The position numbers and the translations under genes were made by a program. This document shows positions 1 to 64,000 of a DNA stretch of 64,000 nucleotides, piece after piece; the stretch's first letter is position 1; each line of letters opens with the position of its first letter. Origin of the DNA: Candidatus Omnitrophota bacterium (GTDB taxonomy: Bacteria > Omnitrophota > Gorgyraeia > Gygaellales > Profunditerraquicolaceae); NCBI GenBank assembly GCA_028712175.1, contig JAQTQQ010000003.1:71093-135092 (forward strand). Reading direction: 5' to 3'. The notes beneath the pieces were generated by a model, which worked only from the letters and a program-made list of their open reading frames with translations, ran no database searches and was not told the origin of the DNA.

Positions 1-497
1 TTTTTGCGCAATCAATTATCCTTTTTCCGGCAACCATGGCCTCTTTTATTCCTAACCCCGGATTTCAGCGGTTTGCGCAAAGTTTGATCCGTGGGCAGGT
101 ATTATATTCTGTAGTTTATGCTCTTTTGATAATTTTCTTCTGTTATTTTTATACAGCGATTGTTTTTAATCCAAATGATCTATCCGAAAATATGAAAAAG
201 TACGGTGGTTTTATTCCAGGTATCCGGCCGGGTACGCCTACTGCGGAATTTCTTGATTATGTCATGACCCGGATCACTCTTGCCGGAGCAAGTTTTATTG
301 CTATAATTGCAATTTTGCCGGATTTTATCATGGCTTGGCTTAAGATACCTTATCTAGTTGCTTCATTTTTCGGTGGTACCGGTATTTTAATCATCGTAGG
401 CGTCATGCTTGATACCTTAAAGCAAATAGAATCGCATTTGTTGACCCATCATTACGAAGGTTTTATAAAAAGCGGCCAAATTAGAGGGAGAAGATAA
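1..497 (+). CDS. secY: Preprotein translocase SecY, C-terminal part (5' truncated by window edge)
   Basis: Reading frame is open from the window edge to the stop at 497. The translation ...SIILFPATMAS...FNPNDLSENMKKYGGFIPGIRPGTPT...YLVASFFGGTGILIIVGVMLDT... matches the conserved C-terminal third of SecY. It is followed by adk and map, as in the spc operon. Confidence 0.85.
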   Translation, partial: FAQSIILFPATMASFIPNPGFQRFAQSLIRGQVLYSVVYALLIIFFCYFYTAIVFNPNDLSENMKKYGGFIPGIRPGTPTAEFLDYVMTRITLAGASFIAIIAILPDFIMAWLKIPYLVASFFGGTGILIIVGVMLDTLKQIESHLLTHHYEGFIKSGQIRGRR

Positions 498-499
498 TA

Positions 500-1153
500 A
501 TGTACCTAGTGCTTTTAGGCCCGCCGGGTGCAGGCAAGGGGACGCAGGCAAAGAGGCTGGCTGGAAGCTTATCCCTGCCGCATATATCTACCGGAGATAT
601 CTTAAGGCAGAATGTTAAAGACGGTACGGACCTAGGTAAGCAAGCAAAAGGCATTATGGATAAGGGTTTGCTTGTGCCGGATGATCTGGTTGCCAAGATG
701 CTCGACGAGCGTTTTAATAACCCGGACATAAAAAAAGGTTTTATCCTAGACGGTTATCCCAGGACATTAGCCCAAGCCGGCACTTTGGATGATATTTTAG
801 GATCCAAGGGTTTAGCGGTAGATTTAGTAGTTTATTTAAATACCAGCGATGAGGTAATTATCAAGCGGCTCACAGGCAGGCTGGTTTGTTCTAAGTGCGG
901 GGCAAATTTCCATGTAACTAATATGCCCCCCAAGTCCAAAGGCATATGTGATAATTGCGGTTCTTCTTTGTATCAACGTTCTGATGACAATGAAACAACG
1001 GTGCGTAAGCGCCTTGAGGTTTATAAGCAGGAAGTCTCTTCTTTGATAGAGTATTACAGCCGGATAAAGAAACTGCACAGCTTAAATGCGGATTTAGATG
1101 CCGGGGTTGTTTTAAAACAGATTATTGATTTAAGCTCTAAAGAGAGCAGATGA
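500..1153 (+). CDS. adk: Adenylate kinase (with Cys4 zinc lid)
   Basis: P-loop at LLGPPGAGKGTQAKRL. LID domain carries CSKCG...CDNCG. Position is directly after secY. Confidence 0.9.
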   Translation: MYLVLLGPPGAGKGTQAKRLAGSLSLPHISTGDILRQNVKDGTDLGKQAKGIMDKGLLVPDDLVAKMLDERFNNPDIKKGFILDGYPRTLAQAGTLDDILGSKGLAVDLVVYLNTSDEVIIKRLTGRLVCSKCGANFHVTNMPPKSKGICDNCGSSLYQRSDDNETTVRKRLEVYKQEVSSLIEYYSRIKKLHSLNADLDAGVVLKQIIDLSSKESR

Positions 1154-1893
1154 TTCCTCTAAAATCGCAAAAAGATTTAGAGGTGTTAAAGCAATCAGGG
1201 GCAATTCTAGCGCATGTGATGCGCCAAGTGGAGCAGAATATCCGCGCGGGAATTACGACCTTAGATATTGACCGGTTGTGCCATGAACTTATTCTTAAAA
1301 ACAATGCTCAACCGGCTTTTAAAGGATATAAAGGTTTTCCTGCGACAGCGTGCGTTTCTGTAAATGAAGAAGTTGTCCATGGCATCCCTTCTCCGAGAGT
1401 AATTTTAGAAGGGGATATCGTAAGCATAGATTTAGGGGTAAATTACAAGGGGTATTTTTCGGATATGGCAGTAACGGTACCCGTAGGTTCAGTGGGCCCA
1501 GCTAAAAGAAAGTTAGTTGAAGTAACAAAAAAATCACTGGAATTAGGTATTAAGCAGGCGCGCTTAGGCAACAGTTTATCCGATATTTCTCATAGCATTC
1601 AAAGTTTTGTTGAAGCCGAAGGTTTTCAGGTAGTCAGGCAGTTTGTGGGCCATGGGATAGGTAAAGAGCTGCATGAAGAACCGGAAATCCCTAATTTTTA
1701 CAAGCCTGGCGCAAGCCCGGCCTTAAAAAACGGAATGGTTTTAGCTATTGAACCAATGATCAATATGGGCACATGGGAGTGCCTGCTACTTGATAATGGG
1801 TGGACGGCAGTTACCAAGGATCGTGCCCCATCGGCGCATTTTGAACATACTGTAGCCATTACCAATAATGGGCCGGTAATACTTACACAATAA
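1150..1893 (+). CDS. map: Methionine aminopeptidase type I
   Basis: 247 aa pita-bread fold with metal-ligand motifs (D...D...H...E...E). Conserved position after adk. Start overlaps the adk stop by 4 nt. Confidence 0.9.
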
Positions 1894-1894
1894 T

Positions 1895-2113
1895 ATGGCC
1901 AAAGAAGAACTAATAGAAACAGAAGGTAAAATTGTAGAAGCGCTTCCCAATGCTATGTTTAAGGTAGAGCTTGAGAATGGGCACATAGTGCTGGCGCATG
2001 TTTCCGGAAAAATGCGCATGAATTTTATCAGGATACTTCCGGGTGATAAAGTGAAATTAGAACTTTCTCCTTATGATCTAAGCCGCGGGAGAATTACATT
2101 CAGGGTGAGATAA
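1895..2113 (+). CDS. infA: Translation initiation factor IF-1
   Basis: 72 aa S1-like protein: MAKEE...[30 protein letters not shown]...[21 protein letters not shown]. Confidence 0.9.
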
Positions 2114-2226
2114 TGAAAGTTAAAGCTTCGATTCGTAAGATTTGCGATAAGTGCAAGATCATAAAAAGAAAAGGAGTGGTGCGGGTAATTTGCGTAACCA
2201 CTAAACATAAACAGAGGCAGGGTTAA
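2113..2226 (+). CDS. rpmJ: 50S ribosomal protein L36 (unlisted small ORF)
   Basis: 37-aa [40 protein letters not shown]. It carries the C-x2-C...C-x-T-x2-H zinc ribbon of L36. Its ATG overlaps the infA stop (TAATG), in the canonical infA-rpmJ-rpsM position. Confidence 0.85.
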
Positions 2227-2253
2227 AATATTTGTTAAGCCAGGGAGTATAAT

Positions 2254-2664
2254 ATGCCAAGAATTATCGGTGTTGATATACCTAAAGAAAAGAAAATCGA
2301 GATCGCTCTTACCTATTTGTATGGGATAGGCAGGGCAATGTCTAATGTTGTGCTTAAAGAGGCCGGGATTAATCCGGATAAGCGCGCAAAAGATTTAAGC
2401 GACGAAGAAGTTTCCCGCATTACGGCTGTTCTTCAAAAAGGAAGCTTAAGGATTGAAGGGGACCTGCGCCGTGATATATCCCAGAATATTAAGCGGCTTA
2501 TGGATATAGGGTCATGGAGAGGGATGCGCCATAAAAAGGGGCTTCCTGTCAGGGGGCAGCGTACACGTACTAATTCACGGACCAGGAAAGGCAAGAAAAG
2601 AGTAAACTTAGCACCTGTAAAGAGGGCAGAAAGCGCGCAAAAAGCCAAGCCTGCTGCTAAATAG
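2254..2664 (+). CDS. rpsM: 30S ribosomal protein S13
   Basis: [23 protein letters not shown]..., with a basic C-terminus. Position is before rpsK. Confidence 0.9.
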
Positions 2665-2676
2665 AGGAGATAGATT

Positions 2677-3066
2677 ATGGCAACAAAAGATAAGGCAAAA
2701 AAGAAGAAGATAGCGCGGGGGATAACCAGCGGTATCGCTCATATTCAGGCCAGTTTTAATAATACAATAATTACTATTACTGACAAGCAGGGGAATGTAA
2801 TAGCATGGAGCGCTCCGGGATGCGTAGGCTACAGCGGTTCAAAGAAATCTACGCCTTTTGCCGCCCAGATTGCAGCAACTGACGCAGCGCGTAAGGCCAA
2901 AGAAGTAGGCCTGAAGGAATTAGAGGTTTATGTGAAAGGTCCGGGTTTTGGCAGGGAGTCGGCAATCCGGGCGCTTCAAGCAGCAGGATTAGCGGTAACT
3001 TTAATTAAGGATGTAACTCCTATCCCTCATAATGGTTGCCGTCCTAAGAAGAAAAGGAGAGTTTAA
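2677..3066 (+). CDS. rpsK: 30S ribosomal protein S11
   Basis: [19 protein letters not shown]... family signature, 129 aa. Confidence 0.9.
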
Positions 3067-3069
3067 GTT

Positions 3070-3699
3070 ATGGGCCGTTATACTGGTGCAGTTTGCAGAT
3101 TATGCCGCAGACAGGGAGAAAAATTATTTTTGAAAGGGACTAGGTGCCAGACTGAAAAATGTGCCGCCGCTAAAAGGGCATATCCGCCGGGTCAACATGG
3201 TAAAGGCAGGAGGCAGAAACTTTCTAACTACGGTGTACAGTTAAAAGAAAAACAGAAAGTTAAAAGAATTTACGGAGTCATGGAAAAGCAGTTCCGTATA
3301 TATTTTAAAATTGCCTCTAAAACTAAAGGTGTAACCGGGAAAGTCCTTTTGCAGTTGTTAGAGCGCAGGCTTGATAACGTAGTTTTTCGTATGGGCTTGG
3401 GGGTTTCCCGTGCACAGGCTCGTCAGGTTGTTAGGCATAATCTTATCGCAGTTAATTCCCGCAGGGTCAATATCCCTTCATTTTTGGTTGATAAGGATGA
3501 TGTAGTTGAAATTAAAGCTAAGGATAAGGCTAAGGCCAAGATTAAGGATAACCTGGAGCTTTCCAAGGACAGGACTGTTCCGGCATGGCTTGAATTTGAT
3601 GCTTCTCTTATGAAGGCAAAAGTTTTAAGGCTTCCTGAAAAAGGCGACATCCAGCAGCCGATACAGGAGCAGTTGATCGTCGAGTTGTATTCAAAATAA
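3070..3699 (+). CDS. rpsD: 30S ribosomal protein S4
   Basis: N-terminal CRLCRR...C...C zinc-ribbon-like motif plus S4 domain, 209 aa. Position is rpsK-rpsD-rpoA. Confidence 0.9.
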   Translation: MGRYTGAVCRLCRRQGEKLFLKGTRCQTEKCAAAKRAYPPGQHGKGRRQKLSNYGVQLKEKQKVKRIYGVMEKQFRIYFKIASKTKGVTGKVLLQLLERRLDNVVFRMGLGVSRAQARQVVRHNLIAVNSRRVNIPSFLVDKDDVVEIKAKDKAKAKIKDNLELSKDRTVPAWLEFDASLMKAKVLRLPEKGDIQQPIQEQLIVELYSK

Positions 3700-3731
3700 T
3701 ATTTTGATTTTATTAATATAGGGGGGGTAAT

Positions 3732-4724
3732 ATGGGTATAAAATGGAGAGATTTTCAATTTCCTAAAAAGCTTGAATGTGACGAGTCGACATATACTGAT
3801 ACCTACGGTAAATTTCAGGCAGCTCCTTTTGAAAGAGGATATGGTGTTACTCTGGGCAATTCCTTAAGAAGGGTTTTGCTTTCTTCAATAGAGGGCAGTG
3901 CAATTACCGCGATTAAGGTTGCCGGAGTTGCGCATGAATTTTCGACAATTCCCGGAGTACTGGAGGACGTACCGGAGATTATCCTAAATATCAAAAGCCT
4001 TGTTTTAAATTCGCATTCTAAGATCCCTAAAACTATATATTTAAAAGCGGATAAAAAAGGCGAGGTTAAGGCCAAAGATATAGAAACGGATGAAACTATT
4101 GAGATTATTAATCCGGAATTACACATTGCAACTCTTACCAAAGATACCAAGTTGAATATTGAGATGGAGGTATCCCGCGGCAGAGGATATGTTCCGGCGG
4201 AGCTGAATAAAAGAGAAGATAAGGTAGCCGGTTTTATCGCAATTGATTCAATATTTACTCCCATTAAGAAGATCAATTATTTTGTTGAGAATACGCGCGT
4301 AGGGCAACGTACTGACTATGATAAACTGATCTTAGAGATTTGGACTAACGGTAGCATTAATCCAAAAGACGCGCTGCTTTATGCCTCAAATATTTTACAA
4401 AGGCACCTCGATATTTTTGTTAATTTCGGGCAGCTCCCGGAAGATATCGCGGAAGAAGAGCCGGAGATGACCAAAGAAGATGCGGCGCTTTATGAGAAAT
4501 TAAGGTTGCCGATTTCAGAACTCGAGCTTTCAGTAAGAAGTTCCAACTGTTTAAGAGAAGCCGGTATTAAGACTATCGCAGATCTGGTTAAGAAGACCGA
4601 AGAAGAGATGCTTGGTTTTAAGAATTTCGGCAAGAAATCTCTAACCGAAATTCAAGAGCTGTTAATGGGTATGGGAGTTACTCTGGGGATGCAGGTCGAT
4701 CCTAAGAAAATCAAGAAGGGTTAA
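3732..4724 (+). CDS. rpoA: DNA-directed RNA polymerase alpha subunit
   Basis: 330 aa with an N-terminal dimerisation domain and a C-terminal alphaCTD (helix-hairpin-helix ...LELSVRSSNCLREAGIKTIADLV...). Confidence 0.9.
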   Translation: MGIKWRDFQFPKKLECDESTYTDTYGKFQAAPFERGYGVTLGNSLRRVLLSSIEGSAITAIKVAGVAHEFSTIPGVLEDVPEIILNIKSLVLNSHSKIPKTIYLKADKKGEVKAKDIETDETIEIINPELHIATLTKDTKLNIEMEVSRGRGYVPAELNKREDKVAGFIAIDSIFTPIKKINYFVENTRVGQRTDYDKLILEIWTNGSINPKDALLYASNILQRHLDIFVNFGQLPEDIAEEEPEMTKEDAALYEKLRLPISELELSVRSSNCLREAGIKTIADLVKKTEEEMLGFKNFGKKSLTEIQELLMGMGVTLGMQVDPKKIKKG

Positions 4725-4729
4725 ATAAA

Positions 4730-5299
4730 ATGAGACATGGAAAAAAAAGGATGCAGCTGGGGCGTTTCACCAGCTGGCACGATGCGACAATAACAAGCTT
4801 AGCGAAAAATATGATTATTTGCCAAAGTATTAAAACTACACTGGTAAGGGCTAAGTCTAGCAGGCCAACAGTCGAGAAGCTTATAACTTTGGCCAAAACA
4901 AATACTCTTTTTGCACGCAGGCAGGCGCAGAAGATTTTAGGTGAACACAGACTGGTAAATGTTCTTTTTAACGATATCGGCCCGCGTTTTTCCAAGCGTA
5001 ACAGCGGTTTTACCAGGATTATCAGTTTAGGAAAGCGCCGCGGCGATAATGCGGAAATGGTTATTTTCGAGATGACCGAATTAAAGAAAAAAGAAACAAA
5101 AAAACCTAAAGCAGCCAAAGAAGCTGATCATAAGTCCGAGGTAGGAATAGAGAAAGCTGCCGACGGAAAAGAAACTGGTGAACAAAAGAAAGAAACTAAA
5201 ACGGCTGTTAAAGAAAAACCTGTTGATGAAAAGAAGCCGCCCAAAAAATTTATGGGCGGCTTAAGAACCATATTCAGAAAGAAAAGTGATTCTTTGTAA
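4730..5299 (+). CDS. rplQ: 50S ribosomal protein L17 with about 70-aa K/E-rich C-terminal extension
   Basis: N-terminal 120 aa is L17-like (MRHGKKRMQLGR...RRQAQKIL). It is followed by a low-complexity Lys/Glu/Thr-rich tail (KKKETKKPKAAKEADHK...KKPPKKF...). Confidence 0.8.
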   Translation: MRHGKKRMQLGRFTSWHDATITSLAKNMIICQSIKTTLVRAKSSRPTVEKLITLAKTNTLFARRQAQKILGEHRLVNVLFNDIGPRFSKRNSGFTRIISLGKRRGDNAEMVIFEMTELKKKETKKPKAAKEADHKSEVGIEKAADGKETGEQKKETKTAVKEKPVDEKKPPKKFMGGLRTIFRKKSDSL

Positions 5300-5390
5300 A
5301 TATCATTCCGCGCCTCTAAATATTTTAGTTATTAAGCCTTAAGATCAATGGGCTGAATAAAAAGACGGTGCGGGATAAAGAAAAACTTTT

Positions 5391-6566
5391 ATGAAAATAG
5401 ATACTAGGCTTGCGGAGAGGCTAAAAAAAATTCATCCGTCTTCAACTTTGGCAATTACCTCAAAAGCTAAAAAGCTGAAGACGGAAGGCAAGGATATTGT
5501 TAATTTTGCCGCAGGCGAACCGGATTTTGATACCCCTGATTTTATAAAAGAAGCGGCAATAGGCGCCATAAAATCCGGGTTTACCAAATATACCCCCACC
5601 ACTGGAACTCCTGAATTAAAAAAACTCATCTGCCAGAAATTTAAACGGGATAACTCCTTGGAATACTCCCCGGACCAGGTTATTGTTTCAAACGGGGCAA
5701 AGCACAGCATTTATAATGCGCTCATGGTGTTGTTAAACCGTTCCGATGAGGCGCTTATTCCTTCGCCTTACTGGGTAAGCTATCCTGAAATGGTCAATCT
5801 TTGCGAGGGTACCTGCCGTTTTATAAAAACTACCGCTGCAAATAATTTTAAGATATGCGTAGCAGAGCTTATCAAGCATATTACCCCAAAAACTAAAGTG
5901 CTTATACTTAATAGCCCATCTAACCCGACTGGTTCTGTTTATAACAGAAAAGAATTGGAGGCTATTGCCAGAGTCTGTGTTGATAAAAATATTTTTGTGA
6001 TTAGCGATGAGATTTATGAGAAAATAATCTTTGACGGGCTGAAGCATGAATCAATCGCCAGCTTTAATAAGGATATTTATAATCTTACGATTACGGTCAA
6101 TGGCCTGTCGAAAAGCCATTCAATGACCGGATGGCGTATTGGCTATCTTGGGGCGCCAAGCGATGTGGCGGGTGCAATCTCAAACTTACAGGACCATTCA
6201 ACTTCTAACCCGAACTCTATCGCGCAAAAGGCAGCAGTGTGTGCTTTAAGCGCGCCTGAAGATTTCTCCAATAAGCTGTGCAAGGAGTTTGAGAAGAGAC
6301 GGGACTATTTGGTATCAAGGCTCAAGGAAATTAAGCCTTTAAGTTTTTGCCAGCCGCAAGGCGCATTTTACATGTTTTGTAATATATCCGGGACAAAACT
6401 TGATTCTATGGTTTTTGCCCGTCGCCTTCTCGATGAAAAATATGTAAGCGTTATTCCCGGAAGTGCGTTTGGCATGGATAACTACATACGTATAAGTTAT
6501 GCTACAAGCATAGAGGAATTAGAAAAGGGCATGGATAGGCTCAAAGACTGGGTTGTTAAATTATGA
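5391..6566 (+). CDS. Class I/II PLP-dependent aminotransferase (aspartate/aromatic aminotransferase-like)
   Basis: 391 aa. Fold-type I motifs are present: N-terminal NFAAGEPDF, the SxxxxxTGWRIGY region, and the PLP-lysine region ...LSKSHSMTGWRIGY. Confidence 0.75.
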   Translation: MKIDTRLAERLKKIHPSSTLAITSKAKKLKTEGKDIVNFAAGEPDFDTPDFIKEAAIGAIKSGFTKYTPTTGTPELKKLICQKFKRDNSLEYSPDQVIVSNGAKHSIYNALMVLLNRSDEALIPSPYWVSYPEMVNLCEGTCRFIKTTAANNFKICVAELIKHITPKTKVLILNSPSNPTGSVYNRKELEAIARVCVDKNIFVISDEIYEKIIFDGLKHESIASFNKDIYNLTITVNGLSKSHSMTGWRIGYLGAPSDVAGAISNLQDHSTSNPNSIAQKAAVCALSAPEDFSNKLCKEFEKRRDYLVSRLKEIKPLSFCQPQGAFYMFCNISGTKLDSMVFARRLLDEKYVSVIPGSAFGMDNYIRISYATSIEELEKGMDRLKDWVVKL

Positions 6567-7819
6567 GTGGCCAAACAATAGCTGAAAAGATTTTAAGTAA
6601 GCACGCAGGGAGATATTTACGGGCGGGCGATTTTGCTATTTGTAAAATTGATTTTGCATTCGGCCAAGACGGCACCTCATCGATAATAATCGACCGGATT
6701 AAAGATTTAGGGGTTAAGAAATTTAAGACACGCTATTGCATGGTTATTGACCACAGCGCCCCAAGCCCAAGCGAAGGGGTTTCCCGGGTGCATAAAAAGA
6801 TGCGCGATTTTTCTCAAAAGTTTAAGACGGAGATTTTTGATGTTGGCTGCGGGGTATGCCATCAGGTTATTCCTGAGTCGGGAAATATCATACCCGGCGA
6901 CCTAGTTTTGGGAGCTGACTCTCATACCTGCACCTATGGTGCGCTTGGGGCTTTTTCTACCGGAGTCGGTTCTACTGATTTAGCAGTTGCTCTTGCTACG
7001 GGGAAAAATTGGTTTAAAGTCCCGGAGACTATAAAAATTATTATTAAAGGCAGGATGCCTAAAGGAGTTTTTGCCAAAGATATAATTTTATATATTATCG
7101 GAGAACTTAAGAGTGACGGAGGAACATATAAAGCAGTTGAATTTACCGGCCCGGTGATTGATAATATGGGAATGGACGGCCGCTTTACTATTGCTAATAT
7201 GCTGGTTGAGATGGGGGCAAAAGCAGGTTTTATGCCGGTTGATAAAAAGACTCTTTCCTGGTTGGCTTTGAGGGCGGGGATAAACCGGCGGATTGAAGGT
7301 GTTTCTGCGGATAAAGGAGCTGTCTATCAGAATATTTATGAATTTGATATTTCAAAACTCAAGCCGATGGTTTCTATGCCGCACAGCGTTGACAATACTG
7401 CCTCGGCAGTTTCTCTAAAGAAAACAAAGATTGATGAAGCGTTTTTAGGCACCTGTACTAATGGCCGTATAGATGATTTTAAAGCGGCAGCAAAAGTTTT
7501 AAATAAGCGCAAAGTTTCTAGCCAGGTTAAATTGATCATAGCTCCCAGTTCGAGGCAGGTTTATCTGGAGGCTTTAAAGCTTGGCCTTGTTGAGGTGTTT
7601 ATTAAAGCCGGGGCAGTTATTGTTGCGCCCGGTTGCGGGCCTTGTGTCGGTACACATAACGGCATCCCCAGTGACGCGGAGGTTGTCATTTCAACTGCCA
7701 ACCGTAATTTTAAGGGAAGGATGGGGAATCCTTCGGCTTTTATCTATTTGGCATCACCTGCTACAGTCGCTGCTTCGGCGATTAAAGGCTATATTAGCGA
7801 CCCAAGAATCTACTTCTAA
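6563..7819 (+). CDS. leuC: Aconitase-family dehydratase large subunit (3-isopropylmalate dehydratase/homoaconitase LeuC-like)
   Basis: 418 aa aconitase catalytic domain with CxxC...C Fe-S ligands (GTCTNGR, CGPCVG). Substrate specificity (leu vs homoaconitate vs citramalate) is not decidable from sequence. Confidence 0.8.
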   Translation: MSGQTIAEKILSKHAGRYLRAGDFAICKIDFAFGQDGTSSIIIDRIKDLGVKKFKTRYCMVIDHSAPSPSEGVSRVHKKMRDFSQKFKTEIFDVGCGVCHQVIPESGNIIPGDLVLGADSHTCTYGALGAFSTGVGSTDLAVALATGKNWFKVPETIKIIIKGRMPKGVFAKDIILYIIGELKSDGGTYKAVEFTGPVIDNMGMDGRFTIANMLVEMGAKAGFMPVDKKTLSWLALRAGINRRIEGVSADKGAVYQNIYEFDISKLKPMVSMPHSVDNTASAVSLKKTKIDEAFLGTCTNGRIDDFKAAAKVLNKRKVSSQVKLIIAPSSRQVYLEALKLGLVEVFIKAGAVIVAPGCGPCVGTHNGIPSDAEVVISTANRNFKGRMGNPSAFIYLASPATVAASAIKGYISDPRIYF

Positions 7820-7830
7820 GGAGGTATTTT

Positions 7831-8877
7831 ATGGAAATTCGTGATTTGCTTTTGATGTGTGTTGAAAAAGGCGCTTCAGATTTGCATGTCACAGAGGATG
7901 AACCTCCTATTCTGCGTATTGACGGCAGGTTATTAAGGACGGATAAAGAAATCTTAAGTAAAACAGATTTAAAGAAGATGATTTATAGCGTCCTGTCTAA
8001 TGTTCAAAAAGAGATATTTGAACGCGAATTAGAACTTGATTTTTCGCTTGCCTTGCCGGGATTGGACAGATTCCGTGTTAATATCCATTTACAAAGGGGC
8101 TGCGTGGAAGGGGCCTTTCGCCGTATTCCGATAGAAATACCTACCGTTGAAAGATTGGGCCTGCCTAAGATCATATCGGATCTTGCGCGCAAGCCAAATG
8201 GTTTAGTTTTGGTAACCGGCCCTACCGGAATGGGTAAGACCACAACCTTGGCCGCAATGATTGATCTAATTAATTCCGAAAGAGAATGCTTGATTACTTG
8301 TATCGAGGACCCGATAGAGTTTATTTACGCTAATAAAAAAAGTATAGTCAAACAGCGCGAAGTTTATTCTGATACGCATTCTTTTGCTGAAGCCTTGCGC
8401 CATGCTTTACGCCAGGATCCTAATGTTATTGTTGTCGGCGAAATGCGCGACTTGGAAACTATTTCGACTGCTTTAACCGCGGCTGAAACCGGGCACCTTG
8501 TTTTGGCTACGCTGCATACCCCTGATGCGCCGCAGACTGTTTCCAGGATTATTGATGTTTTTCCTCCTCACCAGCAGCAACAGGTTAAATTACAGCTTTC
8601 TGACTGTTTGCAGGGAGTAGTCTCACAGCTCTTGCTTCCTAATGCATCAGGAAAGGGCCGCGTATTGGCAACAGAGATTATGGTAGCTACTGCCAGTATC
8701 CGTAACCTTATCCGTGAGCAGCAGATCGAACAGATTCCAACGATTATGCAGACCGGTTTGCAATATGGAATGAATACTATGGATAAGTCTTTAAAAGACC
8801 TTACGCAGAGAGGGCTAATTACTCTGGATATGGCTATGTCCAAGGCTAAGAATATGGAAGAATTTAAGCAGCTATGA
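7831..8877 (+). CDS. pilT: Type IV pilus retraction ATPase PilT
   Basis: 348 aa. N-terminus MEIRDLL....GASDLH. Walker A at GPTGMGKTT, Asp box and His box (LATLHT) of PilT/PilU secretion ATPases. Confidence 0.85.
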   Translation: MEIRDLLLMCVEKGASDLHVTEDEPPILRIDGRLLRTDKEILSKTDLKKMIYSVLSNVQKEIFERELELDFSLALPGLDRFRVNIHLQRGCVEGAFRRIPIEIPTVERLGLPKIISDLARKPNGLVLVTGPTGMGKTTTLAAMIDLINSERECLITCIEDPIEFIYANKKSIVKQREVYSDTHSFAEALRHALRQDPNVIVVGEMRDLETISTALTAAETGHLVLATLHTPDAPQTVSRIIDVFPPHQQQQVKLQLSDCLQGVVSQLLLPNASGKGRVLATEIMVATASIRNLIREQQIEQIPTIMQTGLQYGMNTMDKSLKDLTQRGLITLDMAMSKAKNMEEFKQL

Positions 8878-9374
8878 GTATCACGGGAAAAAGTATAAAA
8901 TTAGGGGATAATATTAATACGGATTTTATTATTTCCGGCCGGTATAAATTTGCTATTACCGACATGAAGGAGTTGGCAAAGCATATTATGGAAGATATTG
9001 ACCCGAATTTCCCGCAAAAGATAACCGCGGGCAAATCCATAATTGTGGCCGGTAATAACTTCGGCATGGGCTCAAGCAGGGAACAGGCGCCGCTTGTAAT
9101 CAAAGAGGCCGGTATTGTTGCCGTTTTATCGCCGCAATTTGCGCGGATATTTTTCCGTAACGGATTTAATATCGGACTGCCGTTAATTGAAACGGATACC
9201 TCCAGAATTGAAGAAGCTGATGAGCTTGAAATTGATTTGGATAATGGCGTGGTGAAGAATGTAACCAAAGGTATTGTTTTAAAGATTAAGCCTTTGCCGA
9301 AATTTATGCAGGACCTTTTAGCCGAAGGCGGCATTATTAATTATTATAAAAAGCATGGAGAGTTGAAAGTCTAA
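8874..9374 (+). CDS. leuD: Aconitase-family dehydratase small subunit (LeuD-like, short archaeal-type)
   Basis: 166 aa swivel domain (NTDFIISGRY...GNNFGMGSSREQAP). Its ATG overlaps the pilT stop. Confidence 0.75.
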   Translation: MSITGKSIKLGDNINTDFIISGRYKFAITDMKELAKHIMEDIDPNFPQKITAGKSIIVAGNNFGMGSSREQAPLVIKEAGIVAVLSPQFARIFFRNGFNIGLPLIETDTSRIEEADELEIDLDNGVVKNVTKGIVLKIKPLPKFMQDLLAEGGIINYYKKHGELKV

Positions 9375-10466
9375 ATGCAGCATAGAATAACCCTTATTCC
9401 AGGAGACGGCATTGGTTATGAAGTTTCGCTTGCAGCTACGCGATGCATAGAGGCTTGCGGCGTAGATATTAAATGGGATAATGTGCTTGCCGGCAGCGAT
9501 GCCCTTAAAGAAACCGGAGAACTCCTTCCTGAAAGTGCGCTGGCCTCAATAAGAAAAAATAAAGTAGCCCTCAAGGGGCCGATTACTACCCCCATAGGTA
9601 CCGGTTTTCGTTCGGTTAATGTCGCAATTCGGCATGCTTTGGATCTTTATGCCTGCTTGCGCCCGGCGAAAAGCTATGTCGGGGTGAAGAGCAGGTTTAA
9701 AGATATCGATTTAATCATTGTCAGGGAGAATAGCGAAGATCTTTATGCGGGCATCGAATATGAAGAAGGAAAGCCGGAAACTTTAGGCTTGATTGAAAGG
9801 ATAAAAAGAGATACGAATAAGGTTATCCGTCTTGATTCCGGTATCTCTATTAAACCTATATCCGAATTTGCCTCTGAAAGGATTGTAAGATTTGCCTTTG
9901 AGTACGCTTTAAAGAATAAGCGTAAGAAAGTTACTTGTGTGCATAAGGCTAATATCATGAAATTTAGCGATGGGCTATTCTTGAAAACGGCCCGTCAGGT
10001 TGCCTCCGAATTCTCCTCAAAAGTAGTTTTTGATGAAGCGATTGTCGATAATATGGCCATGCAACTGGTACAAAAGCCGCATAATTATGATGTTTTAGTC
10101 CTGCCTAATCTTTACGGGGATATTGTTTCTGATCTTTGTGCCGGCCTTGTTGGAGGCTTGGGGGTTGCCCCTGGGGCAAATATCGGCTCTGACATGGCAG
10201 TATTTGAGGCAGTGCATGGATCTGCGCCAAAATATAAAGGTAAAAATAAAGTCAATCCTACCGCGATGATTTTATCCGGTGCTTTAATGTTGCGTTATAT
10301 CGGAGAAAATAAGGCGGCGGATATTTTAGAGGAAGCGGTGAAAGAGGTAATTGCCGAAGGTAAATTAGTAACCTATGATTTAAAACCTGATCCATCTGAC
10401 CCGTCTGCTGTCGGCACCCTAGAGATGTCTGATGCCATTATCAGCAAAATAAAGGAAAATTTATAA
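9375..10466 (+). CDS. 3-isopropylmalate/isocitrate dehydrogenase family enzyme (LeuB-like)
   Basis: 363 aa with the beta-decarboxylating dehydrogenase signature (LIPGDGIGYEV, NLYGDIVSDL). Confidence 0.75.
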   Translation: MQHRITLIPGDGIGYEVSLAATRCIEACGVDIKWDNVLAGSDALKETGELLPESALASIRKNKVALKGPITTPIGTGFRSVNVAIRHALDLYACLRPAKSYVGVKSRFKDIDLIIVRENSEDLYAGIEYEEGKPETLGLIERIKRDTNKVIRLDSGISIKPISEFASERIVRFAFEYALKNKRKKVTCVHKANIMKFSDGLFLKTARQVASEFSSKVVFDEAIVDNMAMQLVQKPHNYDVLVLPNLYGDIVSDLCAGLVGGLGVAPGANIGSDMAVFEAVHGSAPKYKGKNKVNPTAMILSGALMLRYIGENKAADILEEAVKEVIAEGKLVTYDLKPDPSDPSAVGTLEMSDAIISKIKENL

Positions 10467-10470
10467 TTTT

Positions 10471-11391
10471 ATGAAAATATCGATTATTGGCGCCGGAAAT
10501 GTCGGAAGTTTAAGCGCCATGCGTATCGCCAGTGACGGCCTTGGGGATGTTTTTCTTATTGATGTAGTAAAAGGGCTTGCGCACGGCAAGGCTTTGGATT
10601 TAGAGGATGCCCGCCCGCTTTTAAAATATAATTATAATATCAATGGCAGCGATGATATTGGAAATGTCAAAGATTCCGATATTATTGTCATTACTGCCGG
10701 ACTTGCGCGTAAGCCCGGTATGAGCCGGGAAGAACTGTTGGTAAAAAATGCCCAAATTTTAAAAAGCATCTGTTTAGGGATTAAAGAGTTAGCGAAAAAG
10801 GCAATAGTAGTAGTGGTAACTAACCCTTTGGACATTATGACATATTACGCTTTAAAAATTACGGGATTTAAACCGTCCAAAGTTTTTGGTATGGGGATTA
10901 GTTTGGATACCGCCAGATTTGTTAATTTAATTGCCCAAGAATTAAATTTGCCGGTCACTGATATTGAGGCAATGGTAATAGGCGCCCATGGCGAGAACAT
11001 GCTTCCGCTGCCCGGTTTTTCCAAGGTAAAAGGCGTCTCTTTGGATGAGTTTATCAGTGATGATAAAGTTAAATTGTTAGTTAACCGTACTATTTCTAGA
11101 GGAGCAGAGATTGTTGCAAACCTGGGTACAGGGAGCGCATATTTTGCTCCGTCCGCTGCGATTGCCTGTATTGTGAAAACTATGGTAAAAGATGAAAAAC
11201 GCACTATCGGCTTGTGTAGTTATTTAAGCGGACAGTATGGCATTAAAGATGCCTGTATAGGCGTGCCTTGCCGTTTAGGCAAGAACGGAATCGAACAGGT
11301 CATAGAGCTGGATATTTCGCAGGAAGAAAAAGCTAAGCTTGAGAAATCAGCAATGCTGGTGGCAAGCGCAACGGCACAATTAATTGCATAA
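10471..11391 (+). CDS. mdh: Malate/lactate dehydrogenase (LDH-like MDH family)
   Basis: N-terminal Rossmann motif KISIIGAGNVG. Catalytic GAHGENMLPL region. 306 aa. Confidence 0.75.
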   Translation: MKISIIGAGNVGSLSAMRIASDGLGDVFLIDVVKGLAHGKALDLEDARPLLKYNYNINGSDDIGNVKDSDIIVITAGLARKPGMSREELLVKNAQILKSICLGIKELAKKAIVVVVTNPLDIMTYYALKITGFKPSKVFGMGISLDTARFVNLIAQELNLPVTDIEAMVIGAHGENMLPLPGFSKVKGVSLDEFISDDKVKLLVNRTISRGAEIVANLGTGSAYFAPSAAIACIVKTMVKDEKRTIGLCSYLSGQYGIKDACIGVPCRLGKNGIEQVIELDISQEEKAKLEKSAMLVASATAQLIA

Positions 11392-11394
11392 CTT

Positions 11395-12690
11395 ATGCCT
11401 AAATATGATCTGGCTGTTATCGGAGCGGGTTGGGCGGGTTATAACGCTGCCATTAAGGCAAAAGAGCTTGGCCTCAAGGTTTGCCTTATTGAAAAAGACC
11501 GGATCGGAGGCACCTGCTTAAATTACGGCTGCATACCTACCAAAATACTAATTCAATCCGCAAAAATATTTTTACAAGCCTTAAAATCGAAAACCTTTGG
11601 CGTAGAATTAGAGAATCCCCGGGTTAATTTCGGACAAATCCAGCAGAGAAAAGATAAAATTATAAGCTTGCTTGCGCAGGGAATGCAAAGCCGGCTTAAA
11701 GGCATTGATTTTATCAAAACAGGCGCACAAATTATTTCTCCCGGACGGATAAAAATTGAAAGCGGGGAGATCCAGGCAAAATTCATACTTATTGCTTCCG
11801 GGAGCCGCCCCGTTGAACTGGCGGGAGAAATAATTGATAGTGATAAAATAATTTCAAGCAATGAGGCCCTTTCGTTAACGGATCTTCCTGAGTCCTTGTT
11901 AATTGTCGGAGGGGGGTTCATCGGTTGTGAATTCGCCGGTTTATTCTCGGCTTTAGGCAGCCAGGTAACTATCGCCGAGAGAATGCCCTTGCTCTTGCCT
12001 GGCCAGGACAGCCAGATTAGCAGAAAGATCGAAGTAATTTTTAACAAAAAAGGGATTAAGGTTTCTTGCGGCGCAGATATATCCAGCTTTAATTTAAATA
12101 ATTATTCCCATATTCTGGCATGTTTGGGGAGGGCTCCCAATATTTCGGATTTAGGCCTGGATAGTCTGGGTTTAAAATTAGAAAATAACAGGATAGCCGT
12201 TGATGGCTACCTGAAGACCAGTGTTGATAATATATATGCTGCCGGAGATTGTGCCTCAAAGTTAATGCTTGCTCATTATGCAGCATATCAGGGTGCTCTT
12301 GCCGTTGAAAACATAATTTCCGATAATAGCCATAAAGCGGACAATTTTATTGTCCCGGCTTGCGTATTTACCGAACCGCAAATTTCTTCCGTGGGAATGA
12401 GTGAAGAAAACGCAGCAGATGCGGGAATAAAGATAAAGGTGCATAAATTCGATTTTCGCGCATCTGCAATGGCGCATGTTATTGATGAGGCGGAGGGGTT
12501 TATCAAGATTATCAGTAATTTGGAAACCCAAGAGGTCGTTGGTGCCTGCATGATCGGCCCGGGCGCCTGTGAATTAATCGCAGTGCCTACGATGGCAATC
12601 TCAGCGCGTCTAAATATCAAGCAGTTGCGGGAAATGATATTTGCGCATCCTACTCTTTCTGAAAGTTTGCGTGAAACTATAAATAACTAG
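11395..12690 (+). CDS. lpd: Dihydrolipoyl dehydrogenase-like flavoprotein disulfide reductase
   Basis: FAD-binding motif GAGWAGY. Redox-active disulfide GGTCLNYGCIPTK. C-terminal HPTLSE dimerisation motif. Confidence 0.7.
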   Translation: MPKYDLAVIGAGWAGYNAAIKAKELGLKVCLIEKDRIGGTCLNYGCIPTKILIQSAKIFLQALKSKTFGVELENPRVNFGQIQQRKDKIISLLAQGMQSRLKGIDFIKTGAQIISPGRIKIESGEIQAKFILIASGSRPVELAGEIIDSDKIISSNEALSLTDLPESLLIVGGGFIGCEFAGLFSALGSQVTIAERMPLLLPGQDSQISRKIEVIFNKKGIKVSCGADISSFNLNNYSHILACLGRAPNISDLGLDSLGLKLENNRIAVDGYLKTSVDNIYAAGDCASKLMLAHYAAYQGALAVENIISDNSHKADNFIVPACVFTEPQISSVGMSEENAADAGIKIKVHKFDFRASAMAHVIDEAEGFIKIISNLETQEVVGACMIGPGACELIAVPTMAISARLNIKQLREMIFAHPTLSESLRETINN

Positions 12691-12700
12691 GGAGGCTTTT

Positions 12701-12937
12701 ATGGTTAAAGTCGTTTTACCGGAATTAGGAGAAGGAATAACAAAGGCGACTGTAACGTATTGGTTTTTTAAAGACGGAGAGATGGTTCATCAAAATGATG
12801 ACCTAGTTGAGCTAACGACCGATAAATCTACATTTAATTTACCCAGCCCCTGTACAGGAATAATCTCTGAAATAACCTATAGTGAAGGCTCAAGCGTAAA
12901 CGTGGGCCAAATTCTGGCTGTGATTAATGAAAGCTGA
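12701..12937 (+). CDS. Stand-alone lipoyl/biotinyl attachment domain protein (78 aa)
   Basis: Single hybrid-barrel domain with a candidate lipoyl-lysine in ...VELTTDKSTFNLPSP... (ETDKA-like). There is no E2 catalytic domain. Confidence 0.65.
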   Translation: MVKVVLPELGEGITKATVTYWFFKDGEMVHQNDDLVELTTDKSTFNLPSPCTGIISEITYSEGSSVNVGQILAVINES

Positions 12938-12956
12938 TTTGGTCGAAAGCCCAAAG

Positions 12957-13120
12957 TTTATGGTCTATGAAAATTATCATTTAGCTCTTAGCTCATAGAA
13001 AACCATAACATCAACTAAATAGCTGGGGACGCTCTATTTATAAAAATAAATAGTAACGTCCCCGAATTTTTAATTTACATAGATTTTCTACGACCTAAGG
13101 GCTACGAGCTAAGAGCTAAA
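12957..13120. repeat. Palindromic intergenic element with inverted arms built from GAGCTAM heptamers
   Basis: Left arm 12981-13000 is ttagctcttagctcatagaa. Right arm 13084-13119 is ttctacgacctaagggctacgagctaagagctaa. The reverse complement of the left arm matches the right arm. A central hairpin lies at 13025-13063. Confidence 0.5.
13025..13075 (+). terminator. Rho-independent terminator (GGGGACG-stem family)
   Basis: ggggacgctctatttat-aaaa-ataaatagtaacgtcccc hairpin followed by gaatttttaattt. Lies downstream of the lipoyl-domain gene. Confidence 0.5.
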
Positions 13121-13160
13121 AAGCGCTAATATCCAAATATCGGATAAAACCACATTATCA

Positions 13161-13189
13161 TTGACAATAATAGGCTTATAAGGTAAATT
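13161..13189 (+). promoter_or_regulatory. sigma70-type promoter (TTGACA-17-TAAATT)
   Basis: TTGACA at 13161-13166. Spacer is 17 nt. TAAATT at 13184-13189. The HD-GYP gene starts 7 nt downstream. Confidence 0.45.
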
Positions 13190-13195
13190 AAAAAA

Positions 13196-14362
13196 ATGGC
13201 GATAGATTATAAAAAGGAATTAGAAAATGCAGCCAGGAACATGATTTTTGTGCACGACCCTGATCTTTTGATTAAGATGATCGTGCGCATGATGGTCAAT
13301 AAGGCCAAAATTACCCACGCCAGTTTTTTCCTGTACAATAGAGAAAAACAAGGCTACATGCTTATGGTTTCCAAAGGTTCCTTAGGTAAACGCATACCCT
13401 TGGATTTAATCTGTATCGATAAAGACGATGTCTTGATCCATTTCTTTAGAGAGCATAAAAGCAGTTTTATTTTTGGGCGCGAGGCCCTGCTTTATAGTGA
13501 AGCAAAATCCGCATTAGAAAACCTTAAAATTAAGCAGGAAACTAAACAGCAGCTTGCGCAAGTTCTTTATCAAATGGAACTTTTAGAAACTGTAGTTTGC
13601 ATTCCCAGCTATTTTCGCGGCGAATTACTCGGTATTTTATTGTTAGGCAAGAAAGAAAACGGAAGGAAATTTTTTGATGAAGAGCTGGATTTTTTTGTCG
13701 CCCTTAATTCTAACGTAGCAATGGCAATCAGAAATGCCCAATTGTTTAAAGAGCTAGAGTATCAACTGGACCGTAAGCATCAGCTTTTTGTGCGTACTAC
13801 CGTAGCTTTGGCTGCGGCTATCGAAGCAAAAGACCACTATACCCATGGACACACTACACGGGTAACAAATCTAAGCATAGAGATAGCTCAAAGGATTGCT
13901 GAAAAGAATAAAAATGAATTCGATGCAAAATTCTTAGAGAATCTGCATATTGCAAGCCTTCTACATGATATTGGTAAAATTGGCGTGCCGGAGCATATCT
14001 TGAATAAGAGGGGGGGATTAACTATCGGCGAACGCAATCGCATTAAGGAGCATCCCATGATTGGGGTTAATATTCTAAAGCCGATTAAAGAGCTGGAGGG
14101 TTCTTTGCTGGGAGTCAGGTACCACCATGAACGGTTTGACGGTAAAGGTTATCCTGAAGGGATATGCGGAAAGCAAATTCCTTTAGTTGCTTCTATAATT
14201 TCGGTGGCAGATTCTTTTGATGCAATGAATACTAACCGGCCGTACCGCTCGGCGCTTGATAAACATGATGCGATTCATGAGATCGGCAGTTTAAGCGGCA
14301 AGCAGTTTTCCCCTCTTGTTACTGATGCTTTTTTAGAGCTCTGCAAGGAAGGTAAATTTTAA
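13196..14362 (+). CDS. HD-GYP domain c-di-GMP phosphodiesterase with N-terminal GAF-like domain
   Basis: HDIGKIGVPEHIL...YHHERFDGKGYPEG motifs of HD-GYP. The N-terminal roughly 190 aa is GAF-like. Confidence 0.8.
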   Translation: MAIDYKKELENAARNMIFVHDPDLLIKMIVRMMVNKAKITHASFFLYNREKQGYMLMVSKGSLGKRIPLDLICIDKDDVLIHFFREHKSSFIFGREALLYSEAKSALENLKIKQETKQQLAQVLYQMELLETVVCIPSYFRGELLGILLLGKKENGRKFFDEELDFFVALNSNVAMAIRNAQLFKELEYQLDRKHQLFVRTTVALAAAIEAKDHYTHGHTTRVTNLSIEIAQRIAEKNKNEFDAKFLENLHIASLLHDIGKIGVPEHILNKRGGLTIGERNRIKEHPMIGVNILKPIKELEGSLLGVRYHHERFDGKGYPEGICGKQIPLVASIISVADSFDAMNTNRPYRSALDKHDAIHEIGSLSGKQFSPLVTDAFLELCKEGKF

Positions 14363-14368
14363 TTCCCC

Positions 14369-15484
14369 ATGCATCCTAAGCGTATAATTTTGATGTATAT
14401 CTCCGAAGTTTCAGGCCACAGAAGCGCTACCATGGCTATCGAGAAGGCAGTAAAACAGCTCCGTCCTGATACCGAAATCATGAATATCAATGCTTTTAAT
14501 TATACTAATCCGATATCCGAGAAAGTTATAAACCGCATTTATATGGAGGTAATTAAGCACACCCCTAAAATCTGGGATTATCTCTATGATAACCCGAGCG
14601 TAGTCAAGGGGCTGGATAAAATCAAGAAGCATGTCCATAAATCCAACTCTCCTAAACTTAAAAAACTTTTCGATAAATTTAACCCTGATTTAATAGTATG
14701 CACGCAGGCGTTTCCATGCGGGATGGTTGCTGATTATAAGAAGACTTATGGTGTAAATCTGCCGTTGGTAGCCGTGCTTACCGATTATATACCGCATTCT
14801 TATTGGGTGTATAATTCGGTAGATTATTATATAACTCCTTCGGAGGATGTTTCAGAGCGCCTGGAGAAAAAAGGCGTAGACCGTTCTAAGATTAAGGCAT
14901 ACGGGATTCCCTTTGATCATAAGTTTAATCAAAAGTTTGATGAGGAGAAAGTTTACCATAAATTAGGGTTAGATTCTAAAAAACCCGTGGTCTTGATTAT
15001 GGGAGGCGGCCAAGGATTAGGCCCAATTAAAACTATCGTCAAGTCCTTAGAAAAAAGTAAACATGATATTCAGGAGTTAATCGTTGCTGGAACAAATAAA
15101 AAACTGTTCTCCAGCTTAAAGCGCAGGATAAAACATTATAAAAAAGACATCCGCCTGTTTGGTTTTATACATAATATTCATGAATTAATGCATATCTCTA
15201 ATGTAATAATATCCAAGCCGGGGGGAGTAACTACTGCTGAAGTTTTAAGCATAGGGCTGCCGATGGTCATTGTTAAGCCTATCCCCGGGCAAGAGGTTAA
15301 CAATACTAATTTTTTGACGCAGAAAGGCGCGGCGGTTAAAGTAGACGACCCCAAAGATGCGTATAAATTTATTGATGAATTACTAAGCGATAAAGCAAAG
15401 TTAGAGCGGTTTAAATTGGCAGCATCTAAAATTGCTAAGCCCAATGCAAGTATGGATATCGCTAACCTCCTGTTGAGTTTATAA
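14369..15484 (+). CDS. GT28-family glycolipid synthase (MGDG synthase / processive diacylglycerol glycosyltransferase-like)
   Basis: 371 aa with an N-terminal MGDG_synth-like region and a C-terminal GT-B nucleotide-sugar-binding region (...GGGQGLGP...). Confidence 0.7.
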   Translation: MHPKRIILMYISEVSGHRSATMAIEKAVKQLRPDTEIMNINAFNYTNPISEKVINRIYMEVIKHTPKIWDYLYDNPSVVKGLDKIKKHVHKSNSPKLKKLFDKFNPDLIVCTQAFPCGMVADYKKTYGVNLPLVAVLTDYIPHSYWVYNSVDYYITPSEDVSERLEKKGVDRSKIKAYGIPFDHKFNQKFDEEKVYHKLGLDSKKPVVLIMGGGQGLGPIKTIVKSLEKSKHDIQELIVAGTNKKLFSSLKRRIKHYKKDIRLFGFIHNIHELMHISNVIISKPGGVTTAEVLSIGLPMVIVKPIPGQEVNNTNFLTQKGAAVKVDDPKDAYKFIDELLSDKAKLERFKLAASKIAKPNASMDIANLLLSL

Positions 15485-15486
15485 CT

Positions 15487-16344
15487 GTGTTAAATTATTA
15501 TTTATACCGCTTAGGCCAATTTATCGCAGTTTCTTTACCGTTGAAACTTGTTTATGCTATCGCCGTTATCTTAGCAGACCTGCATTATGTTTTTGCTTTT
15601 CGCGACAGGAGGTTTGTTAAAAATAACCTGAGGGTTATTTTTCCGCAAGAGGAAAATCGGGTTTTACGCAGGATAAGCCGCAGAGTTTTTCGAAATTTTG
15701 CAAAATACCTTGTAGATTTCTTCCGTTTTGATAAGCTGGACCTTGGATATATAAATAAAAAAGTAAAATTAGAAAATCTTCATTATTTCGATGATGCCAT
15801 AGCCAAAGGGAAGGGAGTGATTGTTCTCACCGCCCATCTTGGTAATTGGGAGCTGGGAGGGGTAGTTATTGCTCTCTTGGGATATCCTTTTTGGGCGGTT
15901 GCCCTGCCGCATAAAAATAAAAAAGTTAATGACTTTTTTGATGCCCGGAGGAACGGAAAAGGTGTCAAGGTAATCGCTATGGGTAAGGCGGTGAGGAGCT
16001 GTATTTCTGAAATCAGGAAGAACCATATGGTCGCCTTGGTAGGCGACCGTGATTTTACCGAAAAAGGGGTGATCGTCGATCTTTTTTCTAAGCCTACTCA
16101 TTTTCCCGAAGGGCCGGCGGCTTTAAGCCTGATTACCGGCGCTTCGATAGTCCCGGGTTTTATGCTTAGAAACCCGGATGATACCTTTACCTTGAGAATT
16201 GAGAGGCCAATAGAATTTTCTCCAAAGGGGGATAAGACAAAAGATCTAACCGAATTGGTAACGATTTACAAAAATATTTTCCAGGATTATATTCGCCGAT
16301 ATCCGGACCAGTGGTATGTTTTTCGCAGGTTTTGGACGGAGTAG
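15487..16344 (+). CDS. Lysophospholipid/lipid A late acyltransferase (LpxL/HtrB family)
   Basis: 285 aa with an N-terminal TM segment, an HX4D-like region (TAHLGNWE) and the LPLAT fold. Start is non-ATG per the ORF track. Confidence 0.7.
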   Translation: MLNYYLYRLGQFIAVSLPLKLVYAIAVILADLHYVFAFRDRRFVKNNLRVIFPQEENRVLRRISRRVFRNFAKYLVDFFRFDKLDLGYINKKVKLENLHYFDDAIAKGKGVIVLTAHLGNWELGGVVIALLGYPFWAVALPHKNKKVNDFFDARRNGKGVKVIAMGKAVRSCISEIRKNHMVALVGDRDFTEKGVIVDLFSKPTHFPEGPAALSLITGASIVPGFMLRNPDDTFTLRIERPIEFSPKGDKTKDLTELVTIYKNIFQDYIRRYPDQWYVFRRFWTE

Positions 16345-16346
16345 AC

Positions 16347-17024
16347 ATGCGCATTTGCGTAATTATTCCAGCTTATAACGAAGCAAAAGAAATCGCAGGC
16401 TTAATTAGGCGTATAACCGGGTTAGGCTTGGAGGTAATTATAATCGATGACGGCTCTCTGGATGATACGGCGATGATTGCCGCTTCAGCCGGGGCGAATG
16501 TTTTGCGTAATAGCTCAAATGCCGGTAAGGGGGCAGCCTTAATTAAGGGGTATAGTTATGCCGTTGCCCATGGTTTTGATGCGGTAATAAGTATGGATGG
16601 CGATGGTCAGCATTCTTGCCTTGATATAGAAACATTCATTCAAAAAGCGAAAACTTCGCCTGCCGCAGTTATTGCCGGTAACCGTATGGCAATGACTAAA
16701 GGGATGCCTGCTTTACGTGTTTTAACCAATCGTCTTATGTCGCGCCTGATTTCGTTAATTACCAAACAATATATTCCCGATACCCAGTGTGGGTTCCGCC
16801 TGATAAAAAAAGAGGTCCTTGCAGGGTTAGATTTTTCTACTACTAAATATGAGACTGAATCTGAAATTTTGATCAAGGCGGCGCGTTTAGGCTTTAAAAT
16901 TGAATCTGTCCCGGTCAAAACAATATATTCCGGACAAAAAAGCCAGATTAATCCCGTTATTGACACCTTAAGGTTTTTTCGTTTTATAATCCTTGAGTTT
17001 TTAAGGAGCTTTAAACATGCTTGA
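16347..17024 (+). CDS. GT2 polyprenol-phosphate glycosyltransferase (GtrB/dolichol-P-mannose synthase-like)
   Basis: MRICVIIPAYNE... DDGSxD ... DGDGQH motifs. Start is chosen at ATG 16347, just after the upstream stop. The ORF-track start at 16311 overlaps the previous gene. Confidence 0.8.
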   Translation: MRICVIIPAYNEAKEIAGLIRRITGLGLEVIIIDDGSLDDTAMIAASAGANVLRNSSNAGKGAALIKGYSYAVAHGFDAVISMDGDGQHSCLDIETFIQKAKTSPAAVIAGNRMAMTKGMPALRVLTNRLMSRLISLITKQYIPDTQCGFRLIKKEVLAGLDFSTTKYETESEILIKAARLGFKIESVPVKTIYSGQKSQINPVIDTLRFFRFIILEFLRSFKHA

Positions 17025-17514
17025 AATAATCCTGCATTGGGCAGGGCAGTTTCCTAAAGATTATGTAGTGATAATTGTGGGAGCGCTGCCTGTTTCGGAG
17101 CTAAGAGGCGCGATACCGCTTGCGTTATCATTCGGAATGTCTATGGAGCGTGCATTTTGGCTTTCTGTTTTAGGTAACTGTATTATTGTTGCACCTGCGC
17201 TTTTTCTTTTTGAGCCGGTCAGCGGGTTTTTAAGAAAATTTAAAATCTGGTCACGTTTTTTCGACTGGCTGTTTGAACGTACAAAAAAGAATTCTGATTC
17301 TGTGCAAAAATATGAGGCTTTGGGGCTGGCTATCCTTGTCGCTATACCGCTTCCTATGACCGGGGCATGGAGCGGGATAATTGCTGCCTCTCTTTTTAAG
17401 ATTCGTTTTCGCTATGCGTTTGCCGCAATAATTACCGGCATATTTTGCGCGGGGCTTATTGTTTCGGCATTATGTTCTTTGGGCATATTAAGTTGGAAGG
17501 CGGTTAGCGGATGA
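17017..17514 (+). CDS. Small multi-TM membrane protein (COG2426/small multidrug export-like)
   Basis: 165 aa with four predicted TM helices and an ...ALPVSELRGAIPLAL... motif. Co-transcribed with GT2. Confidence 0.5.
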   Translation: MLEIILHWAGQFPKDYVVIIVGALPVSELRGAIPLALSFGMSMERAFWLSVLGNCIIVAPALFLFEPVSGFLRKFKIWSRFFDWLFERTKKNSDSVQKYEALGLAILVAIPLPMTGAWSGIIAASLFKIRFRYAFAAIITGIFCAGLIVSALCSLGILSWKAVSG

Positions 17515-18014
17515 TCCAGGTATATACAGGTAATGGTAAAGGTAAGACTACTGCTTCAATCGGTTTAGCTTTAAGGGCCGCAGGAGCAGGAAAGAATGTT
17601 TATATCGCGCAATTTGCCAAGGGCCGCCTTTACAGCGAAATAAAGGCACTTAGGAGATTTAACAATATTAAAGTGGAGCAATTCGGCAGGCGTTGTTTTA
17701 TAAAGAAAACTCCGGAAAGAGTTGATATTCAGATGGCTAATAAAGGGTTAAAGCGCGCCGGCGAAATTATTTCTAAAAAGAAGTTTCAGTTAGTCATACT
17801 GGATGAAATCAATATTGCTGTTAAGTTAAAATTACTCTCTTTAGGCGATTTGCTTAAATTAATAAAGAGCGCGCCTAGGTCTATGGAATTAATCCTTACA
17901 GGCCGTTACGCCCATCCCAAAGTTATTGGCTTAGCCGATTTAGTCAGTGAAGTCAAAGAATTGAAACATTACTATAATAAAGGCATTAAAGCACGCCGCG
18001 GAATCGAATTCTAA
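17511..18014 (+). CDS. cobO: Cob(I)yrinic acid a,c-diamide / corrinoid adenosyltransferase (CobO/BtuR family)
   Basis: MIQVYTGNGKGKTTASIGLALRAAGAG P-loop. 167 aa. Confidence 0.85.
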   Translation: MIQVYTGNGKGKTTASIGLALRAAGAGKNVYIAQFAKGRLYSEIKALRRFNNIKVEQFGRRCFIKKTPERVDIQMANKGLKRAGEIISKKKFQLVILDEINIAVKLKLLSLGDLLKLIKSAPRSMELILTGRYAHPKVIGLADLVSEVKELKHYYNKGIKARRGIEF

Positions 18015-18163
18015 CTCGAATTTACGAATTAAACTGTTGTCATGTAGCTTTAAGGCAGGGTATTTAATCCGGCAATAGCTATTTTTATCCGAATAAAAAA
18101 TTTTGTTTATCTTAAGATTAACCGGCCAGCGGGGTTTGAATTTCTTGGGAGGCCCGGATAAAG

Positions 18164-19396
18164 TTGTCAGGGGTATCTGATATGTTGAATGATAATTTGA
18201 ATAAAATGAATAATCCAGCGGACAGTCTGGTCCTATATATTTTGCGCAATACAATAGAAGAAAAAGATGGTTTCAAAATAAAAGATATAATTGCAGGCGG
18301 AATTATTGATTGGGCAAGATTTAAAGATCTGATTATTTGCCATGAGATTGTTGTTATTGCATATTTGGGGCTTAAACCGTATTTTTCTTTGTTGCCGCTT
18401 AAACTGGCTGAATTCTTGAGGGATAGATATTATGCTAATATTGTGCGTTGCCAGCGTCTCCAGCAGGCTTTTTTAGGGATAACCGAGGCAAGTAATAGGC
18501 TGGGGATAAGCGTTGTGCCGATAAAGGGAGTAGCTTTGCTGGAAGACATTTACAAGGGCAGAAATTTGAGGCAAATGGCAGATATTGATATATTGGTTAA
18601 AGAAAATGATTTTTCAAAGCTGGAAGGTGTGCTCTATGGTTTGGGTTACAAAAAAGAATTAGGCGGATTAAAAGAGGGGTATTGGAAGAAAAGCCAATGC
18701 CATATTAGTTTTTTAAAGAAGGAGTCAGGCAATATTACTTTGTTCATAGATGCGCATTGGGCGCTTGATTTTAAACGAAAGAACAGGGTTCTCTTGCCGA
18801 AACTGTGGGATAGGGTCAGAAAACTTGATTTTCAGGGCCGGAATATAGAAGTGCTCTCTCCGGAAGATACTTTTATCAGCTTGGCCATGCATAACCGCAG
18901 GTTTGGCAGGGTACTCGGTTTTAAAAACATTTGTGACTCGGCTTTGCTGCTGGATAAATATGCTTCTTGTTTTGATTGGAGTTATGTCCTAGAGGAAAGC
19001 AGAAAATCAAAATTTTGCTCAACCGTATTCTTTGCGCTTTGTTGCGTAAAGATTCTGTTTTCTGCGCATATCCCTGATTTTGTTTGGAAAGAATTAAAAG
19101 TGGGCAGGTGGAAAAGATTGATTACAACCAGATTCATTGAGAGAAATATTTATTATCCGGTTGACTTTACGCAGGACAAGGATATTTATTTAAAGGCGCA
19201 CTTTCTTCTTTATGACAGCATATTAGAGCCTATAACATATATTCTAAACATACCGCAGGAGCAATTCGCAAAATTTTATAATCTTGTCCAGTATAGCAGG
19301 ATAACCGGTTTTTTTTACCGGTGCCGTTTTCTTTATATTCCGTTTAAGGCAATTTTCTTTAAAAACAAAAATGGTGCGCTAAGACATTCTAAATAG
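18164..19396 (+). CDS. PF14907-like (NTP_transf_5) uncharacterised nucleotidyltransferase family protein
   Basis: 410 aa. ...PIKGVALLEDIYKGRNLRQMADIDILVKENDFSKLEGVLYGLGY... and ...LFIDAHWAL... resemble the Pol-beta-type NTase family that co-occurs with HPr-kinase-like and PqqD genes. Start is TTG 18164 (GGGAGG 12 nt upstream) or ATG 18182. Confidence 0.6.
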   Translation: MSGVSDMLNDNLNKMNNPADSLVLYILRNTIEEKDGFKIKDIIAGGIIDWARFKDLIICHEIVVIAYLGLKPYFSLLPLKLAEFLRDRYYANIVRCQRLQQAFLGITEASNRLGISVVPIKGVALLEDIYKGRNLRQMADIDILVKENDFSKLEGVLYGLGYKKELGGLKEGYWKKSQCHISFLKKESGNITLFIDAHWALDFKRKNRVLLPKLWDRVRKLDFQGRNIEVLSPEDTFISLAMHNRRFGRVLGFKNICDSALLLDKYASCFDWSYVLEESRKSKFCSTVFFALCCVKILFSAHIPDFVWKELKVGRWKRLITTRFIERNIYYPVDFTQDKDIYLKAHFLLYDSILEPITYILNIPQEQFAKFYNLVQYSRITGFFYRCRFLYIPFKAIFFKNKNGALRHSK

Positions 19397-19434
19397 GAAA
19401 ACGGTCAATTTTTTAATCCTGTTTTATATATACT

Positions 19435-19463
19435 TGTTTAAGGGCAGAATATCTGTTACAATT
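19435..19463 (+). promoter_or_regulatory. sigma70-type promoter (TTGTTT-17-TACAAT) upstream of precursor peptide
   Basis: TTGTTT at 19435-19440. Spacer is 17 nt. TACAAT at 19458-19463. Confidence 0.4.
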
Positions 19464-19545
19464 ATTAAAGAAATGATCACTCTATTTTAAAATCCTTTAT
19501 TATGTTGCTTGATTCCTGCAGAGTTGCAAGAAAAGGGGAGATCGG

Positions 19546-19725
19546 ATGCCAAAGAGTAAATTAACCGTTAAAAAGAAATGGGTTGCGCCAAAGCTTAAGA
19601 CAATGTTATTAACAGAAGTTGATGCGCATTTGGCTACCTGTATTAAGTCGGCCGAGTTTGTTAGACCTGCGGATCCGCCAACTTGCCGCGGCCTCGGTAG
19701 CTGTAGCCGTCCTTTTAATAGCTAA
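19546..19725 (+). CDS. Candidate RiPP precursor peptide (59 aa; below ORF-track cutoff)
   Basis: ATG at 19546 is preceded by GGGGAG 5 nt upstream. Translation is MPKSKLTVKKKWVAPKLKTMLLTEVDAHLATCIKSAEFVRPADPPTCRGLGSCSRPFNS. It has a basic leader with W-x-A-P...L-T-E-V and a core with 3 Cys and a C-terminal Ser. It sits between the NTase gene and the HprK-like/rSAM genes. Confidence 0.6.
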   Translation: MPKSKLTVKKKWVAPKLKTMLLTEVDAHLATCIKSAEFVRPADPPTCRGLGSCSRPFNS

Positions 19726-19772
19726 ATTTTAAGCTATCCTGCTATATTCAAAAAAAGATTTTTTCATTAATA

Positions 19773-20633
19773 ATGAGTCCTGCCAGTGATCCTGTAAGAA
19801 ACGATTCTTTTTTAACCATCTCTATAGCTGATATTAAAATTAGGTTTGAGGCTTTAAACAGCCGCCTTCTTAAAAGCCTAAAAGTCCATTATGGTGGTTT
19901 TTGCATATCAAGTGCCATTTCTGATGTCGCGATACGCTTAATTGAAAGGAAAATCTCTGTACCCAACGGTTCTGCGCTATTATACAAAAATAGGACGTGG
20001 AGCGTAGTAAAAGATTCTAAATACAAATGGATCATTTTTTCTGATAATTCGGTTGCCTGTTGCTCGCATGATTGGAGCAGGGTAGATTTCTTTAGCGAAG
20101 GCCCACGGCAGCAATTGCTTTTTTTCTTGTTGCCGGAAATATTGACGATATCCGCATTGCCCAAATTTAAAGGATTAATGGCCCATGGCTGTGGCGTGTT
20201 AGACAGAACAGGAAAGCAGGGCTGGGCTTTTTTAGCTTCTTCTGGCGGAGGAAAGTCTACTATGGCCGGGCTGCTTAAACCCTACGTACGTGTTTTAAAT
20301 GATGATAGAATTATTTTGCGTAAAACTAAGGACGGGGTAAGAATGTATGGGACGCCCTGGCATGGGGAATTATCATTGACTTCATCAAAATCCGTATTGA
20401 TTAGGGATATCTATTTTTTGCAAAAAGCGGGTATTCATAGCATTAATTCAATGAGCAAATTGATATTCCTGAAAGGTTTATTAAAAAATACTGCTTTGCC
20501 TAAATGGGATAACAATGCATATAGGATCACTCTGCGGCTGTTATTTTTTCTGGCGGAATATATGTGCGGCAAAAAGTTGCATTTTGCTAAAAACAGTTCA
20601 GTGTATGGATATATTAAAAGGGAATTGACTTAA
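19773..20633 (+). CDS. HPr kinase/phosphorylase C-terminal-domain-like putative peptide Ser kinase
   Basis: 286 aa. ...MAHGCGVLDRTGKQGWAFLASSGGGKSTMAGLL...VLNDDRIIL... is a P-loop of the HprK-related type (cf. HprK GDSGVGKSE). There is no HprK N-domain. Confidence 0.65.
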   Translation: MSPASDPVRNDSFLTISIADIKIRFEALNSRLLKSLKVHYGGFCISSAISDVAIRLIERKISVPNGSALLYKNRTWSVVKDSKYKWIIFSDNSVACCSHDWSRVDFFSEGPRQQLLFFLLPEILTISALPKFKGLMAHGCGVLDRTGKQGWAFLASSGGGKSTMAGLLKPYVRVLNDDRIILRKTKDGVRMYGTPWHGELSLTSSKSVLIRDIYFLQKAGIHSINSMSKLIFLKGLLKNTALPKWDNNAYRITLRLLFFLAEYMCGKKLHFAKNSSVYGYIKRELT

Positions 20634-20635
20634 GA

Positions 20636-22042
20636 ATGATGCAAGAAGAGGAAATGTTTATCCCTCCGGATGTTGCCTGGCGCCCTGTGGGAGACCGTTT
20701 AGTTGTAATTAAAATTGCATCTGGCCAGCATCCCGAGCATACGATTACCGAGTTAAATAGAGAAGCCGCTCTTATTTGGAAGTTTTTTTCCGAAACAGGG
20801 CTAAGCCATGGCCGGCTCATTGCAAAATTAATGCCGCATTATAATATAAACCGGTCAAGCATGGCTTCGGATATCTCGGCATTTTTGAATAAGGCTATCG
20901 CAAAAGGGCTGCTTCAGAAAACAACTAAAAAAAAGAGCTTTCGGGATGGCCGCCTTGCTTCCCAAGATTTTCCGGTATGGACGGAATATTTCTCTTACTG
21001 TTTTAAAAATCTCATCCCTTATTCAGCGACATTGGAATTAAATACTACCTGTAACCAAAGATGCCTGCACTGTTATAATAACGGACACGGAGAAGCCGGT
21101 TTATCGGCAAAATTGGTTTATAGCGCTTTAGACCAGCTTTCCGATTTGGGAACGATTATTCTCTTGCTTAGCGGAGGCGAGCCTTTGATGCGGAAGGATT
21201 TTTTTAAATTGGCTGCATATGCGCGACAAAGGCATTTTGCCTTAAGAATATTTACTAACGCAACATTAATTGATGAAGAAAGCGCAAAGAAAATCAGCCA
21301 GTTATACCCAATGACTGTTGAAACGAGCCTGTATGGCATATCAAGCCGGGTGCATGAACGGATTACGCAGCGTAAGGGGTCTTTTATGCGTACGATAAAA
21401 GCAATCCGTTTCTTGAAGAAATACCAGGTTCCGGTATTTGTTAAAGTGGTTTTGATGCGTGAAAACGCTGTAGAGATAAAACGGTTGGAGGATTTTGTAG
21501 TTAACATATTAGGAGTTGGGTTTCGTGGTGTAAGCCCTATTATAACCCCAAAAACATCCGGCAATTTTTTGCCCATGAAGCATGTTGTTTCTCGAAATAT
21601 GCTGAAAGAGTATTTAAACAGCTTGCGATATACTGCCTCGGGATTAAAGGCTAAGCCAATGGTTGATAAGAGCAGCAATAAGGCAATAAATAAAGGCCGC
21701 TTGTGTGGTTCCGGAAGGACTACGATTTATATAAATGCAAAAGGCAGACTCTCTCCTTGCTTAGAAGCAGAAACCACAAGCTGGAATATAAAAAAAGATC
21801 GTATTCGTGATTTTTGGCAGAATTCAAGCGAACTTGCGGCGCTTAGATCGTTATCTCCGGAAGCATTGGTGCAGTGTAAGGCCTGTCCGGACAAAGAATT
21901 TTGTATTTTTTCCTGCATTGCTTTATCAAAAAAAATATATGGCGATTATGCCGTTCCTATTAAAAAATATTGTGAATTTACAAAGGTATACAGGGCTTCT
22001 TCTGTAGCAAGCCGAGTGGATCAAAAGAGGCAGTTTATTTAA
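20636..22042 (+). CDS. PqqD-like RRE domain fused to radical SAM / SPASM-domain peptide maturase
   Basis: N-terminal roughly 95 aa is PqqD-like (WRPVGDRLVVIKIASGQHPEHTITELNREAALIWKFF..., ...ISAFLNKAIAKGLL). rSAM cluster CNQRCLHCYN plus LLSGGEPLM. C-terminal SPASM cysteines CGSGRTTIYINAKGRLSPC...CKACPDKEFC. Confidence 0.8.
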   Translation: MMQEEEMFIPPDVAWRPVGDRLVVIKIASGQHPEHTITELNREAALIWKFFSETGLSHGRLIAKLMPHYNINRSSMASDISAFLNKAIAKGLLQKTTKKKSFRDGRLASQDFPVWTEYFSYCFKNLIPYSATLELNTTCNQRCLHCYNNGHGEAGLSAKLVYSALDQLSDLGTIILLLSGGEPLMRKDFFKLAAYARQRHFALRIFTNATLIDEESAKKISQLYPMTVETSLYGISSRVHERITQRKGSFMRTIKAIRFLKKYQVPVFVKVVLMRENAVEIKRLEDFVVNILGVGFRGVSPIITPKTSGNFLPMKHVVSRNMLKEYLNSLRYTASGLKAKPMVDKSSNKAINKGRLCGSGRTTIYINAKGRLSPCLEAETTSWNIKKDRIRDFWQNSSELAALRSLSPEALVQCKACPDKEFCIFSCIALSKKIYGDYAVPIKKYCEFTKVYRASSVASRVDQKRQFI

Positions 22043-22048
22043 TTTTTC

Positions 22049-22077
22049 TTGACAGAAAAAGGTATTTGCATTAACAT
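22049..22077 (+). promoter_or_regulatory. sigma70-type promoter (TTGACA-17-TAACAT)
   Basis: TTGACA at 22049-22054. Spacer is 17 nt. TAACAT at 22072-22077. Lies upstream of the membrane protein gene. RBS AGGAGAGGAG precedes ATG 22145. Confidence 0.4.
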
Positions 22078-22144
22078 TACAAATAATAAACCGCACCGTT
22101 GATTGGTGAGGGCTGCTTAAGGCAGCAGCCAGGAGAGGAGCCAA

Positions 22145-22645
22145 ATGCTAGCAATTAGTTTAATTTTAATCGGAATATTATTCAGGTTTATACCGCATAC
22201 CGCAAATTTTACCCCAGTGGCTGCGATTGCTTTGTTTGCCGGGGTATATTTAAACAAAAAACAGGCTTTAATTGTGCCGCTTTTACTTATGATTATAAGC
22301 GACATTTTCTTAGGAATGCATAATGTGGTTATTTTTACCTGGGGAAGTTTTCTTCTTGTTACCCTTGTTGGCTTTTGGGCAAGAGGCCGTAAGAGCGTCA
22401 GGCGAACGGTTTTTGCAACAATAGTTTCTTCTGTTTTATTTTATCTGGTAACTAATTTTGGTGTTTGGTCCATGGGTTGGTATCCTCAGAATTTAAAAGG
22501 ATTATTGGACTGCTATATTCTGGGCCTGCCATTTTTACGCATATTTAGTATTTCGACTCTTTTATATACGGCAATTTTCTTTGGTGCTTACGAATTAATT
22601 GCTTCAAAGCTCCGTAATACAAAATTAGCCAAAGTTCTTTTGTAA
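22145..22645 (+). CDS. Small polytopic membrane protein (5 TM; ECF-S-component-like, function unknown)
   Basis: 166 aa, very hydrophobic, no catalytic motifs. Last gene of the RiPP-like cluster. Confidence 0.5.
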   Translation: MLAISLILIGILFRFIPHTANFTPVAAIALFAGVYLNKKQALIVPLLLMIISDIFLGMHNVVIFTWGSFLLVTLVGFWARGRKSVRRTVFATIVSSVLFYLVTNFGVWSMGWYPQNLKGLLDCYILGLPFLRIFSISTLLYTAIFFGAYELIASKLRNTKLAKVLL

Positions 22646-22661
22646 TAAGTTTTAAAAAACA

Positions 22662-22932
22662 GGTTTGTTAAGAGCAAGGGAAGGCCGTGTAAATCGGCCA
22701 CAGTTCCCGCTGCTGTAACTCCGCCCTTTTAAGGGAACCAATTTGGTAAGTTTTATGCCACTGTCTATAATGGATGGGAAGGCAAGCCAAAAAGGCGGAG
22801 GAGTCAGAAGACCTCTCTTAGGCAAACGAAATTGTTCAATGCGACTTTTAAGCCCGCGGACAGGCTTAAATGGGTTAAAAAGCAGGGATAACCCTTGAGT
22901 TAATTTTATTAAACTCAAGGGTTTTTTGTTTT
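22662..22932 (+). promoter_or_regulatory. Cobalamin riboswitch with terminator/antiterminator expression platform
   Basis: Core AGCAAGGGAAGGCCGTGTAAATCGGCCACAGTTCCCGCTGCTGTAAC matches the B12-element consensus (AGGGAA..GGTGnAAnTCC...CCCGCnaCTGTAA). A second GCCACTG box lies at about 22757. The 3' end has the alternative hairpins GGGTTAaaaagcagggaTAACCC versus aacccttgagtt...aactcaaggg plus a T-run. Confidence 0.65.
22890..22932 (+). terminator. Intrinsic terminator of riboswitch expression platform
   Basis: aacccttgagtt-aattttatta-aactcaaggg followed by ttttttgtttt. Confidence 0.6.
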
Positions 22933-22954
22933 ATGCAAGTCCGAGAATGGAGAA

Positions 22955-24964
22955 ATGATGTTGTGGAATAAATTAGCGGCACAGTTTTTGGTTTTATTAA
23001 CACTTGTTTTAGGGATGTTTGTTTTTGGGTACGCAGAGGATGTGGATTTAGAAAAGATTGTAGTGACTCCGTATCGCTATAGTGAAAGCATGGGAAATAC
23101 TCCCGCCAGCATTTCTGTAATTAATTCCGATGAAATATTTGATTCCGCCTCGTTTAGTACCGTGGGGATCTTATCAGGGTTGCCCGGAGTGGTGGTTAGG
23201 GATTGGTCAGGTAACGGCTCTAAGGCGACTGTAGATATCAGGGGTTTTGGAGAGCAGGCAGGCATGAATGTGCTTGTGTTAATAAATGGCAGGCGGGTAA
23301 ATGAAATTGATTTGTCCGGGACGGACTGGACGCAAATACCTGTGGATCAGATAGAAAGAATTGAGGTTTTAAGGGGCGGGTTTGGCGCTGTGTTATATGG
23401 GGACAACGCTACAAGCGGAGTAATAAATATAATTACAAAGAGAGGCGGACCAGAGCCTTTGTCCACAGAGCTTATTGCTGAATACGGCAGTTATGATATG
23501 AATAAACAGGCAATTAATTTAAGCGGCACAGTCAGTAATTTTAATTATATTTTATCTACCAGCAGAGAAGGCACGCATGGTTATAGGAATAATACTTATT
23601 TTAACGGAGCGGATTTTTCAACCCGGCTTGATTATAAAATAGATGCTACAGATACATTGTTACGTTTTAGCCAGGCCTATAACAAGTCTAATTATGGGCT
23701 TCCCGGCGCGCTTTCTACGGCAAATTTAGCCCGATTCAACCGAAGGTATTCTGCCTACGGCGATGATCACGCTAAAGATATTGATTATAATTTTGTCCTG
23801 GGGTTTGACCAGGCAACAGGAGATTACGGTAAGTTTTCTTTTGATACGTCGTACCGTAAGCGCAGAACTTTCACGAATTTTATCGGGGCAAACGGAGGGT
23901 ATAACCCTATTATTAAATCCAGCATCAATACGATCGGATTTAATCCTAAATATGTATTTGAAAAAACTTTATTTTCATTGAATAATAAAGCGATATTAGG
24001 CTCGGATTTTTACCGCTACGACCTGCAGTCAGATACTTATGATTTGTCAGTAATTAAACAAAGCGATAATTACGTAAGAAAAACCTCTGCCGCTTTATAC
24101 CTGCAGGACGAGCTTAAGCTTAATGAAAGGATTACGCTTACCGCTGGCTATCGCTACGAAAATATTAATTATGATTTTAATTACAACGATTATTCCGCGT
24201 TTTTCCCGAATCCTCCGGTTGATTCAAAGACGGGATTAAATGCGGTTGCTTATAATGTCGGTTTAGCTTACAAGTATGATAATGGAAATTTATTCATTAA
24301 TCATAACAAGGGGTTTAGGTCGCCGGCTGTTGATGAGTATTTTGTCTATGGGGTATTTAATCCTTCGCTTAAAGACCAGGAAAGCAAGAATATTGAGTTT
24401 GGTGTTCAACATAAAATATCCGACCGTTTAAGTTTTGAGTTTTCCGCTTACCTGATGAACCTTAAAAATGAACTCTATTACAATCCCGCCACATTTAATA
24501 ATGAGAATTATGATAAGACGCGACATCAGGGTATTGAGTTTGTATTTAAGGCTGGCCTGCCTTGGAATTTTAAGCTGTCCGGAAACTATACTTTTGATCA
24601 GGCCGTATTTAAAGAAGGCGATTATAAGGATAAAAGCATCCCTATGGTCCCGGAGCATAAGTTTAATTTAAACCTTGCCTATCCAGTTACAAAATATCTT
24701 ACTTGGAGTTTTTCTTCTAATTATTGGAGCAGCAGCTACTTTATCAATGACCAGTCAAACAGGTGGCCAAGGTTAAAGCAGATGTTTACTTTGGATAGCG
24801 GGCTGGTTTTCGGAAAAGATGACTATAAGCTAAGCTGTGGTATTAATAATATTTTTAATGAAAAGTATTATGAATATGGGGTTTGTAACGCTACAAGCGG
24901 CGCGGTAAATTATTACCCGGCTAGCGGAAGGAATTTCTTCATTAAAGCTACCCGCAAGTTTTAG
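22955..24964 (+). CDS. btuB: TonB-dependent outer-membrane receptor (BtuB-like cobalamin receptor)
   Basis: 669 aa with a signal peptide, a TonB box/plug (DLEKIVVTPYRYSE), a 22-strand barrel region and a C-terminal aromatic (...ATRKF). Immediately downstream of the cobalamin riboswitch. Confidence 0.8.
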   Translation: MMLWNKLAAQFLVLLTLVLGMFVFGYAEDVDLEKIVVTPYRYSESMGNTPASISVINSDEIFDSASFSTVGILSGLPGVVVRDWSGNGSKATVDIRGFGEQAGMNVLVLINGRRVNEIDLSGTDWTQIPVDQIERIEVLRGGFGAVLYGDNATSGVINIITKRGGPEPLSTELIAEYGSYDMNKQAINLSGTVSNFNYILSTSREGTHGYRNNTYFNGADFSTRLDYKIDATDTLLRFSQAYNKSNYGLPGALSTANLARFNRRYSAYGDDHAKDIDYNFVLGFDQATGDYGKFSFDTSYRKRRTFTNFIGANGGYNPIIKSSINTIGFNPKYVFEKTLFSLNNKAILGSDFYRYDLQSDTYDLSVIKQSDNYVRKTSAALYLQDELKLNERITLTAGYRYENINYDFNYNDYSAFFPNPPVDSKTGLNAVAYNVGLAYKYDNGNLFINHNKGFRSPAVDEYFVYGVFNPSLKDQESKNIEFGVQHKISDRLSFEFSAYLMNLKNELYYNPATFNNENYDKTRHQGIEFVFKAGLPWNFKLSGNYTFDQAVFKEGDYKDKSIPMVPEHKFNLNLAYPVTKYLTWSFSSNYWSSSYFINDQSNRWPRLKQMFTLDSGLVFGKDDYKLSCGINNIFNEKYYEYGVCNATSGAVNYYPASGRNFFIKATRKF

Positions 24965-25009
24965 GAGTGTTGTTTCTAAGGGCAGACGTTTTTAATTACT
25001 TTATATTTT

Positions 25010-25068
25010 AGGGACTTCCCTGTTTATTTTCTAAAATAAATGGGATCGTCCCTGATTTTCTGTGTTAA
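25010..25068 (+). terminator. Rho-independent terminator (GGGAC-stem family)
   Basis: agggacttccctgtttatttt-cta-aaaataaatgggatcgtccct followed by gattttctgtg. Confidence 0.45.
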
Positions 25069-25077
25069 AATATTAAC

Positions 25078-25776
25078 ATGCTTACTAACCGGATACTTTG
25101 CGCCGCTTTTATTATTTCACTCCTTGCTCACGGGTTTATTTTTCTGCATTTCCCCAAGCTTAGCTCTCTTCCTATTAAACAAAAGGATCAAAAAACGGAG
25201 GTGCGTTATATTAAGGAAGATTTAGAAGTAAAACCTTTGTCTAAGAATAAATCCTTGCTTGATATACAAAAGCCTATTTATCGGCCTGACCCTTTTTTAA
25301 AACTCGATTCTAAAGTTGTTGCCTTTAGAAAAATCCCTCCGCCTTATATCGAGCAGCAAAATAAATCCCCTAAAACACTCTCTAGCGGTTTTTCGGAATT
25401 TCCCAAGCCAAATTTTTCAAGCCCTGACCTTATGATTATAAAAAAGAAAATTTCCCTGCCTGCGATAGAAATGGCTAAAATCGATAACCCGAGCTATATA
25501 AGTTATTATCAGATTGTGCGTGAGAAGATCCGCCGCAGTGCCTATCAGAATTATACTAAAGATGAAACAGGGGAGGTTTATGTTTCTTTTATCATATCTA
25601 GCGATGGCTATATTAAGGCCGTGCGGTTAGTCGAAGAGAAAACAACAGCCCGCGCCTACCTTAAGGATATTGCCTTAAGAAGCGTCAAGGATGCTTCGCC
25701 TTTTCCAAACTTTCCTAAAGAATTAGATTATCCCCAGCTTTCTTTCAATATTATTATCTCATTCGAAATTGAATAA
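25078..25776 (+). CDS. tonB: TonB family energy transducer (C-terminal TonB domain)
   Basis: N-terminal TM anchor, Pro/Lys-rich linker, and a C-terminal roughly 90 aa TonB_C-like domain (...YVSFIISSDGYIKAVRLVEEK...). Confidence 0.6.
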   Translation: MLTNRILCAAFIISLLAHGFIFLHFPKLSSLPIKQKDQKTEVRYIKEDLEVKPLSKNKSLLDIQKPIYRPDPFLKLDSKVVAFRKIPPPYIEQQNKSPKTLSSGFSEFPKPNFSSPDLMIIKKKISLPAIEMAKIDNPSYISYYQIVREKIRRSAYQNYTKDETGEVYVSFIISSDGYIKAVRLVEEKTTARAYLKDIALRSVKDASPFPNFPKELDYPQLSFNIIISFEIE

Positions 25777-25816
25777 AGAATAATTTTAACCTTACTCCAG
25801 GCAGCCTTTTACTATA

Positions 25817-25878
25817 AGCTACGAGCTAAGAGCTACGAGCTAAGAGCTACGAGCTACGAGCTACGAGCTACGAGCTAA
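25817..25878. repeat. Tandem heptamer array (GAGCTAM)x about 9
   Basis: aagctacgagctaagagctacgagctaagagctacgagctacgagctacgagctacgagctaact. Period is 7 nt, alternating GAGCTAC/GAGCTAA. Confidence 0.7.
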
Positions 25879-25882
25879 CTCA

Positions 25883-25911
25883 TTGACACTAATTTAAAAG
25901 AATGGTATATT
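25883..25911 (+). promoter_or_regulatory. Consensus sigma70 promoter (TTGACA-17-TATATT) for rpsU operon
   Basis: TTGACA at 25883-25888. Spacer is 17 nt. TATATT at 25906-25911. rpsU TTG start is at 25949. Confidence 0.55.
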
Positions 25912-25948
25912 ATTAGTCTAAAATTTAATACGAAAGGAGATGATTAGA

Positions 25949-26110
25949 TTGACTCAGGTTGAAATCAAGAAAGACGAATCTTTTGAGTCTGCTTTGCGCA
26001 GGTTTAAGAAAAAGATTGAGCAGGAAGGCATCTTGCGCGAGGTCCGCGACCGCAAACATTACGAAAAACCAAGCGAGCGAAAAAGAAAAAAAGCAAAATC
26101 CAGAAAATAA
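25949..26110 (+). CDS. rpsU: 30S ribosomal protein S21 (short form, TTG start; not in ORF track)
   Basis: Translation [53 protein letters not shown]. The [12 protein letters not shown]...[14 protein letters not shown] core is diagnostic of S21. GGAG lies 9 nt upstream of the TTG. Confidence 0.8.
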
Positions 26111-26112
26111 GC

Positions 26113-26937
26113 ATGGTGGTACAAAACAACCTTCGTAAACCAGTTGTAGCCGGACAATTCTATCCCCGAGATGCAAAAGGGCTTAATAAAGTAATTTCTT
26201 CTTTTGCTGATAAGGAAGGGCAAAAGCGGGATGCAATCGGTGCAATCCTGCCGCATGCAGGGTATGTTTATTCGGGTTTAGTTGCTGCGCAGACTGTTTG
26301 TGGAATAAATATTAAGAATAACGTAGTATTATTAGGCACAAACCATACGGGTTTAGGCCCTGAATTTAGTATCATGCCTTCTGGTATATGGCAGACGCCT
26401 CTGGGAGAGTTGGAAGTCAACGCAGAGTTGTCAAATTTGTTTTTGAATAAATCGGTTAACCTTCGTGCTGACATTTTGGCGCATAAAAATGAGCATTCGT
26501 TGGAGGTAGAGTTGCCGATATTGCAGTATTTTAAAAAAACTTTTAAAATCATTCCCATTGCGATCAGATCTTTAAACCTGGGGTTGCTTAAATCCCTGGC
26601 CAAGGAGTTAGCAGAAGTAATTAACGAAAATAACCTGATAAAGTCAACTGTCTTTATAGCAAGCAGCGACCTGACTCATTACGAGCCTCAAGAAATTGCA
26701 GAAAGAAAAGATGCGTTGGCCATTGATGCAATAGTTGCTTTAGATGAGGATGAATTGGGCAGAGTGGTTAACGATGAGCATATATCCATGTGTGGTTTTG
26801 CTCCTGTTGCGGTGTTAATAAAAACGGCAAAACTTCTGGGCGCCAAAGGTGGGCAGTTAATCAAATATCAAACAAGCGGCCAAGCCAGCGGAGATTTTAG
26901 CAGTGTTGTTGGCTATGCCGGAATCACAATCTATTAA
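26113..26937 (+). CDS. Memo1-like protein (AmmeMemoRadiSam system protein B)
   Basis: 274 aa starting ...PVVAGQFYP..., the hallmark N-terminus of the Memo/AmmeMemoRadiSam B family. Conserved His residues (HAGYVYSG, ...HSLEVELP...). Confidence 0.8.
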   Translation: MVVQNNLRKPVVAGQFYPRDAKGLNKVISSFADKEGQKRDAIGAILPHAGYVYSGLVAAQTVCGINIKNNVVLLGTNHTGLGPEFSIMPSGIWQTPLGELEVNAELSNLFLNKSVNLRADILAHKNEHSLEVELPILQYFKKTFKIIPIAIRSLNLGLLKSLAKELAEVINENNLIKSTVFIASSDLTHYEPQEIAERKDALAIDAIVALDEDELGRVVNDEHISMCGFAPVAVLIKTAKLLGAKGGQLIKYQTSGQASGDFSSVVGYAGITIY

Positions 26938-26940
26938 ATT

Positions 26941-27285
26941 ATGGATGAGATAAAAAAGAAAGTAGATGAAAGCTGGAAGAATCAGGTAGAAAAAGAGAAG
27001 CAGGATACTCCGGTAAAAGAAGGATTTATCCCTCCGGAAGCGGATTTTAAATTTTTTATTACCACATTAACCTTGCAGGCTTCCATTGCCCTCGGGCATA
27101 TTGCGAATCCTTCAACCGGTAAAACCGAGAAAGATCCTGCTCAGGCTAAATTCCTTATTGATACCTTAGCAATGTTGCAGGAAAAAACTAAAGGTAATCT
27201 GACTAAAGAGGAAACTGATCTTTTGGAGAATTTGCTTTATGAGTTAAGGCTGGCGTATCTTGGCAAGGAAGAAAATTTAAAATGA
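26941..27285 (+). CDS. DUF1844-like small protein
   Basis: 114 aa. ...FIPPEADFKFFITTLTLQASIALG... motif is typical of the DUF1844 family. Function unknown. Confidence 0.5.
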   Translation: MDEIKKKVDESWKNQVEKEKQDTPVKEGFIPPEADFKFFITTLTLQASIALGHIANPSTGKTEKDPAQAKFLIDTLAMLQEKTKGNLTKEETDLLENLLYELRLAYLGKEENLK

Positions 27286-27434
27286 TTGATAAGGAGCTAG
27301 TTGAAATATTAGCTTGCCCGGGTTGTAAATCTGACGTTGAACTGATAGGCAACAAGATTGTCTGCAAAAAATGCGGTAAAAAATACCCTCTGCGCGGCGG
27401 AGTACCGGTAATGCTAATTGATGAGGCAGAATGA
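27282..27434 (+). CDS. Trm112/YcaR-like small zinc-ribbon protein (unlisted 50-aa ORF)
   Basis: [50 protein letters not shown]. CPxC...C..C plus the GIPVML motif of the Trm112p/DUF343 family. ATG overlaps the upstream stop, and its stop overlaps the aroQ ATG. Confidence 0.7.
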
Positions 27435-27865
27435 AAAAAGTCCTGGTTATTCATGGCCCAAATTTAAACCTTTTAGGTGTCAGAGAACCTGATGTTTACG
27501 GGCGGATAACCTTAGATAAGATAAATCAGATGCTTAAAATCCAGGCTAAGCAGTCTAAAGTTAGTTTGGTCATTAAGCAATCCAACCACGAAGGCCCTAT
27601 TGTTGATTTGATCGGAAAGGCGAAAAAAAATAAATTTGACGCTATTTTGATCAATCCTGCCGCCTATACCCATACAAGCATAGCTGTGCGTGACGCTGTG
27701 GCAGCATGCGGGTTGATTGTGGTAGAAGTCCACCTCTCTAATATTTATTCCCGCGAGGAGTTTAGGCATAAATCTTTAATTAGCCCGGTAGCTAGCGGTA
27801 CAATTATGGGCTTTGGTGCTAAAAGTTACGGTTTAGGTTTGGCCGCCATTCTCGATTTAATTTAA
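27431..27865 (+). CDS. aroQ: 3-dehydroquinate dehydratase type II
   Basis: [22 protein letters not shown]...NHEG... signature. 144 aa. Confidence 0.9.
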
Positions 27866-27867
27866 AA

Positions 27868-28929
27868 ATGAACTCCCGTTTAAAAAGCATATATTCTACA
27901 TTAGAAGCAAAAAGGCTTGATGGCCTGCTTGTTTCTTTGCCGGCCAATATTTCTTACCTTACCGAGGCCCAAACCCGCGATTCGTATCTATTAGTTTCTA
28001 AAAAACAAAATATTTATTTTACGGATTCCCGTTATACCGAAGAAGCGAATAAATTCTTAAACAATAATGCTATGTTGAAAGAATGTAACGGCTCTGTGTT
28101 TGCCCGTATCGCAGAGTCAATTTTATCCCTTAAGTTGAAAAATGCTGGCATTGAAGAAAGATACCTGCCGTTAGCTGAGTTTAATAAGATTAAAGAGTAT
28201 TCAAAAGGAAAATTCAATTTAATTCCTACACATAGTATAGTTGAAGATAAAAGGATGATTAAGGATGCCACAGAGATTGCTAAACTGCGCAAAGCCGCGC
28301 AAATCACCGCTTCAGCCCTGGAATATATCAAGCGGTTTCTTGCTCCCGGAATAAAAGAGATAGAGGTAGCTGCTGAGCTTGAGCGTTTTATGAGGTATCA
28401 GGGCGCTAGCGGGGCCTCTTTTGATATTATCGTAGCCAGCGGGCCTAATTCCAGCCAGCCGCATCACCTCTCCGGAGAGCGTAGATTAAGGAACAATGAG
28501 CCGGTCCTTATTGATTTTGGAGCTGACTATCAGGGATACAAATCTGACTTGACAAGGGTTTTGTTTTTGGGTAAAATAAATGTTCTTGTGCGTAAAGTTT
28601 ATGACATTGTGCTTAAAGCACAAGAAACTGCCATTAAGAAAATTGCTCCCGGAGCAGAAATGGCTGAAATTGATAGGGTTGCGCGGAGTTATATCGCTAA
28701 AAAAGGGTATGCCAAGCATTTTACGCACAATCTTGGCCATGGTTATGGACTAGAGGTGCATGAGGACCCGCGGATCTCGGGCAACGAAGCCAGTGCAGTC
28801 AGGCCGGGGATGACCTTTACGGTGGAACCGGGGGTATATTTACCCGGAAAATTTGGTATAAGAATTGAGGATATGGTATTAGTGACGGTTAAAGGATGCG
28901 AGGTGTTAAGTGGCGCTATCAATAAATGA
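27868..28929 (+). CDS. Xaa-Pro aminopeptidase / M24 family metallopeptidase
   Basis: N-terminal creatinase-like domain plus a C-terminal pita-bread domain with metal ligands (D...D...H...E...E). 353 aa. Confidence 0.8.
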   Translation: MNSRLKSIYSTLEAKRLDGLLVSLPANISYLTEAQTRDSYLLVSKKQNIYFTDSRYTEEANKFLNNNAMLKECNGSVFARIAESILSLKLKNAGIEERYLPLAEFNKIKEYSKGKFNLIPTHSIVEDKRMIKDATEIAKLRKAAQITASALEYIKRFLAPGIKEIEVAAELERFMRYQGASGASFDIIVASGPNSSQPHHLSGERRLRNNEPVLIDFGADYQGYKSDLTRVLFLGKINVLVRKVYDIVLKAQETAIKKIAPGAEMAEIDRVARSYIAKKGYAKHFTHNLGHGYGLEVHEDPRISGNEASAVRPGMTFTVEPGVYLPGKFGIRIEDMVLVTVKGCEVLSGAINK

Positions 28930-29476
28930 AATTAAATCAGGGGTAACCATTTTAGTGGATGGGGATGTTTATCTCTGCCTTGATGCCCAGCATGTAAAAC
29001 CCGGCAAAGGGGCAGCTTTTGTGCGGGCGCGCCTGCGCAATATGAAAAACGACAACATACAAGAAAAGACCTTTCGCGGAGATGAAAAGATCGAACAGGC
29101 TTTTGTCGAAGAGCGAAAGCTGCAGTATCAGTATTCAAGCGGCGGGCTATTTCATTTTATGGATACAGAGAATTTCGAAGAGATTGCTATTCCTGAGGAC
29201 AAAATCGGAGATAATGTTAAATTGTTAAAAGATAACCTTGAGATTCAAGGTTATTTTTTTAAAGGAGAGAACCTGTCTGTTACCTTGCCTAATTTTATCG
29301 AATTTAACATTATTGAAACTGAACCGGGCATAAAAGGTGATTCATCAAAAAGCGGCACTAAGCCTGCAAAGATTGATACCGGTTCAACTATCCAGGTTCC
29401 TTTATTTATTAATATTGGTGACAAGATTAAGGTTGATACGCGTACCGGCGGCACCTATGTTGAAAGAATTAATTAA
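28910..29476 (+). CDS. efp: Elongation factor P
   Basis: 188 aa. ...VKPGKGAAFVRARLRN... carries the KPGKG loop with the modifiable Lys. Confidence 0.9.
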   Translation: MALSINEIKSGVTILVDGDVYLCLDAQHVKPGKGAAFVRARLRNMKNDNIQEKTFRGDEKIEQAFVEERKLQYQYSSGGLFHFMDTENFEEIAIPEDKIGDNVKLLKDNLEIQGYFFKGENLSVTLPNFIEFNIIETEPGIKGDSSKSGTKPAKIDTGSTIQVPLFINIGDKIKVDTRTGGTYVERIN

Positions 29477-29489
29477 AAGGAGCTTTTAG

Positions 29490-29945
29490 ATGAACATTAA
29501 AGAAATTAAAGAAATGATTAATCTGATGAATGAAAACAGCCTTTCCGAGCTGGAAGTAGAAAAGGATGATATGCGTATTCGCCTTAAAAAAACAGTTAAT
29601 GGAATCGAAGGTTTTGATGGGCAGTTGGTTTTGCAAGGGCAAACTGGTCAAGCCGGAGTAAAAATGCAGGCGCCCGCCGCAGTGGAAGATAAAAGTACAA
29701 TTAAGACGGTAGAAATTAAGTCTCCTATGGTGGGCACTTTTTACCGCTCACCCAATCCGGAGGCTGCTGCCTATGCCGAGGTCGGCGCCGTCATTGAACC
29801 CGGACAGGTAATTTGTATTATTGAAGCCATGAAATTAATGAACGAAATAAAGTCAGAGATCAAAGGTAAGATACTTGAAGTATTGGTTGATAACGCTGAA
29901 CCGGTAGAATTCGGCCAGCCTTTATTCCTTATTGAGCCGCTTTAG
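29490..29945 (+). CDS. accB: Acetyl-CoA carboxylase biotin carboxyl carrier protein
   Basis: C-terminal biotinyl domain with the EAMKLMNEI biotin-Lys motif. Confidence 0.85.
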   Translation: MNIKEIKEMINLMNENSLSELEVEKDDMRIRLKKTVNGIEGFDGQLVLQGQTGQAGVKMQAPAAVEDKSTIKTVEIKSPMVGTFYRSPNPEAAAYAEVGAVIEPGQVICIIEAMKLMNEIKSEIKGKILEVLVDNAEPVEFGQPLFLIEPL

Positions 29946-29954
29946 TAATATAAG

Positions 29955-31316
29955 ATGTTCTCCAAAATCCTCATTGCTAACCGAGGCGAAATCGCCTTAA
30001 GAATAATCCGTGCCTGTCATGAATTGGGCATCCGTACTGTGGCTGTCTATTCTCAGGCCGACCGTTCGAGCCTTCATGTGCGTTTTGCCGATGAAGCTAT
30101 TTGTATCGGCCAATCTTCAAGCTCAAGCAGCTATTTAAATATTCCAGCAATTATCAGTGCCGCAGAAATTACCGATGTCGAAGCGATCCATCCGGGTTAT
30201 GGTTTTCTCGCCGAGAATGCGCATTTTGCGGAAATATGTGAATCTTGCAAAATTGCTTTTATAGGGCCTACTCCCGAGAATATGCGGCTTATGGGAGATA
30301 AAATGGCTGCGCGTACCACTATGCAGAAGGCAGGCCTTCCTATCGTCCCGGGAAGCCGCGCGATTATTAAAAATAAAGAAGAAGCGCTTAAGACTGCCAA
30401 GTCAATCGGTTATCCTGTTATTATTAAGGCCGCTGCCGGGGGCGGAGGGAAAGGGATGCGTATCTGCCATAATGATTTGACCCTGGTTTCCAGTTTATTG
30501 ACTGCGCAAACCGAGGCAGAGGCCAATTTTGGAAATTCCAGTGTTTATATAGAGAAATATATTGAGCGCCCGCGTCATATTGAAGTACAAATTATTGCTG
30601 ATCGTTCCGGGCATATCCTGCAGCTTGGCGAAAGAGACTGCAGTATCCAACGCAGGCATCAGAAGTTGCTTGAAGAATCGCCTTCTCCTGTTGTTGACAG
30701 CAAGATGCGCCGCAGGCTGGGGGAATTGGTCTTAAAAGGAATGAAATCTATTAATTATCAGAGCTGCGGTACGATTGAATTCCTTTTGGATGAGAAAACA
30801 AACAATTTTTATTTTATGGAGATGAATACGCGTATTCAGGTTGAGCATCCAGTTACCGAGATGGTTACAGGTATTGACCTTATTAAAGAACAAATCCGGG
30901 TCGCAAGCGGTGAAAGGCTTAAGTTTAGCCAGGAGGATATTCAAATCAGGGGTAATGCTATTGAGTGCCGCATTAATGCCGAAGACCCGGATGCTAATTT
31001 TATGCCTTCCCCCGGAAAAATCGAAAGTTTAATCCTCCCTGGTGGTCCGAATGTGCGCGTAGATACGCATATTTATGCGGGATATGAAATACCGCCTTAT
31101 TACGACTCGTTATTAGCCAAACTTATCGTGCGCGGCAATAACCGTAATGAGGCGATTAAAACTATGCGCAGGGCTCTAAGTGAGTTTTATATTTCACCTG
31201 TTAAAACTACCATACCTTTTCACCTTAGATTAATGGATAATCCTTTATTTAAAAAGGGCGATATTTCTACGCATTTTGTTCAGGAACTTTTAGCAACCGA
31301 AGGAAAGGGCGAATAA
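29955..31316 (+). CDS. accC: Biotin carboxylase
   Basis: 453 aa ATP-grasp enzyme. [21 protein letters not shown].... Glycine-rich loop at GGGGKGMR. Confidence 0.9.
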
Positions 31317-31670
31317 ATGAATCCCGATGATTTCAGGAATGAGTTAGGTGTTCTAAGGATACATAAGAATGTTGTTTCTTCAATCTCCTCGATTGCCGCT
31401 ATCGAGATTGAAGGGGTTAAGCGCGTGGGTAAAGATTTTAAGAGCACGCTCATTGAATTAGCCGGCCACAAATTTTCTTCCGCGATAAAAGTGGAGATTT
31501 CCAAAAATGAAGAGGTAAGAGTGGAGATCCCTTTGATTGTTAAGTACGGTTATAACATTCCTGAAGTTGCAAAGAATGTGCAGGAAAATGTGCGTTGCGC
31601 ATTAGAAAAGATGAGCAATCTTTCCATAAAGGATATTAATGTAAATGTGCAGGGAATAGAAAGGGGGTAG
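31317..31670 (+). CDS. Asp23/Gls24 family envelope stress protein
   Basis: 117 aa. The N-terminal ...LRIHKNVVSSISSIAAIEIEGV... region matches the Asp23 family. Confidence 0.8.
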   Translation: MNPDDFRNELGVLRIHKNVVSSISSIAAIEIEGVKRVGKDFKSTLIELAGHKFSSAIKVEISKNEEVRVEIPLIVKYGYNIPEVAKNVQENVRCALEKMSNLSIKDINVNVQGIERG

Positions 31671-31674
31671 AGTA

Positions 31675-32283
31675 ATGAGATTTTTTACTACATTAGGTAT
31701 TATATTTTATGCTGCCGTTATTATTATAATTGGGTTGGCATTGGTTGTGTTTGCGTTTAATTTACTGCTCCCCCAGGATATCAATAACCTCCTTGTTTAT
31801 GCTCAAAGCAATAACAATTCAAGAATTGCTGTCGGCCTAAGCGGTGCGCTTTTGATTTTAATCAGTTTTTCTTTTGCCCAGATTATTTTAGGAAAATTCC
31901 AGCGGGAGAAAACAATTGCTTTTACTACTTCAAGCGGGCAGGTGACAATTTCGCTTTCGGCGGTAGAGGATTTAATCCGCAGGCTGGCGGGAGTAATCCC
32001 GGAGGTAAAAGAATTGCGTCCGAATGTCGTGGCAAATAAAAAGGGCATTATCGTAGATATGCGCGTAGTATTGCGCTCAGAAGCAAATATCCCTGAGTTG
32101 ACAAGCAGGCTTCAGGATATTTCAAAATCGAAGATCCAGGAAGTATTGGGCCTTGAAGAGCAAATTATTATCAGGATTCACGTCGCTAAAATTGCTCATG
32201 ATGAAAAAGATGATCGTAAAAAGAAAGAATTGGATAAGGATGACCGGCCAACTTTACCATTTGGCGGATATGGCCGTGTTTAG
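31675..32283 (+). CDS. Membrane protein, possible Asp23-anchoring (AmaP-like) partner
   Basis: N-terminal TM helices followed by a soluble domain. Lies immediately downstream of the Asp23 gene. No catalytic motifs. Confidence 0.4.
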   Translation: MRFFTTLGIIFYAAVIIIIGLALVVFAFNLLLPQDINNLLVYAQSNNNSRIAVGLSGALLILISFSFAQIILGKFQREKTIAFTTSSGQVTISLSAVEDLIRRLAGVIPEVKELRPNVVANKKGIIVDMRVVLRSEANIPELTSRLQDISKSKIQEVLGLEEQIIIRIHVAKIAHDEKDDRKKKELDKDDRPTLPFGGYGRV

Positions 32284-32303
32284 TTAGAAGGAGGATAAAG
32301 GAA

Positions 32304-33335
32304 ATGGCAAGGATTGGTATTTTAACAGGTGGCGGTGATTGCCCCGGACTAAATCCGGTTATTCGCGCGGTTGTGCGCAAAGCGTTAATTGAAGGTTATG
32401 AAATCGTAGGCATTAAGAACGGCTGGAAAGGCCTGGTTGAAAACGACACTATGGCTCTAAACATAGATGCGGTTTCAGGGATTCTTCCTAAAGGAGGGAC
32501 TATTTTAGGAACTAGCCGTACTAATCCGTATAAAAAAGAAGGCGATCTTGCTAAGGTTAAAGATAATTTTAAAAAACTCGGTTTAGACGCTTTAATTGCT
32601 GTGGGAGGAGAAGACACTTTGGGGGTTGCTTTTAAATTAACCAAAGACGGTATCCCCGGTATCGTCGGAGTACCTAAAACTATAGATAATGATTTATCGG
32701 CTACTGATTATACCTTTGGTTTTGATACTGCTTTAAATGTGGCAACTGAATGTATCGACCGTTTGCACACTACGGCAGAGAGCCATCATCGTATTATCGT
32801 AGCCGAGGTTATGGGTAGGCACGCCGGCTGGATTGCTACAGAGGCTGGAATTGCCGGAGGCGCCGATGTGATTTTGATTCCCGAGATCCCCATTGATTTG
32901 GATGAAGTATGCGCTGTGATTAAAAAAAGGCATTCAAGAGGCAAGACTTTTAGTATTGTTGTCGTTGCCGAAGGCGCCCAATTTAATGATGGCTCTATGG
33001 TTACACAAGAGAAAAAACTTGATGCATTTGGCCATGTGAGGTTAGGCGGTATCGGAGAAGAGTTAGCCGCGCAAATTGAGAAAAGAACAGGTTTTGAAAC
33101 CCGCGTCAGCGTTTTGGGGCATATACAAAGAGGCGGTTCTCCGACTGCGTTTGACCGCGTTTTAGGCACGCGTTTAGGGGTAAAAGCGGTAGAGCTGGTG
33201 AAGGCCAAGAAGTTCGGTAAAATGGTGGCATTGTCCGGAATTAAAATTATCGAAGTCCCGCTGGAAGATGCGGTAAAAGAACTAAAAACGGTGGATATGG
33301 AGCTTTATAATATTGCCAAGGTATTTTTTGGATAA
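32304..33335 (+). CDS. pfkA: 6-phosphofructokinase
   Basis: MARIGILTGGGDCPGLNPVIRAVV... and GGEDTLGVA motifs. 343 aa. Confidence 0.85.
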   Translation: MARIGILTGGGDCPGLNPVIRAVVRKALIEGYEIVGIKNGWKGLVENDTMALNIDAVSGILPKGGTILGTSRTNPYKKEGDLAKVKDNFKKLGLDALIAVGGEDTLGVAFKLTKDGIPGIVGVPKTIDNDLSATDYTFGFDTALNVATECIDRLHTTAESHHRIIVAEVMGRHAGWIATEAGIAGGADVILIPEIPIDLDEVCAVIKKRHSRGKTFSIVVVAEGAQFNDGSMVTQEKKLDAFGHVRLGGIGEELAAQIEKRTGFETRVSVLGHIQRGGSPTAFDRVLGTRLGVKAVELVKAKKFGKMVALSGIKIIEVPLEDAVKELKTVDMELYNIAKVFFG

Positions 33336-33350
33336 TCGCCGGGAGAAAAA

Positions 33351-33929
33351 ATGCGTGAGAGAATAAAAGATATACTTTTGGAGAGTATACAGGTTAAAGA
33401 AGAGATTTTGCGTAACCAGATAGAATCAATTGCCCAGATTGCCGAACTTATGATTGATTGTTTGAGGAAAGACGGCAAAGTAATTGTTTTTGGCAACGGG
33501 GGTTCGGCTAGCGACAGCCAGCATATCGCCGCAGAACTGGTCGGCCGTTTTAAAAAGGACCGTTCGGCATTAGCCGGCGTGGCCTTGACCACCAATACTT
33601 CCATACTTACTTCTCTGGCCAATGATTATGGGTATGATGTGGTTTTTTCCCGCCAGGTTGAGGCATTAGGGAAGAAAAATGATGTAGTCTTGGCAATTTC
33701 AACCAGCGGAAAGGCAAAAAACGTTTCTTTAGGAATTAAACAGGCTAAGAAAATGGGAATTAAAACCGTAGCCTTAAGCGGCGGTGACGGAGGTGAGATA
33801 GTAAAATTAGCCGACGTATCTTTAGTTGTACCGTCAAAAATAACCGCAAGGATTCAAGAGGCCCATATTACCATTGCCCATATAATATGCGAAATGATCG
33901 AACAAGAACTTTGTCAGGAACAAAAATAA
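33351..33929 (+). CDS. gmhA: Phosphoheptose isomerase (SIS domain)
   Basis: ...VFGNGGSASDSQHIAAELVGRF... SIS signature. 192 aa. Confidence 0.8.
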   Translation: MRERIKDILLESIQVKEEILRNQIESIAQIAELMIDCLRKDGKVIVFGNGGSASDSQHIAAELVGRFKKDRSALAGVALTTNTSILTSLANDYGYDVVFSRQVEALGKKNDVVLAISTSGKAKNVSLGIKQAKKMGIKTVALSGGDGGEIVKLADVSLVVPSKITARIQEAHITIAHIICEMIEQELCQEQK

Positions 33930-34396
33930 CCACGCTTTCCGTTCTTAGGCGTAAGGTTGAGAAACTTAGGCGTAAAGGTAATCGCATAGTTTTTACCAAT
34001 GGCTGCTTTGATATTTTGCATTATGGACACGTTAAATACCTGGAAGATGCAAAACTTAAAGGAGATTATCTGATTGTTGCGCTTAACAGCGATTTATCCA
34101 TTAAGAAAATCAAGGCCAAAGGCAGGCCGGTTATAAGGCAGATGGACCGTTTAAAAACAGTGGCAGCGCTTGAAAGCGTGGATTTTGTTATTTTGTTTAA
34201 TGAGGATAATCCGCTTAAATTAATTAAGGCGCTTAAGCCGGATGTCCTGATAAAGGGTGCGGACTGGAGCAAGAATAAAATAATCGGTGCCGATTTTGTA
34301 GAAAGTTACGGTGGTAAGGTGCTTACCGTAAATTTAGTTAAGAACCGCTCAACCAGCGCAATAATTGATAAAATTGCCAGGAACTTCTCGGGATAA
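33887..34396 (+). CDS. D-glycero-beta-D-manno-heptose 1-phosphate adenylyltransferase (HldE domain II / RfaE2)
   Basis: Cytidylyltransferase-like ...IVFTNGCFDILHYGHVKYL... Overlaps gmhA by 43 nt, so the start is uncertain. Confidence 0.75.
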   Translation: MRNDRTRTLSGTKITTLSVLRRKVEKLRRKGNRIVFTNGCFDILHYGHVKYLEDAKLKGDYLIVALNSDLSIKKIKAKGRPVIRQMDRLKTVAALESVDFVILFNEDNPLKLIKALKPDVLIKGADWSKNKIIGADFVESYGGKVLTVNLVKNRSTSAIIDKIARNFSG

Positions 34397-34817
34397 TAAT
34401 ATTTATCGGATAATTGATGCTAATTTGAACCGGGCCAAAGAAGGCCTGCGGGTATGCGAAGAAATAACCCGGTTTATTTTGGACGATTACAAATTAACGG
34501 CACTTTTTAAAGAGCTCAGGCATAAGGTTGACAATAAGTCCAGGAAAATATACCCTGCCTGGAAGCTAATCAGCCGGCGTAATAGCGGTAGCGACGTGGG
34601 CAAATTAAATTACCGCGGGGAATTAAGCCGGCGTAATTACAGGGATATTTTCTTTGCCAATATCCAGAGAGTTAAAGAATCTTTGCGCGTGCTTGAAGAG
34701 TTTAGCAAGTTAGCTGATTCTCGTGGCGCTTTAGGTTTTAAACAGTTAAGATATAAAGTTTATGAAATCGAGAAATATTCTTTTAAAAAAGTCTCGGATT
34801 TATCTGATCCTAAATAG
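34365..34817 (+). CDS. ThiE-associated N-terminal-type domain protein (separate ORF, different frame from thiE)
   Basis: 150 aa with ...YRIIDANLNRAKEGLRVCEEITRF... This resembles, from memory, the extra N-terminal domain fused to ThiE in some lineages. It overlaps thiE by 56 nt in another frame. Confidence 0.45.
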   Translation: MIKLPGTSRDNNIYRIIDANLNRAKEGLRVCEEITRFILDDYKLTALFKELRHKVDNKSRKIYPAWKLISRRNSGSDVGKLNYRGELSRRNYRDIFFANIQRVKESLRVLEEFSKLADSRGALGFKQLRYKVYEIEKYSFKKVSDLSDPK

Positions 34818-35400
34818 GAAAAATAAAAATAGCCGTTCTTTAGAAAAAATATTCTCTGATTTGTGTTGCGGGGGAGTTGATTTGATTCAGTTGAGGGATA
34901 AGGGAAGCGCAAAGAAGGATGTATTAAGCTTTTCCCTTAAGCTATCGAAATACCTGGATAGCTCAAAAACGCTCTTTATAATTAATGACTATGCCGATGT
35001 GGCTTTGTTGGCTAAAGCTGACGGAGTTCACCTTGGGCAGGATGATCTTTCCGTAAAAAAGGCAAGAAAAATATTAGGCAGGGATAAAATTATCGGTGTT
35101 TCCTGCCATACTTTGAAGCAGGCCGTGAATGCTCAAAAAGACGGAGCGGATTATATCGGCATCGGCCCGGTATATCCAACTCCTACAAAGCCCATGTATA
35201 AGGCGATAGGTTTAAGCGTTTTACGCAGGCTTAAAGGCAGGATCAAGATTCCTTATTTTGCCATAGGGGATATTCATAGCGGCAACATTAAAGATATTGC
35301 GGCTAGCGGTGCAAGGCGCATTGCAGTGTGCAGGGCGATTTTAAAAGCTAAAAACCCTAAGCTTGAAGCAAAGAGGCTTAATAGATTGTTGATAAAATAA
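34762..35400 (+). CDS. thiE: Thiamine-phosphate synthase
   Basis: ...IYLILN.... ...ADGVHLGQDD.... ...IGIGPVYPT.TK.... 212 aa. Confidence 0.8.
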   Translation: MKSRNILLKKSRIYLILNRKNKNSRSLEKIFSDLCCGGVDLIQLRDKGSAKKDVLSFSLKLSKYLDSSKTLFIINDYADVALLAKADGVHLGQDDLSVKKARKILGRDKIIGVSCHTLKQAVNAQKDGADYIGIGPVYPTPTKPMYKAIGLSVLRRLKGRIKIPYFAIGDIHSGNIKDIAASGARRIAVCRAILKAKNPKLEAKRLNRLLIK

Positions 35401-36680
35401 TGACACAATTAGATTTTGCCAAGAAAAATATTATTACTCCGCTTATGCGCAAATTAGCGGTTGCCGAAGGCGTTAAGCCCTTGGACCTGATGCACCTTAT
35501 CAGGGCGGGCAAAGCGGTGATACCTTTAAATGCGAATCATAAGGTAAAGAAGCCCTGCGTAATTGGGGCCACTTTATCCACTAAAGTTAATGCCAATATC
35601 GGTACTTCTACCGATGAATCTCAAATTCCCGATGAAATAGAAAAACTTAAAATTGCTATTAAACATGGCGCTGATGCGGTAATGGATTTAAGCGTAGGCG
35701 GCAATTTAAGTAAAATGTTAAAAAACGTTTTAAGGCATTCAACTGTTCCTGTCGGCACAGTCCCGGTTTATGATGTTGCTGTAAAGGCAGATAAGCGGAA
35801 TAAGAATTTTCTTCAATTTGAAGCAAAAGATATTTTAAACGTATTAGAAGAACAGGCGAAGCTTGGAGTTGATTTTTTTACTATCCATTGCGGGGTAACA
35901 AAAAAAAGCATCAAGGTTTTAGAAAAACATAAAAGGCTTATGGGAATTGTTTCGCGGGGCGGAGCAATTATGGTTAGTTGGATGAAATTGCACAACAAGG
36001 AAAACCCGTTTTATTCATATTTTGACCGGATTTTAGATATTGCTCATAAATATGATATAACTTTAAGTTTAGGGGATGGCTTGCGCCCGGGTTCAATTTT
36101 AGACGCTACGGATAAGGCCCAGATCGCTGAATTAAAAATCCTTGGGAAACTGGCCAAACGCGCCAGGCAGAGGGGTGTCCAGGTTATGATTGAGGGGCCG
36201 GGCCATGTTCCGATAAATCAGATAGAAAAAAATATCGCTTTGGAAAAGAAATATTGTTTTGGCGCCCCATTTTATGTATTGGGCCCGTTAGTTACTGATG
36301 TTGCCGCGGGTTATGACCATATTACTTCTGCAATTGGAGGCGCACTGGCCGCAAGCTTTGGCGCGGATTTTCTTTGTTATGTTACGCCTGCGGAGCATTT
36401 ACGCCACCCATCGGCTGGAGATGTCCGGGAAGGGGTAGTTGCCAGCCGTATTGCCGCTCACGCAGGAGATTTAGTAAAAAGGAGAAAATCCGCTATAGCC
36501 TGGGATAGAAAGGTCTCTTCTGCCCGGCATGCGCGTGACTGGAAAAAACAGATTCAATTATCGATTGATCCGGAGAAAGCAAAACAATATCGCTTAAGTA
36601 GTAAGCCGGAGCTTTCTAGTGTATGTACGATGTGCGGGAAATATTGTTCTATTAAATTAATGGAAGATTGTATCAGGTAG
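35400..36680 (+). CDS. thiC: Phosphomethylpyrimidine synthase (radical SAM, ThiC)
   Basis: 426 aa. ...FTIHCGVTKKS... . C-terminal CTMCGKYCS Fe-S motif. Confidence 0.9.
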   Translation: MTQLDFAKKNIITPLMRKLAVAEGVKPLDLMHLIRAGKAVIPLNANHKVKKPCVIGATLSTKVNANIGTSTDESQIPDEIEKLKIAIKHGADAVMDLSVGGNLSKMLKNVLRHSTVPVGTVPVYDVAVKADKRNKNFLQFEAKDILNVLEEQAKLGVDFFTIHCGVTKKSIKVLEKHKRLMGIVSRGGAIMVSWMKLHNKENPFYSYFDRILDIAHKYDITLSLGDGLRPGSILDATDKAQIAELKILGKLAKRARQRGVQVMIEGPGHVPINQIEKNIALEKKYCFGAPFYVLGPLVTDVAAGYDHITSAIGGALAASFGADFLCYVTPAEHLRHPSAGDVREGVVASRIAAHAGDLVKRRKSAIAWDRKVSSARHARDWKKQIQLSIDPEKAKQYRLSSKPELSSVCTMCGKYCSIKLMEDCIR

Positions 36681-36702
36681 TATTGGCTTGAGGACGGTGT
36701 TT

Positions 36703-36773
36703 GCGAGCGTAGTTCAGTGGTAGAACACTAGCTTCCCAAGCTAGATATGGGGGTTCGATTCCCCTCGCTCGCT
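36703..36773 (+). tRNA. tRNA-Gly (anticodon CCC)
   Basis: Cloverleaf: GCGAGCG acceptor, GTTC/GAAC D-stem, CTAGC-TTCCCAA-GCTAG anticodon arm (CCC), GGGGT-TCGATTC-CCCCT T-arm. CCA is not encoded. Confidence 0.85.
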
Positions 36774-36863
36774 GAATTGGCGGCGGTCCCCTGCCTGCTA
36801 GAAGGCAGGGATTCCGCTTGTCCGCTTAATGAGTAGAAAACAGTCAGAATATAGAATATTAGA

Positions 36864-37535
36864 TTGATGAAAATCAAGATTATAATTTTAATACTTATTG
36901 CCGGGTTAGCAGGATGCTCGACAGTCCCTACTTATACTGGCCCGGCTTTGCCTGTTTCGGTGCAGAAAGTTTCAGGGTTACAGCATAAGGTTGAAGCAGG
37001 CCAGACTCTTTGGAGGATATCGCGCATATATAATGTGGATATTGATGATATCCTGAAGCTTAACCGCATCTCGGAAGATGCAGTAATTGAAATCGGGCAA
37101 GTGCTTATGATTCCGGAAGCATCTGCCTTGCGCGGCAGCGAGCAGGCAATTAAATCTGCTTCAGATGATTTTATTTGGCCGCTTAAAGGCAAAGTAATTT
37201 CCGGTTTTGGTTCAAATTACCGCAACCTGATTAACAGGGGGATCAATATACAGGCTTCCTCAGGCGCAGAGATTTTAGCCAGCCGGAGCGGCAGGGTAGT
37301 TTTTTACGCCGCTAATTTTGGAAATTTTGGGAAAACCGTAATTATTGACCACGGAGACGGGCTGCGCAGTGTCTATTCAAGGATATCCGATGTTTTTGTA
37401 AAAGCCGGCGATAATGTGTACAGGGGCGCCATAATTGGGCGCGTTGGCATATCTCCGAGGGATAAAAATAGTTATTTGTATTTTGAGATCAGAAAAGGCG
37501 CTTTGCCTCAGAACCCCGCATTTTACTTGCCATGA
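36864..37535 (+). CDS. LysM-domain / M23 family peptidase lipoprotein (NlpD-like)
   Basis: Lipobox LAGCS. LysM (...GQTLWRISRIYNVDIDDILKLN...). C-terminal M23 LytM domain. Confidence 0.8.
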   Translation: MMKIKIIILILIAGLAGCSTVPTYTGPALPVSVQKVSGLQHKVEAGQTLWRISRIYNVDIDDILKLNRISEDAVIEIGQVLMIPEASALRGSEQAIKSASDDFIWPLKGKVISGFGSNYRNLINRGINIQASSGAEILASRSGRVVFYAANFGNFGKTVIIDHGDGLRSVYSRISDVFVKAGDNVYRGAIIGRVGISPRDKNSYLYFEIRKGALPQNPAFYLP

Positions 37536-39127
37536 TAAAAGATAAATTCTTTGACCGTAAGAATTATATTCAGGTTTTGGAAAAAAGGGTAAGCAGCTTA
37601 AAAGAAGGTTACCGCCAGAATATCGCTATTATTGGCCAGGAGGATGTTGGAAAAACGAGCATTATTAGTAAATTCTTAGCCGGTTTCACCGACCCCCGGA
37701 TTATATCGGTATTTTTGGAAGTGCGTCCTGAATCTTTGGATAGTTTTGCTAAGAGGTTTATAAGCACCCTGCTTTATAACTTCCTTATAAATAGCGGCAT
37801 AGCATTGAAGGAAGACGTCAGTTATTTAATCAGTAAGTCGTGCCGTCATATCCCCAAGTCCTGCGAAAAAATAAATTTTATACTAAATGAGCTTTCCAGA
37901 AGAAAGAAGTTAAATATTATTACCGAACTTTTTAGCCTGCCGGAGCTGATTAATCAGGAAACAGGTAAATTTACGGTTATTTTCCTTGATGAATTCCATA
38001 ACCTTGAAAATATCGGTGTTAGTAATATATACCGGGAATGGGGTAAGTTGTTGATCCTGCAGAAAAACACGCTTTATGCTATAACCAGCTCAAGGATATT
38101 TAAAGCTAAAGCCATTCTCTCCAAGCAGCTGTCGCTATTATTCGGTAATTTTGAGGTAATTACTATTGAGCCTTTTGATATCCGCACCAGTTCCAGTTAT
38201 CTTGACCAGCGTATTCCCGCTTTAAAGTTAAACCCGGGTTTAAAAGATTTTATAATTAATTTCACGGGAGGCTATCCGCTATACCTTGAATTAATAGCTG
38301 ATGCCTTAAGCAAAGCAAATATTTCTTTAGACCTTCCTGATATTCTTGAGAACCTGCTCTTTAACACCTCTGGGATCCTTAATCAAAGATTCTCTAATTA
38401 TATTAAACGTTTCTTGGATGAACCGGAAAATAACGATTATATATCTATACTTTATTTGGTCTCTTGCGGAGAAAATCGGATTAAGGATATTGCGCATATC
38501 CTGCGTAAACAAAAAAAAGAGCTTTATGCAAGAGTGAATTACCTTCTTGAAGCAGATGTTATCAGCCGCAGCGGAGATTTCCTGAAAGTTGGCGACCGCT
38601 TGTTTGCTTATTGGATGCGTTTTGTTTATCAGGAAAAGATGCGTTGTATTTCTTTTGACGCAAAGAACCAAAAGGATAAATTCCGGAAAAATATCCTCGG
38701 CCTTATTAAAGAGTTTTCCGTGCAGTCAGAAAAACCTTTGGCTAACCGTGTTTATGAACTGCTTGCGTTGTTTGAGGATGATCTTATGCAGGTTGAGCGT
38801 AAGAAAATAAGGCTTAACCATTTTCGAGAAATCAAGCCATTGGTTTTTAATCAACGATTCTTAAAAGATGGTTTATTGGGCCGTTCAAGCGATGCTTTGT
38901 GGATTATGGCGATTAAGCCTGAGGCGCTTACTGAACAGGATATAGCTGAGTTTGCCAAAGAATGCAAAAGGTACCATCATAAGTCGCAGCGCAAGATCAT
39001 TGTTACTTTAAAAGAAGTAGATCCGAACGCAAGGTTAAAGGCGCTTGAAGAGAAGATCTGGACATGGGATTTAAATAGCCTGAATCAGATCCTTGATTTA
39101 TTTTCAAAACCGCGCGTAATCGCTTAA
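37532..39127 (+). CDS. AAA+ ATPase of the archaeal-type ATPase (PF01637-like) family with DUF234-like C-terminus
   Basis: Walker A IIGQEDVGKTS. Walker B ...VIFLDEFHN.... 531 aa. Confidence 0.6.
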   Translation: MIKDKFFDRKNYIQVLEKRVSSLKEGYRQNIAIIGQEDVGKTSIISKFLAGFTDPRIISVFLEVRPESLDSFAKRFISTLLYNFLINSGIALKEDVSYLISKSCRHIPKSCEKINFILNELSRRKKLNIITELFSLPELINQETGKFTVIFLDEFHNLENIGVSNIYREWGKLLILQKNTLYAITSSRIFKAKAILSKQLSLLFGNFEVITIEPFDIRTSSSYLDQRIPALKLNPGLKDFIINFTGGYPLYLELIADALSKANISLDLPDILENLLFNTSGILNQRFSNYIKRFLDEPENNDYISILYLVSCGENRIKDIAHILRKQKKELYARVNYLLEADVISRSGDFLKVGDRLFAYWMRFVYQEKMRCISFDAKNQKDKFRKNILGLIKEFSVQSEKPLANRVYELLALFEDDLMQVERKKIRLNHFREIKPLVFNQRFLKDGLLGRSSDALWIMAIKPEALTEQDIAEFAKECKRYHHKSQRKIIVTLKEVDPNARLKALEEKIWTWDLNSLNQILDLFSKPRVIA

Positions 39128-39158
39128 CGCCGATTTTCTGAAGAGCTTAAAGCCTGCG

Positions 39159-39662
39159 TTGAAGAGAAAGAACCAAGTGAAAATTGGAGTAATTTCAGAT
39201 ACGCATATCCCCGATAGATGTGGGCATATACCTGCTAAAATCTTAGAAGCTTTTAAGCAGGTAGATATGGTTATTCATGCTGGCGATATGGTGACTTTGG
39301 AGGCAATAGATGAGTTAATGTCGGTATGCCCTAAGGTAGTCGCCGTAGCCGGGAATATGGATGGCAGTGAAGTTGTAAAAAAATACCCGTTAAAACAGGT
39401 ATTCAATATTTCAGGATTTAAGATCGGACTTGCGCATGGGGCAGGGGCGCCGGTAAAGCTGATTGAGCTGCTTAAAAGTACATTTGAAGAGGACAATTGC
39501 GATATTATTGTTTTTGGGCATTCTCATAAGCCCATGAACGAGAAAATAGGAAAAATTTTATTTTTTAATCCGGGCAGCGCGACTGACTGCCTTTTAGGAG
39601 AACCCTCTTACGGAATAATTGAAATTAACGGCAAAATCGAGGCTCGCATAATTAAAATATAA
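39159..39662 (+). CDS. YfcE/MJ0936-family metallophosphoesterase
   Basis: ...IGVISDTHIP... GDMV... GNMDG... GHSH motifs. 167 aa. Confidence 0.8.
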   Translation: MKRKNQVKIGVISDTHIPDRCGHIPAKILEAFKQVDMVIHAGDMVTLEAIDELMSVCPKVVAVAGNMDGSEVVKKYPLKQVFNISGFKIGLAHGAGAPVKLIELLKSTFEEDNCDIIVFGHSHKPMNEKIGKILFFNPGSATDCLLGEPSYGIIEINGKIEARIIKI

Positions 39663-39664
39663 AT

Positions 39665-40138
39665 ATGGACAGGCTTTGGGCTCCTTGGCGTATAGATTAC
39701 GTAAGTAAAAAGAAGAAAGAAAAAGGCTGTGTTTTTTGTAATGCAAAGAAAAATACTGCCGGAGATTACGTAATTTTTAAGACAAGACAATCAATTTGCC
39801 TGCTTAATATTTATCCCTACAATAACGGCCATATCCTGATTGCTCCCCTAAGGCACTTTGGCGATATATCAGAGGCGCTTGATAAGGAGATTTTGGATAT
39901 GTTTAAATGCGCCAAGCGGGTAAAGGTGCTGCTTGAGAAAACCTTAAAACCTCAAGGTTACAATATAGGGTTTAATCTTAAGCGTGCAGCCGGCGCAGGA
40001 ATTACCGGACATTTGCATTTACATATTGTCCCCCGCTGGGTAGGGGACACTAATTTTATGCCGGTAGTCGCTAATCATAAAATTATTTCTCAATCGCTAG
40101 AGGAACTAGCTAAACTCCTGAAAAATGCCGACAAATAA
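39665..40138 (+). CDS. HIT-superfamily nucleotide hydrolase/transferase
   Basis: ...CVFC...NNGHILIAPLRH... and HLHLHIVPRW histidine triad. 157 aa. Confidence 0.7.
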   Translation: MDRLWAPWRIDYVSKKKKEKGCVFCNAKKNTAGDYVIFKTRQSICLLNIYPYNNGHILIAPLRHFGDISEALDKEILDMFKCAKRVKVLLEKTLKPQGYNIGFNLKRAAGAGITGHLHLHIVPRWVGDTNFMPVVANHKIISQSLEELAKLLKNADK

Positions 40139-41318
40139 ATTTAAAAGTTTAGGTAAATTGCAGCCAAACAACAGCTTTTTGGCTAATGAATTTGAGGAAA
40201 AGTTCCTGGCGCCTTATGCAATGAAGAGTTCTAATTCCCGCGGCAGGGTGCATAAGGAAGAAGAGCATGCTTACCGGCTTTGTTACCAGCGCGATCGGGA
40301 CCGCATTATTCATTCTGCGGCTTTTAGGAGGCTTGAGTATAAGACGCAGGTTTTTGTAAACCATGAAGGTGATTATTACCGTACCCGCCTGACTCATAGT
40401 ATTGAGGTTTCTCAAATTGCCCGCACCGTTGCTTGCGCGCTGCGTTTGAATACGGATTTAACCGAGGCAATCGCCCTGGCGCATGATCTGGGGCATACGC
40501 CTTTTGGCCATTCCGGTGAAGAAGTGCTTAATGAATTAATGGCTAAGTGCGGAGGGTTTAATCATAACCTCCAGGGATTAAGAGTAGTGGATTATCTGGA
40601 GGAACGTTATCCGGATTTTCCCGGTTTAAACTTAAGCTGGGAAGTAAGAGAGGGGATCGTTAAGCATTCTTCGGTTTTTGATATCGCGGTTAAAATTAAA
40701 GAGTTTTTCCCGGAAAGGATGCCTTCGTTGGAAACCCAGCTTGTTGATGCCGCCGATGAAATAGCTTATGATAATCACGATTTGGATGACGGGTTAACCT
40801 CAGGGTTAATTAAGGAGAGCGACCTAGAGGGGCTTGATATCTGGAAGAAAATAAATCACAAGATAGGCCAGAAATATGATAAAATTAATTTTAATTACCG
40901 TAAATACCTGATCATCCGTGGTTTAATCGATTTGCAGGTAACGGACCTAATCCGGCATACTCAATCGGAAATAAACAGGCTAAAAATTAAAAATTACACC
41001 GACCTTTATAAGGCTGGGCGTAAGATAGTAGGTTTTAGCAAAGAGGTCAGCGAATTAAGAAAGCCGCTTAGGCAGTTGCTCATGCAAAAACTCTATCATC
41101 ATTACCGTGTTATGCGCATGAGCACCAAAGCAAAACGTTTTATAAGGGAATTATTTTGTGAATATGTCAACCGCCCTCAGCAATTGCCTTCGGAGGTCCA
41201 GCAAAAGATTTCCAAAGAAGGAGTAAGGCGGGTGGTATGTGATTATATCGCTGGCATGACTGACCGGTACGCATTAGATGAATACAAAAAATTATTTAAC
41301 CCCTACGAAAAAGTATAG
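40125..41318 (+). CDS. dgt: dGTP triphosphohydrolase-like HD-domain protein
   Basis: ...RTRLTHSIEVSQIAR... and ...HDLGHTPFGHSGE... HD motifs of the Dgt family. 397 aa. Confidence 0.8.
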   Translation: MPTNKFKSLGKLQPNNSFLANEFEEKFLAPYAMKSSNSRGRVHKEEEHAYRLCYQRDRDRIIHSAAFRRLEYKTQVFVNHEGDYYRTRLTHSIEVSQIARTVACALRLNTDLTEAIALAHDLGHTPFGHSGEEVLNELMAKCGGFNHNLQGLRVVDYLEERYPDFPGLNLSWEVREGIVKHSSVFDIAVKIKEFFPERMPSLETQLVDAADEIAYDNHDLDDGLTSGLIKESDLEGLDIWKKINHKIGQKYDKINFNYRKYLIIRGLIDLQVTDLIRHTQSEINRLKIKNYTDLYKAGRKIVGFSKEVSELRKPLRQLLMQKLYHHYRVMRMSTKAKRFIRELFCEYVNRPQQLPSEVQQKISKEGVRRVVCDYIAGMTDRYALDEYKKLFNPYEKV

Positions 41319-42351
41319 ATTTTTGATTTCGGCGGTGCATAGTATTTACCGTTTGCTTAACTCTACCTATGAGGTTAATGAGTTAGTCGGCCGCATGGGC
41401 CGGCTGTTTTGCCAATTTTTTAATGCGTATTATTGTGCGATTATCCTGTTGGATCCTACTAAGAAATATTCCACTATTAAATGCACGATAGATGACAATA
41501 AAAAGGTCCTCACAGATAAAAGGCTTAAAATCAGCGGTAAGGTTGAAGAAAAAATAATTAAGAAGTCCTCTTCGGTTAGAAAAGGCAATCTTTTAGGCAT
41601 TCCGCTTATCTCCGAAGACATTCTTGGGCTGATTATTATAAAACGCACACAACCTTCTAAGCCATTTGATATTTTTGATCAGGAGATGCTTATGACGATG
41701 GCCGAGCAGGCAGTAGTTGGAATTAAGAACCTGCAGCTTTATGAGGAGCAACAGAGGATAGTGCTTGGCAGTATTAAATCTTTGGTTACATTTTTAAATA
41801 CGAGGGTTTCCAGCGAATATACGCATTCACCGCATTTTAGCAAGTTAGTTTATGCTTTAGGGTGCGAGGTGCATCTGGATGAAAAACAGCTTCAGAGCCT
41901 TAAATATGCCAGCCTTCTTCATGATGCCGGAAAAATAGATATCCCGGCTGCGATATTGACCAAAACTACTAAACTCACCGAAGAAGAATACAATGTTATT
42001 AAAAAACACCCGGTTAAGGGAGCGCAAATTTTAAGGCCGTTGCAGGTTTTGCGTCCGGCCATTCCGATTATTATGTACCATCATGAAAAATATGATGGCT
42101 CCGGGTATCCTTCCCGGCTTAAAGGCAAGAAAATACCATTGGGTGCGCGTATAATGTCGGTAGCGGATGCATTTGAGGCGATGGTTTACGGCAGGCCTTA
42201 TCGTCAGAGGATGGATATCGCATCTGCCATTAAAGAGATAAAGAAAAAAGGCGGAACGCAATTTGACCCTAAGGTTGTTGAAGCTTTCTTGAGGGTAATC
42301 AAGAAATTTAATAAGCGGATTTATCTGGATCAGGATACATCGAAATCATAA
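41278..42351 (+). CDS. HD-GYP domain phosphodiesterase with N-terminal GAF-like domain (second copy)
   Basis: ...HDAGKIDIPAAIL...YHHEKYDGSGYP... Confidence 0.8.
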   Translation: MNTKNYLTPTKKYRFLISAVHSIYRLLNSTYEVNELVGRMGRLFCQFFNAYYCAIILLDPTKKYSTIKCTIDDNKKVLTDKRLKISGKVEEKIIKKSSSVRKGNLLGIPLISEDILGLIIIKRTQPSKPFDIFDQEMLMTMAEQAVVGIKNLQLYEEQQRIVLGSIKSLVTFLNTRVSSEYTHSPHFSKLVYALGCEVHLDEKQLQSLKYASLLHDAGKIDIPAAILTKTTKLTEEEYNVIKKHPVKGAQILRPLQVLRPAIPIIMYHHEKYDGSGYPSRLKGKKIPLGARIMSVADAFEAMVYGRPYRQRMDIASAIKEIKKKGGTQFDPKVVEAFLRVIKKFNKRIYLDQDTSKS

Positions 42352-42360
42352 ATTAAGTGT

Positions 42361-42804
42361 ATGAGCCAAAAGCAGGAATATGTACAACCCGAACTTTTTA
42401 CGCAATCCGAAGACAGCGGGCAGTATAAACCGCAAATTCCGAGGAACCCGTTTTTTTTAAGGATTCGTAACTACGAAAAAGCCATGCTTTTTGTCATGGG
42501 CATGGTTATATTAAGCATAATTTCTTTTTCTCTCGGCGTAGAAAAAGGCAAGCATGTAGCCAGGGTTGAGAATAATAACGTTAACCCGGGCACCTACACT
42601 ATTCAGGTTGCAGCTTTTAAAAACAAGCAGCTTGCTTTAAGGCTGGCGCAGAATTTAATAAAAAGCGGTTTTTCGCCGATGGCTTTTACCAAAGGAAATT
42701 ACTTTATTTTGTGCGTAGGCAAATTTTCTAATCAAGAGAGCGCGCAACCTATGCTGATTCACCTGCAAAGGACCTACGCTAATTGCCGCATAAGGAGGTT
42801 ATAA
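42361..42804 (+). CDS. SPOR-domain membrane protein
   Basis: Single TM followed by a C-terminal SPOR-like domain (YTIQVAAFKNKQLALRLAQNLIKSGF...). Confidence 0.7.
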   Translation: MSQKQEYVQPELFTQSEDSGQYKPQIPRNPFFLRIRNYEKAMLFVMGMVILSIISFSLGVEKGKHVARVENNNVNPGTYTIQVAAFKNKQLALRLAQNLIKSGFSPMAFTKGNYFILCVGKFSNQESAQPMLIHLQRTYANCRIRRL

Positions 42805-42807
42805 AAC

Positions 42808-43080
42808 ATGTCAGTACATCCGTCATTAACTATTTCGGAAAAGGACAAAAAGGCCCGTTCGGTATTAAAACGAACGGAGCGTATCAGGCAGATGCAGGAA
42901 AAGGGCAACTGGCAAGAAGGTAACCCTGTTTATGGATTACCGAAGCTAAAGACGCTCAGGATTAAAATTAAAAAAGAGAAGGTTGAGAAGGCTGAAACTT
43001 CTGCTGATGGGTCTGTTCCGGCTGCCGCCGGGGCAAAAGAAGCGCCTAAAGCTGCTTCTAAGGGTGAAGTTAAGAAATAA
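42808..43080 (+). CDS. Small basic hypothetical protein
   Basis: 90 aa, Lys/Ala-rich C-terminus. No recognisable domain. Confidence 0.3.
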   Translation: MSVHPSLTISEKDKKARSVLKRTERIRQMQEKGNWQEGNPVYGLPKLKTLRIKIKKEKVEKAETSADGSVPAAAGAKEAPKAASKGEVKK

Positions 43081-43090
43081 GGCTGGTTAA

Positions 43091-43876
43091 ATGCTGATAA
43101 ATTCTAAATATAAGGTAATACTTATTCTTATTATGCTTTGTTTTAGCTTGGCGGGATTTGTTTTTGCCGGTACATTTTCTGCGTTTACCGGGCAGATTAA
43201 CGCAGATAATATAAATGTCAGGGTTGATGCGACAGTTGCCTCTACGGCAGTCTGCATTCTTTCTAAAGGCGCGCTGGTTGAGGTTGTTGCGGAAGCCTAT
43301 GATTGGTATAAAATCCGCCTGCCCAAGGAAGCGCCTTCCTACGTAAGAAAAGACCTTGTTGAGTGTATCAATATGGACCCGGTTGCCAATCCGGGAAAGT
43401 GCCTCAGCGCCAAAGTGATAAAGGACAGGGTGAATATCCGTTTGGGGCCGAGCGAATCGAGCTGGATTCTTGGAAAGATTAACAGGCTTACGGTGGTTAA
43501 TATTCTTGCTGCTTCAGGCAGCTGGTACAGGATTCAGCCGATATATCAAAGCTTCGGCTGGGTAAATAAAAAATTTGTTAGCAAAGATTTCGTTCCCGCG
43601 GTTAAGGAGGAAGAGCCTGCTAAAACCATAAAAGAAATAGCGCCTTCCGGCCGCATGATTATAGAAGGCAATGTTAGCCCGTATGGCGTAGTCCTATGGC
43701 GTAAAGCGACGCATAAATTAATCACTGCTGACAATAAAATATATTTTCTAAAAGGCAACCGTAAAAGCTTAAACAGCCTTAATTACCATAAAGTAAAGGT
43801 TACCGGAAAACTTATCAGCCCAGAAGCAAATAAATATCCTATTATTGAAATAGATACCATTGAGTTATCGGCATAG
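43091..43876 (+). CDS. Secreted protein with tandem bacterial SH3 (SH3b)-like domains
   Basis: Signal peptide. Two SH3_3-like repeats (...NINVRVDATVAS...VLSKGALVEVV...WYKIRLP... and ...RVNIRLGPSESS...WYRIQ...). Confidence 0.6.
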   Translation: MLINSKYKVILILIMLCFSLAGFVFAGTFSAFTGQINADNINVRVDATVASTAVCILSKGALVEVVAEAYDWYKIRLPKEAPSYVRKDLVECINMDPVANPGKCLSAKVIKDRVNIRLGPSESSWILGKINRLTVVNILAASGSWYRIQPIYQSFGWVNKKFVSKDFVPAVKEEEPAKTIKEIAPSGRMIIEGNVSPYGVVLWRKATHKLITADNKIYFLKGNRKSLNSLNYHKVKVTGKLISPEANKYPIIEIDTIELSA

Positions 43877-43968
43877 AAAGCTTTGTGTTACCGCCATTTC
43901 ATGCGGAGTTTAGTTTTCCTGCTGCTTTAAGCCGCATATTTGATATATTAAGAAGAAAGAGGTGTTAA

Positions 43969-44589
43969 GTGGATTTTGCCAGTTTAATCCCGCAGTTTGC
44001 CATTTCATTCGGGCTTTTGTTGATTGCTATGACTGTGCATGAATTTTCTCATGGCCTTGTAGCTTATAGGCTGGGAGACCCTACCGCAAGTAATTCCGGA
44101 CGGCTGACATTAAATCCCCTGGCGCATATTGACCCATTTTGGACCGTGCTTTTGCCGCTTATGCTTTTTTTATCTACGGGAGGAAATCTTGTCTTTGGTG
44201 CGGCAAAACCTGTCCCAATAAATTACTACGCATTGAAGAATCCTAAGCGGGATATGATTTGGATCGGTCTTGCCGGGCCGCTTGCTAATTTTATTTTAGC
44301 TTTTCTTATCGCTCAGATTATAAAATTTTTCCCCTTTGGCGAGTTATTGACTTATCTGCTTTATAATCTATTGGCCATTAACGTAGTTTTAGCGGTATTT
44401 AACCTTATTCCGATTCCTCCGCTTGACGGTTCAAGAGTTTTGATGGGCCTGCTTCCCTTGGGTTTAAGCCGCCAGTATGCTGCTTTGGAACGTTATGGTT
44501 TTATTATTCTTTTTGCTTTTATCTGGCTGGGTATTTTTAACCGGATACTTTGGCCGATGGTTAATTTAATTATTGGAATGATGGTTTAA
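43969..44589 (+). CDS. Site-2 protease family zinc metalloprotease (M50)
   Basis: HEFSHGLVAYRLGD HExxH in a TM segment. Later ...LNLIPIPPLDGS... LDG motif. GTG start. Confidence 0.75.
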   Translation: MDFASLIPQFAISFGLLLIAMTVHEFSHGLVAYRLGDPTASNSGRLTLNPLAHIDPFWTVLLPLMLFLSTGGNLVFGAAKPVPINYYALKNPKRDMIWIGLAGPLANFILAFLIAQIIKFFPFGELLTYLLYNLLAINVVLAVFNLIPIPPLDGSRVLMGLLPLGLSRQYAALERYGFIILFAFIWLGIFNRILWPMVNLIIGMMV

Positions 44590-44600
44590 AAGGAAATATC

Positions 44601-45686
44601 GTGCATAAAATAACAGTAAATCTAGGGATGCGGAGTTATAAGATAATCGTCGGAAGAAACATAACCGGCCAACTTGGAAAAGTTTTAAAAAGACTCAATA
44701 TCGGTTCCGACGCTTTTATTATTACCAATAATTTTCTAAAAAATAAATACGGCGCTAAGCTTGCGCAGTCTTTGTCCGCGGCTGGAATTAACTTTATTTT
44801 TAAAACAGTTTTAGACAGCGAAAAGAGTAAATCCATTGAAACTGCAAGCATTGTAATTAAAGATGTAGCTAAATTTGACAGGAAAAAGAAAGTTTTTATT
44901 ATTGCTTTCGGCGGGGGGGTAATCGGAGACCTTGCGGGTTTTGTTGCCTCTGTTTATAAGCGTGGTACAAACTATATACAGGTTCCTACAACTTTGCTCG
45001 CGCAGGTTGATTCCGCTATCGGTGGTAAAACCGCCCTGGATCTTGCTTCGGGAAAGAATTTAGTCGGCGCCTTTTACCAACCGAGGCTTGTATTTAGCGA
45101 TGTTGAATTCCTGAAAACTTTGGATAATAAACAGCTTGGTTCGGGAATGGCTGAAGTAATTAAATATGCGGTTATAAAAGATGCTAAACTTTTTACTTAT
45201 TTAGAAACCAGGCATAAAGCCCTGTCTTCGGGCAGTGCGCATGCGCTTATGGAGATAATTGGCTCATGCAGCAGGATTAAGGCGTTGATAACGAGTAAAG
45301 ACGAAAAGGAATCTTTGGGCCTAAGGACTATTCTTAATTTCGGCCATACGATTGGCCATGCGATTGAGGCAGCAGGCGGATACAAGAGGTATAACCACGG
45401 CCAAGCCGTTGGCCTGGGCATGATTGCCGCCGTTAATTTAAGTGCTGTTCTTGGGCTGATTGATAGAAAAGTGTCCGAGAGAGTCAAAGATCTAATTGAG
45501 CTTTATGGCTTACCTGTAAAGTTAAAGAATGTACCCTTGGATAAAATCATTAAAGCGCATTATTATGACAAGAAGTTTTCAGGCAAAGAGAATAAATTAG
45601 TGCTTATCAGTGCGATAGGGCAAGCTAAGATTGTGCGTAATGTCAGGCTGGATTTGATAAAGCAGGCGGTTAATAGTATAGTTTAA
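44601..45686 (+). CDS. aroB: 3-dehydroquinate synthase
   Basis: ...GGGVIGDLAGFVAS... NAD-binding motif and metal-binding His residues. 361 aa. Confidence 0.85.
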   Translation: MHKITVNLGMRSYKIIVGRNITGQLGKVLKRLNIGSDAFIITNNFLKNKYGAKLAQSLSAAGINFIFKTVLDSEKSKSIETASIVIKDVAKFDRKKKVFIIAFGGGVIGDLAGFVASVYKRGTNYIQVPTTLLAQVDSAIGGKTALDLASGKNLVGAFYQPRLVFSDVEFLKTLDNKQLGSGMAEVIKYAVIKDAKLFTYLETRHKALSSGSAHALMEIIGSCSRIKALITSKDEKESLGLRTILNFGHTIGHAIEAAGGYKRYNHGQAVGLGMIAAVNLSAVLGLIDRKVSERVKDLIELYGLPVKLKNVPLDKIIKAHYYDKKFSGKENKLVLISAIGQAKIVRNVRLDLIKQAVNSIV

Positions 45687-45688
45687 AG

Positions 45689-46180
45689 TTACCTGTTTGT
45701 TGTAAGAGTAGTAATTTTTCCTTCAAGCTCTAATTCCACGCTATTTGGAGTAATTTTTCTTACTTTCGCCCCGCTAACAGAATCGTTCTCTTTTACAATC
45801 CGGTTGTTTATTAACGCGTATTTGCCGTTAGTTGAGAAGAAAGTTCCGTTTAAAACAAAATTTCTTTTTTCTGATTCAAGATCGGGCTCCGGGGTTTTGC
45901 TTTTTTCTTTTGGCGGCTCTGCCGGGGTAACGGCTAAAGCAGGAGGGGTAACTGCCAATTGTCCGGCAGGGATAGTTTTTTTGGGGGCCTCTTGAGGTTT
46001 TGCTTTTTTGTTTAATATATTTAATATGATATTGCCTAAAAACAGCCCTACTAAAAGAACCAGTATATATAAAAGTATTGGGTTTTGCGCAGGCTTTGTT
46101 TCTGCGGGCGCATTTTGATGAGCAGTATTTCCTGGGTTCTGCGCTTCCGGATTTTTCAGGGGTTCATTAATAATACTCAT
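45689..46180 (-). CDS. Pro/Ala-rich membrane-anchored protein with GspB-like (T2SS protein B) C-terminal domain
   Basis: TM at ...ILLYILVLLVGLFLG.... Pro-rich linker. C-terminus ...FVLNGTFFSTNGKYALINNRIVKENDSV.GAKVRKITPNSVELE.... Confidence 0.4.
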   Translation of the reverse strand: MSIINEPLKNPEAQNPGNTAHQNAPAETKPAQNPILLYILVLLVGLFLGNIILNILNKKAKPQEAPKKTIPAGQLAVTPPALAVTPAEPPKEKSKTPEPDLESEKRNFVLNGTFFSTNGKYALINNRIVKENDSVSGAKVRKITPNSVELELEGKITTLTTNR

Positions 46181-46387
46181 ATATTTAATCCCGTGCTCTA
46201 GCTTTTACAGTTTAGCGTTGGCTTATGCATTCTTTAAGCACATTGATTCTTTCGTAGTTATTATAACAAAATTATAAAGTTTGTAAATCTTATAATTGAA
46301 TATAGATAAATTAATTTGAGGCTTTTGCCGGCAGCTTATTGGGTGAATTTATCTTGAAACCCAAGAGCTGGCATGGATTGTAAGCTA

Positions 46388-46416
46388 TTGACATGAATAT
46401 TAATATATGCTATCAT
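46388..46416 (+). promoter_or_regulatory. Consensus sigma70 promoter (TTGACA-17-TATCAT) overlapping annotated PilZ start
   Basis: TTGACA at 46388-46393. TATCAT at 46411-46416. The next in-frame ATG is at 46425. Confidence 0.45.
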
Positions 46417-46763
46417 TTCAAGCGATGGATAGGGTAGGTAAGAAAGAAAATCGGTGTTTCCCGCGGATAGACTTTCACTCAAAAATTCATTATCAGATTA
46501 GAGGCAAGCCGGATTTTGATAGCGCGCTTAGCAACGATATAAGCTGCGGCGGCTTAAGGTTTAGTAATGACAGGTTTATTCCTACTCTAACTGCGCTGAT
46601 GCTTGAGATAAAAGTTTTAAACCGCGTATTAAGGCCTATCGGGAAAATAGTATGGTTTTCATCTTTGGGCCATTCTAACCGTAATCAAATGGGCGTAGAG
46701 TTTGTAGAATTCGACCCGTCAGAAAAAAAATACCTTAAAGATTTTATAAACATGCAGCTTTAA
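46407..46763 (+). CDS. PilZ-domain protein (c-di-GMP receptor-like); true start possibly ATG 46425
   Basis: RxxxR (RCFPR) and DxSxxG (NDISCGG) PilZ motifs. Confidence 0.65.
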   Translation: MLSFQAMDRVGKKENRCFPRIDFHSKIHYQIRGKPDFDSALSNDISCGGLRFSNDRFIPTLTALMLEIKVLNRVLRPIGKIVWFSSLGHSNRNQMGVEFVEFDPSEKKYLKDFINMQL

Positions 46764-46794
46764 GCAGTTACAATTTAATGAAAGGAAAGTAGTT

Positions 46795-46992
46795 ATGGCA
46801 GGCGAAGCAGATAAGGAAAAAGGAGCTGGAGAAAAACCAAAAGCAGAGAAACAAACCAATTGTCCTTCTTGTAATAAACTTATAAAGAAGTTAAAACGGT
46901 ATTATCGAAACGGTAAGCTATATTGCAGCAAAAAATGCTGGCGTGCTTTTGTGGTTAAGTCAAAAGAAGAAGCCGGCAAAGAGAATAAATGA
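46795..46992 (+). CDS. Small zinc-ribbon protein
   Basis: 65 aa, CPSC...16 aa...CSKKC, flanked by K/E-rich tails. Sits between two PilZ genes. Confidence 0.45.
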   Translation: MAGEADKEKGAGEKPKAEKQTNCPSCNKLIKKLKRYYRNGKLYCSKKCWRAFVVKSKEEAGKENK

Positions 46993-47339
46993 CAAGAAGC
47001 CTTAAAGAACGCAGGTTACACCCTAGAATAGACCACCGGCTGCCGCTTAACCTGGCGGTTAACGGTTATGATTTCTCTACTTCCACCCACAATATCAGCA
47101 GTGTCGGCGCTTACTGCCATCTGGATAAATACATGCCGCCTTTTACTAAGATTTCTGTTAAATTAAGCCTTCCAAATAAAGAGAAGGCCGGCAAGAATAC
47201 TATTGTCGAATGCAGGGGAGTAGTAGTGAGGTCTGAGGATGAAGCCGCAGGAGGGTTTAACTTGGCCATATTCTTCAATGATATCCGCGATGACCAGCGT
47301 AAAAAAATTGCCCATTATGTAAGCCAATTCTTGCCTTAA
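46989..47339 (+). CDS. PilZ-domain protein
   Basis: RRLHPRIDHR (RxxxR) and NISSVGA motifs. Confidence 0.7.
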   Translation: MTRSLKERRLHPRIDHRLPLNLAVNGYDFSTSTHNISSVGAYCHLDKYMPPFTKISVKLSLPNKEKAGKNTIVECRGVVVRSEDEAAGGFNLAIFFNDIRDDQRKKIAHYVSQFLP

Positions 47340-47352
47340 TAAACCTTAAAAA

Positions 47353-47868
47353 TTGGGAAAAGCCGCAAAACATAATCCACGTGTTAAGCTTATAACAGGC
47401 CTCATCTATAAAGATGAGGCTGTTTTTATTAAAGCCAAGAATAAATTAAGAAAAAAATTCGGCAAGATTGATTTTGAATCGGCACCGCTTGATTTTAATT
47501 ATACCGACCATTATGAAGCGGAGATGGGCGGTTTGTTAAAAAGAAGGTTTATTGGCTTTGCAAAATTAATTCCAATCCAGGATCTCTATAAAATCAAGCT
47601 TTTTACTAACAGGCTAGAGGCAAAATTCTCAATTTCCGGAAACCGTTCTGTGAATATCGACCCGGGTTATATGGATTTGGCAAAGCTTGTGCTTGCTTCG
47701 ACTAAAGACTACTCCCATAGGATATTCTTACGAAAAGGGATTTTTGCCGAGATAGCATTGACTTACCGGAAAGATACATTTTCCCGCAATGACTGGACCT
47801 ATCCGGATTATTGCTCAAAAGAGTATATTGATATCTTTAACCAGATAAGGAAAATTTATGCGCCTTAG
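47353..47868 (+). CDS. Hypothetical protein (possibly DUF4416-like)
   Basis: 171 aa soluble protein with no catalytic motif. TTG start per ORF track. Confidence 0.4.
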   Translation: MGKAAKHNPRVKLITGLIYKDEAVFIKAKNKLRKKFGKIDFESAPLDFNYTDHYEAEMGGLLKRRFIGFAKLIPIQDLYKIKLFTNRLEAKFSISGNRSVNIDPGYMDLAKLVLASTKDYSHRIFLRKGIFAEIALTYRKDTFSRNDWTYPDYCSKEYIDIFNQIRKIYAP

Positions 47869-48592
47869 CATTGTTTTAGTTTTTTTTATTGTTTTTTTAA
47901 GCGGCTGTACTTCGGTTTATAATCCAGCGACAGGGCAGCATGAAACCCTGCTTATTGATACGCAAACCGAGGTCAGTTTAGGCGAAGATATGGCAGAGCA
48001 GATTAACTCGGAAGTTAAGCTGCTTACCAGCCATAAGATGCGTGAGCGCCTTGAGAGGATTGCAGGCAGGATTTCTGCGGTTAGCGACAGGAAGGATATC
48101 AGTTATAAGTTTAATATCGTCGAAAATAAAGAATTTAATGCCTTTGCCATACCCGGAGGCATTGTTTATGTTCATAGCGGCCTTTTGGAGGAAGCCAATG
48201 ATGATGAGCTGGCAGCTGTTCTTGGCCATGAAGTCGGGCATATTGCCGCTCGGCATAGCGTAAAACGGCTGCAGGCGGTTTTAGGGTATCAATTAATCAC
48301 TTCAATTGCTTTAGGGGCGAGTGGACAAAAACAGGTTTTACAGGCCGTTGATGTAGTTTTTAATGTAGTTGTCTTAGGTTATAGCCGTAAAGATGAATAT
48401 CTGGCAGATAAACTAGGGGTTAAGTACGCCAAGGCAGCGGGATTTAATCCGCAGGGCATGGTTACTTTCTTTAGGAAGCTTGAAAAAGAAGGAGGCGATA
48501 CAGGTATTAACCTGGTTTTTTTAAGTTCGCATCCTCCCATTGAAGAGCGAATTAAGCAGGCAGAAAAAGAGATCGCCGCCTTAAATCAATAA
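47858..48592 (+). CDS. M48-family zinc metalloprotease lipoprotein
   Basis: Lipobox LSGCTS. HEVGH zincin motif (LGHEVGHIAARH). Confidence 0.8.
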   Translation: MRLSIVLVFFIVFLSGCTSVYNPATGQHETLLIDTQTEVSLGEDMAEQINSEVKLLTSHKMRERLERIAGRISAVSDRKDISYKFNIVENKEFNAFAIPGGIVYVHSGLLEEANDDELAAVLGHEVGHIAARHSVKRLQAVLGYQLITSIALGASGQKQVLQAVDVVFNVVVLGYSRKDEYLADKLGVKYAKAAGFNPQGMVTFFRKLEKEGGDTGINLVFLSSHPPIEERIKQAEKEIAALNQ

Positions 48593-48596
48593 TCAG

Positions 48597-49556
48597 ATGC
48601 CATCCTATCCGTCGTACCTTCAGGCCTATAAGAGCGGTAAATTGCAGGAAATAACCGGCCAGTTGTTTTCCTCCCTGGAATCCTGTCAGATCTGCCCGCG
48701 CCGCTGCAAGGTTAACCGTTTGGACAATAAAACCGGTTTTTGTAAGACTGGAAAGCTGCCTAAAGTTTACAGCTTTATGCGCCATTACGGGGAAGAGCCT
48801 CCTATTTCGGGTACGGCTGGCAGCGGGACAATATTCTTTAGCCATTGCAATATGGGCTGCATATATTGTCAGAATTATGAATTCAGCCAAATGGGAAAGG
48901 GGAAAGAATATTCCTTTGAAGAGTTGGCAGAAATAATGTTAAAGTTGCAGGCAGACGGCTGCCACAATATTAATTTAGTCACCCCTACGCATGTCTTACC
49001 GCAAATTCTTAAGAGCCTAAATCTGGCTATTTCCTCCGGGTTAAATATACCCTTGGTTTATAATACCAGCGGGTATGAATTAGCGGAGGTTATTAAACTG
49101 CTTGAGGGGATAGTCGATATTTACCTAAGCGATAGCCGTTACGGAGATGATTTGTCCGCAGAAGAATTATCGCATGCTGCGGGGTATGTAAAATTAAATC
49201 AAAAGGCGCTTTTAGAAATGCACAGGCAGGCAGGGACCGTGCAGTTTACTGAAAGCGGGTTAATTAAAAAAGGCCTGATTATCAGGCATTTAGTTATGCC
49301 CAATCAGGTTTCAGGTACGGAAGAGATTATGAAATTTATTGCCGGTGAATTATCTGATGAAACATATATAAGCCTGATGAGCCAGTACCTGCCTTATTAT
49401 AAAGCACAAGGCAACCTTAAGATTAACCGCCGTATAAAATTTAAAGAGTATGAAGAGGCAAAGAAAATTTTGGAGCGTTATCATTTGTTTAACGGTTGGA
49501 TGCAGGAGTCATACGGCCGGGAACGATTTGCCGGGGTAAATATCAAGCCGGTTTAA
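48597..49556 (+). CDS. AmmeMemoRadiSam system radical SAM enzyme
   Basis: 319 aa. N-terminal Cys cluster (CQICPRRC...C) plus a canonical CNMGCIYCQN rSAM motif. The overall PFL-activase-like architecture is typical of AmmeMemoRadiSam rSAM partners. Confidence 0.8.
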   Translation: MPSYPSYLQAYKSGKLQEITGQLFSSLESCQICPRRCKVNRLDNKTGFCKTGKLPKVYSFMRHYGEEPPISGTAGSGTIFFSHCNMGCIYCQNYEFSQMGKGKEYSFEELAEIMLKLQADGCHNINLVTPTHVLPQILKSLNLAISSGLNIPLVYNTSGYELAEVIKLLEGIVDIYLSDSRYGDDLSAEELSHAAGYVKLNQKALLEMHRQAGTVQFTESGLIKKGLIIRHLVMPNQVSGTEEIMKFIAGELSDETYISLMSQYLPYYKAQGNLKINRRIKFKEYEEAKKILERYHLFNGWMQESYGRERFAGVNIKPV

Positions 49557-49574
49557 TTTGTCAAAAGGAACCGC

Positions 49575-50042
49575 ATGTTTAAGAAAGCCATTTCTTTTTT
49601 ATCTGCCAAGCTTTTAAAAATTAATGATACTCCTCATAAGATTGCCTTAGGCGCTGGTTTAGGAATATTCTCCGGGATTATACCCGGTACAGGGCCTTTG
49701 GCTGCATTATTCCTGGCCTTCTTATTCAGGGCTAACCGCGCAGCAGCCTTATTGGGCAGTATGTTTACCAATACCTGGCTTAGTTTTGTAACTTTTATCT
49801 TTGCAATAAAGATTGGTTCTGCTATACTTGATATGAAATGGCAGGACGTAGAAGCGAAAGCGCATTTTTTGATCAGTGATTTTAGTTTTAATAAATTATT
49901 TAAACTTTCTTTTTTTGATGCATTCTTGCCCATTGTATCAGGGTATTTAGTTATTGGCCTGGTTTTAGGTTTGTTCAGTTACCTAATTACATTGCTGATA
50001 ATCAGGAGGAAATTCCATGGAATTAAAAAAATTCACCCATAA
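49575..50042 (+). CDS. DUF2062-like membrane protein
   Basis: ...IALGAGLGIFSGIIPGTGPLAALFLAFLF... motif. 155 aa. Confidence 0.6.
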   Translation: MFKKAISFLSAKLLKINDTPHKIALGAGLGIFSGIIPGTGPLAALFLAFLFRANRAAALLGSMFTNTWLSFVTFIFAIKIGSAILDMKWQDVEAKAHFLISDFSFNKLFKLSFFDAFLPIVSGYLVIGLVLGLFSYLITLLIIRRKFHGIKKIHP

Positions 50043-50565
50043 TATTAGAAATGATTTTAACCGCGCAATCAGCCTTGTCGGTGTTATCCCCTTGCTTGTT
50101 TTTGTGTATTTAGTAGTCGGGAAGTTATCCAATTTCAATAACTTAGCCGGCGAGATTGGCTATATCATATTGGCCACAATCGGAGTTTTCATTATGGGGA
50201 TCATCGTCGGCAGAAGGATGCTTATGTCGGTAACCTTGAAATTGATAGATGATAACCAGAAGATTTTGCTCATGCAGCAGGAATTGATCGGAAAGAACCG
50301 TTTGGCGGCAATTACCGAAACCGTGCTCACCTTGGGGGACCAGGTAAATAACCCGCTTTTGGTCATCGGCGGCAACCTCGAGCTTTTGGATTCGGAGATT
50401 AAAAGTTCAGGCGCCAGCGAAAAAATTCAAAACAGAATTCAGACTATGCGGAATAATTTTCAAAAGATCCGTGATGTTACGGATAAGATGTCAAAATTAA
50501 CGAAAGCGGAATTGGTTAAAATTCATGGCGATACACAGATGATTGATTTGAGTAAGTCTATCTAA
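50017..50565 (+). CDS. Membrane protein with HisKA-like dimerisation helix, no ATPase domain
   Basis: One N-terminal TM and coiled-coil-like ...LGDQVNNPLLVIGGNLELL... 182 aa. Confidence 0.35.
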   Translation: MELKKFTHNIRNDFNRAISLVGVIPLLVFVYLVVGKLSNFNNLAGEIGYIILATIGVFIMGIIVGRRMLMSVTLKLIDDNQKILLMQQELIGKNRLAAITETVLTLGDQVNNPLLVIGGNLELLDSEIKSSGASEKIQNRIQTMRNNFQKIRDVTDKMSKLTKAELVKIHGDTQMIDLSKSI

Positions 50566-50671
50566 TTACCAGAATAATCTTGGTCGATAGACGATAGATT
50601 GTGGACGATAAAAATTTCAACATGAAAACGGTTTTATCGGCTTCAGTCTATAGACCATAGTCGCTCGTAAA

Positions 50672-50712
50672 TAAAATAAGGCCGTACTTTTTTAGTACGG
50701 CCTTATTTTTAT
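50672..50712. terminator. Bidirectional intrinsic terminator between convergent genes
   Basis: aaataaaat-AAGGCCGTAC-tttttt-AGTACGGCCTT-atttttatt. A-run and T-run flank the hairpin. Confidence 0.7.
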
Positions 50713-50721
50713 TGAATAATA

Positions 50722-51036
50722 TTAATCTCCGTAGACAGTGGTGGTGTATTCACCATAAATGCCCAGAATATTCTTGGCATCGTAGTCTACATATTTGATG
50801 TTTCTGATTCCGCCTTCTGAAGCCGCGGCTTTTATGCTGCAATCGCCTGTTGCCACTAAGCCTAAGATGGAGGTAGCTTTAGATGTCCCTACTTTACTGT
50901 AAGAGATTCCGCCATCCGCAGCACCTACAGGGGCTTTGACTTCGGTATAAAGCATTCCCATCGGATACGGGGTGGCACAACCATTAAGCAATACCGCAAC
51001 AAATAAAACCAAAACAATAAAACTTATTTTCTTCAT
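50722..51036 (-). CDS. TRL-like family lipoprotein
   Basis: Lipobox LNGCATP. 104 aa Gly-rich sequence typical of the TRL domain. Confidence 0.55.
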   Translation of the reverse strand: MKKISFIVLVLFVAVLLNGCATPYPMGMLYTEVKAPVGAADGGISYSKVGTSKATSILGLVATGDCSIKAAASEGGIRNIKYVDYDAKNILGIYGEYTTTVYGD

Positions 51037-51155
51037 GAGATCCTCCTTTCAGCCAATATTCTATCAAAATGGTTTTATAATTCAAGATTTATTTGGCTTG
51101 CTAAAATTAATTTTAAGAGTTAAAATATGAAGAAATTAAAGGATATGGAGGGAGA

Positions 51156-51905
51156 TTGATGAATAAAATTGTTTTATTAAGGCACGGGGAAAGCATTTGG
51201 AATAAAGAAAACCGTTTTACCGGCTGGACCGATGTCGACTTGTCCGAAAAAGGAGTAGAGGAGGCGACGAATGCCGGAGAGTTACTTAAAAAAGAAGGTT
51301 TTCTGTTTGACATGGCTTATACCTCGGTACTAAAACGGGCTATCCGCACGCTTTGGATTACTTTAGACAAAATGGATTTAATGTGGATACCTGTATATAA
51401 TTCATGGAGGTTAAACGAAAGGCATTATGGAGCCTTGCAGGGTTTAAATAAATCTGAGACTGCAGCAAAATACGGTGAAAAGCAGGTTTTAATATGGAGA
51501 AGAAGTTACGATGTGCCTCCGATGGCCCTAGAAAAGAGTGACGGCCGTTATCCGGGTAATGACCCCAGGTATAAAGAGCTTAAGGCCAAGGAGTTGCCGC
51601 TTACCGAATGCCTAAAAGATACCGTTGCCAGGTTTCTTCCTTATTGGCATGAAACTATTGCGCCCAGCGTAAAAAGCGGGAAAAAAGTAATTATTGCAGC
51701 CCACGGAAATTCATTGCGCGCCTTGGTTAAATATCTCGATAATATTTCCGAAGAAAAAATCGTAAATTTAAATATTCCTACCGCCATTCCTTTGGTCTAT
51801 GAATTAGATGATAATTTAAAACCAATTAAGAGTTATTACCTGGGGGATCAAGAGGCAGTGAAAAAAGCTATGCAGTCAGTGGCAAATCAAGGTAAAGCTA
51901 AATAA
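51156..51905 (+). CDS. gpmA: 2,3-bisphosphoglycerate-dependent phosphoglycerate mutase
   Basis: ...[25 protein letters not shown]... carries the RHGE catalytic motif. 249 aa. Confidence 0.9.
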
Positions 51906-51919
51906 AGAAAGGGGACTAG

Positions 51920-52591
51920 ATGAAAAAGATATGTTTGTTGTTTGGTTGCATTGTTGCTTGTTTTTTTCTAATTGGCGTTTGCGCGGTATGCGCTGAAGGT
52001 GAGGAGTCTTCTGGTGTTTTAAAGAAGCAACCCAGCGGCACTGATTGGAAGCAGGAATTAATTTCTGATAAACAGCAAATTAACCAGCAGCGCCAGCAGA
52101 TAAAACAAAATGCGCAGGAGGCAAGAACGCAGGAACAACAGCTAAAAGAGCAAATAAAATCAGCAGTTGATTCAGGCGATACGAAATTGGCCAGAGAGCT
52201 AAGAGAGCAGTTAAGGGCTACACACATGGCAAATGTGAAGCAGATGGTTCAGGACAAGGATGCTCTAAAGACCGATATGAAAGATTTTAGGAGTGATGTT
52301 AGAAAAGCGCGCCAGGATGGCGTATTGCCTCCAAAGAGAGACAAAGACAATAATCCTCCGGGGCCTAAAGGTGGACCGGGAACTAACTGGGAGAATAAAC
52401 CCGGGCCGCAAGGCGGACCAGGCGCCAGCCCGGATAGAAAGCCGCGGTTAGACAAAGACAATAATCCTCCGGGGCCTAAAGGTGGACCGGGAACTAACTG
52501 GGAGAATAAACCCGGGCCGCAAGGCGGACCAGGCGCCAGCCCGGATAGAAAACCTATTGGTAGGCCACGCGCTGCAGCGCCTAGAAGATAA
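51920..52591 (+). CDS. Secreted Gln-rich coiled-coil protein with two identical 37-aa Gly/Pro-rich repeats
   Basis: Signal peptide, Q/E-rich helix, then 2x DKDNNPPGPKGGPGTNWENKPGPQGGPGASPDRKP. Confidence 0.5.
   Translation: MKKICLLFGCIVACFFLIGVCAVCAEGEESSGVLKKQPSGTDWKQELISDKQQINQQRQQIKQNAQEARTQEQQLKEQIKSAVDSGDTKLARELREQLRATHMANVKQMVQDKDALKTDMKDFRSDVRKARQDGVLPPKRDKDNNPPGPKGGPGTNWENKPGPQGGPGASPDRKPRLDKDNNPPGPKGGPGTNWENKPGPQGGPGASPDRKPIGRPRAAAPRR
52336..52557. repeat. Perfect 111-nt direct tandem duplication inside CDS
   Basis: The stretch gacaaagacaataatcctccggggcctaaaggtggaccgggaactaactgggagaataaacccgggccgcaaggcggaccaggcgccagcccggatagaaa occurs twice. The two copies are offset by 111 nt. Confidence 0.8.
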
Positions 52592-52684
52592 AAGACAAAT
52601 ATAGAAAACATGTTCCGAAGAATATTCTTTAATTTGTTTTTTGTGGTTTTATTTTTAGGGAGGACTCTGGAAGGGGGATTAGCG

Positions 52685-53116
52685 ATGAAATTATCTAGCC
52701 CTGATTTTGAAAATAATACATTAATGCCAGTAAAATTTTCTTGCCAGGGCCAAGGCGTGAATCCGGCATTAATTATTGAGAATATTCCTAAAGAAGCTAA
52801 AAGCCTGGCATTAATAGTTGATGACCCTGACGCCTTGCTTAAAACTTACGTTCATTGGGTTGTTTACGATATTCCGGTTATTGCGCGCATAGAAGAGAAT
52901 AGTATCCCCGGGACGCAAGGTGTGAATACCTCCGGAGATATCTATTATGTAAGCCCATGTCCGCCAACCGGTACCCACCGTTATTTCTTTAAGATCTATG
53001 CCCTTGATAAAATGCTTGGTTTAGATGATGGCGCAAGCAAAGCAGAATTAGAAAAGGCAATGCAGGGCCACATTTTAGATAAAGCGGAGTTAATCGGTTT
53101 ATTTAAGAAAAAGTAA
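52685..53116 (+). CDS. YbhB/YbcL (PEBP/RKIP) family protein
   Basis: ...YVHWVVYDIP... and ...GTHRYFFKIYALD... are PEBP signatures. Start is chosen at ATG 52685, which has GGAAGGGGGA 7 nt upstream. ORF-track start 52610 would add a signal-peptide-like N-terminus. Confidence 0.75.
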   Translation: MKLSSPDFENNTLMPVKFSCQGQGVNPALIIENIPKEAKSLALIVDDPDALLKTYVHWVVYDIPVIARIEENSIPGTQGVNTSGDIYYVSPCPPTGTHRYFFKIYALDKMLGLDDGASKAELEKAMQGHILDKAELIGLFKKK

Positions 53117-53125
53117 AGGAGAGAT

Positions 53126-53533
53126 ATGCTAAATTATTTTAAGGTAGTGATTTTGTTGTTTATTGCAGTTTTATTTAGTTGTTTTAACCTTTTTGCTGAA
53201 CAACAAGACGAGGTGGACCCGATAACCCTTGAGTTCCAAAGGATGGATGCGGATAAAGACGGTTATATCGTTTCTGAAGAAATGCGGATGTATGAGGAGC
53301 AAAGGTTTAGGGAATTAGATAAAGATAAAAGCGGGTTTATTGATTCAAAAGAACTCTCATCCGATAAAACAAAGATGTATGAAAATGCTGATACGGATAA
53401 AGACGGAAAAATTACTAAAACAGAATCCATCTCCCAGTTTGCCGAATACTTTAAACAAATGGATAAAGATAATGACAACAGGATAACCGAAGAAGAGTAC
53501 ACAGATTATTGGAAGGGAATATATCGTTTTTAG
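53126..53533 (+). CDS. Secreted EF-hand calcium-binding protein (4 EF-hand loops)
   Basis: Signal peptide. Four EF-hand loops: DADKDGYIVSEE, DKDKSGFIDSKE, DTDKDGKITKTE, DKDNDNRITEEE. Confidence 0.7.
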   Translation: MLNYFKVVILLFIAVLFSCFNLFAEQQDEVDPITLEFQRMDADKDGYIVSEEMRMYEEQRFRELDKDKSGFIDSKELSSDKTKMYENADTDKDGKITKTESISQFAEYFKQMDKDNDNRITEEEYTDYWKGIYRF

Positions 53534-53546
53534 GAAGTATTTTTAT

Positions 53547-53590
53547 AAAAGGGGACGTAAGAAGAAAAGAAAACGTTCCCTTTTATTTTT
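53547..53590 (+). terminator. Rho-independent terminator (GGGGACG-stem family)
   Basis: aaaaggggacg-taagaagaaaagaaaa-cgttccc followed by ttttattttt. Confidence 0.6.
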
Positions 53591-53593
53591 CAG

Positions 53594-55213
53594 ATGATTA
53601 CCGTAAACAATCTATCATTACAATTCGGCCAGCGTAAACTTTTCTCCGGGGTAAACCTTGTTTTTTCACCCGGGAATTGTTATGGATTAATCGGCGCCAA
53701 CGGTTCCGGAAAATCCACTTTTTTAAAAATTCTTTCAGGCGAAATTGAATCGACTGCCGGGGAGGTGACTATGCCTTCCGGGAAGCGTATTTCAGTATTG
53801 AAGCAGGATCAGTTTGCTTTTGACCAGTTTCAGGTGCTTACTACGGTAATTATGGGCCATAAGCGGCTGTATGAGATTATCACTGAGAAGGAAGCAATTT
53901 ATGCCAAGACTCCTTTTACCGATGATGATGGAATGCATGCCTCAAGTTTAGAGGAAGAATTCACCGACCTTGATGGCTGGAATGCCGAGTCCAGCGCCGG
54001 AAAATTATTAAGTGATCTTGGCATAGAGGAGTCTTTACATACGGTACAGATGTCCCAACTGGAAGCCGGGATGAAATTTCGTGTTTTGCTTGCCCAAGCA
54101 TTATTCGGAAATCCGGATATTTTGCTTCTTGATGAGCCTACCAACCATTTGGATGTCGAATCCAGTATGTGGCTTGAAGAGTTTCTATGCGATTTTGAGA
54201 ATATTGCGATTGTTGTGTCCCATGACCGCCATTTTTTAGATAAGGTTTGCACCCATATTGCGGATATTGATTTTTCCAAGATCCATCTTTACGCGGGAAA
54301 TTACACCTTTTGGTCGGAGGCAAGCCAGCTTGCCGCGCGTCAGCGCAGCGAGACCAATAAAAAGCTGGAGGAAAAACGAAAAGATTTAAAGGATTTTATC
54401 ATGCGTTTTGCCAACAATGCTTCCAAGAGCCGTCAGGCGACCAGCCGTAAAAAGATCCTTGAAAAACTTACTATCGAAGATATCGAGCCCTCCAGCCGTA
54501 AGTATCCTTATATTAATTTTGAACAAGAAAGGGAAGCCGGCAATGACCTTTTAAGTATAAATAATTTATCTAAAATTCTTGATGGCGAGGTAATGTTTGA
54601 GCGGTTAAGCATTACTATTCATAAGGGCGACAAGGTCGCCTTTGTCGGCCCGAATGACCTTGCTAAAACTATGCTTTTTGAGGTCCTGATGAACGGGGCT
54701 AAGGCTGACAGCGGTGATTTCAAGTGGGGGGTTTCAACCCGCCGGGCGTATTACCCGAAAGATAACTCCTCTTTTTTTGATTCCCAGCTAAATATCGCCG
54801 ATTGGCTTAGGCAGTCTTCGCCGAATAGCGAAGAGGAGTTTATCCGTTCATTCCTGGGGCGAATGCTTTTTTCCGGAGAAGAAGCGCTTAAGCCGGTAAA
54901 TGTTTTGTCCGGAGGCGAAAAAGCCCGCTGTATGTTTACGCGAATGATGGTTAACCAGCCCAACGTGCTTATTTTGGATGAGCCGACCAACCATCTTGAT
55001 CTGGAATCCATTACTTCACTTAACCGCGGATTATCCAAATTTCAGGGTACAATTTTATTTTCTTCCCATGACCATGAATTAGTCCAGACCGCAGCAAACC
55101 GCATTATTGAAATTACTCCCAGAGGCTATATTGACCGCATTAGTACTACTTTTGATGAATATTTAGCTAACGAACAAATCAAAGAACAGCGGCATAAATT
55201 ATATAAAAAATAA
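53594..55213 (+). CDS. ABC-F family ATPase (tandem ABC domains, no TMD)
   Basis: Two Walker A motifs (GANGSGKST, GPNDLAKT). Two ABC signatures (LSGGEKAR region). Inter-domain linker. 539 aa. Confidence 0.85.
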   Translation: MITVNNLSLQFGQRKLFSGVNLVFSPGNCYGLIGANGSGKSTFLKILSGEIESTAGEVTMPSGKRISVLKQDQFAFDQFQVLTTVIMGHKRLYEIITEKEAIYAKTPFTDDDGMHASSLEEEFTDLDGWNAESSAGKLLSDLGIEESLHTVQMSQLEAGMKFRVLLAQALFGNPDILLLDEPTNHLDVESSMWLEEFLCDFENIAIVVSHDRHFLDKVCTHIADIDFSKIHLYAGNYTFWSEASQLAARQRSETNKKLEEKRKDLKDFIMRFANNASKSRQATSRKKILEKLTIEDIEPSSRKYPYINFEQEREAGNDLLSINNLSKILDGEVMFERLSITIHKGDKVAFVGPNDLAKTMLFEVLMNGAKADSGDFKWGVSTRRAYYPKDNSSFFDSQLNIADWLRQSSPNSEEEFIRSFLGRMLFSGEEALKPVNVLSGGEKARCMFTRMMVNQPNVLILDEPTNHLDLESITSLNRGLSKFQGTILFSSHDHELVQTAANRIIEITPRGYIDRISTTFDEYLANEQIKEQRHKLYKK

Positions 55214-55227
55214 GGCAGGAGGATACA

Positions 55228-55824
55228 ATGAAGGTTGTTGCATTTAACGCAAGCGCACGCCCTGACGGCAATACGGCAATCCTTATAAATGAGGTATTTA
55301 AAGAACTGCAAAAGAAGAAGATCGATACAGAGCTCGTTAATCTATCTACCGAAAAGATAGGAGGTTGTATAGCTTGCGGTAAATGTTTTGAGTTAAAGAA
55401 TAAAAAATGCGCAGTAACCAGTGATCCGGTTAACGAGTATATTAAAAAGATGCTGCAGGCCGATGGTATCATTATTGGTTCTCCGACGTATTTTGCCGAT
55501 TGCACGGCTGGTGCAAAAGCTTTGATTGAACGCGCGGGCATGGTTAGCCGGGCAAATAACAATATGCTGGCCCGTAAAGCCGGCGCTGCGGTCGTTTCGG
55601 TCAGGCGCGCAGGGGCAATTCATGCCTTTGATACAATAAACCATTTTTTTACGATAGGGGAGATGATTATAGTAGGTTCGTTATACTGGAATATCGGAAT
55701 TGGCCGTCAGATCGGCGAAGTAGAAAAGGACGAAGAGGGCATAAACACAATGAAGATGCTAGGTGTGAACATGGCTTGGCTTTTGGAAAAAATTTGTGAG
55801 CAGGAGAAAAACCATGAGGAGTAA
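55228..55824 (+). CDS. NAD(P)H-dependent FMN reductase / iron-sulfur flavoprotein-like
   Basis: Flavodoxin-like fold (MKVVAFNASARPDGNT). Cys cluster (CIACGKC...C). Confidence 0.7.
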   Translation: MKVVAFNASARPDGNTAILINEVFKELQKKKIDTELVNLSTEKIGGCIACGKCFELKNKKCAVTSDPVNEYIKKMLQADGIIIGSPTYFADCTAGAKALIERAGMVSRANNNMLARKAGAAVVSVRRAGAIHAFDTINHFFTIGEMIIVGSLYWNIGIGRQIGEVEKDEEGINTMKMLGVNMAWLLEKICEQEKNHEE

Positions 55825-56884
55825 AGTTTATTTTATTCCGGTTGCAGGCAACGATACCTTAAAGTTTATTAATGAAAAACTAAAAAAATTATTGGATAAA
55901 AGCGGGGTTATTGATTTTGTTGCTAAAAAGGACAGGTGTATCGTCAAAACTCATTTTGGTGAGGCCGGTAATACCGGTTTTATAATCCCTGAACATCTGC
56001 GTGTGGTTTGTGATGCCATTAGATTAAAAGGCGGAGAAGCATTTTTATCAGACGCAAATACGCTTTACCGCGGAAGGCGCCTTAACTCAAAAGATCATCT
56101 AAAATTGGCTTATGAACATGGGTTTAGAAAAGAGATTACCGGAACCGAGGTTATAATTCCGGATGATACGAAGAAGGAAAATGTAATTGCCGTTAAGATT
56201 GAAGGCGGCAGTATTAAAGAGGCAAAACTTTGCCGTATTTATATTGACAGCGATGCGTTTATTGCAGTCAGCCATTTTAAAGGCCATATCCTGACCGGTT
56301 TTGGCGGGGTATTAAAAAACATCGGCATGGGTTGTGCTTCGAGAGAGGGCAAGCTTGCCCAGCATTGTGACCTTGCCCCGGTCGTCCATCTCCAACAGTG
56401 CATCGGCTGCGGGAAGTGTGTAGAAATCTGCCCGGTAAAGGCGGTTCATCTTAAAAATAAAAAATCGGTTATAGATAAAACAAAATGTATCGGTTGCGCA
56501 AACTGTCTTGCGGTATGCCCGACCATGGCAATGTTTATTGATTTTGGCGCGGGTTATAAGGTTCAGGAGAAAATGGTTGAATATAGTTTAGCGGTACTTC
56601 AAGGGAATAAAGATAAGATAGGGTTTATAAATTTTGCCGTTAAAATTAACAAAGAGTGCGATTGTTGGGGAGGCGAGAATCCGCCTATTGCCCCTGATGT
56701 CGGTATATTGGCTTCGCTTGACCCGGTAAGTCTCGATAAAGCAAGTTTTGATTTAGTGAATAAGGCTTGCGCTACAGACATATTTAAAAAGAGCCACCCT
56801 GACCAAGACGGTTTAAAACAGCTAAAGTATGCCGAAGAGTTGGGGCTGGGCAGCCTTGATTATGAGTTGATAGAATTGCGATGA
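55814..56884 (+). CDS. DUF362-domain protein with two 4Fe-4S ferredoxin motifs
   Basis: Start at ATG 55814 (GGAGA 6 nt upstream). CIGCGKCVEICP and CIGCANCLAVCP motifs. DUF362-like N-terminal region. Confidence 0.7.
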   Translation: MRSKVYFIPVAGNDTLKFINEKLKKLLDKSGVIDFVAKKDRCIVKTHFGEAGNTGFIIPEHLRVVCDAIRLKGGEAFLSDANTLYRGRRLNSKDHLKLAYEHGFRKEITGTEVIIPDDTKKENVIAVKIEGGSIKEAKLCRIYIDSDAFIAVSHFKGHILTGFGGVLKNIGMGCASREGKLAQHCDLAPVVHLQQCIGCGKCVEICPVKAVHLKNKKSVIDKTKCIGCANCLAVCPTMAMFIDFGAGYKVQEKMVEYSLAVLQGNKDKIGFINFAVKINKECDCWGGENPPIAPDVGILASLDPVSLDKASFDLVNKACATDIFKKSHPDQDGLKQLKYAEELGLGSLDYELIELR

Positions 56885-56920
56885 GAAGTGGTATAATGAT
56901 TTAATAGGTTATTAGGAAGC

Positions 56921-57337
56921 TTGGGCGGAGGTTTTATGGCTGATAGCCTGAACAGAAGGAGATCCGAACGCAAGGATATTGCATATACTTTTACCTATAG
57001 CGTTGAAGAGCCTTATGAATTGCGACTTAGCATGACGCTGGCGGATAATCTAGACGTATTAATGCTTGATTTAAGCGACTTAGGCATGGCTATTGTCACA
57101 AAAGATAATTTACCTGTTGGCGCAAAGCTGCTTTTAAAGTTTAATCTTATGAATTTAAAGTTATCCGGAGAAGAGCGCTTAAGGCGCCTGGAGATTAAAG
57201 GCGAGGTAGCCTCCAATGTTATGTTTCCGGATACAAGCCATAGAATAGGCATATGTTTTAACAAGGTTTCCGAAGAAGATAAAGCTGCGATAGGTGAATT
57301 TGTGAGGCTTAATAAAATAAATGACGGGAGGAGTTAA
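56921..57337 (+). CDS. PilZ-domain protein (third copy)
   Basis: RRRSERK (RxxxR) and DLSDLGMA (DxSxxG) motifs. Confidence 0.65.
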   Translation: MGGGFMADSLNRRRSERKDIAYTFTYSVEEPYELRLSMTLADNLDVLMLDLSDLGMAIVTKDNLPVGAKLLLKFNLMNLKLSGEERLRRLEIKGEVASNVMFPDTSHRIGICFNKVSEEDKAAIGEFVRLNKINDGRS

Positions 57338-58287
57338 TGTTTAGGGAAAAAATTAAGGTTTTAGATTGCACTATCAGGGACGGCGGATTAATGAATAAAC
57401 ACGATTTTGACCTGCGTTTTGTGCGCCAGGTTTATAAGGCGCTTTCGGATGCGGGAATAGATTATATGGAGATCGGTTATAAGAATTCCAAGAGGCTCTT
57501 TAGCCCGAAAGAATATGGGAAGTGGAAATTCTGCGATGATTGCGAAATAAGAAAGGTTACCGAGGGGATAGAGTCACGGACCAAGATCTCCGTAATGGTT
57601 GACGTGGATAGGGTTGATGTTGAAGATATCCTGCCCAAAGAAGAAAGCCCCGTAGATATGATTAGGGTGGCTACTTATGTTAAAGATGTGGATAAGGCTA
57701 TATATCTGGTAAATCATTTTGCCGACAAAGGGTATGAAACTACGGTTAATATTATGGCAATATCCCGCGCTTTGGATAACGAGCTTACCGAATGTTTAGA
57801 ACAGCTGGAAAAAGAAAGCAAAGCCGGAATTATCTATATTGTAGATAGTTTTGGTTCGCTCTATCAGGAGACAACGGAGTTTTTGGTTAAAAAGGCAAAG
57901 GAAATCTTAAAAAGCAAAGAAGTCGGCATGCATGCCCATAATAATCAGCAGCTTGCTTTTGGCAATACGATTGAGGCGATTATTCATAATGCTAATTATG
58001 TGGACGGCTCTATCTTTGGTTTAGGCAGGGCTGCGGGTAATTGCCCCACGGAGTTAATACTGGGATTTTTGAAGAACCCGAAATACGATATCCGGCCGAT
58101 ACTGGATGTGATCTCTAAAGAGTTTATTCCTTTGCAGAAAAAGATTGAATGGGGTTATTTTATTCCCTATGCCATAACCGGGATTCTTGATGAGCATCCG
58201 CGTACAGCCATTGCTTTACGGGAAAGCGATAAAAAAGAGAATTACCGCGAGTATTATGAAAGTTTGATTGGCGAGGTCGAGGACTAA
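57337..58287 (+). CDS. HMGL-like (DmpG/pyruvate carboxyltransferase-type) aldolase
   Basis: ...VLDCTIRDGG... TIM-barrel aldolase signature. 316 aa. Confidence 0.7.
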   Translation: MFREKIKVLDCTIRDGGLMNKHDFDLRFVRQVYKALSDAGIDYMEIGYKNSKRLFSPKEYGKWKFCDDCEIRKVTEGIESRTKISVMVDVDRVDVEDILPKEESPVDMIRVATYVKDVDKAIYLVNHFADKGYETTVNIMAISRALDNELTECLEQLEKESKAGIIYIVDSFGSLYQETTEFLVKKAKEILKSKEVGMHAHNNQQLAFGNTIEAIIHNANYVDGSIFGLGRAAGNCPTELILGFLKNPKYDIRPILDVISKEFIPLQKKIEWGYFIPYAITGILDEHPRTAIALRESDKKENYREYYESLIGEVED

Positions 58288-58288
58288 A

Positions 58289-58927
58289 ATGAATTTAGAA
58301 CATTTTAAGGCTAAACCGATTCTTGGAATTCTGCGGGGGGCGGAGCTTCAAATTATCGAACCTTTGGTTGAGACGGTAATTTCTGCAGGGCTTGAGAGTT
58401 TGGAAATAACCATGAATACCTCCGGAGCCGCGGAATTAATTAAAACAGCAAAAAGTATTGCCGGCAAAAGGCTTGCTTTGGGCGCCGGGACAGTGCTTTC
58501 GATGCGGGATTTAAAAACAGCCTTAAAAAGCGGAGCCAGTTTTATTGTGATGCCTGTTTTAGTACGGGATGTCGTAAAATATTGCGTAAAAAATAAGATA
58601 CCTGTATTTCCCGGAGCCTTTACTCCGTCTGAAATCTATCAGGCTCAGAAGGCGGGCGCAACTATGGTTAAGGTTTTCCCTGCGGATTGCTGCGGCCCGG
58701 AATATTTCCGCAAGATCAAAGGGCCTTTTGATAAATGCCGGCTTTTAGCTTGCGGGGGAGTAACTCCTGAAAATTTAAAAGACTATTTTGCCTGCGGCGC
58801 CGACGCGGTAACTTTTGGCGCAAGCGTATTCAGGAGAGATTTTTTGTTAAAAAAGGATTTTAGGGCAATCGGCTCTCTAATTAAAAGATTTATTGATGCT
58901 TGGGAGGGAGAAAAAGATGAAGATTGA
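58289..58927 (+). CDS. eda: KDPG/KHG aldolase (Eda family)
   Basis: ...PILGILRG... ...LEITMNT... ...KVFPA... motifs. Start is chosen at ATG 58289, just after the upstream stop. Confidence 0.75.
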   Translation: MNLEHFKAKPILGILRGAELQIIEPLVETVISAGLESLEITMNTSGAAELIKTAKSIAGKRLALGAGTVLSMRDLKTALKSGASFIVMPVLVRDVVKYCVKNKIPVFPGAFTPSEIYQAQKAGATMVKVFPADCCGPEYFRKIKGPFDKCRLLACGGVTPENLKDYFACGADAVTFGASVFRRDFLLKKDFRAIGSLIKRFIDAWEGEKDED

Positions 58928-59330
58928 TATGCCGGTTATAATTTTGGCAGCAGTGTTTTTATTGGGCGGCTGTGCTTCTGTGCGTCCTGTGGCTAAAGTA
59001 GATATTATTGAAGAAGATTACACCTATACCGAAGAGCCGGAAATTTGTTTTTTCCCCAAGGACAAGGCAAAATGGGATGGTTACAGGGTTACCAACAAGA
59101 ACTGGGGCAGGCTCACCGATTATCAGAAATTAATGTTTATTTTTGAAGGTTCAAAGGAGATAGAGAAGAAGAAGGCGGTTATCGTGTCCCTAAAGGATAC
59201 CAGCCGCACCCTTTTTGCCTTAAATTATGGCATGGATATGGTAAATAAAGAAAATCCTGATGCCGCCGTGCCGGTGATAGATTTCTTCTACGATATCTTG
59301 CAGGAAACAAAAATGATCGCGCCTCGCTAG
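58917..59330 (+). CDS. Lipoprotein, hypothetical
   Basis: Lipobox LLGGCAS. No domains recognised. Confidence 0.4.
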   Translation: MKIDMPVIILAAVFLLGGCASVRPVAKVDIIEEDYTYTEEPEICFFPKDKAKWDGYRVTNKNWGRLTDYQKLMFIFEGSKEIEKKKAVIVSLKDTSRTLFALNYGMDMVNKENPDAAVPVIDFFYDILQETKMIAPR

Positions 59331-59342
59331 GAAAAATAAATT

Positions 59343-60986
59343 ATGCTTACCGTAATATTCTTGCTCGCAGTCGCATTATTCGTAGTGGCTTATCTAAAAT
59401 ACGGAAATTTTCTGAAAAAATATTTTCAGCTGAATGATAAGAATCATCCGCCTTCACGGCATATGTACGATGGGGTTGATTATGTTCCTGCGCCTATGCC
59501 TGTTTTATTCGGCCACCACTTTTCATCTATCGCCGGAGCCGGGCCGGTTTTGGGGCCGATAATTGCCGGCATTGCTTTTGGATGGGGCCCGGTATGGTTG
59601 TGGGTTATTATTGGTTCTATCTTTATCGGCGGTATCCATGATTTTTCGAGTTTAATAATTTCTGTCCGCAACCGCGGCCGTTCCATTGCGGAAATAGCCA
59701 ATACCTATATGTCTAAGCGGGCATACCATTTAATGCTCGCATTTATCTGGCTTTCTCTGGTATATGTATTGACTGTCTTTACGGATTTAACCGCAAATAC
59801 CTTTAAGCTTGATGGCGGAGTAGGCAGTTCATCGGTGCTTTTTATACTGGTTGCGGCAGGTTTTGGGATTTCTTTATACCGTTTAAAGATGCCGTTAAAA
59901 TGGGCGACTTTAATATTTGTTCCGCTGCTATTCGCTTTTGTCTGGCTGGGCCAGAGATTTCCTCTAAATAATATTCCGGAGATTTTTGGCGATCGGGCCA
60001 AGACATGGAATATTATATTGCTCGCATATTGTTTTATTGCGTCGGTTACCCCGGTTTGGATATTATTACAGCCTCGGGATTATTTGTCCAGTTTTCTGCT
60101 TTATGGTTCGGTTGTCGGAGGCTTTTTTGGTATCCTTTTAGGCGGCTTGCCGCTTAATTATCCGGCGTTTATCGGCTGGAACGCCCAAGACCTTGGGCCG
60201 GTATTCCCGATACTATTTGTAACTGTTGCCTGCGGAGCAATTAGCGGTTTTCATGCGGTTGTTGCCAGCGGAACATCGAGTAAGCAGTTAAAGAAAGAGA
60301 GCGATGCTTTACCTATTGGTTACGGCGCTATGCTGGTTGAAGGCTTGGTTGCGGTAATTGCTTTATGCACCGTTATGGTTATTGGAAGAGACGACCCTTT
60401 GGCGGCAAAAGCCCCTTTAGCAATTTACGGGGCAGGGATCGGAAAATTTCTATCTGTATTCGGAATACCGGAAAAATTCGGCGCTTCTTTTGGGCTGTTG
60501 GCTTTGTCTACTTTTATTCTAACCACTCTTGATACCGCAACCCGGCTTGCGCGCTATATCTTTCAGGAATTCTTTGATATTGAGGGTAAGCAGAAGCGTT
60601 ATCTGGCGACTGCAGTTACGCTGCTTCTACCCGCAGTTTTTGTATTAATCAACATTAAAGATGCAAGTGGCAGTATTATTCCTGCATGGAAAAGTATCTG
60701 GCCGATTTTTGGCGCAACAAACCAACTTTTGGCAGGGCTCGTGCTTATGGTTATAGCTGTTTGGCTTAAGAAAAAAGGCAAACATGTTTGGTTTGTCGTT
60801 ATCCCGATGGTTTTTATGCTGGTCATGACACTCTGGGCGCTTTTGTTGGTAATCATTCAATACAAGTTGAGTTTTGTCGGTTTTATCGGAGCAATTATAC
60901 TGTTTTTGGCGCTTTTGCTTATTTTAGAGGCGATTGAGATTTTCGAAGTAAAACATCACACCAAAAAAATTCTAAAGCGAAAATAA
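59343..60986 (+). CDS. cstA: Carbon starvation protein CstA (peptide/pyruvate transporter family)
   Basis: 547 aa polytopic protein. The ...VLFGHHFSSIAGAGPVLGPIIAG... motif is diagnostic of CstA. Confidence 0.9.
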   Translation: MLTVIFLLAVALFVVAYLKYGNFLKKYFQLNDKNHPPSRHMYDGVDYVPAPMPVLFGHHFSSIAGAGPVLGPIIAGIAFGWGPVWLWVIIGSIFIGGIHDFSSLIISVRNRGRSIAEIANTYMSKRAYHLMLAFIWLSLVYVLTVFTDLTANTFKLDGGVGSSSVLFILVAAGFGISLYRLKMPLKWATLIFVPLLFAFVWLGQRFPLNNIPEIFGDRAKTWNIILLAYCFIASVTPVWILLQPRDYLSSFLLYGSVVGGFFGILLGGLPLNYPAFIGWNAQDLGPVFPILFVTVACGAISGFHAVVASGTSSKQLKKESDALPIGYGAMLVEGLVAVIALCTVMVIGRDDPLAAKAPLAIYGAGIGKFLSVFGIPEKFGASFGLLALSTFILTTLDTATRLARYIFQEFFDIEGKQKRYLATAVTLLLPAVFVLINIKDASGSIIPAWKSIWPIFGATNQLLAGLVLMVIAVWLKKKGKHVWFVVIPMVFMLVMTLWALLLVIIQYKLSFVGFIGAIILFLALLLILEAIEIFEVKHHTKKILKRK

Positions 60987-61054
60987 GCCCGGGATGGCTT
61001 ATCTGCCGGGATAGGTTTCGAATTAAAGTTTGTCATCTTGGTTGTTTTTATAAG

Positions 61055-61083
61055 TTGACAATTTTGGATATCTGGGATAAAAT
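61055..61083 (+). promoter_or_regulatory. Consensus sigma70 promoter (TTGACA-17-TAAAAT)
   Basis: TTGACA at 61055-61060. TAAAAT at 61078-61083. ATG of the next gene is at 61093 (leader 10 nt or less, or leaderless). Confidence 0.5.
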
Positions 61084-61092
61084 TTCTTAATA

Positions 61093-62670
61093 ATGAAAAA
61101 ACGCGCGGTTCCATTATTATTGGCAGTTTTACTGCTTTTACCGCCTCCTCATCTACTGCAAGCAGGCAATAACTTCGCGGCAAATAAGCAATCCAAAGAA
61201 GTCTCCGTAAAGCCAGCCCAAGAGATTCCCCGGGTTCATAAAAAAAGTAATCCAAACATATCTGATGCCGATGCTATGTCCGCAGAAGTCGATTTCTACC
61301 TCGGTAACCATGAAAACAGCGAAAGAATACTAAAAGGGTTAAAGGATAAGCATGACCGTAATTTTGCGCTTTGGAGCAATAATTTAGCCTCACTCTACCT
61401 CTCCGAAGGAAGAAATAAAGAAGCCAGAGAATCTCTTACCGACGCCTTCCTGTTAATGAACAACTTCGATGCTTTTAAAAACCTTGAAGCTAAGGCTTTG
61501 GGTATTACAGGCAATGAGGCATCTAAAGCTTACAAAGGGGATCCCTACGAGAAAGTATTAAACTCTTTGTATCTTGGCCTTCTGCTTATTGATGAAGATG
61601 ACCTTGGCAATGCCGCCGCTTCTTTTAAAAACGGTATTCTTTGCGACTCGGATGTAGAAGGCGATCTCTATAAGAGCGATGTTGCTCCGCTTTACCTTCT
61701 TGCGGCAAGGACACAGATAATAACAGGCAACCAGGCTTTGGCCGATGAATATCTAAAGACAGCCAAGGATGCTTACTATCTATCTCATCCAACTAACAGG
61801 CAGATTGTCTGGGAGGAACAGATTCTGCAGAGTAAAAAATCAGATGCGCAAAAGGAGTTGAAAAAACTTCTCGGGGACCAGCCGGCTGATGCTAAAGAAG
61901 CAAAAAAGGCAAGTAAAAAGACAGAGAAGAAGATTGATGGATTAAAGTCGCAGATAGAAGCTTTAGACAATCAGATAAAGGAAAAAACAGCTCTTAGAGA
62001 AGAAAATAACAAAAAAATAACTTTACCTAATTTTAATAACTTTTTAAGCCAACAAAATAATGTCATCCTTTGTATCGAAACAGGAAAGGCGCCTTTAAAA
62101 GTGCAAACCGGCACCTATGGCGAAAAGGCAATCTTTAGATTAAAGCCCTATAAAGCAAAAAGATTTTCCGTTCTTCTTGATAAACATATAAATATTGATA
62201 AAAACTGTTTTCTTAATAATAATGATATACTTTATCAGGCTGAGACGCGCGGTGGAAGGAAAATGGACGGGATCCTAAAAGGCAAGGCGAATTTTAAAGA
62301 AACAACGGCAAAAGTGTCTACAGCTTTTATGGAGATGTCTGCGATAGCGGCAACTACTACCGCATTTTCCGGCTCCGGTGACAGCAGTGTTGCCGGCCTT
62401 GCTGTAACAGGAGCTTTCTTAGTTGCTGGGTTAGTAATGGCAGCTACCAGCGCTGCGGCAAATCCTTCTGCTGATGCAAGGCACTGGAGTTATCTGCCTG
62501 CTGAAATTCAGATCATACCTTTTAGCGCTGCCGCGGGAAAACATCATGTTAGTTTAATATCTTGTGATGATTCTGGCCGGGAACTTAAAGGGATGGAGGC
62601 GGAATTTGATATTGAAGTTAAGAATACCGGCACTACTGTTATTTTTAAGCGTATTTTTGAGAGGGTTTAG
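61093..62670 (+). CDS. Secreted hypothetical protein with coiled-coil / TPR-like regions
   Basis: Signal peptide. 525 aa. K/E-rich coiled coil (...KKLLGDQPADAKEAKKASKKTEKKIDGLKSQIEALDNQIKEK...). Confidence 0.4.
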   Translation: MKKRAVPLLLAVLLLLPPPHLLQAGNNFAANKQSKEVSVKPAQEIPRVHKKSNPNISDADAMSAEVDFYLGNHENSERILKGLKDKHDRNFALWSNNLASLYLSEGRNKEARESLTDAFLLMNNFDAFKNLEAKALGITGNEASKAYKGDPYEKVLNSLYLGLLLIDEDDLGNAAASFKNGILCDSDVEGDLYKSDVAPLYLLAARTQIITGNQALADEYLKTAKDAYYLSHPTNRQIVWEEQILQSKKSDAQKELKKLLGDQPADAKEAKKASKKTEKKIDGLKSQIEALDNQIKEKTALREENNKKITLPNFNNFLSQQNNVILCIETGKAPLKVQTGTYGEKAIFRLKPYKAKRFSVLLDKHINIDKNCFLNNNDILYQAETRGGRKMDGILKGKANFKETTAKVSTAFMEMSAIAATTTAFSGSGDSSVAGLAVTGAFLVAGLVMAATSAAANPSADARHWSYLPAEIQIIPFSAAAGKHHVSLISCDDSGRELKGMEAEFDIEVKNTGTTVIFKRIFERV

Positions 62671-63219
62671 ATGAGAAGATATTTTTCCACTTTTTTGATA
62701 ATTTGTTTTGTTATGATTTTCTCGGGATGCGCAAACCCTTACGTTTTAAGAAAACAGCAGAAGAGTTTAGTCCTTTCTCAGGATGAAGGAGTAGTCCTGT
62801 TTACCGCAGAGGTGTCCTCGGGAAAATACCGTCCTTTCCATTACAGCCTTCAGGAAATTAACCAGTATAAATTTTACGGGGCTTTAAATAAATACATCAT
62901 TCCTTGCGTGCCGGAAAATATCTCCGGTAGTTTCCTTGTCTTTGGCCTCAAGCTTCCCAAAGGCACATATAAATTGGATTCTTTTACCGGGCAATTAGGG
63001 GGATTTTTTGGCTACCAGCATTTTCTTGCCGCAGGCAATATTTTTGATGTTACGCCAATGAAGATAACCTATGCCGGCAGGCTTGTTTTTGACTGGAGCA
63101 CCGCAGGCTACAGCCAGTTAAATTTAGTGAAAGATGAATACGCTGTAGATATGGAATTAGAAAAAAAAGCTTTTCCCGTTCTACAGGGTAAAGAGATTGT
63201 CAAAGACCTGTCTTATTAG
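62671..63219 (+). CDS. Lipoprotein, hypothetical
   Basis: Lipobox FSGCAN. 182 aa. Confidence 0.4.
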   Translation: MRRYFSTFLIICFVMIFSGCANPYVLRKQQKSLVLSQDEGVVLFTAEVSSGKYRPFHYSLQEINQYKFYGALNKYIIPCVPENISGSFLVFGLKLPKGTYKLDSFTGQLGGFFGYQHFLAAGNIFDVTPMKITYAGRLVFDWSTAGYSQLNLVKDEYAVDMELEKKAFPVLQGKEIVKDLSY

Positions 63220-63231
63220 AAAGGAGAAGTA

Positions 63232-63828
63232 ATGATGAAAAAGCTGCTTTTGCTGCTTATGTTGCCTATATTTTTGTTTGGCTGCGCTACTCCGCAGACA
63301 TCGCATACGCGGAGTATTTTACCGGATGAAGATGATAATTTAGGAGGCACAGGTATTGAGTCTACGGATATACGCACAGTTGCCCGGAAAATGGCGGTTT
63401 CGATACTTGAAGTTCCTGAGATAAGCAAAGCGCAGGGCGCGGCGCCAAAGATTGCGCTTCTTCCTGTTAAAAATTCGACCCGTTTCTTAATTAATAGCGA
63501 TATATTTACCAAAAAAATACGCATTCAGCTTAATGAAAACACCCAAGGCAAACTCCGTTTTCTTGCCCGCGACAGAATAGAAGATATTATGCAAGAGAAG
63601 CAGCGAAAAATAGATGGCCTTGTCAGTGCCAGCAAGGAAGCGGATATGATGGGGGTTGATTATTATCTTACCGGAGAGCTGATGGGTATAAGTAAGGCCG
63701 CCGGAGGGGATAGGTCGGATTATATATCCATGTCCTTTCAGCTGGTAGATGCGGAGACTTCCGAGATTATCTGGGAAAATGAGTATGAAGTAAAAAGAGT
63801 CGGAGAGGCCGGAGTAGTTTATCAGTAA
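63232..63828 (+). CDS. LpoB-like lipoprotein (possible PBP activator)
   Basis: Lipobox LFGCAT. ...TGIESTDIRTVARKMAVSIL... and ...IALLPVKNST... resemble the LpoB family. Confidence 0.45.
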   Translation: MMKKLLLLLMLPIFLFGCATPQTSHTRSILPDEDDNLGGTGIESTDIRTVARKMAVSILEVPEISKAQGAAPKIALLPVKNSTRFLINSDIFTKKIRIQLNENTQGKLRFLARDRIEDIMQEKQRKIDGLVSASKEADMMGVDYYLTGELMGISKAAGGDRSDYISMSFQLVDAETSEIIWENEYEVKRVGEAGVVYQ

Positions 63829-63846
63829 ATTAAAAGGAGGGTATTT

Positions 63847-64000
63847 ATGCGCAGGCGAATTGTTCTACTTATTCTTGCCGTTATATTTATTGCCGGTTGT
63901 TCAATGTCTCCTGCTAAAGGTAAAAAACCTTTTTGGGCGCGCGATTATATCGAAGAAAATGATACCTTTGTGCATTTAGACGGCGGCTTAGAAGGTTCCT
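63847..64000 (+). CDS. Lipoprotein, 3' truncated by window end
   Basis: GGAGG RBS. MRRRIVLLILAVIFIAGCSMS lipobox. Confidence 0.4.
   Translation, partial: MRRRIVLLILAVIFIAGCSMSPAKGKKPFWARDYIEENDTFVHLDGGLEGS

Follow-up and report, generated by a model that had tools for sequence, protein, structure and literature searches.

A length-polymorphic heptanucleotide array beside the rpsU promoter of an uncultured Omnitrophota bacterium, probably a near-neutral microsatellite

Why does a tract of head-to-tail heptanucleotides stand directly 5' of the promoter of a ribosomal protein gene, and does it do anything there? The question is raised by one intergenic spacer in the 64,000-nucleotide stretch of Omnitrophota DNA analysed here (the window). 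The initial annotation had described about nine tandem 7-nt units (GAGCTAC/GAGCTAA) lying 4 nt 5' of TTGACA-17-TATATT, and had proposed that they act as an UP-element-like or transcription-factor binding array, or that they form a slipped-strand, copy-number-variable tract modulating the strength of the promoter of an rpsU-Memo operon. Using a combination of methods (repeat, promoter and terminator scans, folding, alignment of orthologous loci and comparison of independent assemblies), we find that the tract is an intergenic heptanucleotide SSR, and we propose that it is probably near-neutral and hypermutable.

The array and the promoter it adjoins

The described layout was confirmed, with the correction that the first unit is AAGCTAC and not GAGCTAC. 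The features of the locus are as follows.

25078 to 25776, + strand: TonB C-terminal-domain gene, 5' of the array (ORF and domain annotation)
25816 to 25878, + strand: heptanucleotide microsatellite of 9 units (sequence reading, Tandem Repeats Finder, pattern scan)
25879 to 25882, + strand: CTCA linker from the last unit to the -35 hexamer; the junction GAGCTAA-CTCA-TTGACAC is common to the related species L128 and L239
25883 to 25888, + strand: -35 hexamer TTGACA (promoter scan), invariant in 19 orthologous upstream regions
25903 to 25911, + strand: extended -10 element TGgTATATT (promoter scan); in all 19 regions the TG is unchanged, as are the hexamer's T, A and T positions
25933 to 25939, + strand: Shine-Dalgarno sequence AAAGGAG, part of the invariant block GAAAGGAGATGAT
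25949 to 26110, + strand: rpsU (ribosomal protein bS21, PF01165), 53 aa from a TTG start
26113 to 26937, + strand: Memo-like gene (AmmeMemoRadiSam system protein B, PF01875), 2 nt past the rpsU stop codon

The array, 63 bases long, reads AAGCTAC, GAGCTAA, GAGCTAC, GAGCTAA, then four GAGCTAC and a last GAGCTAA, i.e. after AAGCTAC the order of the GAGCTAA (A) and GAGCTAC (C) units is A C A C C C C A. It is located in the intergenic spacer 25777-25948, within the 106 bp that separate the tonB-like gene from the conserved promoter. Tandem Repeats Finder reported it at 25817-25877 (period 7, 8.7 copies, 92% matches, no indels, score 108) as the top-scoring short-period tandem repeat in the window. 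A two-unit pattern (GAGCTAMGAGCTAM, up to 2 mismatches) matched the window 12 times versus 1.31 expected, a number reached in none of 100 shuffles, and AGCT at a 7-nt period matched 8 times versus 0.25 expected. The A+T content of the array is 31/63 bases (49%) versus about 59% for the window, and it holds no run of three or more A or T. An assembly artefact is excluded by the presence of the array in independent assemblies from NCBI, ENA, JGI and Logan.

The rpsU promoter (TTGACA at 25883-25888, a 17-nt spacer, TG at 25903-25904 and TATATT at 25906-25911) scored 11/12 with the TG, and was the top site found by the promoter scan within 24500-27500. Transcription would start near 25918, about 7 nt past the -10 element, which would give rpsU a repeat-free 5' UTR of about 31 nt and place the array at about -102 to -40. 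The start codon of rpsU differs by gene caller, being either the TTG at 25949 (53 aa) or the in-frame ATG at 25940 (56 aa). The ATG abuts GGAG and the TTG lies 9 nt past the Shine-Dalgarno sequence (25933-25951); the TTG is nearly invariant, occurring in at least 90% of the aligned sequences of the 19 regions. The genes 3' of the Memo-like gene are DUF1844, Trm112, aroQ, pepP and efp.

A protein-guided metagenome scan yielded 80 loci with relatives of Memo, 24 of which carry rpsU directly 5' of it, and 19 rpsU upstream regions were aligned. The invariant positions are TTGACA, an AAA in the spacer, the TG of the extended -10 element, the T, A and T of its hexamer, and GAAAGGAGATGAT, a block that is conserved beyond the plain needs of a ribosome-binding site and might therefore be an S21 autoregulatory feature. 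The promoter scan, the PF01165 and PF01875 domains and this alignment together confirm the sigma70 promoter and the rpsU-Memo pairing of the initial annotation. No conserved sequence was found 5' of the -35 hexamer or of the array in the 19 orthologous regions. About 15 relatives have the same promoter and no repeat, their upstream tonB stop codon lying 15-30 nt before the -35 hexamer; the array is thus dispensable, and is to be regarded as a lineage-specific insertion or expansion beside an older promoter rather than as a part of it. By this comparison the rpsU promoter is real, and is predicted to work independently of the array. A metagenome scan with the exact 36-nt promoter sequence, aimed at more alleles, returned 0 matches.

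On its 5' side, the array follows the end of a unit comprising a cobalamin riboswitch (RF00174, 22654-22834, 75 bits), a TonB-dependent receptor gene (22955-24964) and the TonB C-terminal-domain gene. The promoter/terminator scan detected no terminator between the last of these and the array, so that rpsU may also receive B12-dependent read-through transcription. The Rfam scan of the window found only the cobalamin riboswitch and a tRNA-Gly, and nothing at the array.

Three other observations concern the window at large. Almost all genes of the window (1-64000) and of contig L241 are on the plus strand, with a positive GC skew throughout. The window starts at the end of the S10-spc-alpha cluster (secY, adk, map, infA, rpmJ, rpsM, rpsK, rpsD, rpoA, rplQ). 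Lastly, a perfect 111-bp tandem duplication (52339-52551, 1.9 copies, 100% identical) lies inside the ORF 51920-52591, where it doubles 37 residues rich in Pro and Gly (DKDNNPPGPKGGPGTNWENKPGPQGGPGASPDRKP); the N-terminus of the encoded protein is hydrophobic and resembles a signal peptide. The duplication appears to be recent and may be length-variable as well.

Length alleles, related arrays and the wider occurrence of the unit

Copies of the locus were recovered by exact-protein look-ups in independent assemblies, and the full-length array was present in four contigs (L001-L004). With C standing for GAGCTAC-type and A for GAGCTAA-type units, these contigs carry three alleles.

9 units, C A C A C C C C A (CACACCCCA): window, NCBI MAG (L001), ENA assembly (L002)
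8 units, C A C C C A C A (CACCCACA): Logan SRR27370451 (L003)
6 units, C A C A C A: JGI 3300037067 (L004)

The flanks of the 9-, 8- and 6-unit alleles are 99.4-100% identical, and more than one event separates the alleles, because expansion of the C-type units took place at different positions. As no 31-mer is repeated within any of the three alleles, an assembly at k=31 should pass uninterrupted through a single allele. Four k=31 Logan contigs from three samples (L005, L006, L007 and L240) end inside the array; the ends of L006, L007 and L240 are exactly the k-mers where the known alleles diverge, and the end of L005 would call for an allele, absent from those observed, in which five or more C-type units follow one another. 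These ends suggest mixed alleles within samples, low coverage being an alternative account. The slipped-strand, copy-number-variable tract of the initial annotation was therefore borne out, strains having 9, 8 or 6 units between near-identical flanks and contigs ending where the alleles can be told apart. A change of length between near-identical strains is the behaviour of an ordinary hypermutable bacterial microsatellite. In keeping with the definition of an SSR, the array consists of head-to-tail units within the range of 1-11 nt, is longer than composition predicts, varies by whole units in close strains, is intergenic, and has a unit that recurs at a second locus.

This second locus (12939-13195) emerged from a search for (GAGCTAM)n beyond the rpsU spacer, which showed that the motif is not unique; it recurs, short and imperfect, at 12981-13119. 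The features are as follows.

12981 to 12994, - strand: left arm, 2 perfect GAGCTAA units (pattern scan), invariant in 6 contigs
13025 to 13071, + strand: intrinsic-terminator-like hairpin GGGGACG...CGTCCCC with a T run, between the heptamer arms (inspection, folding)
13088 to 13119, + strand: right arm, about 4.5 degenerate units (CTACGAC, CTAAGGG, CTACGAG, CTAAGAG, CTAA; Tandem Repeats Finder, pattern scan)

The two arms pair around the terminator (-51.5 kcal/mol, z -5.2, region 12939-13195). No copy-number variation was seen at this locus, which is identical in the 6 contigs, as would be expected of short or imperfect tracts if more perfect units mean greater mutability. A promoter-like site, TTGACA-17-TAAATT (13161-13189), lies 41 nt 3' of the right arm. 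Since the -10 hexamer of this site ends 6 nt short of the start codon (ATG, 13196) of an HD-domain gene (PF13487/PF01966), that gene may have a leaderless mRNA. About 16 kb more of the same contig held no further heptamer arrays, and the motif occurs in only 2 of about 16 spacers in about 80 kb.

The rpsU array itself lacks an inverted partner arm in the genome of the window, and no U-tract lies 3' of it. Its self-fold via the AGCT cores (DNA, -13 kcal/mol, z -1.3; RNA, z -1.35) resembles that of shuffles. In a test for REP/BIME-like elements, the unpartnered rpsU array thus stood at z -1.3, and the arms of the second locus and of the related species L128 and L130 at z -3.1 to -5.2.

Related species show the rpsU spacer in several states. 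L239, the S21 protein of which is identical, with synonymous differences in the DNA, has about 1-2 units (TAAGCTA-aaat-GAGCTAA) and the same CTCA-TTGACAC junction. L128 and L129 (Memo 78% identical) have TTAGCTC-type units on one side and TAGCTAT, GAGCTTT, GAGCTAT and GAGCTAA on the other; L128 and L130 (Memo 75%) have 3-4 units plus an inverted arm. The inverted pair of the L128 type folds at -39.3 kcal/mol (z -4.1) and the similar arms of L130 at -31.7 kcal/mol (z -3.1), in both cases between the tonB stop codon and the -35 hexamer. L147 (Memo 66%) carries eight NNAGCTG units directly 5' of the -35 hexamer, and is tentatively placed among array-less relatives by a single-gene neighbour-joining tree that has no support values. 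Within the 338 kb of related loci, the rpsU spacer is the one place with AGCT-period-7 arrays, and is almost the sole non-coding DNA. The array-less relatives L149, L131 and L132 have ordinary hairpins in the stretch that runs from the upstream gene to the rpsU -35 hexamer, such as the perfect 12-bp stem GTAGAGAGGCAA-aatc-TTGCCTCTCTAC of L149, and a hairpin at the rpsU spacer is therefore a recurrent feature. Judging from these sequences, the simplest history would be that a hairpin or proto-unit beside the -35 hexamer turned periodic, and that the arm was then expanded by slippage. As for a MITE, inspection of the inverted arms by eye showed neither a target-site duplication nor an internal sequence common to the loci.

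The unit itself is widespread. A scan for exact (GAGCTAM)3 in one genome per species found more than 119 stretches in many phyla among the matches listed, which include Alcanivorax, Halomonas, Acidobacteriota, Gemmatimonadota and Bacteroidia, often beside other heptamer arrays. With the selected unit excluded, 873 kb of these listed matches contained 59, 9, 20, 80, 18 and 4 other arrays of periods 4, 5, 6, 7, 8 and 9, respectively; the numbers rise to a sharp peak at period 7, the arrays of which comprise about 74 different units, and an AGCT core is present in only 9 of the 80. In viral contigs, GAGCTAM was found at 6 loci versus 12, 5 and 0 for the composition-matched GAGTCAM, GGACTAM and GACGTAM. 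These two controls argue that the more than 119 matches reflect the general abundance of heptamer SSRs and not GAGCTAM itself. A specially conserved cross-phylum GAGCTAM motif was accordingly rejected, composition-matched heptamers being comparable and the matching genomes holding about 74 other units.

In unrelated phyla (L024, L046, L118 and others), GAGCTAA arrays stand beside arrays of mutated units or of the reverse complement, for example followed by TAGCTCT repeats. The arrays of L024, L046 and L118 show the same mutating and re-amplifying of units and the same inverted pairs. In Alcanivorax (L010, L023, L043, L058, L067, L087, L091), (GAGCTAC)n reaches about 19 units and is followed at many loci by a conserved motif of about 35 nt (GCTYGATTGGATArrG...GAAAAAGTTCCC); this conserved motif makes the array appear to travel with a dispersed element.

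Explanations of the array

The array is thus an intergenic heptanucleotide SSR, a member of a known over-represented class the unit sequence of which differs between genomes; what is new here is the phylum, Omnitrophota, and the place beside a housekeeping promoter. As to its role, we favour the reading that it is a near-neutral hypermutable heptanucleotide SSR, which we consider probable. By analogy with the established behaviour of SSRs, the array would lengthen and shorten in 7-bp steps via slipped-strand mispairing at replication, the variation in length being what we observed. The related-species series suggests that it probably originated by amplification of one GAGCTAA unit, or of one arm of a hairpin, adjoining the -35 hexamer in an ancestor. 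Most likely, the tract would be a by-product of mutation that a compact genome tolerates in one of its few non-coding spacers. Since the region from about -40 to at least -81 consists of array DNA in all alleles, and there is no conserved upstream element to re-phase, little or no effect on rpsU transcription is expected. With, in addition, an A+T content of 49% without tracts and the analogy of nadA (PMC2791445), any functional effect of the array would be small.

Several facts count against near-neutrality. The GAGCTAM heptamer occurs in two spacers 12.7 kb apart, and at both loci of the window a plus-oriented array lies 5' of a TTGACA promoter. That exact 14-mers should arise at two spacers by chance is very improbable, a hint that some process or factor acts on this sequence specifically. 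Moreover, heptamer arrays at the rpsU spacer in two branches of the tree, of the GAGCTAM type and of the NNAGCTG type of L147, could reflect selection rather than drift.

The regulatory roles proposed by the initial annotation fared less well than its slippage claim. An UP-element-like array finds no support in view of the 49% A+T content, the lack of A- and T-tracts and its absence at the same promoter in about 15 related species. An array of transcription-factor sites is at odds with a 7-bp period, which is not a helical repeat, and with distances to the -35 hexamer of 4 nt here versus 41 nt at the second locus. As the array is not AT-rich and its DNA occupies about -40 to at least -81 in every allele, both readings are left unsupported. 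A helically phased direct-repeat array like those of OmpR/PhoB, the SARP heptamers or iterons was also rejected, given the contiguous 7-bp period and the unfixed distance to the -35 hexamer. The suggested modulation of promoter strength by copy number is a priori weak, because the polymerase sees almost the same upstream DNA in every allele. In its fuller form, this explanation would make the array a contingency locus that acts as a tuning knob, copy number altering DNA geometry or alpha-CTD contacts and thereby giving graded, reversible levels of S21 (and Memo). It draws on the closeness of the array to the -35 hexamer (4 nt), on polymorphism between strains and probably within samples, on arrays kept or re-arisen at the rpsU spacer in several related lineages, and on the precedent of an SSR 5' of the -35 hexamer of nadA in Neisseria (PMC2791445). 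The proximal contacts are, however, nearly identical in all alleles, no conserved distal element lies 5' of the tract to be re-spaced, and most relatives use the same promoter without an array. Furthermore, the nadA effect depends on operators that flank the tract and is minor without the repressor (PMC2791445), and a housekeeping ribosomal protein gene is atypical of contingency genes. We thus regard such tuning as unlikely.

The folds of the related loci lend themselves to a different account, according to which inverted pairs at the 3' end of the upstream operon terminate transcription or stabilise the upstream transcript, and the rpsU array is a relic or variant of such a REP-like or terminator-like inter-operon hairpin, namely its expanded, surviving right arm, with a present role as RNA hairpin or insulator. 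The folding inverted arms of L128 and L130, the second-locus arms that enclose an intrinsic terminator, the ordinary hairpins of array-less relatives (e.g. the 12-bp stem of L149) and the 70-75 inverted pairs formed by the heptamer repeats of Xanthomonas all speak for it. Yet the rpsU array is unpartnered, folds no better than shuffles and is followed by no U-tract; the account explains the origin better than the present function, and we deem it quite unlikely. It is highly improbable, in our opinion, that the array, like the second locus, serves as a binding array for a DNA or RNA protein dedicated to recognising the heptamer, be it an activator, a nucleoid protein or a factor with a post-transcriptional effect on the read-through RNA. 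One unit does occur at two spacers in the same orientation, 5' of TTGACA promoters in both cases, and for other bacteria the same has been proposed on the ground that their heptamers are genome-specific (PMC4679880). However, the array is not conserved 5' of the orthologous promoters, its distance to the -35 hexamer varies, its contiguous 7-bp period does not align successive sites on one helical face, the motif is confined to 2 of about 16 spacers in about 80 kb, and composition-matched heptamers are as frequent or more so in two of the three viral-contig comparisons (12 and 5 versus 6 loci, the third giving 0). More remote still is the combined idea that a lineage-specific factor recognises GAGCTAM and that the length polymorphism sets a heritable, reversible S21 dosage.

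As a near-neutral microsatellite, the tract still provides a strain-resolving, fast-evolving locus in an uncultured Omnitrophota species, and explains the short-k assembly breaks at the rpsU spacer. It offers a clear birth-and-growth series of a heptamer microsatellite, from 1-2 units, through 4 units plus an inverted arm, to 6-9 units, and with it the unexplained excess of 7-nt repeats in the spacers of bacteria extends to one more phylum. The array would carry greater weight if rpsU transcription responded to the number of units. Translation initiation is affected by the dosage of S21 and, to our knowledge, no phase-variable control of a core ribosomal protein has been described. If the S21-dosage reading were true, Omnitrophota would comprise subpopulations with different ribosome composition and translation-initiation stringency, and a core ribosomal protein would be subject to a contingency locus in a nanobacterium that lives in the environment and possibly depends on a host.

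Comparison with known systems

UP elements are A/T-rich, with A- and T-tracts. Like the UP elements of rRNA and ribosomal-protein promoters, the array lies directly 5' of the -35 hexamer, at about -40 to -60; it differs from them in its 49% A+T, in its lack of tracts and in not being conserved in orthologous promoters.

The TAAA tract of nadA in Neisseria meningitidis is also an SSR of strain-variable copy number located 5' of a sigma70 -35 hexamer (PMC2791445), and our locus agrees with it in position and polymorphism. It does not agree in the flanking regulatory sites: the nadA effect needs the NadR operators and an IHF site that flank the tract (PMC2791445), whereas here no flanking element is conserved and the upstream flank is the 3' end of tonB. 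Of the SSRs located 5' of a -35 hexamer, that of nadA has been studied best. When the flanking repressor is inactivated, its variants differ only slightly in transcription (PMC2791445). The two tracts differ further in unit length (7 nt versus 4 nt) and in the gene they precede (a ribosomal protein gene versus a surface adhesin gene).

Similarly to the array, the (ATCTTTC)n repeats of hmw1A/hmw2A in Haemophilus influenzae have a 7-nt unit near a promoter (PMC12721329). Their effect is graded rather than on/off and involves a hairpin that includes a repeat arm (PMC12721329). In contrast to these repeats, which lie in the transcribed 5' UTR and form an RNase III-processed hairpin, the array is 5' of the promoter and would be transcribed solely by read-through from tonB. 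The TAACTGA direct repeats of marine Beggiatoaceae, Cyanobacteria and Bacteroidetes share with it a genome-specific intergenic heptamer in 2-6 or more copies (PMC4679880). They too occur 5' of ribosomal protein genes, and the one unit is found in unrelated phyla (PMC4679880), in which it resembles GAGCTAM. They are located in the 5' UTR, a few nucleotides from start codons that have no nearby ribosome-binding sites, whereas the array is 5' of the -35 hexamer of a gene with a canonical Shine-Dalgarno sequence. A 5'-UTR SSR of the hmw or TAACTGA type does not match the array, the 3' end of which lies at about -40 relative to a promoter that is conserved across 19 relatives.

The STRR heptamers of cyanobacteria differ from the array in unit sequences and lineage. 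Their abundance in cyanobacteria is far above that of GAGCTAM here. Like the array, those of Calothrix PCC 7601 and of heterocystous cyanobacteria are tandem and dispersed in non-coding DNA, and have no function assigned to them (PMC4692102).

The closest likeness is with the long heptanucleotide SSRs, such as GGGAATC in Xanthomonas and GGGGAYT in Nostoc, described by Mrazek et al. 2007 (summarised in PMC4679880 and PMC4692102). By these summaries, heptanucleotide repeats are the most abundant class of long SSRs in most genomes, and polymerase slippage has been proposed for them. Unlike the Xanthomonas and Nostoc units, GAGCTAM is not G-rich and cannot form a G-quadruplex; and unlike Xanthomonas, which has about 185 GGGAATC arrays per genome with extensive length variation and 70-75 inverted pairs, the present genome, of the phylum Omnitrophota, has only 2 GAGCTAM loci in about 80 kb. 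The array shares with the long heptanucleotide SSRs head-to-tail 7-nt intergenic units, a genome-specific unit at several loci, variation of length and unit sequence among close relatives, and frequent inverted stem-loop pairs.
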